From Tepidisphaerales bacterium (GTDB lineage Bacteria; Planctomycetota; Phycisphaerae; Tepidisphaerales; Tepidisphaeraceae): 24,473 bases of DNA. The position numbers and the translations under genes are program-made. Where the stretch lies: positions 1 to 24,473 of the forward strand of contig JBBQCK010000001.1 in assembly GCA_038318605.1 (NCBI GenBank). Direction: 5' to 3'. The notes beneath the pieces were generated by a model. It was not told where the DNA came from and made no database searches. It saw only the letters and a list, made by a program, of their open reading frames with translations. Shown in pieces: positions 1-24,473 of the stretch (position 1 is its first letter; the number at the start of each line of letters is the position of its first letter).

Positions 1-1359
<1,359 letters not shown>

Positions 1360-1379
1360 CCTTCGCGGATCAACAAATG

Positions 1380-1420
1380 AAGGCGGGACGAATCACCCAA
1401 TTCGTCCCGCCTTATTTTAT
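1380..1420 (+). terminator. Intrinsic terminator after rpoD
   Basis: Perfect 14-bp stem AAGGCGGGACGAAT (1380-1393) / ATTCGTCCCGCCTT (1400-1413), 6-nt loop, followed by ATTTTAT; lies between convergent genes. Confidence 0.85.
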
Positions 1421-1541
1421 ATATAACGCGCCTCGCAGGGGTCTCTCCGCAAGGCCTACCGTGACAAATGGAGGGATGCATTGAGGAAACCATCCGCCGA
1501 ATTACTAATTCTGGCCTCGCCCATCCGCACCCGCCCGTCCC

Positions 1542-2840
1542 CTATCGCCCCGACTTCAAAATCAACACTACAACCAGAACAATGTTCACCAACACCGAAG
1601 CCCCCAGCGCCGAAATCATGGTGATGCCAAACCACGGCTGCTGCATGATCGGCAGCGCTGGCTTGATCGCCTCGCCACCTCCCACTGGCACGAGATCGAC
1701 GGTTTTTCCACCCTCCTCCACCGACGCCAGCTTGTCCAGATCAACATTCCGCCGCGCGTGCGTCGGCGCCTCGCCGCGCTTCAGCGCCAGCAGATCCTCC
1801 AACATGTCCTGCGTCGATGCATACCGCTCATCGCGGTTTTTCGCCATCGCCACTTCAATCACTTCACTGATCCCCGCCGACAACGTCGTCACAATATGAT
1901 CCGGAGGCGTCAACGGATCGCGCAAATGCTTATGCATCACCGCCGTCGGTGTTTCCGCCTCAAAAGGCGGCCGGCCCGTCACAAGGTGATACATCGTCGC
2001 GCCCAACGAATAGATGTCCGCCCGGAAATCGATGTTCACATCCCCGCGAATCTGCTCCGGACTGATGTAATACGGCGTGCCGTATGCCTTGCCCGCCTCG
2101 CTCTCCGCCGCCTCCTTGTCATCCTGCGCACGGGCAAGCCCCAGATCTGTCAGCTTCGCCACACCGGCCGGCGTAAGAATAATGTTCTTAGGCTTCACGT
2201 CGCGATGAATCAGCCCGCGCTCGTGTGCATGCGCCAGCGCATCGCAGATCTGCGCCGTCACGTCCAGCGCTTCCGCCTCGGTAATCGCTCGCCCCTGGCC
2301 CACCGGCGGCGGCTGCATCACGTCATACAGCGTCAGCCCCTCAATGTACTCCATCACGAAAAAGTGATAGCCATCCGGCGTCGATGCCACATCAATCGCC
2401 TGCACGATGTTGTTGTGCGATAGCCGGGCGGCCGCCTGGCCTTCCTTGTAAAATCGGCTGACAAACTCCGGGTTGTCACTCATCCGCCGCGGAAGCACCT
2501 TGATCGCGACAATGCGATCGAGCGAAATCTGTTTCGCCTTGTAAACCGTCGCCATCGCCCCCTTGCCGAGCTTGCCCAACAACCGGTAGCCCGGAATCTG
2601 CGTGCTCGATCGCCGCTCGTCCATAGTCTGGCGAATGCGCTTCGCTTGGTTGACTGTAATGAACTCGTGATCCACCAGCAGATCGGTGATCGATCGCCCC
2701 GACGGATCGGATGATTGCTTCTGCTGCTCGCGGCAAAAGTCGAGCTCAGTGCGCGTGGCAAAGCCCATCTCCACAACCGCCTTGGCGATCTCAGAGTCGA
2801 GATTGGCTACGGAACTGCTGAGTTGACTGTCGCCGGCCAT
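1542..2840 (-). CDS. Hanks-type Ser/Thr protein kinase with an N-terminal helical domain and a C-terminal transmembrane helix (~432 aa)
   Basis: LGKGAMATVY, VAIK, HRDVKPKN, DLG (DFG position), GTPYYISPEQ, DIYSLG; hydrophobic C-terminus. Start reassigned to ATG 2840 (MAGDSQ), downstream of the predicted promoter. Confidence 0.92.
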   Translation of the reverse strand: MAGDSQLSSSVANLDSEIAKAVVEMGFATRTELDFCREQQKQSSDPSGRSITDLLVDHEFITVNQAKRIRQTMDERRSSTQIPGYRLLGKLGKGAMATVYKAKQISLDRIVAIKVLPRRMSDNPEFVSRFYKEGQAAARLSHNNIVQAIDVASTPDGYHFFVMEYIEGLTLYDVMQPPPVGQGRAITEAEALDVTAQICDALAHAHERGLIHRDVKPKNIILTPAGVAKLTDLGLARAQDDKEAAESEAGKAYGTPYYISPEQIRGDVNIDFRADIYSLGATMYHLVTGRPPFEAETPTAVMHKHLRDPLTPPDHIVTTLSAGISEVIEVAMAKNRDERYASTQDMLEDLLALKRGEAPTHARRNVDLDKLASVEEGGKTVDLVPVGGGEAIKPALPIMQQPWFGITMISALGASVLVNIVLVVVLILKSGR

Positions 2841-2933
2841 GTCGATCCGCAAGAAGAGCTGCGGTCCTTTTGGGCGTTCGCTCGCCCCCGGGCTCGTTCC
2901 AACGCCCAAGCGCGATGCATTCGGCCCGGGAGT

Positions 2934-2962
2934 ACACTATGAATCCACCACGAACGTGTCAA
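2934..2962 (-). promoter_or_regulatory. Sigma70-type promoter for the kinase gene
   Basis: Minus strand TTGACA (2962-2957), 17-nt spacer, TAGTGT (2939-2934). Confidence 0.65.
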
Positions 2963-3225
2963 GAATTTTGATGGAAACCGACATTTTTGACATTTTGCCC
3001 ACCCTGCCCAGTCCGCAAATAACGCCCCCGCCGTCAGTTTTTTGACAGCTGCGTCACCACCGCGTCAAATCAACGCTCTGGCCTTTGACGCAGGATGCGG
3101 GCCAATTCGAAGGACACGCCCTATCGTCGATGACTAGCGGTAGTCACCGCCGACGCCAAGCAAAAGTCACACGCGAACCATATCTCGAATCGAAATTCCG
3201 CCGCGGCAGACCGCTGGCTGCGTGT

Positions 3226-6200
3226 TTAAACCTCCGCCGCCGGCGTCACCGGCAATTCATCCGGCGGTATTTCGCTGCTCAAAAACTCCTCCACCGCGTG
3301 CGACAGCCGCTCTTCCGCGCCGGCCGGGTCGCGGAAATAGTGCGGCGACCAGATGCGATGCAGCGCCCAGCCCTGGGATTTATGAACTTCCGTTCGGAAC
3401 AAATCCCATTCGACCGGATCTTCCGCGCCCGCGAATCGTGAGGCATCACACAGCACGCCAAGCGTCACATCCGCCGGGCGGGTCGGGTGGCGCAAGGCGA
3501 TATCAATGCAGAAGCCGGCGTTGCCCCAGTTCACCTGATTGGCCACCCCATGCACATCCGCAAGCCGCCGCCCGAGCGCCGCGGCGAACGGCGAGGCGCT
3601 CGCCGGCTCGTTTACATCGCACCGCGCCGCCGGCATCCCGGCCGAGCGCTCCAGAATCTCATGGCCCCGCTCGTATGCCGCGCCAAGAGACTCCGCGAAT
3701 TGCAGATAGCTGAACAGCAGCCAAGCGCCCGTCGGCACACCACCCGGCGGCACCGGCGGCAGCGAGCGATAAACCCCCGGCGGAATCGATGTCACCAGAT
3801 GCACCTCCTCGCGGGCCCGCGTCACCAGCACGTTCAATCGCCGCCCACCGCCGGCCGACGCAAGCGGACCAAACCTTCGGTAAAATTTCCCGCGCGCATC
3901 CGGCCCATACGTCGTTGAGATGATGATGTGATCGCGCTCGTCTCCCTGTACGTTCTCCAGATTCTTGACGATCAATCCCTCGAATGATCCGCGCCCTACC
4001 CGGGTGCGCGCCTCGGCAAATCGCCGGGCAAACTCGTTATCTTCCTCAACAAGATCATCGAGCTTTTCCAAAATCAGATCGCGCTGGACCACATTGAAGC
4101 ACGCGATTCCGATCGATGGCGGCGATGCGCGCTTCAACAGATCGCGCACAATCTGACACACCCGATCCGCCTCGGCCGGATTGGCGCTTTTTTCATACAC
4201 GCCATCGGCATGGTCGATCGTCAGCGGTGCAAACCGCGCCCGATGTTTGGGATGTCCCGGAATTGCCTGAAGCCGCGACCCATAAAAGTTCTGGTTGCTG
4301 AATTCGATCAAATCCGCGTTGCGGCTGCGGTAATGCACATCGAGATATGATTCCTGAATTTCCATATTCAGCGAGGCCGACAGAAGATCTTCCGTTTCGG
4401 ATTGCTGAAGCTCGAACAACTCCTGATCGCTCTCGATCTCCCGGTCATTGCTCGCCACCGCCGCAGATTCAAAAAATCGCGTCGGCGGAAGTTGCTTCTG
4501 ATCCCCGGCCACCACTACCCGCCGCGCCCGCGTCAGCACCGGCAGCGCCTCTTCCAGACGGCATTGCGATGCCTCGTCAAAAATCACAACGTCGAACAAC
4601 ATCGCGCGCGGAAAAATCTGCGCGACAGTTTCCGGGCTTGCCATCCAGATCGGCCGAAGGTCAAACAGCGGATCGCCCTCTTCAGTCTTCCCGCCCAGCT
4701 CGATCACCTTCCTCAGTCGCATCGCCTTGGTGCCGTGCAGCATGAACCGGCGCTTGACGTCTGCCCCAATCGAGTTAAGCCGCGAACCCGTGGCCGCGAG
4801 AAGCCTCTCTTTCTGCCGGCCGACCCACCGATGCAGGATCGCGTCGCGAATCAGCGCCCGCTTGGCCAGCGACAATTCGCTGAATCGATCGAACGCCTCC
4901 TGAATGTGATGCGCATCGATGGCCTGAAGGTCTGGCGCCGCCTGCAAACGCCGCGCAATCTCTCCCGCCAACACTGATTTCTTAACCACCGCCAGTGCAA
5001 TATGCGGGTCGATCCGGCCATCAATCATCGCCCTGGCCGCCCCCGTCAACGGCGCCGGCAGCGCCTCCAGCGCGTGCGCAACGCGGATCACGCCCTCCAG
5101 CGTCTCGATCGACTCCGCCATCGCCGACGACTCACGCGCGATGGCGCGGTTGGCGAGCAAAGCATCGTTGAAGTCCGCGATCCCCTTCGCCGACACGACG
5201 CCCGTTGAATGCCACGCACCAATCGCCGCCGCGATTGCTTCCGCTCGCGCCGCGGATTTTTTAAGACCGCCAATCAGCTTCGCCGCGTGTGCGCTATCGG
5301 TCATTGCCTGCAACACACCATCACGCAGGCCTGCCATGGCCGGATCGATGTAAACATTCGACAATGCTTTAACGATCACCCCGTGCGAGGTCAGCCCCTC
5401 CTCAAGGGCCTCATCCGCGATCGGACCGGCCGGCGCAGGCTGACGCGACACATCGCTGTAAATCTGTGTAAGAATCAGTCGCTCGCGAAGCTGCTGCAAA
5501 AATGCCCTGAGCCTTTCAGCATCGTCCGCGCCCAACGTCAACCCATATTGCGTCATGACATCCGACGCCAATGCCTTCTGCTTGAAGTGAATAAAAGCAT
5601 GCCACTTGCGCGCGAATCGCAGATAGGCATCGAGCGTGGAAATCTGCCGCGCAACGGCCGCGATCGTCGGCCCGGCGGCGCGCGCCGCGATGGCCAGATC
5701 GGTGTCCAATCGCTTTTGCCGAAGTCGCTGAAGCATCGGCTCGGCATCGGCGATCTGCTGGCGGCCCGTCGCAATCGACCTCGCGTCGCGCTGCGACCAG
5801 GCCTGGCGTAGGTCCGTCGATGCGCCAGCCATCGCCTTCTCAAGTAGCGACGCCATGTGCAAGCGCGCCTCCCCTTGCGCCGCGGCCGGTATTTCCCGCA
5901 AAAATGGTGGTATCGATTCATCCAGCGTCGCGTCGGCCGCAATTGCGCTTGCCGCAGCCGCGGCTGTCGCGCTGCGAACATCGGCCATCGACCGCTGCAA
6001 AAATTCCGCCAGCGTCACACCTGTTCTCGATGCCCACGGATTGACCGCAAAATCCACGCTCAGCGCCCGCCGAAGCAATTCCCCCATCGCGGCCGTCTGA
6101 CTCTCAAATTGCGCCGGCGAAATCGTCGCCAGATCCGCTTTGGGCTGAAGAGCCGGCTCCGGCAGATCGAGCCAGTCGCCAATTAATTCGTGCACCGACG

Positions 6201-8160
6201 GCGTGTGATCGTCCGGCCGATCCATCAGTGCCGCACGATGCCGCGTTAACTCGCCATGCAGTTCCACCAGCTCCGTATCGAGCTTCTGCAGCTTCTTTCC
6301 CGCCGCCGGATGCGCCCGCTGATCGGCCAGTTCGTCAATCTGCGTCCGCACCGATTTGTAAAAGTTCCGCTGATCGCGCTGCGGGTCGTGTACCACTGCG
6401 CACAGCGACTCCAGACCAAGATGCTCGAGCCGATGGTAAACCACATCGAGCGCCGTGCGCTTGTCGCACACCATCAAGACCCGCTCTCCGCGCGCAAGAT
6501 GATCGCCGATCACGTTGGTGATCGTCTGGCTTTTTCCCGTGCCCGGCGGGCCATGGATAACCAGCCCCCGGCAGGTCCGCGCCAGCCGAACCGCCCGCGC
6601 CTGACACGGGTCGGCCACGCTGATGAGGCGCTCCTCGTGGAAATCCCGCTTTGTCTCTGCCGCTGCCGCAGGCTCGGCAACACAACCCCCAAGCCCCAGC
6701 CCGACCTTCACAAAACTCTGCGCCGGCTCGGCCAGCGCCTCCCCCGCCACCAGCGCTTTTGTGTCGCGGATCAGCGCCTGATTCGCCATCGGATAAAGCC
6801 CCAGCACCGCCGAATTCAAAATCGCCGGCGCATTTTCATCTTCAGCGCGTGGCGCCGGCTTCAGCGCAAAACCCTCCCGCGCCGGCGCCCAGTTTTCGCC
6901 GTCCGCCGGCGCAAAAAGCGCCGGCGCCGCAACGCCAACCGCCCGCGCGACATGCTTGACCAGACAGGCAATTTCGCGCCAGGGCTGCTCCCCCTCAATG
7001 TCCGCAAAAAACTCTTCCTGCTCCGCCTTCTGTTGCTGCTCCAGCCACGCCAGCAAGGCGTCGTTGGGCACGATGCGATCGGCGCCCTCGCCGCGGCACG
7101 TGATCGATACGCTCGGCTTCGCGCCGCGCACGACGGTGACATCAACCGGAATAAAAGCGATCGGCGCGAGAATGCGCCGCTTGCTCCCGCCCCCCGCACC
7201 GCCCGCCGGGATGCTCAACAATGGAAACCCAATGCTGAGCACATGAACGCCCGTGTCCTGCTCGTATGTGCGTGCATCTTCGACGATGTTCCGTGCCTTG
7301 GTGAAGATGGATTGCTGTTCGATCCACGCGCGCTGCGGATCATCCCTGACCGGCAAGGCGTGGCCTCTGTCCGGCGCAGCTTTGCTCGGCGCCTCCGTCG
7401 GCGTGCCGCCCTGGCTGTAGCCGTGATCGCCACCCTCGTTGTCTCCCAACCCGGCATCGGCGATGCCCGAATTGCCACGCGGGTCGCCCCGTATCTCGAT
7501 CGCTTTCTCTGCTGGAGCTTCAACCAGATTCCCGGCCGTCGGCTCGATGTCATGCGCCGTTGCTGCGGCACCAGCGCGTTCCGGTTCAATCGCCGTTTCG
7601 CCGCTCTTTTCCCCCGGCACCATCGCTGCGCCGCCCTCAACTTCAATCTCGGCAGGCCGTGTGTCGGCCGGCGCGGCCTGTGCAGGCGCGTCCCCGCCCG
7701 GCGCGGCTTGTGCTGGTGCGTCCCCGCCCAGCGCGGCCTGTGCACGCGCGACTTCGGAAGGTGCAACTTCCGCCGAAGCGCGCTCGCCAACCGCAATGTC
7801 TTCTGTTATTTCCGACCCAAACCCGTCCCCGTCGGCCAATTGCGCGCCCCCAGCGCCATCCACGGGCGCATCGGCCGGCCCATCGCAGCTCGGTCGCGCG
7901 GCCGATTGTTCCGCCTCTGATTCGCCGTCCCCCTTGGGCGGCGGCGCCGTCACCCGGCCAACGATCGTCGCCTTCCCCTCATCCGACAGCAGCGCCTCCA
8001 GAATGGCCGTCGGCTCGATGTCTCGCAGTTTCGCCAGCGCCGTAAGATCGATGCGCTGCCGGCTAGCGTGAGGCCGGCAATTCAGCCCCGGCCCATTCAA
8101 TAGTCCCGCCAGCAGTCGATCGAGCAGTATTTCCAATACGTTTTGTCCAGAGTCGGCCAT
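3226..8160 (-). CDS. DUF4011-like / SF1 (Upf1/DNA2-type) helicase / Vsr-like (MTES_1575/DUF559-type) fusion, Hhe-like architecture (~1644 aa)
   Basis: Walker A HGPPGTGKSQT, DEASQ, GDQKQLPPT, HYRSRN, ENVQGDERD, RRLNVLVTRAR; DUF4011-like VLSIGFP..APIAFIPV..PNDALL..LGLYP; C-terminal SPF..GFCIDIA..LCD..GW..RIWS. Start ATG 8160 has SD AGGAG 5 nt upstream. Confidence 0.85.
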   Translation of the reverse strand: MADSGQNVLEILLDRLLAGLLNGPGLNCRPHASRQRIDLTALAKLRDIEPTAILEALLSDEGKATIVGRVTAPPPKGDGESEAEQSAARPSCDGPADAPVDGAGGAQLADGDGFGSEITEDIAVGERASAEVAPSEVARAQAALGGDAPAQAAPGGDAPAQAAPADTRPAEIEVEGGAAMVPGEKSGETAIEPERAGAAATAHDIEPTAGNLVEAPAEKAIEIRGDPRGNSGIADAGLGDNEGGDHGYSQGGTPTEAPSKAAPDRGHALPVRDDPQRAWIEQQSIFTKARNIVEDARTYEQDTGVHVLSIGFPLLSIPAGGAGGGSKRRILAPIAFIPVDVTVVRGAKPSVSITCRGEGADRIVPNDALLAWLEQQQKAEQEEFFADIEGEQPWREIACLVKHVARAVGVAAPALFAPADGENWAPAREGFALKPAPRAEDENAPAILNSAVLGLYPMANQALIRDTKALVAGEALAEPAQSFVKVGLGLGGCVAEPAAAAETKRDFHEERLISVADPCQARAVRLARTCRGLVIHGPPGTGKSQTITNVIGDHLARGERVLMVCDKRTALDVVYHRLEHLGLESLCAVVHDPQRDQRNFYKSVRTQIDELADQRAHPAAGKKLQKLDTELVELHGELTRHRAALMDRPDDHTPSVHELIGDWLDLPEPALQPKADLATISPAQFESQTAAMGELLRRALSVDFAVNPWASRTGVTLAEFLQRSMADVRSATAAAAASAIAADATLDESIPPFLREIPAAAQGEARLHMASLLEKAMAGASTDLRQAWSQRDARSIATGRQQIADAEPMLQRLRQKRLDTDLAIAARAAGPTIAAVARQISTLDAYLRFARKWHAFIHFKQKALASDVMTQYGLTLGADDAERLRAFLQQLRERLILTQIYSDVSRQPAPAGPIADEALEEGLTSHGVIVKALSNVYIDPAMAGLRDGVLQAMTDSAHAAKLIGGLKKSAARAEAIAAAIGAWHSTGVVSAKGIADFNDALLANRAIARESSAMAESIETLEGVIRVAHALEALPAPLTGAARAMIDGRIDPHIALAVVKKSVLAGEIARRLQAAPDLQAIDAHHIQEAFDRFSELSLAKRALIRDAILHRWVGRQKERLLAATGSRLNSIGADVKRRFMLHGTKAMRLRKVIELGGKTEEGDPLFDLRPIWMASPETVAQIFPRAMLFDVVIFDEASQCRLEEALPVLTRARRVVVAGDQKQLPPTRFFESAAVASNDREIESDQELFELQQSETEDLLSASLNMEIQESYLDVHYRSRNADLIEFSNQNFYGSRLQAIPGHPKHRARFAPLTIDHADGVYEKSANPAEADRVCQIVRDLLKRASPPSIGIACFNVVQRDLILEKLDDLVEEDNEFARRFAEARTRVGRGSFEGLIVKNLENVQGDERDHIIISTTYGPDARGKFYRRFGPLASAGGGRRLNVLVTRAREEVHLVTSIPPGVYRSLPPVPPGGVPTGAWLLFSYLQFAESLGAAYERGHEILERSAGMPAARCDVNEPASASPFAAALGRRLADVHGVANQVNWGNAGFCIDIALRHPTRPADVTLGVLCDASRFAGAEDPVEWDLFRTEVHKSQGWALHRIWSPHYFRDPAGAEERLSHAVEEFLSSEIPPDELPVTPAAEV
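7671..7750. repeat. 30-nt tandem repeat (~2.7 copies) inside the helicase gene, encoding AQAA(L/P)GGDAP
   Basis: Units start at 7671, 7701 and 7731: GCGCGGC(C/T)TGTGC(A/T)GG(C/T)GCGTCCCCGCCC(G/A). Confidence 0.9.
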
Positions 8161-8290
8161 CACTTCTCCTGGGTCTGAACCTTTTGCGCGACGCGCCATC
8201 CTACCGCCACGCCCACCGGCCGCTACCAGCCGGCCGACCAGTAGCAGCCAGGATTCATTACGCCAGCAAAACCCCGACACTGACACCGCA

Positions 8291-8381
8291 TCGCCAGCCG
8301 CCGACCATTACCCGCCAATCGCCAACGGCGTATCGAAAGCCACCCGTCGCCAACTGCCCCTGACCAGACACCCATCGCCAT
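8291..8381. repeat. Degenerate in-phase heptamer tract (consensus YCGCCAA)
   Basis: TCGCCAG 8291, CCGCCGA 8298, CCGCCAA 8312, TCGCCAA 8319, TCGCCAA 8347, TCGCCAT 8375, all at multiples of 7; TCGCCA recurs every 28 nt. Confidence 0.65.
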
Positions 8382-8401
8382 CGAACAATCCCGAATAGGA
8401 T

Positions 8402-8430
8402 TTGACTTTGACTGGCAGGCATAACAGAAT
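8402..8430 (+). promoter_or_regulatory. Possible sigma70 promoter for tRNA-His
   Basis: TTGACT (8402-8407), 17 nt, CAGAAT (8425-8430); a second TTGACT at 8408. Confidence 0.4.
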
Positions 8431-8494
8431 AATTACACCGGAACCCTTCAAAGCGGCGAGGCAAACCCTCGGCCGCGCGGTTCACGGTACAAGT

Positions 8495-8568
8495 GGTGGT
8501 CGTAGCTCAGTTGGTAGAGCACAAGGTTGTGGTCCTTGGGGTCGCGGGTTCGAGCCCCGTCGATCACC
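8495..8568 (+). tRNA. tRNA-His (GTG), with G-1, CCA not encoded
   Basis: Acceptor stem GTGGTCG/CGATCAC, D-arm GCTC/GAGC, anticodon stem CAAGG/CCTTG with loop TTGTGGT (GTG at 8529-8531), T-loop TTCGAGC, G-1 at 8495, discriminator C8568. Confidence 0.97.
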
Positions 8569-8843
8569 CTGATTTTTATAACAGAGCGCAAAGTCGCCTC
8601 TGCGCTTCGGAACCGGCGAATGCAGCGCAATTCGGCAAGAACGCAATCGTTCTACGTGTCGCAAGACAGACTCATTCGGTCAGCATTTTTTTGCAAAGTG
8701 TTCAATGTGGAACATGTTCCTTGCAATCAGCTTTAAAGTAGACGCATGCGGACGAAATTGTCCACCCCTCTTGTGGATTCCGCCGAGCGTAACGCGGCCG
8801 GTGATCGCTGAATGGTCAAACGGTATGTGGGAGTCGATCAGTC

Positions 8844-9098
8844 ACCGGCCCCAAGTTCCGCCTCCGCGTCGAAGCATTGGCCGAGGCGTTCACGAGCATG
8901 AACGAAGACCTCTTCAAAGAGAAAAAGGCCGTGCTCAAGCAATGCGCCAAACGCGAAGAACAAATCAACCGCATGATGGAAGCCACCGTCGGCATGTACG
9001 GCGAGTTGCAGGGGATCGCGGGGAAGACGTTGGGGGAGATTGAGGGGTTGGGGATGAGAAAGGAAACAGTGTCTGCGCCGCTATTGGCGAGCACTTAG
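8844..9098 (+). pseudogene. 3' remnant of a DUF2130-like gene
   Basis: TGPKFRLRVEALAEAFTSMNEDLFKEKKAVLKQCAKREEQINRMMEATVGMYGELQGIAGKTLGEIEGL resembles the C-terminus of DUF2130 proteins as I recall them; upstream in-frame codons lose similarity and no plausible 5' part is present. Confidence 0.7.
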
Positions 9099-9193
9099 GA
9101 ATGGGGAATGGTACTGGTTTGTGTCGACAAGATGTCCCCCGCTGGTGTCCGCATCGTACGTGGGGATATTCAGCCCACGCGACAACCCTGAGA

Positions 9194-9889
9194 CTACGAA
9201 CGGGAATCATCGAGTAATTGAAACATCGCGTAGGCTTGATGCTGCCTAGATCGTGGGCGGCTTGTTCGCGGCGCTCGGCAAAGCGAGAAATCGCGTGTCT
9301 GGGGATCGAAGGTTGAAAGTCCGATTCCCCAGCGCCTCAATGCGACAGCGTATTTATCATACAGCCTCGCTTGTGACGGTGGGACGACGATCAACACTTG
9401 CTGGGCGAATGAGCGGGCCTGCTGCGCTTGGAACAATGCCCGGCGAGGGCGGTCAAGCTTTAATTCAATTGCGATGACTTCAATTTCGCGTAGCGACCGC
9501 TTGGCATTGATGGAATATGCACCGCTGGAACTACGTTTTACATACTTGTGAATGAGAAGTTCGGATAGTGCGGATTCCACGCTTCGAACTGAAAGCCCAC
9601 TATGCCGCGCAAGAAATTCGGGCGTCCGCATCGCATTCTCATGCAGCAAGGAGAAGACGAGCGACCCCGCAAGCTTCACACTGATCGTGTTACCGTTGAG
9701 GAACTTTTTCTGCGTGCGGGCCAAAGCGATGAAATCAGGACGACCTTGCTGACAATCAATCTCTCGGAAAACGCGCGAGAATCTGCCGATGCCGGGAATC
9801 CCGCGCTCGACCTCCATAAACGTCTGGAACGCATTTGCCATTTCTTCTTCGGTGTAAGCGAAGCGACGTTTTGTTGTTGCGTTCAGCAT
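9194..9889 (-). CDS. PD-(D/E)xK nuclease-fold protein with an inserted winged-helix (231 aa); gene 3 of kinase operon
   Basis: E (EEEM) ... FREIDCQQGRPDFIA ... HTH-like PEFLARHSGLSVRSVESALSELLIHKYV ... IAIELKL ... RALFQAQQARSFAQQVLIVVP; starts 4 nt after the upstream stop. Confidence 0.7.
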   Translation of the reverse strand: MLNATTKRRFAYTEEEMANAFQTFMEVERGIPGIGRFSRVFREIDCQQGRPDFIALARTQKKFLNGNTISVKLAGSLVFSLLHENAMRTPEFLARHSGLSVRSVESALSELLIHKYVKRSSSGAYSINAKRSLREIEVIAIELKLDRPRRALFQAQQARSFAQQVLIVVPPSQARLYDKYAVALRRWGIGLSTFDPQTRDFSLCRAPRTSRPRSRQHQAYAMFQLLDDSRS

Positions 9890-9893
9890 CTAT

Positions 9894-11099
9894 CTACACC
9901 CCTGCCATCGCGCGAAAGGCTATAATTGCTTCGCGCCATCCGGCCAAGTGGCCCGGCCCAGTTTGTGCTTCAAAATTGATGAAGCTCGGTCGTGCGGCGA
10001 GTCGCGCGTAAAGCGATTCAGCGCGGTCAATCATTTGCGTTGCGGATGCCAATCGGTTTGGAATTCGGCCGGTGGAGACCGGTGCCAGAATGTTGTGCAA
10101 TGATGTCCAATGGGCGAGACAGGCAATGGGATCGGTCCAACGATTCGCACCGGCGGCCGGGCCGCCTCGCAAAATTCCATCGTGCGCGGAGCCGGTCAGC
10201 ACATCATTGATGCGACCTGCGCGGAAGATGTCCTCCAGTTCAGGTTCGAGCAGTGGGGAAGACATCAAAGGCGCTGAGGAGTAACGTTTGCGTGCGCGAC
10301 CACCGCCTTCAGCAGGCATAAACCTAGCCATATTGAATTGCCGGAGTGATTGGTGCCAGCCGCTTGCCGTTCCACTTGCTCCCGCAGCGTGGAGCAACAT
10401 GCCCAACCAATCGCTGTATCCGACGAAAACTTGGTAGTCATTGACGCTAGCCAACACATGCACCATATACATCAGGTTCGCCATGGCGTTCGGATCCATA
10501 GCCGCTTGGTATGAAGAACTGTTGCGATGAACCAGAACATAGAAGCCGTTTGCTTCGAGCGAGGACAGGGCATCAAGGAATTCGGCCAGCCCGGTCGCGC
10601 TGCGTAGAGCTACTTCTGAAGTGACGATCGATACGAGCAACGGTTCGGGATTGGTCAACGTGCCGTGGTGATCGACTGCCGCCTCTGCCATATTAAGTGC
10701 GATTTGGCTCCATGAATCGCGGAAATCGTCGAACATGATATTCGGCGACACCAGATAACTGACTCCACTAAGCGTCGTATGCTGATAATTCAGACAGTCA
10801 CCGACATATCGTTCAATCTGTCGCGGGCTGAACTGCGTCCGGCTCAATCCAGCGTGAGCAGCGTAGTAATCGTATTCTGGCAGATGCCCGTCGCGGGGTG
10901 TGTTCAGTGTTGTCACATAAAACTGCGGGTCGATCATCAGCACAGCATTACCGTCCGACTCACGCAGTTCTGCGATGCATTGTTCTAGACGGTCACGCCC
11001 CTCGTCCTTCGGACTCAGAATTGCACCGGTGATCGTGCCTTCGTCCAATCCTTCGTGAACTTTCTGACCACGACCATAGCCGACCTGAGCAAGCAGCAT
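9894..11099 (-). CDS. Hypothetical 401-aa soluble alpha/beta protein (possibly TIM-barrel, beta-protein/sce7725-like); gene 2 of kinase operon
   Basis: Long ORF, ATG 2 nt after the kinase stop, SD-like GAGGGAGGG inside the kinase 3' end; alternating short hydrophobic strands (GAILSP, LMIDPQFY, YLVSP, LLVSIV, GFYVLV, VFVGY, TASGW). Fold call is inference. Confidence 0.75.
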   Translation of the reverse strand: MLLAQVGYGRGQKVHEGLDEGTITGAILSPKDEGRDRLEQCIAELRESDGNAVLMIDPQFYVTTLNTPRDGHLPEYDYYAAHAGLSRTQFSPRQIERYVGDCLNYQHTTLSGVSYLVSPNIMFDDFRDSWSQIALNMAEAAVDHHGTLTNPEPLLVSIVTSEVALRSATGLAEFLDALSSLEANGFYVLVHRNSSSYQAAMDPNAMANLMYMVHVLASVNDYQVFVGYSDWLGMLLHAAGASGTASGWHQSLRQFNMARFMPAEGGGRARKRYSSAPLMSSPLLEPELEDIFRAGRINDVLTGSAHDGILRGGPAAGANRWTDPIACLAHWTSLHNILAPVSTGRIPNRLASATQMIDRAESLYARLAARPSFINFEAQTGPGHLAGWREAIIAFRAMAGV

Positions 11100-11101
11100 G
11101 T

Positions 11102-12022
11102 TCAGTTCCCTCCCTCAGGTAATGATTCACGAAGTGCCTTTTGGAGCATTTCGATCTTGCGATAACGCAGTGCCGGGCGCTTCGCCAACAGGCGCATAAT
11201 GATGTCGCTCAGTGCTTCGGGGATGCCAGCCTGAAGCGTGTGCGGCGCGGGCGGCTGAACGTTCTTGATATTCGTCATCACTTCCCACGACGTCTGCGCA
11301 CCGCCGATGAATGGATGCACTCCGGTCGCCAATTGATAAAGAGTTACCCCGAGCGAGAACAAGTCGGATCGAAAATCAAGAATCTGCCGCCGATTCGAGA
11401 AGTCCATCTGTTCAGGTGAAAAGTAAATCGGCGTGCCAACTGGCCCCATCGACCACGACTCATCATTCAAGTCGAACACAAATCCCATATCGAGCACGAC
11501 GAAATCGCCTGTGGCCCGCTGCATGATGTTTCCGGGCTTGATGTCGCGATGAATCTTGTCGTGCTGCCAGAGCACATCGATCGCGTCGGCGACGTGCAGG
11601 CCGAGTTTGACCAACTCTGCCGGCGTCATTCCCGGCTGATTCGGTTTGAGGAGCTTTTTGATTGGTTGACCGTTGACCAATTCCTCGCTGAAGCAGATCA
11701 AATCCTCATCGCCGATCTTCACCGACCGCAATTCCACGGGACCGATCTTCACGAGATACGGCGAATCGCATTGCTTCATCGTCGCGACTTCACGCCGCGC
11801 CCGCGCGGTCACGTCGTCCAGCGAAACCTGCTGCACGCTGGCGTCCGGGTCTTGGTCGGCAAGCGGTCGCGGATTGGGTCGCAGAAACTTGAGGACGTAC
11901 GGCTGCCCCGCGATCGAGCACGAGTAAACGACCTTCTGGCCGCCCTTATCCAGATATTTCACATCGGAGGCTTCAGGCACCACAGCCCTGATTTCGTCTC
12001 CCGTGAACTGCGGAAATGGCAT
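11102..12022 (-). CDS. Soluble, stand-alone Ser/Thr protein kinase (~306 aa); gene 1 of kinase operon
   Basis: LDKGGQKVVY (atypical Gly loop), YVLKF, REV (alphaC Glu), HRDIKPGN, DMG, GTPIYFSPEQ, DLFSLG; no TM segment or sensor domain. Start ATG 12022 (alternative GTG 12049). Confidence 0.92.
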   Translation of the reverse strand: MPFPQFTGDEIRAVVPEASDVKYLDKGGQKVVYSCSIAGQPYVLKFLRPNPRPLADQDPDASVQQVSLDDVTARARREVATMKQCDSPYLVKIGPVELRSVKIGDEDLICFSEELVNGQPIKKLLKPNQPGMTPAELVKLGLHVADAIDVLWQHDKIHRDIKPGNIMQRATGDFVVLDMGFVFDLNDESWSMGPVGTPIYFSPEQMDFSNRRQILDFRSDLFSLGVTLYQLATGVHPFIGGAQTSWEVMTNIKNVQPPAPHTLQAGIPEALSDIIMRLLAKRPALRYRKIEMLQKALRESLPEGGN

Positions 12023-12028
12023 AATTGT

Positions 12029-12056
12029 ATTCTCGTAAGTTGATTTCACATGTCAA
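12029..12056 (-). promoter_or_regulatory. Candidate promoter for the kinase operon (possibly leaderless)
   Basis: Minus strand TTGACA (12056-12051), 16 nt, GAGAAT (12034-12029), 6 nt, ATG 12022. The -10 lacks the first T. Confidence 0.35.
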
Positions 12057-12059
12057 TGC

Positions 12060-12415
12060 GATGTGTTGGCGCAGGTGTCGTTGCGGCAGTTGCTTTGGTT
12101 TCCGCCGAATCAGAAGGATCGGGCTGCTTGCAGCGGTGGCGGAACAAGGTAGGGCAGAAGTCGGTGGATTTTGTGGTGTGTGAGGCGGGGACGTTGCGGC
12201 CGCTCGTCGTGATCGAGTTGGATGAGCCTTCGCACGCCAAGCCGGAGCGGCAGACGAGGGATGAGGACGTCGAGGCGATCCTCGGGGCCGCGAAGTTGCC
12301 GTTGTTGCATGTCCTCACGTCGCGAAATTACGACACCCGCGAACTGGAGGCGGCGATCGGGCCTTTTCTGGGTGCCATCGTCCGCCCCAATCCGCCACCC
12401 ACGATCCGAGGCTAA
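12060..12415 (+). pseudogene. 5'-truncated, frameshifted DUF2726-like gene
   Basis: Frame A DVLAQVSLRQLLWFPPNQKDRA(A) joins frame B LQRWRNKVGQKSVDFVVCEAGTLRPLVVIELDEPSH...RDEDVEAILGAAKLPLLHV by a single missing base at ~12127-12128; the N-terminal part is absent. Confidence 0.75.
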
Positions 12416-12539
12416 TCCCTCCTCGCTTGATGCTATCCCGGCCTCCGACCCGTCCGGCGCGCCCAACATGCGTGAGAAAGCAGCGCTGTCACTCCGCCCC
12501 CCTGCACTCTTCCCCTCCAACCCCCTACAATCCCGCCCC

Positions 12540-13475
12540 ATGGGCTTCTTTCAGAAAACGCGCGACAAGCTGATCCGCGCACTTCGCAAAACGGCGCAGG
12601 TGCTCGATACCGATATCCGCACGCTCTTCATTCCCGGGCGGCAGATTGATGATGCGTTTCTTGGCGAACTTGAATCCAAGCTCATCCGCGCCGACATGGG
12701 CGTGCGAAACGTTGATCGCATCGTCGCCGCGGTGCGCGAGCGCTGGCGGCTTGGGAAGCTTCGCAACGCATCCGAAGCCGAGGGAATCGTCCGCGAGCAG
12801 CTCATGGCCGGCTGGCCGGAGCAGAATCGCGAACTCGCCATCGCGCCGGCCGGGCCGACCGTCATCCTTGTTGCCGGCGTCAACGGCGCGGGCAAGACAA
12901 CCAGCATCGCCAAACTGGCCTGGCTTCTGACGCAGGTCGAGAAGAAAAAGGTCATGCTCTGCGCCGGCGACACATTTCGGGCGGCCGCCGTTCAGCAGCT
13001 TGGCATCTGGGCCGACCGGCTCGGCGTCGAGATCGTCAAACATCGCCAGGGCGCCGACCCCGCGGCCGTCGCCTATGACGCCGCCGAGGCTGCCAAAAGC
13101 CGCGGTATGGATGTGCTGATCGTGGACACCGCCGGCCGGTTGCCGACACAGGAACCGCTGATCCGCGAACTGGTTAAAATTCGCGACGTCGTTGCCCGGC
13201 GCATCGAAGGCGCGCCCCACGAAGTCCTGCTCGTTCTCGACGCCACCACCGGCCAAAACGCCGTCAACCAGGCCCGCGTCTTCGGCGCCGCGATTGACGT
13301 GACCGGCATCTTCCTTGCCAAACTCGACGGCACGGCCAAGGGCGGCGTGGTCATGGCCATTCGCGACCAACTCCAAATCCCGGTAAAATTCATCGGCTTG
13401 GGCGAAACCCCCGAAGACATCGAAACCTTCGACCCCAGCCGCTTCATCGGCGCACTGTTTGGCCAGGCAGAATGA
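12540..13475 (+). CDS. ftsY: Signal recognition particle receptor FtsY (NG domain only, 311 aa)
   Basis: GVNGAGKTTSIAKLA, DTFRAAAVQQL, DPAAVAYDA, DTAGRL, DATTGQNA, AKLDGTAKGG, GLGE..DIETFDP. Start ATG 12540 (MGFFQK). Confidence 0.96.
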   Translation: MGFFQKTRDKLIRALRKTAQVLDTDIRTLFIPGRQIDDAFLGELESKLIRADMGVRNVDRIVAAVRERWRLGKLRNASEAEGIVREQLMAGWPEQNRELAIAPAGPTVILVAGVNGAGKTTSIAKLAWLLTQVEKKKVMLCAGDTFRAAAVQQLGIWADRLGVEIVKHRQGADPAAVAYDAAEAAKSRGMDVLIVDTAGRLPTQEPLIRELVKIRDVVARRIEGAPHEVLLVLDATTGQNAVNQARVFGAAIDVTGIFLAKLDGTAKGGVVMAIRDQLQIPVKFIGLGETPEDIETFDPSRFIGALFGQAE

Positions 13476-13526
13476 ACTTACGACCAGATTTATGACAATC
13501 AGCGGTTTTCCCCGCTGGTTCACTGG

Positions 13527-13568
13527 CCCTGCCCACTGCCCCCTTCCCACTGCCGCCTGCCGCCTGTA
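13527..13568. repeat. Heptamer tandem tract, 6 units (consensus SMCTGCC)
   Basis: CCCTGCC CACTGCC CCCTTCC CACTGCC GCCTGCC GCCTGTA, contiguous. Confidence 0.75.
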
Positions 13569-13588
13569 AATTTTTTTTATCATTGTCA

Positions 13589-13617
13589 TTGATCCCGAAC
13601 GAACGCCGTACTATACT
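13589..13617 (+). promoter_or_regulatory. Sigma70 promoter upstream of the recA leader
   Basis: TTGATC (13589-13594), 17 nt, TATACT (13612-13617), preceded by an A/T tract (13568-13580) resembling an UP element. Confidence 0.7.
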
Positions 13618-13627
13618 TCGACCCTTA

Positions 13628-13875
13628 CAGAGCATGAACAGTGCTCTGACGCCCGAATCAGGATGCCTTTGGTGATCTGGCATCGAGTTCGGGCGCGGCT
13701 TCAGGGCCGGCCGCCCCTTTTGGGGTCCCGACCTGAATCACCGCATGGCAGGAATCGGTCCTGAGCGCTTTAGCGCTATGTGCTGCATACGTCCGCCTCG
13801 CCGGTTGGCTTGGCTCGAACATGCAGGCTGGCGTCGTGCTTCGGCCAACCTTTAGCCTGCTGCCGCGCTGGCCCG
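13628..13875 (+). ncRNA. Structured RNA of unknown class in the recA 5' region
   Basis: Stems CAGAGCA/TGCTCTG (13628-48), CGCCCGAA/TTCGGGCG (13650-95) with inner GATGCC/GGCATC, TTCAGG/CCTGAA (13700-37) with CCCC-TTTT-GGGG, CAGGA/TCCTG, AGCGC/GCGCT, GGTTGGC/GCCAACC, GCAGGCT/AGCCTGC, GCGCGGC/GCCGCGC. Family not recognised. Confidence 0.4.
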
Positions 13876-13949
13876 TTGCCGCCGCGAATCAGATCACCAT
13901 GACCGGCCGGCTGAACCACAGACCCGGCCAATATCCAAAGGAGGCCCAC

Positions 13950-15140
<1,191 letters not shown>

Positions 15141-15147
15141 CAGGTCA

Positions 15148-15185
15148 AACGCGGGCGCGGCAACCCCAGCCGCCGCGCCCGCGTT
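15148..15185. repeat. 14-bp perfect GC-rich inverted repeat just after the recA stop (REP-like or stabilising hairpin)
   Basis: AACGCGGGCGCGGC (15148-61) / GCCGCGCCCGCGTT (15172-85), 10-nt loop, no U-tract. Confidence 0.75.
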
Positions 15186-15350
15186 CATCTTTCGCGCCCC
15201 TATGCACATTGTGAAAATCCAACGAGCCTCTCGGCCGGACCAGGCCGCACCCCCTTCCAGCTAAAACCCGCCTACGCGGCGATGGTCGCAGCGTTGGCCG
15301 GATATGCGAAATGCCTTTTATGCCGTCCACATCAGGCCAATCGCCCCCTG

Positions 15351-15399
15351 CTGCTCGCTCCCGGCTCCCTACTACCTGCCACTTACCCCCTACTACTCC
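15351..15399. repeat. Heptamer tandem tract, 7 degenerate units (consensus CYMCCTA)
   Basis: CTGCTCG CTCCCGG CTCCCTA CTACCTG CCACTTA CCCCCTA CTACTCC, contiguous and abutting a terminator. Confidence 0.65.
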
Positions 15400-15402
15400 A
15401 AT

Positions 15403-15437
15403 AAAAAACCCCTCGCCTGAGCAAGGGGTCTTTGTTT
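15403..15437. terminator. Bidirectional intrinsic terminator, stronger on the minus strand
   Basis: AAAAAA-CCCCT-c-GC-CTGA-GC-a-AGGGG-TCTTTGTTT: the minus-strand reading ends in TTTTTT, the plus-strand reading in TCTTTGTTT. Confidence 0.75.
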
Positions 15438-15521
15438 ACCGTGAGGGGTGCAATCCGTTGCTTCGGGGGCTGGACGACTCCGTCGCCCGCTTGTACCCAT
15501 CCGTCCCGAATCCCTTCGGTG
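15403..15521 (-). ncRNA. Candidate ~120-nt CsrB/RsmZ-like small RNA
   Basis: Own promoter and U6 terminator on the minus strand; four ANGGA motifs (15515-11 AGGGA; 15504-00, 15483-79, 15458-54 ACGGA), three in hairpin loops (CCGAA-GGGA-UUCGG; GGGCGA-CGGAG-UCGUCC; GCAA-CGGA-UUGC). Confidence 0.6.
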
Positions 15522-15527
15522 GCGCGA

Positions 15528-15555
15528 AAAATATCAGGAGTTTTTCCGGCCGCAA
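15528..15555 (-). promoter_or_regulatory. Extended -10 promoter driving the candidate sRNA
   Basis: Minus strand TTGCGG (15555-15550), 16 nt, TG-a-TATTTT (15536-15528). Confidence 0.45.
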
Positions 15556-15625
15556 GCAAAATAAGCGGAAATTGAAAGAAAAATTTGTTGGTACGATGGG
15601 TAACGCCGACTCAATTCGGCCTCGC

Positions 15626-17974
15626 ATGATACCGCCGACACCGCAAATCGCCGCTGGTTTTTTACAACTGGAGCATCCTGCCGCATTGTGGGTTGGGGTC
15701 GGCGTTGCAATTATTGCAGGCATCGTCTGCGTGCGAGCCAGCCGGCCACATGGGGCGGCATGGCTAATAGCCGCCATTGTTTCGCTGGCCTGCGCGGCGG
15801 CCGGCATGTCGATTCTTCGGCCAGAGCGCCAGCGGGTCGCTGTCATGGTCGATCTGTCCGCCAGTACGCGCACTGCGCGCTATCGTGACCCGGCACAGTT
15901 GAACCATCGCATATCGCAACTCGTGGGCGATACACCGCGTGATATCATCTATTTCAGCAACGGGCAGCATGATATTAAAGGCACACCCTCGCGCCTGCCG
16001 GACCTGCCGGGTGACCACACTGTATTCGCCGCGCCGCCGCGGTCGGCCGTGGTGCTGTTCAGTGACGGTCAGTTCGCAGCGCCCGAGGGTGGTGCACCTC
16101 CAACATTCTCCGTGATCGATCCGGGTCTCGACTCGCCGCGCGATGCGTCGGTTCAACAAGTCGAATTGCAGAAAGATGCGGAGACTTCAGGCATTATCGT
16201 GACGGCTTTCAATTCGACCGCGCGTGAGCTGCCGGTGCGGGCTGAGTTTCGATCCACGTCCATGCCAGCAGACTCAGCCGCGGGCCAAGCCGGCGTCGTC
16301 GCCACGCCCGGCGGCGCCTCGATACTGCAAATTCCGATTCCGTCGGCGGCGTCCGAGGTTGCCGTCGCCATCGAGAGCGCTGATCCCTGGCCGGAAAACA
16401 ATGCGATGCGCATTCGCATCCCGCCGCCGGTTCAGCAGCAGCGGTGGTGGGTGTCGGAGCGTGACCCCGCGCCAGAGGGTTGGCGGATTGTTCGGCCGAG
16501 CCTGCTGCCGGCGGCGCCGGCGGAGTATCTCGCGCCTTCGGTCATCGTATTGGACAATGTTTCATTGCCTTCGCTGGGGCCGCAGCGTTCGAGCCGCATC
16601 GTTCAATATGTACGCGACCTGGGCGGTGCATTAATCCTGAATGGTGGCGAGCATTCGTTCGCGGCCGGCGGGTACACAGGTTCTTCGATCGACTCGCTGT
16701 CGCCGCTGGCCAGCACGCCGCCGCTTCCGGCACGGCAATGGCTGCTGCTGCTTGACGTCAGTGGTTCCATGCAGGCAGCGACCGCCGGCGCCGGAAATCT
16801 ATGGGACGCGGAACTTCACGCAGCGCGAGGTTTGCTTGCGGCACTCCCGCCCGATGACGTTGGCATTGTCGGGGGTTTCTCGGCCGATCTGCGCTGGTGG
16901 TCGGCGGTGGTGCCGATCCACCAACTCGCCGATATCCCCCTGCCGCCGGCGGGTACATCGCCGCGCGGTACGACCAACCTTGAACCCGCCCTGGTCGCGG
17001 CGCTACAAAACTCCGCCACGGATCGCCCAGTCGAAATTATGCTGGTCACCGATGCAGAGGCCGAGATCAATGACACCGCAGCGCTCGCCGATCAACTTAA
17101 GTCGCATCGCGCGCGGCTGAGTGTCCTGGCGATTGGCGACGGACCGGCGATTAATGCGCTGGAACAACTCTGTCGCCAATCGAATGGCCGACTCGTGCGG
17201 CAGCCGGATCCGCACCAGTGGATGGGCGCGCTCGATGATCTTGGCCGGCAGGCAATCGGCGACAATCTGATCCGCGAGAAGCGCCGGATCATTTTCGCCG
17301 GGCGCATGAAGCAAACATCCGCAAAAAGTCTTTCAGTCATGAATCGCACCTGGCTCCGCAGTGGCGCAGCTCTGCTGGCAACGACGGACGACCCCGAAGC
17401 GATTCCGGCAGCGGCTTCGTGGAATGCCGGCGCGGGAAATGTGCTGGGTATCGCGTTTCAAGCAGATGCGGATTTCGTTGGCGAGATGGCCCAAACAATC
17501 GCACGACCGCCGGTCGATCCGCGATTGCGCCTCACCTGGCAGACCGGCCGGCCGGCGCGTCTGACGATCGAAGCGCGTGATGGACAGCGATGGATGAACG
17601 ATCTGAAAATCGCCCTAAGCCTTTCGACCGACGATGGCGCAAAAGTCGTCCCCGCCGATCAAACCGCGCCGGGCCGCTATGAAGCCGTCTTCGAGCCGCC
17701 GAGCCGGCCGACGCTCGCGATGGTGGCAGTCGGTGGCGAGATTTTGGCGCGCCACGAGATTGCCGGCCGATATTCAGCCGAGTTTGAACATCCCGGCGTC
17801 GATCGCGCTTCGCTGGAACAACTGGCTCTTCGCACCGGTGGCTTGGTGATTGAACCGTCGAAAACCACGCCGATCGACTTTCATTTTCCCGTCGAAGACA
17901 TGCCTCTGGGATATTGGCTTTCCGGATTGGGCGCGCTGCTCGCTGGCATCGGCCTGCTCCGCGCCCGGCGGTGA
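15626..17974 (+). CDS. Membrane-anchored protein with two vWA-like modules and a class I glutamine amidotransferase-like domain (~782 aa)
   Basis: N-terminal TM pair; VMVDLSAS..VLFSDG; IVLDNV..YVRDLGGALILNGGEHSFAAGGY; LLLDVSGSM..GTTNLEPAL..LVTDAE; C-terminal TM. Start uncertain (15596 or 15626). Confidence 0.8.
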   Translation: MIPPTPQIAAGFLQLEHPAALWVGVGVAIIAGIVCVRASRPHGAAWLIAAIVSLACAAAGMSILRPERQRVAVMVDLSASTRTARYRDPAQLNHRISQLVGDTPRDIIYFSNGQHDIKGTPSRLPDLPGDHTVFAAPPRSAVVLFSDGQFAAPEGGAPPTFSVIDPGLDSPRDASVQQVELQKDAETSGIIVTAFNSTARELPVRAEFRSTSMPADSAAGQAGVVATPGGASILQIPIPSAASEVAVAIESADPWPENNAMRIRIPPPVQQQRWWVSERDPAPEGWRIVRPSLLPAAPAEYLAPSVIVLDNVSLPSLGPQRSSRIVQYVRDLGGALILNGGEHSFAAGGYTGSSIDSLSPLASTPPLPARQWLLLLDVSGSMQAATAGAGNLWDAELHAARGLLAALPPDDVGIVGGFSADLRWWSAVVPIHQLADIPLPPAGTSPRGTTNLEPALVAALQNSATDRPVEIMLVTDAEAEINDTAALADQLKSHRARLSVLAIGDGPAINALEQLCRQSNGRLVRQPDPHQWMGALDDLGRQAIGDNLIREKRRIIFAGRMKQTSAKSLSVMNRTWLRSGAALLATTDDPEAIPAAASWNAGAGNVLGIAFQADADFVGEMAQTIARPPVDPRLRLTWQTGRPARLTIEARDGQRWMNDLKIALSLSTDDGAKVVPADQTAPGRYEAVFEPPSRPTLAMVAVGGEILARHEIAGRYSAEFEHPGVDRASLEQLALRTGGLVIEPSKTTPIDFHFPVEDMPLGYWLSGLGALLAGIGLLRARR

Positions 17975-18193
17975 ATGCACATCAACGCGCTGGTATTTGG
18001 GTGGGCTGTGGGAAGCGATTCAATCCGTGAATGATCCGATCGCCATTGGCACGATTCGGCCGGGCGGTTACGCTGCAATCCAACGCGATCGGTCGGCGGC
18101 GATCGATTCGCACGATCGGCCTGGCGGGTAGCGTCGCGATGTGTAGAGACGGACGGCGACTCCCCATTGATGATTGGCCTCGGAGACTTCCCT

Positions 18194-18754
18194 ATGGCAC
18201 TGGACGACATACTTCTCGAATGCGAAGAGCACATGGAAAAGGCAGTCGAGCATCTGCGACATGAGCTGCGCGCCATCCGCACCGGCCGGGCGACGCCTGC
18301 GCTGGTGGAACATCTGCAGGTTGAATACTACGGCACGCCAACAGCGCTGAAGTCGATCGCTTCGATCAGCGTGCCCGAAGCAACACAACTGCTCATCAAG
18401 CCGTTCAGCCCCGGTGATATGAAGGCGATTGAGCGCGCCATCAGTGACAGCAAGATAGGCCTCACGCCGCACAGCGACGGCAAGCAGCTCAGGCTCATGC
18501 TCCCGCCGCTTTCGCAGGAGCGACGCATGCAATTGGTGGGACAGTGCAAGCAATTTGCGGAGGCGTCCAAAATCTCGATTCGCGCTGCCCGCCGCGACGC
18601 CAACAAGGCAATTGAGACCGATGTAAAGGCCAGCAACATGACTGAGGACGAAGAGGCTGGCGGCAAGGAGCAGGTTCAGGAATTGACCAAACAATATGAA
18701 TCGAAGTCAGATGAGATGATTGAAGCGAAGCGTAAAGAAGTGATGGACGTCTGA
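18194..18754 (+). CDS. frr: Ribosome recycling factor (186 aa)
   Basis: MEKAVEHLRHELRAIRTGRA, YYGTPT, AIERAI..S.IGLTP..DG..LRL.LPPLSQERR, RRDAN; SD GGAGA upstream of ATG 18194. Confidence 0.97.
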   Translation: MALDDILLECEEHMEKAVEHLRHELRAIRTGRATPALVEHLQVEYYGTPTALKSIASISVPEATQLLIKPFSPGDMKAIERAISDSKIGLTPHSDGKQLRLMLPPLSQERRMQLVGQCKQFAEASKISIRAARRDANKAIETDVKASNMTEDEEAGGKEQVQELTKQYESKSDEMIEAKRKEVMDV

Positions 18755-18806
18755 TTGCCGGTGGCCGACGGCCCATCCAACAGATTTGGCACACGGAGCT
18801 TCAGAA

Positions 18807-19283
18807 ATGCAGAAGGTCAAGCCGTTTTTATGGTTCGAATCGCAGGCTGAAGACGCGGCCAAACTTTACACATCGCTGATTCCCGATTCGCGCATCGACA
18901 AAATCTTTCGATCGCCGGCCGACACACCCAGCGGCAAGGCGGGCACGGTTCTGACCGTGCAGTTTACGCTCGGCGGAAATGAGTTCGTCGCCCTGAATGG
19001 CGGACCGGTTTTCCAGTTCACTGAGGCAGTTTCGTTCACGATTGACTGCGAAGACCAGGCAGAGGTGGATCGACTCTGGAATGCGTTATCCGATGGCGGC
19101 AGTCCGGGGCGGTGCGGCTGGCTGAAGGATCGGTGGGGCCTCTCGTGGCAAATTGTGCCCAAGCGAATGCACGAATTATTGGGCGACCCCGATCCCGCCC
19201 GCGCCCGCCGGGCCATGGAAGCGATGATGCAGATGGGCAGGCTGATAATCGCTGATCTGCAAGCCGCTGCCGACCGCGCATAG
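18807..19283 (+). CDS. VOC family protein (PhnB / 3-demethylubiquinone-9 3-methyltransferase-like, 158 aa)
   Basis: KPFLWF..QAEDAA..Y, FVALNGGP.FQFTEAVSF..CEDQAEVDRLWNAL, CGWLKDRWGLSWQIVP, AMEAMMQM; SD GGAG. Confidence 0.92.
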   Translation: MQKVKPFLWFESQAEDAAKLYTSLIPDSRIDKIFRSPADTPSGKAGTVLTVQFTLGGNEFVALNGGPVFQFTEAVSFTIDCEDQAEVDRLWNALSDGGSPGRCGWLKDRWGLSWQIVPKRMHELLGDPDPARARRAMEAMMQMGRLIIADLQAAADRA

Positions 19284-19387
19284 ATCGTTCGCAAACTCCT
19301 CCATATCAGTCACTTAAGGCAAATCGCCCCGTGCGGGCTAACCGCGCGCGGGGTGCATTGTCTATTCAGGCGTAAGAAGGAGAAACC

Positions 19388-20119
19388 ATGAAAAACAACA
19401 AGCGTACATTGGTTCACAAGGCGGTTCTGGCGGCAGCGGCTTTCGCGGGATTGGCTGCCATCGCCCCCGCGGCCAAGGCTGGCGTGGACATTCGCCTCGA
19501 GCAGCGTCCCGAGAGTCAGCGCGTCCTGGTCCCGGCCAGATACGAGACGCAGCAGCGCCAGGTTTGGGTTGCGGCAAGTTACCGCACCGTAAGCGATCGC
19601 GTGTGGATCGCCCCGGAGTTCCGGACCGTGACCGACCGTGTTTGGGTCGAGGCGGAAAATCGCCAGGTGACCGAGCGGGTCTGGGTCGAGCCCATGTACA
19701 AAACCATCTGCGAAAATGTCTGGGTCGAGGCGGTGTATGAAAACCGCGAAGTGGTTCGATGCGATCGGTTCGGCCGGCGGCAGGTGGTTTGCGAGCGCGT
19801 GCTCGTCAGCCCCGGCCACTGGGAACAGCGCGAACGCACCCGCGAAATTCGCGGCGGCCGATGGGAGAACGTCGTTCACACCGACTGTGTGACGCCGGCC
19901 CACTGGGAAAATCGCACGCGGCAGGTGCAGGCGTGCGAAGGACGCTGGGAAGTGCGCACCCGGCAGGAACTGGTCTCTGCCGGCCATTACGAATCAGTCA
20001 CCGAGCAGGCACTTTGCCAGCCCGCGCACTACGAAGAGCGATCGCGTCCGGGCAACTTTGAACTGGTCGTCCGCGACACCAACCATGACTATGCAGCGCA
20101 CATTGGGCTGAATCGCTGA
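19388..20119 (+). CDS. Secreted repeat protein (YXWGXW-like beta repeats, 243 aa)
   Basis: Signal peptide MKNNKR..LAAIAPAAKA; SD AAGGAG; six 13-aa VWVxxxYxTVxxR units followed by six 14-aa xxVxPGHWExRxRx units. Confidence 0.8.
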   Translation: MKNNKRTLVHKAVLAAAAFAGLAAIAPAAKAGVDIRLEQRPESQRVLVPARYETQQRQVWVAASYRTVSDRVWIAPEFRTVTDRVWVEAENRQVTERVWVEPMYKTICENVWVEAVYENREVVRCDRFGRRQVVCERVLVSPGHWEQRERTREIRGGRWENVVHTDCVTPAHWENRTRQVQACEGRWEVRTRQELVSAGHYESVTEQALCQPAHYEERSRPGNFELVVRDTNHDYAAHIGLNR

Positions 20120-20163
20120 TACGTGAAAGGTGGCCGGCAGCCGGCCAATGAAGAACATCAACC

Positions 20164-20193
20164 GCGGGCCCGTGCACAAGTTGCCGGGCCCGC
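20164..20193. repeat. GC-rich inverted repeat between convergent genes (possible terminator or stabiliser)
   Basis: GCGGGCCCG (20164-72) / CGGGCCCGC (20185-93), followed by GCCAGTTTT; a second palindrome TGGCCGGC-A-GCCGGCCA at 20131-20147. Confidence 0.55.
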
Positions 20194-20329
20194 GCCAGTT
20201 TTGCGGTTGTTGAATACCCGCTCGTGTCGGCCGGCGTCCGGTGTGACGCCATGCATGCGACAAAATAGCCTGCCCCCAATGAACCCCTGCGGCGCCTTTA
20301 AGGTGCGGCGCAATGGACTGCTTTGGGAA

Positions 20330-20644
20330 TCATTGTGCTAGCGACGGCGCTTCGGCGGGGAGCGTTGATGGATTGGTGGTTGCCTCGTCCGGCTGGCTGG
20401 TCGGTTCGGTGGAGGCTGGCTCGACTGCAGGCATCTCAGGAAGTGGGGCGGCCGAGGGTGGCGGCGGACGATAGTCTCCACGCATTTTCAACGAGTCGGA
20501 ATTGAATCGCTCCTGCAGCGGCACCGTGTAGACGACTTCAGGGCCGGTCTTTTTGGTTTGGATCCAGACAAACCCCAAGGCGCCAAGGGCGCAGGCACCC
20601 AGCAGCACATACAAGCCGGTAAGATTGGGTTCGTCGGTGTTCAT
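20330..20644 (-). CDS. Small single-TM protein with a Pro/Thr/Glu-rich tail (104 aa)
   Basis: ATG 20644 overlaps the upstream gene's TGA (ATGA); MNTDEPNLTGLYVLLGACALGALGFVWIQTKK has a hydrophobic helix followed by KK. Confidence 0.6.
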   Translation of the reverse strand: MNTDEPNLTGLYVLLGACALGALGFVWIQTKKTGPEVVYTVPLQERFNSDSLKMRGDYRPPPPSAAPLPEMPAVEPASTEPTSQPDEATTNPSTLPAEAPSLAQ

Positions 20645-21234
20645 ATATCCCGCGCGTGCGAAGCAGCGCCAACGACGACCGATGGCTTCTCCCACGGTAT
20701 ATCGGCCACCTCCGCCAGTCGATTGCAAAGCCGCGCCTGAACAAAGAGCCAGTCGCTTAGACGATTCAGGTACGTCAGGATCAGTTGGTCCACTGGCCGA
20801 TCTTCCGCGAACGCCACGATCAATCGCTCCGCGCGGCGGCAGATCGTGCGCGCCAGGTGTAGCCGTGCCGCCGACTCGACACCACCGGGAATAATGAATT
20901 GCCGCAGCGGCTCCAGCCGGCATTCGGCGGAATCAATCTGCATTTCCAGCCGCGACGCCATTGCCTCGTCCAACGGCGGAAGCTGTGCCGCATGGCGGCT
21001 CTGCGCCACGGTTGCCAGATGGGCGCCGAGCACGAACAGGTCATTCTGCACCGCACGGATCGGGTCGATCAGTTCCTCCGGCATACAGTTGGATGCCGCC
21101 AGGCCCAATGCCGCGTTCAGCTCATCAAGTGTGCCGTAGCAATCGAGGCGCGGATCACTCTTGCGGACGCGTGCGCCGCCGAAAAGTCCGGTCGATCCAT
21201 CATCTCCAGTTTTGGTGTAAATCTTCATCGCCAT
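20641..21234 (-). CDS. pduO: Cob(I)alamin adenosyltransferase, PduO type (~197 aa)
   Basis: MKIYTKTGDDGSTGL, YGTLDELNAALG, QNDLFVLGAHLA, FIIPGG, LHLARTICRRAER, YLNRLSDWLF. Start ATG 21234 or 21228. Confidence 0.93.
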   Translation of the reverse strand: MAMKIYTKTGDDGSTGLFGGARVRKSDPRLDCYGTLDELNAALGLAASNCMPEELIDPIRAVQNDLFVLGAHLATVAQSRHAAQLPPLDEAMASRLEMQIDSAECRLEPLRQFIIPGGVESAARLHLARTICRRAERLIVAFAEDRPVDQLILTYLNRLSDWLFVQARLCNRLAEVADIPWEKPSVVVGAASHARDI

Positions 21235-21396
21235 TGGATGATGGATTGTAATCACTGCCGAAGCAAGCGTCCGGGGATTTTGCCAATGGCTGATTTCCCG
21301 GGCATCAGGCGTTCGCCCAAAACACATTCCCTCCGCGGGCCGATTGTACAATGAGCGAGCGTTGCCGGAGTGGCCGGCATCTTTATCATCGGCGTC

Positions 21397-22266
21397 ATGC
21401 CAGCCACGATTATCGACGGCTCCGCGCTTGCGTCCAACATTCGCGCCGACGTTTCCGCCCGCATTGGCAAACTACGCGACGCGGGCCGGATTGTTCACCT
21501 TACGGCGATGCTGATCGGCGCATCGCCGGCCGGCGAATTGTTCGCACAGCGACAACAGCAAGCGTGTCGCGACGTCGGTATTGAGTATACGCTATTGAAG
21601 CTTCCGTCCGATTCAACATTTGACTTTGTGGCCGGCAAGATAGAATCATTGAACCACGACCCGGCAGTGACAGGTATCATGCTGCACCTGCCGGTTCCTC
21701 CGCATCTCGACGCTACGGAACTGCAATATCGGATCGATCCGGTGAAGGATGTCGAGGGCGTAAATCCCGCCAACATCGGCTATGTGGTGTACGGACACAC
21801 GCTCATCGCGCCGTTCACGGCGTTGGCGTGCATCGAACTGATTCGATCGACGGGATGCGACATCAAAGGGGCGGAGGCCGTGGTCGTCGGCGCCAGCCAG
21901 ATCGTTGGCCGGCCGATCGGCCTGCTTTTGACCGAGCAACTTGCAACCGTGACCACATGCCACATCGCGACCCGCGATCTGGCTTTTCACACTCGGCGGG
22001 CGGACATTCTTGTGGTGGCGGCCGGAAAGGCCGGCCTGATCGGCGCCAGCGATGTACGGGAAGGCGCCTGCGTAATCGACGTCGGCATCAATCGCCAGAT
22101 TATGCCGGACGGCGCAAAGCGCACCGTGGGCGATGTCGATTTTGATGCGGTGCGCGAAAAGGCAGGCTTTATCACGCCCGTTCCAGGGGGCGTCGGGCCG
22201 ATGACGGTTGCCATGCTGCTGCAAAACACGCTTCGGTCGGCCGAGCTGCTGTTTGCACGGCGATGA
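21397..22266 (+). CDS. folD: FolD-family methylenetetrahydrofolate dehydrogenase with substituted cyclohydrolase residues (289 aa)
   Basis: IIDG..LA, LN.DP.V.GIMLHLP, KDVEG, GASQIVGRP, ADILVVAAG, VIDVGINR, VGDVDF, ITPVPGGVGPMTVAMLLQNT. Confidence 0.92.
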   Translation: MPATIIDGSALASNIRADVSARIGKLRDAGRIVHLTAMLIGASPAGELFAQRQQQACRDVGIEYTLLKLPSDSTFDFVAGKIESLNHDPAVTGIMLHLPVPPHLDATELQYRIDPVKDVEGVNPANIGYVVYGHTLIAPFTALACIELIRSTGCDIKGAEAVVVGASQIVGRPIGLLLTEQLATVTTCHIATRDLAFHTRRADILVVAAGKAGLIGASDVREGACVIDVGINRQIMPDGAKRTVGDVDFDAVREKAGFITPVPGGVGPMTVAMLLQNTLRSAELLFARR

Positions 22267-22311
22267 TCGATCAGCGAGCGCGTGCGATCGGTGTCATGCC
22301 ATGCACACCCG

Positions 22312-23559
22312 CTATGCGGACGCTGCCGCGCGGCGCGGGGGTCGTTTTTTGCGCGGAACGAGCGCGGTCTCCAGATTGCGCATCGCCTGGCGCAGGCGCT
22401 GCTCATTTTCGACCAGCGCGATGCGAACAAAACCCTCTCCATTTTCGCCAAATGCCCGGCCCGGGGCGAGCGCTACCCTGGCTTCGTCGAGCATTCGCAG
22501 GGAAAAGTCGAGTGTGCTCTGACCCTTCAGATGCGCGTCGTTGATCCGCGCCCAGACAAACATGCTTGCCCGCGGGCGGTCGTAGGTCCAGCCGAGCTTG
22601 TCCAGTCCGCGGCACACCTCGTCGCGCCGGCGGGCATAGATCGCCGCCTGCTTTTCGGCGGCGTCGCCGCATTGGCGCATAGCGATGACGCTGGCGATCT
22701 GAATCGGCGCGAAGTGGCCGTAATCGTAATACCCCTTGATCGTCCCAAGCGCCTTGATCATCTCCGCATTGCCGCAGCAAAAGCCAACGCGCCAGCCGGC
22801 CATGTTGTACGTCTTGGACATCGTCGTGAACTCCACGCCGAGATCCTTTGCTCCCGCCGCCGACAGAAATGATGGCGCGCGATATCCATCGAAACAGACC
22901 TCGCCATAAGCGAAGTCGCTGACGATCATCACGCCGCGCCTGCGGCACATTGCAATGGCGCGATCCCAGAACGACACATCATCGACGGTCAGCGACGTCG
23001 GGTTGTGCGGGAAATTCAGGATCAACAGCTTGGGCGTTGGATAAAGTCCCTCGATCATGTGTTCGATGCGATCGAGAAACGCCTGATCGTTGCCGAGCGG
23101 CACACGGATGACATTTGCGCCGGCCATCGCGACGGCGTAGATGTGCGCGGGGAACGCCGGGTCGGGCACGATCGCCGTGTCGCCCGGGCCGAGCAGCGCC
23201 AGGCACATGTGGCTGAAGCCTTCCTTGGAGCCGATGGTCGCAATGACCTCGGTTTCAGGATTAAGTTCAACGCCATATTTCTTCTTGTATTTGCGGGCCG
23301 CTTCGTTGCGCAGGCCGGCGATACCGTTGTGAACGCTATAGCGATGGTTGCGTGGATCGAGCGCCGCCTGAGCGAGCTTGTCAACAACGACCTTTGGCGT
23401 GGGATCGGTCGGGTTGCCCATCCCCCGGTCGATGATATCGACTCCGGCGACGCGCTTGTCGTATTTCATCTTATTCAGCCGCGCAAACAGATAGGGCGGC
23501 AAACGCTGAATACGGGCCGACGGTTCAATGATAAAAGGCGGCGGATTTGAATTGCTCAT
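22312..23559 (-). CDS. PLP-dependent aminotransferase class I/II (AlaC / LL-DAP aminotransferase-like, 415 aa)
   Basis: RLPPYLFA, GMGNP, TIGSKEG, P.PAFPAH, NFPHNPT, SDFAY, TMSKTYNMAGWRVG (PLP Lys), PGRAFG..GEGFVRIALV. Confidence 0.93.
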   Translation of the reverse strand: MSNSNPPPFIIEPSARIQRLPPYLFARLNKMKYDKRVAGVDIIDRGMGNPTDPTPKVVVDKLAQAALDPRNHRYSVHNGIAGLRNEAARKYKKKYGVELNPETEVIATIGSKEGFSHMCLALLGPGDTAIVPDPAFPAHIYAVAMAGANVIRVPLGNDQAFLDRIEHMIEGLYPTPKLLILNFPHNPTSLTVDDVSFWDRAIAMCRRRGVMIVSDFAYGEVCFDGYRAPSFLSAAGAKDLGVEFTTMSKTYNMAGWRVGFCCGNAEMIKALGTIKGYYDYGHFAPIQIASVIAMRQCGDAAEKQAAIYARRRDEVCRGLDKLGWTYDRPRASMFVWARINDAHLKGQSTLDFSLRMLDEARVALAPGRAFGENGEGFVRIALVENEQRLRQAMRNLETALVPRKKRPPRRAAASA

Positions 23560-23637
23560 GGATGCGCTCCAGGCGCAGAAAATAACAGAACGGCACGAGG
23601 TGCGTTAATTCGACTCTGCGGGGAATTCGGCCTGGAC

Positions 23638-24473
23638 TCAATTTTTGAGTCCAGGCTCCGTAGCCGGCGGCCGTTCGGTCATGTCGTTGACGGCGCCCTC
23701 GCCGCGGGTCGATGGGCTTTGCTGCGTAGACGGCGCGGTGGAAGGTGGAGCGGTATCGCGGCGGCGCTGCTGCTCGGCCTTTGTGCGGAAATCCTCATCG
23801 CCGCGCACGCGTGACTCCGCCTTCTCGCGAAGCTTGATGTAAGCCTCACGCAGCATCGGATCATTGATCGTCAGCGTCTGCGACGCGGCATTTCGGTATC
23901 GGCCGCGAAGCGTGTTCATCATGCCGGCCATCATCTGGCCAGTCACCCATTTTCGCACGGAGACCTGTGTTTCAGGATCTTCCCATTTGACAGCCTTTGG
24001 CGGCACCTTTGCCTCAAGCTTGATGAGATGCAGGCTTTCGCCCGATTGTACCGGTGGCGAGACCTGCCCCGGCTCCGCAAGCGCAAACGCGGCGTCCTTA
24101 AACGCCTGGGAAGGGTTCGGCGAACTGCGGCTGAAAGGACGCAATTCGCCACCCAACGGTCCGCTGATGGCATCGTGGCTCATCGTCCGCGCCACATCGG
24201 AAAATGATTCGCCCGCCTGCAGGCGCCGTTGTGCCTCACCGACTTCCTGAAGGTTGGAAAGCTGAATGTGCCTCACAATGACGGTTTCGCCGTACATGAT
24301 GTTGAACGCATTTTTCAGCGTCTCCTCTGTAACGGCGCGATCGAGTTGCGGCTGGACGATCTTACGCAGGTAAGCGTTCGTGCGCAGGATCAAATCAAAA
24401 ACCGGCCGGCTCACGTGCATATTTGCAATGAGCTGCGGCAGAACTGTCTGTGGATCGAGATCGCTGTCCTGGT
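23638..24473 (-). CDS. Parvulin-type peptidyl-prolyl isomerase (PrsA/SurA-like), 5'-partial
   Basis: VRHIQL..L.AGESFSDVART.SHD..GGEL..F..AFKDAAFAL..GQVSPPVQS..LHLIKL; the frame stays open from ATG 24420 to the window end. Confidence 0.88.
   Translation of the reverse strand, partial: QDSDLDPQTVLPQLIANMHVSRPVFDLILRTNAYLRKIVQPQLDRAVTEETLKNAFNIMYGETVIVRHIQLSNLQEVGEAQRRLQAGESFSDVARTMSHDAISGPLGGELRPFSRSSPNPSQAFKDAAFALAEPGQVSPPVQSGESLHLIKLEAKVPPKAVKWEDPETQVSVRKWVTGQMMAGMMNTLRGRYRNAASQTLTINDPMLREAYIKLREKAESRVRGDEDFRTKAEQQRRRDTAPPSTAPSTQQSPSTRGEGAVNDMTERPPATEPGLKN

Follow-up and report, generated by a model that had tools for sequence, protein, structure and literature searches.

A predicted TGT-like barrel protein translationally coupled to a sensor-less protein kinase in a horizontally mobile three-gene cassette

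The 401-residue protein encoded on the minus strand at positions 9894-11099 of the window (the whole 24,473-nucleotide stretch of Tepidisphaerales DNA that was analysed) is, as modelled by AlphaFold2 (AF2), a TIM barrel shaped like the base-swapping enzymes TGT and DpdA. Translationally coupled to a Ser/Thr kinase without a sensor domain, of which it is the obligate partner, it forms with that kinase and a nuclease a horizontally mobile three-gene cassette. By analogy with P4 gop-beta-cII and TIM-B, whose logic it appears to share, the cassette is probably an undescribed anti-phage or conflict system. Our preferred reading of the barrel, to which we assign a probability of roughly 0.45, is that of a regulatory or sensing subunit: bound to the kinase, it would hold that enzyme inactive until infection.

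The barrel ORF is complete from ATG to stop and represents a genuine, well-conserved gene. A word-indexed search recovered at least 208 homologues of about 400 aa (E≤1e-3), while an exhaustive HMMER search extended the family to at least 666 cluster representatives at E≤1e-3, 369 of these at E≤1e-10. Averaged over alignment columns, identity is 67% for close family members and 36% for a diverse set. The homologues are all named ‘hypothetical’ and none carries a Pfam domain. The protein of the window (P0001) matched nothing in Pfam, NCBIfam, PHROGs, PADLOC or the PDB sequences, 122 diverse members scanned singly gave no match in Pfam or NCBIfam, and the profile built from these 122 members found none among the PDB sequences. 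In the ESM Atlas all matches were clusters without a name other than ‘hypothetical protein’, the phage collection contained no copy of the family, and a search for longer proteins, which is weak evidence on this point, found no fused or extended forms. PADLOC-DB 2.0 holds no model for the barrel or for the cassette nuclease, and our literature search found no paper on the kinase-barrel-nuclease cassette or on the barrel family. Annotation pipelines would gain an uncatalogued family of at least 666 cluster representatives, defined here by translation, AF2 model, fold matches and homologues.

The AF2 model, built on a 29-sequence alignment (pLDDT 79.4, pTM 0.84), comprises eight β/α units followed by a loop (residues 249-285) and a C-terminal helical region, with the strands assigned by DSSP to residues 2-5, 25-28, 53-56, 116-123 (broken), 154-161, 185-191, 223-226 and 243-247. 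A TIM-barrel-like domain had been proposed in the first-pass annotation on the basis of eight short strand motifs, and the eight-stranded β/α barrel of the model bears this out. All eight motifs are present in the translation (LSPKD 28-32, IDPQFY 56-61, VSPN 117-120, VSIV 156-159, YVLVHR 187-192, VGYSD 226-230, ASGWH 245-249 and RYSSAPL 272-278), and seven of them lie on β2-β8 or at the C-terminal ends of these strands; RYSSAPL, however, belongs to a loop rather than a strand, and the true β1 (LLAQ, residues 2-5) had been overlooked. The loop that directly follows β8 is highly conserved yet modelled at low confidence (pLDDT about 30).

The likeness of this barrel to TGT is specific. The best 50 Foldseek matches of the model in the PDB are all TGTs (E about 1e-5, TM 0.40-0.53). 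A second structure aligner, independent of Foldseek, was run against PDB chains, including the TGT and DpdA barrels to which comparison had been suggested, and gave its best scores to archaeosine TGT (1iq8; 19.6 over 298 residues at 3.2 Å) and bacterial TGT (3unt; 18.9 over 300 residues), with QTRT2 (6fv5) at 15.8, the DNA preQ0 insertase DpdA (7ui4) at 14.6 and Cap10 (9ntn) at 13.7; generic barrels such as GH5 and pyruvate kinase reached at most 14.3 over at most 256 residues. Because the Foldseek and independent-aligner results agree, we take the TIM barrel as confirmed and its resemblance to the TGT superfamily (PF01702; 3unt, 1iq8, QTRT1/2, DpdA 7ui4) as specific, including the TGT-type C-terminal region. 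The N-terminal three-stranded sheet of TGT is absent, residue 1 of the model aligning at about residue 35-41 of the TGT chains. At the level of sequence profiles no such link is found: neither P0001 nor any of the 122 members matches PF01702, and hhalign of the barrel family against 30 TGTs yields a Prob of 0.2%.

Neither a non-barrel fold nor a confident match to an unrelated housekeeping family, outcomes that would have counted against the original proposal, appeared. It is very improbable that the protein is an ordinary metabolic TIM-barrel enzyme (such as a glycosidase or an aldolase) that only happens to neighbour the kinase: TGT-superfamily chains score 5 Z units higher with about 45 more residues aligned, the GH-A type catalytic Glu pair on β4/β7 is absent, the 122 members are without Pfam/NCBIfam matches, the linkage to kinase and nuclease is invariable across phyla and in one archaeon, and the barrel occurs in only about 5% of Planctomycetota genomes. 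The genome moreover has its own normal TGT, fragments of which lie on other contigs, and because this ordinary enzyme is encoded separately the barrel is not the housekeeping TGT. As specific candidates, a GH5-like and a pyruvate-kinase-like enzyme were considered and rejected because of the difference in Z, the lack of their catalytic pattern and the gene context.

Conservation, the mapping of which had also been proposed, was assessed in an alignment of 152 barrel sequences that includes the deepest clades and in a further 122-member alignment. In the 152 sequences D57 is 100% invariant, and positions conserved in ≥80% comprise Q5, G7, G25, S29, P30, P58, Q59, Y76, Q106 and P119, followed in the C-terminal half of the barrel by G185-F-Y187, N220, G227-Y228-x-D230 and G247-W248 and, after β8, by G265-G266, R272-Y273-x-S275, D307, W321, W331 and W388. 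D230 and W248, both within motifs that the first-pass annotation had cited, are among them. The conserved residues of the barrel part are located on or just past the strand ends, and the C-terminal ends of the strands form the usual active-site face of a TIM barrel. A putative pocket on this face would be lined by D57, Y61, Q5, P119, Y187, Y228, D230 and W248. The strong conservation of its polar residues suits a true enzyme as well as a regulator.

Comparison with TGT, made by strand order, suggests which features of this pocket may be shared and which may not. D57 lies just past β3 with Y61 at +4; in the barrel topology these two may take the places that TGT gives to its catalytic base and stacking Tyr, a correspondence drawn from strand order and aligned ranges and not from a residue-level superposition. 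On the TGT side we take the reference residues to be Asp102 and Tyr106 of the Z. mobilis enzyme. In contrast, β8 (residues 243-247), which in TGT bears the nucleophile Asp, ends here in the invariant G247-W248 with no Asp at the nucleophile position by strand order, and D230, which follows β7, is the only other conserved Asp on the ends of the barrel strands. No Cys is conserved in ≥90% of the 122 members or in ≥80% of the 152 sequences, thus the TGT zinc site is missing in the barrel family, and the CxCxxC...H zinc motif is likewise absent from P0001.

These features bear on a rather unlikely alternative, in which toxicity comes from the barrel itself, alone or as one of a pair of effectors: derived from TGT, it would act on tRNA or DNA as an N-glycosidase or base-excising enzyme once activated by the kinase, for example via the conserved basic G-G-R-x-P-R-x-R-Y-x-S loop, and the nucleic acid so damaged would be cleaved by the nuclease. 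The TGT-like fold and the invariant Asp at the proposed catalytic-base position are in its favor, yet at the β8 position that strand order equates with the nucleophile the sequence reads G247-W248 with no conserved Asp, and the ligands of the zinc subdomain, which in TGT helps to bind nucleic acid, are absent. The conserved R272-Y273-x-S275 loop lies directly past β8 where an activating kinase might act, although the whole 249-285 segment is modelled at low confidence. Barrel and kinase are conserved to a similar degree (mean pairwise identity 33% vs 36%), as expected of an enzyme, and the nuclease is always present, both of which are also consistent with an effector; the order of effector followed by coupled barrel is, however, that of P4 gop-beta, in which the barrel protects. 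In our view a regulator or sensor is likelier than a protein performing canonical base exchange, because neither the TGT zinc site nor the putative β8 nucleophile position is conserved.

The R-K-R-Y-S-S stretch of the same low-confidence loop was considered as a phospho-acceptor site for the kinase, which is possible but unsupported. PF14350 proteins lack a kinase partner, and in them an R-Y-T motif occurs on a hairpin at a comparable location.

In the window the three genes lie on the minus strand in the order kinase, barrel, nuclease. The kinase gene (11102-12022), with its start taken as the ATG at 12022 and the ORF open as far as a GTG at 12049, encodes a Ser/Thr catalytic core only (Pfam Pkinase 1.9e-28; PADLOC PD-T4-6 1.2e-38 and mad6 1.5e-33), and its stop codon falls 2 nt before the barrel ATG. 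The catalytic Lys, the αC Glu and the HRDxKPxN, DxG and PE motifs are retained in ≥90% of 37 cassette kinases. The nuclease gene (9194-9889) starts 4 nt past the barrel stop and encodes a 231-aa protein (P0003) of the PD-(D/E)xK type by its motifs (GRPDF ... IELK ... QAQQ in the translation), with an inserted winged-helix-like segment for which the wHTH Pfam matches are weak. A promoter-like site on the same strand (TTGACA-16-GAGAAT, 12029-12056), identified by consensus match only (10/12), lies with its end 7 nt ahead of the kinase ATG; the region has three matches of this kind, compared with an expectation of 1.7 from shuffled sequence.

The cassette is contained in a low-GC island (54-56% GC over 8500-12000 against 60-67% in the flanks) bounded on one side by a tRNA-His gene (8496-8569, plus strand; ARAGORN). 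At the opposite edge, between the cassette and ftsY, a DUF2726 gene remnant (12050-12415, plus strand; PF10881, 2.3e-16) covers only profile positions 47-123 of 126. FtsY itself (12222-13475; SRP54 GTPase domain, 7e-72) is followed by recA. Beyond the tRNA-His gene a 1686-aa PDC-S37/Hhe-like helicase-nuclease (3226-8286, minus strand) matches PADLOC PDC-S37 (1.6e-164) and Hhe (6.9e-80) together with Pfam AAA_11/AAA_12, DUF4011 and REase_MTES_1575; it is a defence neighbour of known type that lies outside the cassette and is absent from the other loci.

The association of the three genes holds across 50 loci (the window itself, 29 from the species-level collection, 17 further Planctomycetota and 3 plasmids). 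Immediately upstream of the barrel, 48/48 loci with upstream DNA have a cassette-type kinase, separated from it by -4 to +11 nt, a member of the nuclease family is detected by its HMM in all 46 loci with the relevant flanking DNA, and no effector other than a kinase partners the barrel in the 50 loci. Three arrangements occur: kinase, barrel and nuclease in series (order A; 23 loci, plus 2 partial), kinase and barrel followed by a convergent nuclease (order B; 9 loci), and nuclease, kinase and barrel (order C; 12 loci). In clade B the 3' ends of the nuclease and barrel genes overlap by 11-45 nt in the five of the 9 loci that were measured. The nuclease gene thus shifts in position and strand while the adjacency of kinase and barrel is constant. 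The three proteins co-diverge, with a Spearman correlation of pairwise distances of 0.86 for barrel and kinase, a value reached in 0/500 permutations, and of 0.67 for barrel and nuclease. No genes other than these three are conserved across the 50 loci, the flanks being variable.

The tighter coupling to the kinase weighs against the unlikely proposal that the cassette is a modification-restriction system in which the barrel is a DpdA-like self-marking enzyme that inserts or exchanges a base in host DNA, with the nuclease restricting unmarked DNA and the kinase regulating both. Such a role would fit the DNA-binding wHTH-like insert of the nuclease and the placement of the cassette among RM genes in some genomes. 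On the other hand, coupling and co-divergence of the barrel are tightest with the kinase and not with the nuclease (0.86 vs 0.67), whose gene moves and flips strand while the kinase-barrel adjacency is fixed, and the zinc motif and β8 nucleophile are not conserved. Moreover the conserved genes number only three, and neither a DpdB-like ATPase nor QueC/D/E-type preQ0 genes are present in the cassette at any of the 50 loci.

The cassette has a wide and patchy distribution. Carriers include Planctomycetota, Nitrospiraceae, Competibacter, Zixibacteria, Hydrogenedentes, Cloacimonadales, Fibrobacterota, Acidobacteriota, Clostridia, Pelotomaculum, Bacillus and Polaromonas among the bacteria and the haloarchaeon Natribaculum among the archaea, and within Planctomycetota the barrel family is found in 19/401 genomes (about 5%), spread over 19/288 genera. 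Three copies are on plasmids, one of them archaeal, and a cultured carrier is available in Polaromonas naphthalenivorans CJ2 (plasmid pPNAP03), where two of the genes are annotated as PNAP_RS23575 and PNAP_RS23580 and the nuclease is an upstream ORF that lacks annotation. Decayed copies also occur (loci L015 and L096); in L015 the nuclease is broken and the kinase carries an insertion, and in the Bacillus plasmid copy the barrel is split. In another genome the cassette is flanked by a type IIG RM enzyme (2e-124) and Dsr2 (2e-174), and elsewhere it adjoins type I REases or a PtuA/AriA-like (Septu-like) ATPase; because some other neighbours are ordinary secreted proteins, the context is defence-enriched but not exclusively so.

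This distribution has a further possible explanation, quite unlikely in our estimate, that the cassette serves as an addiction or toxin-antitoxin module, stabilising mobile elements without any part in anti-phage defence, with the barrel as antitoxin to the kinase. Plasmid copies, the patchy occurrence, the low-GC island seen here and the tightly coupled kinase-barrel pair would all be consistent with such a module. Most copies are chromosomal, however, often in defence islands, and the nuclease is strictly kept as a third gene. In addition, an architecture of the toxin-antitoxin kind is compatible with defence, gop-beta-cII being both.

For the barrel as regulatory or sensing subunit the following sequence of events may be envisaged by analogy. 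In the uninfected cell the barrel would bind the kinase and hold it inactive, as P4 beta does with Gop and Cap10 with CdnD, while its pocket would accommodate, or act on, a nucleobase-type ligand or a stretch of the partner. Infection would disturb the state of the barrel-kinase pair, and the kinase and nuclease thereby set free would stop the cell or the phage. A more specific version of this scheme, possible though put forward tentatively, is that the TGT-fold protein would use nucleobase-type chemistry to gate its eukaryotic-like Ser/Thr kinase, either by marking it covalently or by sensing a modified base or nucleotide that arises in the course of infection. If true, it would add to DpdA and Cap10 a third, independent case of the TGT fold in immunity, along with a mode of control new to bacterial protein kinases that would be spread from Planctomycetota to Bacillus and haloarchaea. 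D57, Y61, D230, W248 and Y273/S275 are candidate functional residues, for which the kinase provides a simple read-out.

Among the closest known systems is P4 gop-beta-cII, which gives E. coli protection from lambda and P1; in the absence of beta, gop is toxic (PMC9122126). The first-pass annotation had likened the barrel in role to the P4 beta protein and suggested an antitoxin or sensor controlling the kinase, an interpretation that is partly supported. The syntax is close: beta (PF14350) directly follows gop after a 2-nt gap, just as the barrel follows the kinase after a 2-nt gap in the window, and the P4 order with convergent cII, an sce7726-family nuclease, is the clade B layout of the barrel family. 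PF14350 and sce7726 genes are also convergent neighbours in nine planctomycete genomes. Membership of PF14350 was rejected because no HMM or PADLOC match was obtained: PF14350 and the PADLOC models ‘beta’ and ‘PD-Lambda-2_C’ gave no match to P0001 at E≤1 and none among the 122 members, while as positive controls P4 beta matched ‘beta’ at 8e-188 and a planctomycete PF14350 protein matched PD-Lambda-2_C at 2e-59. The conserved motifs of PF14350 differ from those of the barrel family, and hhalign of the family against PF14350 members and P4 beta gives a Prob of 0.5-0.7%. PF14350 against TGT is likewise low (0.15%), and since this pair fails too the profile-profile negatives are not evidence of unrelatedness. 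As there is no sequence link to PF14350, the analogy with beta rests on fold class and gene syntax.

For the third gene, the cassette nuclease P0003 matched neither NCBIfam NF033832 (the sce7726 family) nor, by BLASTP, P4 cII. Alignment of the profiles of 26 cassette nucleases and 11 sce7726 proteins by hhalign (Prob 50.8%, E 1.6e-4, 123 columns) covers the ExK...QxxxY region, and a relationship of the cassette nuclease to sce7726/cII is thereby suggested on sequence grounds but not proven.

An October 2026 preprint unites PF14350 (‘TIM-B’) with the TGT barrel, and proposes TIM-B as a negative regulator of variable effectors accompanied by a convergent REase (10.64898/2026.10.19.760177). TIM-B pairs with many effectors, among which a kinase is not listed, whereas at the 50 loci the barrel described here always goes with a kinase. 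Cap10 of type IV CBASS provides a second precedent: this TGT-fold protein has no zinc site and binds CdnD, which it keeps inactive (10.1101/2025.04.06.647259). Like the barrel, Cap10 (PDB 9ntn) is the partner of a signalling enzyme, in its case within an immune operon; its partner is the CD-NTase CdnD, however, and not a protein kinase, together with the QueC-like Cap9 it links a deazaguanine to that partner whereas the barrel cassette has no QueC-like gene, and it scores below the true TGTs against the barrel model. In contrast to TGT, the barrel is not linked to queuosine/preQ0 genes. The kinase, for its part, resembles the PD-T4-6 / Stk2 defence kinases, with a match to PD-T4-6 at 1e-38 and all catalytic motifs kept, but PD-T4-6 is catalogued as a single-gene system, whereas the cassette kinase was never seen without barrel and nuclease.

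If our reading is right, the design of effector, TGT-like barrel and REase, known so far only from P4 gop-beta-cII, PD-Lambda-2 and one 2026 computational preprint, extends to a protein kinase effector. Since the barrel is much closer to the base-exchange enzymes than P4 beta is, the function of beta-type barrels becomes directly testable. What is known already is the TIM-B/gop-beta-cII design; what is new is a distinct barrel family, much more TGT-like than P4 beta, with a kinase as its effector.

The cassette operon in the window has a single strong promoter-like site, a consensus match (TTGACA-16-GAGAAT; 12029-12056, minus strand) that ends 7 nt upstream of the kinase ATG (12022), so that the cassette transcript may be leaderless or carry a very short leader. 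Between the cassette and ftsY lies a truncated DUF2726 ORF (12050-12415, plus strand; profile positions 47-123 of 126), which looks like the remnant of a previous occupant of the island at this tRNA-His/ftsY site. The window also contains, outside the island, a second, unrelated kinase gene, which encodes a 455-residue Ser/Thr kinase (1542-2909, minus strand; Pkinase 8.7e-51).

In other genomes, two loci carry an optional fourth gene between barrel and nuclease (207-222 aa), one in a Nitrospiraceae MAG (L007:2381-3049, plus strand) and the other in an unclassified MAG (L014:7645-8268, plus strand); the products share 39% identity (E 1e-47), and neither has a Pfam match. Decay is seen at locus L015 (5526-9886), where a 468-aa ORF with no Pfam match splits the kinase and the nuclease family match falls in two separate pieces, and on a Bacillus bombysepticus plasmid (L096:4977-6167), where the barrel is broken into two ORFs; locus L029 retains cassette fragments only. 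An apparently intact cassette, in the order nuclease, kinase, barrel, is present in the cultured and sequenced strain Polaromonas naphthalenivorans CJ2 (L095; 148.3-150.9 kb of the pPNAP03 record). Its nuclease ORF (locus positions 3670-4191) is missing from the PLSDB gene table of pPNAP03, a table known to be incomplete.

Among known systems, genes of the P4 Beta family (PF14350) and of the P4 cII-type nuclease family (sce7726) are convergent and 17-23 nt apart in nine genomes. Planctomycete PF14350 proteins, exemplified by L032:1471-2559 (minus strand; PADLOC entries PDLC03983-85), score higher with the PADLOC model PD-Lambda-2_C (2e-59) than with the P4 'beta' model, and PF14350 is thus present in two catalogued defence systems.

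What the first reader, a model, noticed from the sequence alone, without database searches (positions are those of the whole stretch)
15403..15555. Hidden ~120-nt minus-strand sRNA with four ANGGA motifs: CsrB/RsmZ-like outside Gammaproteobacteria
Seen: an apparently empty intergenic gap contains a minus-strand promoter (TTGCGG-16-TGnTATTTT) and a terminator whose U6 tract faces that strand. The predicted transcript is GCCACCGAAGGGAUUCGGGACGGAUGGGUACAAGCGGGCGACGGAGUCGUCCAGCCCCCGAAGCAACGGAUUGCACCCCUCACGGUAAACAAAGACCCCUUGCUCAGGCGAGGGGUUUUUU. It carries AGGGA, ACGGAUG, ACGGAG and ACGGAU within 62 nt, three in short hairpin loops. Established: CsrA/RsmA binds ANGGA in hairpin loops, and CsrB/RsmY/RsmZ sRNAs are multi-GGA decoys ending in an intrinsic terminator, characterised mainly in Gammaproteobacteria. 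Inference: a CsrA-sequestering sRNA in a planctomycete-like host.
Basis: partly seen in the sequence, partly recalled or inferred. Interest (0 to 1): 0.78.

Follow-up and report, generated by a model that had tools for sequence, protein, structure and literature searches.

The report
Conserved small RNA with CsrA-type loops
A roughly 120-base non-coding RNA gene sits between recA and a vWA gene in an uncultured planctomycete (order Tepidisphaerales), is conserved in the nearest genus, and displays the GGA hairpin loops that the regulator CsrA binds, so it is probably a CsrA-binding decoy RNA in a phylum where none has been described.

Summary
Window 15403-15523 (minus strand) carries four ANGGA motifs in 62 nt, short GGA-loop hairpins and a 9-bp terminator with U6. 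Of 233 terminator-like sites in this genome, it is the only one with four ANGGA upstream; the next best has two.

It looks like a real gene. A covariance model found one copy each in two genomes of the nearest genus (Tepidisphaerales MAGs), each in a different gene neighbourhood. All three copies have a promoter-like element at the same distance, compensatory stem changes, G-U pairs that favour this strand, and unchanged GGA loops. A 1-nt indel argues against a coding frame. No Rfam family matches.

The genome has two csrA genes. One lies in a fliW-csrA-flagellin cluster whose flagellin leader has the same ACGGAG loop over its ribosome-binding site. The other is fused to a cytidine-deaminase domain.

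CsrA binding and transcription are untested, because no RNA-seq run holds this DNA. Only about three GGA sites are both conserved and exposed.

This scan had earlier flagged a different, non-homologous candidate CsrA sponge behind mraZ in another planctomycete. I found a similar GGA-hairpin-rich mraZ-rsmH region in this genome too.

Verdict: a credible new sRNA family, with a CsrA-decoy function plausible at about 45%.

The parts
15556..15595 (-). AT-rich tract upstream of the -35, UP-element-like. It lies in the divergent region shared with the vWA gene start.
   Evidence: Read from the sequence. Equally AT-rich tracts sit at the same position in G059 and G107, in genomes of about 60% GC.
15550..15555 (-). 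-35-like hexamer TTGCGG
   Evidence: Read from the sequence. The homologues have TTGAAA at the equivalent place. It falls below the consensus-scan threshold.
15528..15536 (-). Extended -10-like element TGaTATTTT
   Evidence: Read from the sequence. The hexamer lies 3 nt upstream of the first aligned column, exactly as TAGATT does in G059 and G107.
15403..15523 (-). Predicted sRNA transcript, about 120 nt
   Evidence: Covariance-model homologues in G059 and G107 span exactly this unit. BLAST similarity between G059 and G107 is confined to 131 nt. No Rfam match.
15506..15519 (-). Local hairpin CCGAA-GGGA-UUCGG. It is an alternative to the outer stem P1 and is not conserved in genus g59.
   Evidence: Its GGA has an unpaired probability of only 0.49.
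15499..15504 (-). Linker ACGGAU in the internal loop of stem P2. The homologues carry AUGGA(U/C) a few bases away.
   Evidence: Alignment. Unpaired probability 0.68, 0.96 and 0.38 in the three RNAs.
15472..15488 (-). Hairpin H2, GGGCGAC-GGA-GUCGUCC, with GGA as the loop
   Evidence: The 12-mer GCGACGGAGUCG is identical in G059. G107 has GCGA-UGGA-UCGC, so the closing pair is replaced and GGA is kept. Unpaired probability 0.95-1.0.
15450..15461 (-). Hairpin H3, GCAA-CGGA-UUGC. ACGGAU is invariant.
   Evidence: Genus g59 has GGUCA-CGGA-UGACC: two stem pairs change on both sides while the loop is unchanged. Unpaired probability 0.84, 0.49 and 0.99.
15434..15443 (-). Conserved single-stranded CA..GUAAA block before the terminator
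   Evidence: Conserved columns in the alignment.
15403..15429 (-). Intrinsic terminator: 9-bp stem, UCAG loop, U6. It is usable in both directions.
   Evidence: Three stem pairs covary among the homologues.

Best explanation
Window 15403-15523 (minus strand) is an independent gene for a structured non-coding RNA of about 120 nt. It has its own sigma-70-type promoter with an AT-rich upstream tract and its own intrinsic terminator.

The RNA folds into a junction that exposes three conserved GGA sites: a single-stranded A(C/U)GGAU and two short hairpins with GGA in the loop. One of these, in the sister genus, is the textbook CsrA site UCACGGAUGA.

The most likely function is to bind the host's CsrA-family proteins and compete with their mRNA targets. 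That makes it a small RsmX/Y/Z-sized decoy with a capacity of roughly one to two CsrA dimers.

Shown here: the motifs, the fold, conservation with covariation, the strand, and the presence of CsrA and of matching sites in the flagellin leader. Inferred: transcription, CsrA binding and the regulatory effect.
For: Rarity:
- Four ANGGA in 62 nt against 0.17 expected.
- It is the only one of 233 terminator-like sites with more than two ANGGA upstream.

Homologues:
- A single-sequence model found G059 at 29 bits.
- The two-sequence model then found G107 at 85 bits. These were the only convincing hits in 141 family genomes.
- RecA identity (90% and 86%, others 85% or less) makes that genus the nearest one.
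- The three copies lie in three unrelated neighbourhoods, and similarity between G059 and G107 stops at the ends of the RNA.

Structure:
- 97% of cells form pairs, against 37-44% when the partners are slid.
- Nine pairs change on both sides; RNAalifold finds 10 covarying pairs.
- Eleven G-U pairs on this strand become mismatches on the other strand.
- A 1-nt indel inside H2 between G059 and G107 argues against a conserved reading frame.

GGA sites:
- The GGA loops of H2 and H3 are invariant while their stems change.
- Their ensemble unpaired probability is 0.5-1.0.

CsrA:
- Two csrA genes are present.
- One lies in a fliW-csrA-flagellin cluster. Its flagellin leader has a UGGAUU-loop hairpin and a CAAUC-ACGGAG-GAUUG hairpin over the ribosome-binding site.
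- The same xCA-CGGA-UGx hairpin type is repeated in the mraZ-rsmH spacer of this genome and of five relatives.

Background:
- No Rfam family matches.
- From the literature, CsrA recognises GGA in hairpin loops and is common in Planctomycetota (PMC13443453). sRNA antagonists are described for Gammaproteobacteria, whereas FliW is assumed elsewhere (PMC7652899, PMC4682653).
Against: - No expression data exist. Only one DNA run holds the locus, and no RNA run was listed for it or for the G059 locus.
- The window's promoter is a weak consensus match, and the scan tool called none.
- Only about three GGA sites are conserved and accessible, which is few for a sponge. The loops are 3-4 nt rather than the classical hexaloop, so the closing pairs would have to open.
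- The 5'-proximal GGA is paired or not conserved.
- The family was found in only 3 of 141 genomes, covering 2 genera.
- With three sequences, two of them close, the covariation statistics are thin.
- The alignment used for pair counts was fitted to the model's structure.
- One CsrA paralogue has a FliW partner, the antagonist normally thought to replace sRNAs.
Confidence: 0.45

Rival explanations
1. It is a real, conserved trans-acting sRNA that works in some other way. It might base-pair with mRNAs through its conserved single-stranded blocks, or bind a different protein. On this view the GGA loops are Shine-Dalgarno-like or structural features, not CsrA sites.
For: All the evidence for a genuine sRNA gene applies equally here. 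Conserved single-stranded stretches other than GGA exist, such as the CA..GUAAA block before the terminator. Only about three GGA sites are exposed.
Against: The invariant nucleotides concentrate on the GGA loops and their ACGGAU/ACGGAG flanks while the stems drift. The same motif occurs in the flagellin leader next to fliW-csrA. Two small loops that both contain GGA are unlikely by chance, roughly 6e-4 from base composition by my estimate.
Confidence: 0.3
2. There is no separate transcript. The hairpin at 15408-15429 is a bidirectional or plus-strand terminator ending a long recA 3' UTR. The GGA hairpins next to it are chance features of GC-rich intergenic DNA.
For: The terminator has a usable plus-strand tail, CUUUGUUU. 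The window promoter is weak and was not called by the scan. No transcript evidence exists. GC-rich DNA forms many hairpins: 196 clusters of three or more GGA-loop hairpins occur genome-wide.
Against: The same unit of about 125 nt, from promoter to terminator, recurs in G059 and G107 without recA or the vWA gene nearby. Compensatory changes and G-U pairs favour the minus strand. recA has its own long GC hairpin right after its stop codon. The candidate is the extreme outlier among 233 terminators.
Confidence: 0.1
3. It is a cis-regulatory leader, such as a riboswitch or attenuator with a terminator as its expression platform, controlling a downstream gene.
For: The layout is a structured domain followed by an intrinsic terminator. 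In G107 a co-directional GFO/IDH/MocA oxidoreductase gene follows.
Against: In the window and in G059 the next gene on that strand's path is convergent: recA and an FKBP-type isomerase respectively. No common downstream gene exists, and no riboswitch family matches.
Confidence: 0.04
4. It encodes a small protein. A 58-codon TTG-initiated frame runs from 15559 to 15383 on the minus strand.
For: An open frame covers the region.
Against: The frame would start upstream of the predicted promoter and run through the terminator. G059 and G107 differ by a 1-nt indel inside H2. The substitution pattern preserves base pairs rather than codons.
Confidence: 0.01

Closest known systems
RsmX / RsmY / RsmZ (PrrB) sRNAs of Pseudomonas and relatives (Rfam RF02144, RF00195, RF00166)
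   Same: From my own knowledge of those families:
- Similar size, about 110-130 nt.
- A handful of GGA motifs shown in short hairpin loops and single-stranded linkers.
- A Rho-independent terminator at the 3' end.
- A stand-alone gene with its own promoter.
- A/UCANGGANGU/A-type sites; H3 in genus g59 reads UCACGGAUGA.
   Different: - No sequence or structure homology: no Rfam hit even at E up to 10.
- Fewer exposed GGA sites, about three.
- Loops of 3-4 nt.
- The host is a planctomycete with a FliW-CsrA pair.
- No GacA/UvrY-type upstream activating sequence was identified, and I did not look for one systematically.
CsrB / CsrC of Enterobacteria (Rfam RF00018, RF00084)
   Same: The proposed mechanism is the same: an RNA with repeated GGA loops that titrates CsrA away from mRNAs (PMC7652899).
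   Different: From my own knowledge, CsrB and CsrC are 250-370 nt with 13-22 sites; this RNA is a third of that size with about three sites. There is no homology. In this genome the closer analogue of CsrB is the GGA-hairpin-rich mraZ-rsmH spacer.
hag (flagellin) mRNA leader bound by CsrA in the FliW-CsrA-Hag partner switch (Bacillus subtilis, Campylobacter)
   Same: This genome has fliW-csrA-flagellin. Its flagellin leader has two GGA hairpin loops, one over the ribosome-binding site. Its ACGGAG loop is the same hexamer as in H2 of the sRNA.
   Different: That is an mRNA target rather than a decoy. In those systems the known antagonist is the protein FliW, not an RNA (PMC7652899, PMC4682653).
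Candidate CsrA-sponge RNA behind mraZ in Phycisphaeraceae
   Same: Same phylum and the same proposed partner. The xCA-CGGA-UGx hairpin type is shared. This genome and five relatives have a comparable mraZ-rsmH region.
   Different: That region is several hundred nt long, has ten or more hairpins and is tied to mraZ. The covariance model of the present sRNA does not match it.

Membership tests
CsrB/CsrC/RsmX/RsmY/RsmZ/RsmW (Rfam families) | Match to the family covariance model (sequence plus structure homology) | tested here: not met
   cmscan of the window at gathering thresholds found only a tRNA. A permissive scan of 15100-15700 at E up to 10 found no Csr/Rsm family. The homologous loci L054 and L055 also gave none.
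Csr/Rsm-type protein-titrating sRNAs (functional class) | Several GGA motifs exposed in hairpin loops or single-stranded linkers | tested here: met
   There are 4 ANGGA and 5 GGA in the body. Three sites are conserved in all three homologues and are mostly unpaired in the ensemble. The number is at the low end for the class.
Csr/Rsm-type protein-titrating sRNAs (functional class) | Stand-alone transcription unit ending in an intrinsic terminator | tested here: inconclusive
   The terminator and a position-conserved promoter-like element are present in all three copies. The window promoter is weak, and no transcript data exist.
Csr/Rsm-type protein-titrating sRNAs (functional class) | A CsrA/RsmA-family protein encoded by the host | tested here: met
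   Two PF02599 matches score above cut-off in the window's genome. Copies are also present in G059 and G107. The known RNA-binding residues L2, L4, R6 and R44 are visible in both translations (residue roles are from my own knowledge).
Csr/Rsm-type protein-titrating sRNAs (functional class) | Direct, GGA-dependent, high-affinity binding of CsrA, with relief of CsrA-mediated repression | not testable with these tools
   Complex prediction does not fold protein-RNA jobs. This needs EMSA or ITC and a reporter assay.
Csr/Rsm-type protein-titrating sRNAs (functional class) | Transcription driven by a GacA/UvrY-type response regulator through an upstream activating sequence | not tested
   Only shared AT-rich tracts were seen upstream. 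I made no search for a palindromic UAS or for BarA/UvrY orthologues. The literature reports that FliW and BarA-UvrY are anti-correlated (PMC4682653), and FliW is present here.

The most novel reading that the evidence does not exclude
Phycisphaerae planctomycetes may run an RNA-decoy layer for CsrA alongside FliW. It would consist of a long multi-hairpin RNA in the mraZ-rsmH spacer plus this small RsmZ-sized sRNA. One client would be the conserved CsrA-cytidine-deaminase fusion protein, so the decoys would gate a deaminase that is aimed at GGA hairpins, possibly an RNA editor acting on ACGGA-type sites.
Probability: 0.08. Interest if true: 0.85.

Novelty: new member of a known kind. Interest (0 to 1): 0.62.

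Why it matters
RNA antagonists of CsrA have been characterised in Gammaproteobacteria. Everywhere else, Planctomycetota included, the protein FliW is assumed to do that job (PMC7652899, PMC4682653). CsrA is nevertheless very common in Planctomycetota (PMC13443453).

A conserved, RsmZ-sized RNA with canonical CsrA sites, in a genome that also has FliW, would show that the two kinds of antagonist can coexist. It would also show that GGA-decoy RNAs arose independently outside the Proteobacteria.

The question is directly testable. The RNA is short, and the two CsrA domains can be made recombinantly. The hosts are uncultured MAGs and the family is narrow (two genera), which limits its immediate reach.

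Tried and rejected
- Synteny: the vWA orthologues in 29 family genomes have no recA within 1.5 kb upstream, so the recA-vWA spacer could not be compared.
- A plain DNA search of 40 relatives with 221 nt found nothing.
- No paralogue was found in the window's own genome by blastn or nhmmer.
- A protein-seeded scan of metagenome contigs with the vWA protein found no close relatives.
- Exact-pattern scans (H2 + CCCG + H3) gave 34 metagenome and 29 genome stretches. Rescoring with the model kept only the two already known, G059 = L115 and G107 = L121.
- Weaker model hits in other genera and families were inspected and rejected. G079, G156, G128, G020, G062, G036, G002, G023, G025, G030, G100 and G127 turned out to be terminators, coding sequence or unrelated short elements without GGA loops.
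- The sRNA model does not match the mraZ-rsmH RNA.
- RNA evidence: one DNA run holds the window locus. No RNA run was listed for it or for the G059 locus.
- Complex prediction with a CsrA dimer plus the H2-H3 RNA was not folded and gave no information. It counts neither for nor against binding.
- Literature searches for CsrA with Planctomycetes, CsrA-deaminase fusions, and mraZ with CsrA found no prior description.
It only appears in tallies and as one rejected weak hit.

Full report
**1. What is there**

The window has ftsY (12222-13475), recA (13821-15140) and a 792-aa membrane vWA protein (15596-17974), all on the plus strand. recA and the vWA gene are separated by a 455-nt gap.

- AGGGA, ACGGA, ACGGA and ACGGA lie within 62 nt.
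- There are three short local hairpins with GGA in the loop: 15506-15519, 15472-15488 and 15450-15461.
- A 9-bp GC-rich stem-loop (15408-15429) is followed by U6.

The genome is 60% GC. ANGGA is expected 0.17 times per 62 nt, and only 36 clusters this dense exist in 6.4 Mb of strand sequence. Nine places in the genome have four or more GGA-loop hairpins within 80 nt, and this is one of them.

I also scanned for intrinsic-terminator-like sites and counted ANGGA in the 95 nt upstream of each. Of 233 sites, 191 had none, 36 had one, 5 had two, and only this one had four.

The minus strand folds better than shuffled controls (-50.8 kcal/mol, z = -3.06). The plus strand does not stand out (z = -1.56).

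The scan tool reported no promoter.

**2. Is it a gene?**

The window's genome is a 67%-complete MAG of 611 contigs and the only species of its genus held. The one public run that holds the locus is a sediment metagenome.

- Plain DNA search of relatives found nothing.
- The recA-vWA arrangement is not conserved in the family.
- A covariance model built from the single sequence (R1) picked up a 29-bit match in genome G059. It shares the 12-mer GCGACGGAGUCG of hairpin H2, a CCCG block, an H3 hairpin with the same CGGA loop on a different stem (GGUCA/UGACC instead of GCAA/UUGC), a CA..GUAAA block and a terminator.
- A two-sequence model (R2) then found a third copy in G107, same genus as G059, at 85 bits. 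Nothing else convincing appeared in 141 family genomes.
- A three-sequence model with the RNAalifold structure (R3) added no further members. I searched 40 relatives of G059 and the five next-nearest genera at lax filter settings.
- Exact-pattern scans of the metagenome and GTDB genome collections recovered only these two. Their record titles read 'MAG: Tepidisphaerales bacterium' and 'MAG: uncultured Phycisphaerales bacterium'.
- RecA is 90% and 86% identical to G059 and G107, and 85% or less to all other genera. That genus is therefore the nearest relative, and the RNA looks vertically inherited within a small clade.

**3. Evidence that the conserved unit is an RNA gene on this strand**

- G059 and G107 share 79% identity over 131 nt. 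They share nothing on either side, at the DNA or the protein level.
- The neighbours differ in all three genomes:

| Genome | Neighbours |
|---|---|
| Window | recA and the vWA gene |
| G059 | an FKBP-type isomerase, tRNA-Ser and a serine recombinase |
| G107 | an unknown ORF and a GFO/IDH/MocA oxidoreductase |

- All three have an AT-rich tract, a -35-like hexamer and a -10-like hexamer. These are TTGAAA-17-TAGATT, TTGAAA-16-TAGATT and TTGCGG-16-TATTTT. In each, the -10 ends three bases before the first aligned column.
- On the model-fitted alignment, 97% of cells form standard pairs, against 37-44% when the partners are slid. Nine pairs change on both sides. This alignment leans toward the structure, and three sequences are few.
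- RNAalifold independently predicts an outer stem P1, an inner stem P2 enclosing H2, then H3 and the terminator, with 10 covarying pairs.
- Eleven G-U pairs on this strand would be A-C mismatches on the other strand. G107 folds at -59.1 kcal/mol on this strand against -44.5 on the other.
- G059 and G107 differ by a 1-nt indel inside H2 (GACGGAGUC versus GAUGGAUC), which is hard to reconcile with a conserved reading frame.
- No Rfam family matches the window or the homologues.

**4. What the conservation points to**

The invariant positions are concentrated on the GGA sites.
- H2 keeps GGA as its loop while its closing pair is replaced.
- H3 keeps ACGGAU while two stem pairs change on both sides.
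- The internal loop of P2 keeps an A(C/U)GGA(U/C) a few bases apart in the two genera.

Ensemble unpaired probabilities, in the order window / G059 / G107:

| Site | Unpaired probability |
|---|---|
| H2 GGA | 0.95 / 1.0 / 1.0 |
| H3 GGA | 0.84 / 0.49 / 0.99 |
| Linker GGA | 0.68 / 0.96 / 0.38 |

The 5'-proximal GGA is paired or not conserved. The RNA therefore offers about three accessible sites, not four or five.

H3 in the sister genus reads UCACGGAUGA. From my own knowledge, this fits the RsmE/CsrA consensus A/UCANGGANGU/A at every position.

**5. The CsrA side**

The genome has two csrA genes.

The first follows fliW and precedes a flagellin gene. The flagellin leader folds into a GGCUCCG-UGGAUU-CGGAGCC hairpin and a CAAUC-ACGGAG-GAUUG hairpin whose loop overlaps the ribosome-binding site. 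This is the classical two-site CsrA target, and it carries the same ACGGAG hexamer as H2.

The second is a 227-aa protein with a CsrA domain fused to a cytidine/cytosine-deaminase domain. The fusion is matched at full length in a single frame in about 45 of 141 family genomes, G059 among them.

The roughly 770-nt mraZ-rsmH spacer of this genome contains several xCA-CGGA-UGx hairpins. The same region in five relatives has 10-20 GGA-loop hairpins per 1.3 kb, against about 2.7 expected from the genome-wide density. It is not homologous to the small RNA.

So the organism appears to use this hairpin type repeatedly. That raises the odds that the small RNA is a CsrA ligand.

**6. What remains open**

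Nothing shows that the RNA is made or that CsrA binds it. No RNA-seq run holds the locus or the G059 locus. The complex predictor does not handle protein-RNA jobs.

Three exposed sites in 3-4-nt loops are at the low end for a sponge. The RNA could equally be a CsrA-regulated or base-pairing sRNA.

I put about 0.8 on 'a real sRNA gene' and about 0.45 on 'an sRNA that acts by binding CsrA'.

**7. Comparison and novelty**

In function it resembles RsmX/Y/Z in size, GGA loops, terminator and stand-alone gene. It is not a member of any Csr/Rsm Rfam family.

The published picture confines Csr-type sRNAs to Gammaproteobacteria and assigns FliW to the other phyla, Planctomycetes included (PMC7652899, PMC4682653). 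CsrA is prevalent in Planctomycetota (PMC13443453). I found no paper describing such RNAs in this phylum.

I therefore class it as a new, non-homologous member of a known kind of regulator. Its evidence base is computational, and its known distribution is narrow.

Noticed in passing
L002:1492-2175 (+), equal to G000:C206:3586-4266; not in the window: The second csrA gene encodes a 227-aa fusion of a CsrA domain (aa 4-55) and a cytidine/cytosine-deaminase zinc-binding domain (aa 87-179). About 45 of 141 family genomes, G059 among them, match it at full length in a single frame; in G107 it is split over two frames. I found no paper on such a fusion.
   Followed up: partly
L145, equal to G000:C55, about 2911-3679 (-); also L147-L151 in five relatives: The mraZ-rsmH spacer of about 770 nt is non-coding and packed with GGA-loop hairpins of the xCA-CGGA-UGx type. 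Relatives show 10-20 per 1.3 kb, against about 2.7 expected. It has no Rfam match and is not homologous to the small RNA.
   Followed up: partly
L001:1263-1400 (-), equal to G000:C286: In the fliW-csrA-flagellin cluster, the flagellin leader has a UGGAUU-loop hairpin right after csrA. It also has an ACGGAG-loop hairpin over the ribosome-binding site. Together these form a textbook CsrA-repressed leader.
   Followed up: partly
window 15200-15400 (-): Downstream of the sRNA terminator, the minus strand is G/A-rich with further GGA motifs (UUGGAGU, AGGGAG, CGGGAG, GUGGAC). A second weak terminator-like hairpin lies at 15268-15282. A longer read-through isoform is conceivable, but this stretch is not conserved in G059 or G107.
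   Followed up: no
window 15140-15192: recA is followed directly by a long, nearly perfect GC hairpin with a poor U tail. It is probably recA's own terminator or a stabilising 3' structure.
   Followed up: no
window 15311-15626 (+): The vWA reading frame is open from 15311, and in-frame ATGs lie at 15596 and 15626. Orthologues align only from residue 18-75 onward, so the true start is uncertain. The vWA promoter must overlap the sRNA promoter region.
   Followed up: no
L036:1773-3090, equal to G059:C539: In G059 the sRNA gene lies next to a tRNA-Ser that is followed by a large serine recombinase gene. This is a possible integration hotspot and may explain why the sRNA's neighbourhood differs between genomes.
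   Followed up: no
L157:1501-1567 (-), L160:521-587 (+), L138:1230-1296 (+): Three other genera (G100, G127, G019) share a different element of about 67 nt: CGGGAAAGUAGGU...CCrGCAUUU..AUAC, followed by a terminator. It surfaced as weak model hits. It may be another small RNA family and is unrelated to the GGA RNA.
   Followed up: no
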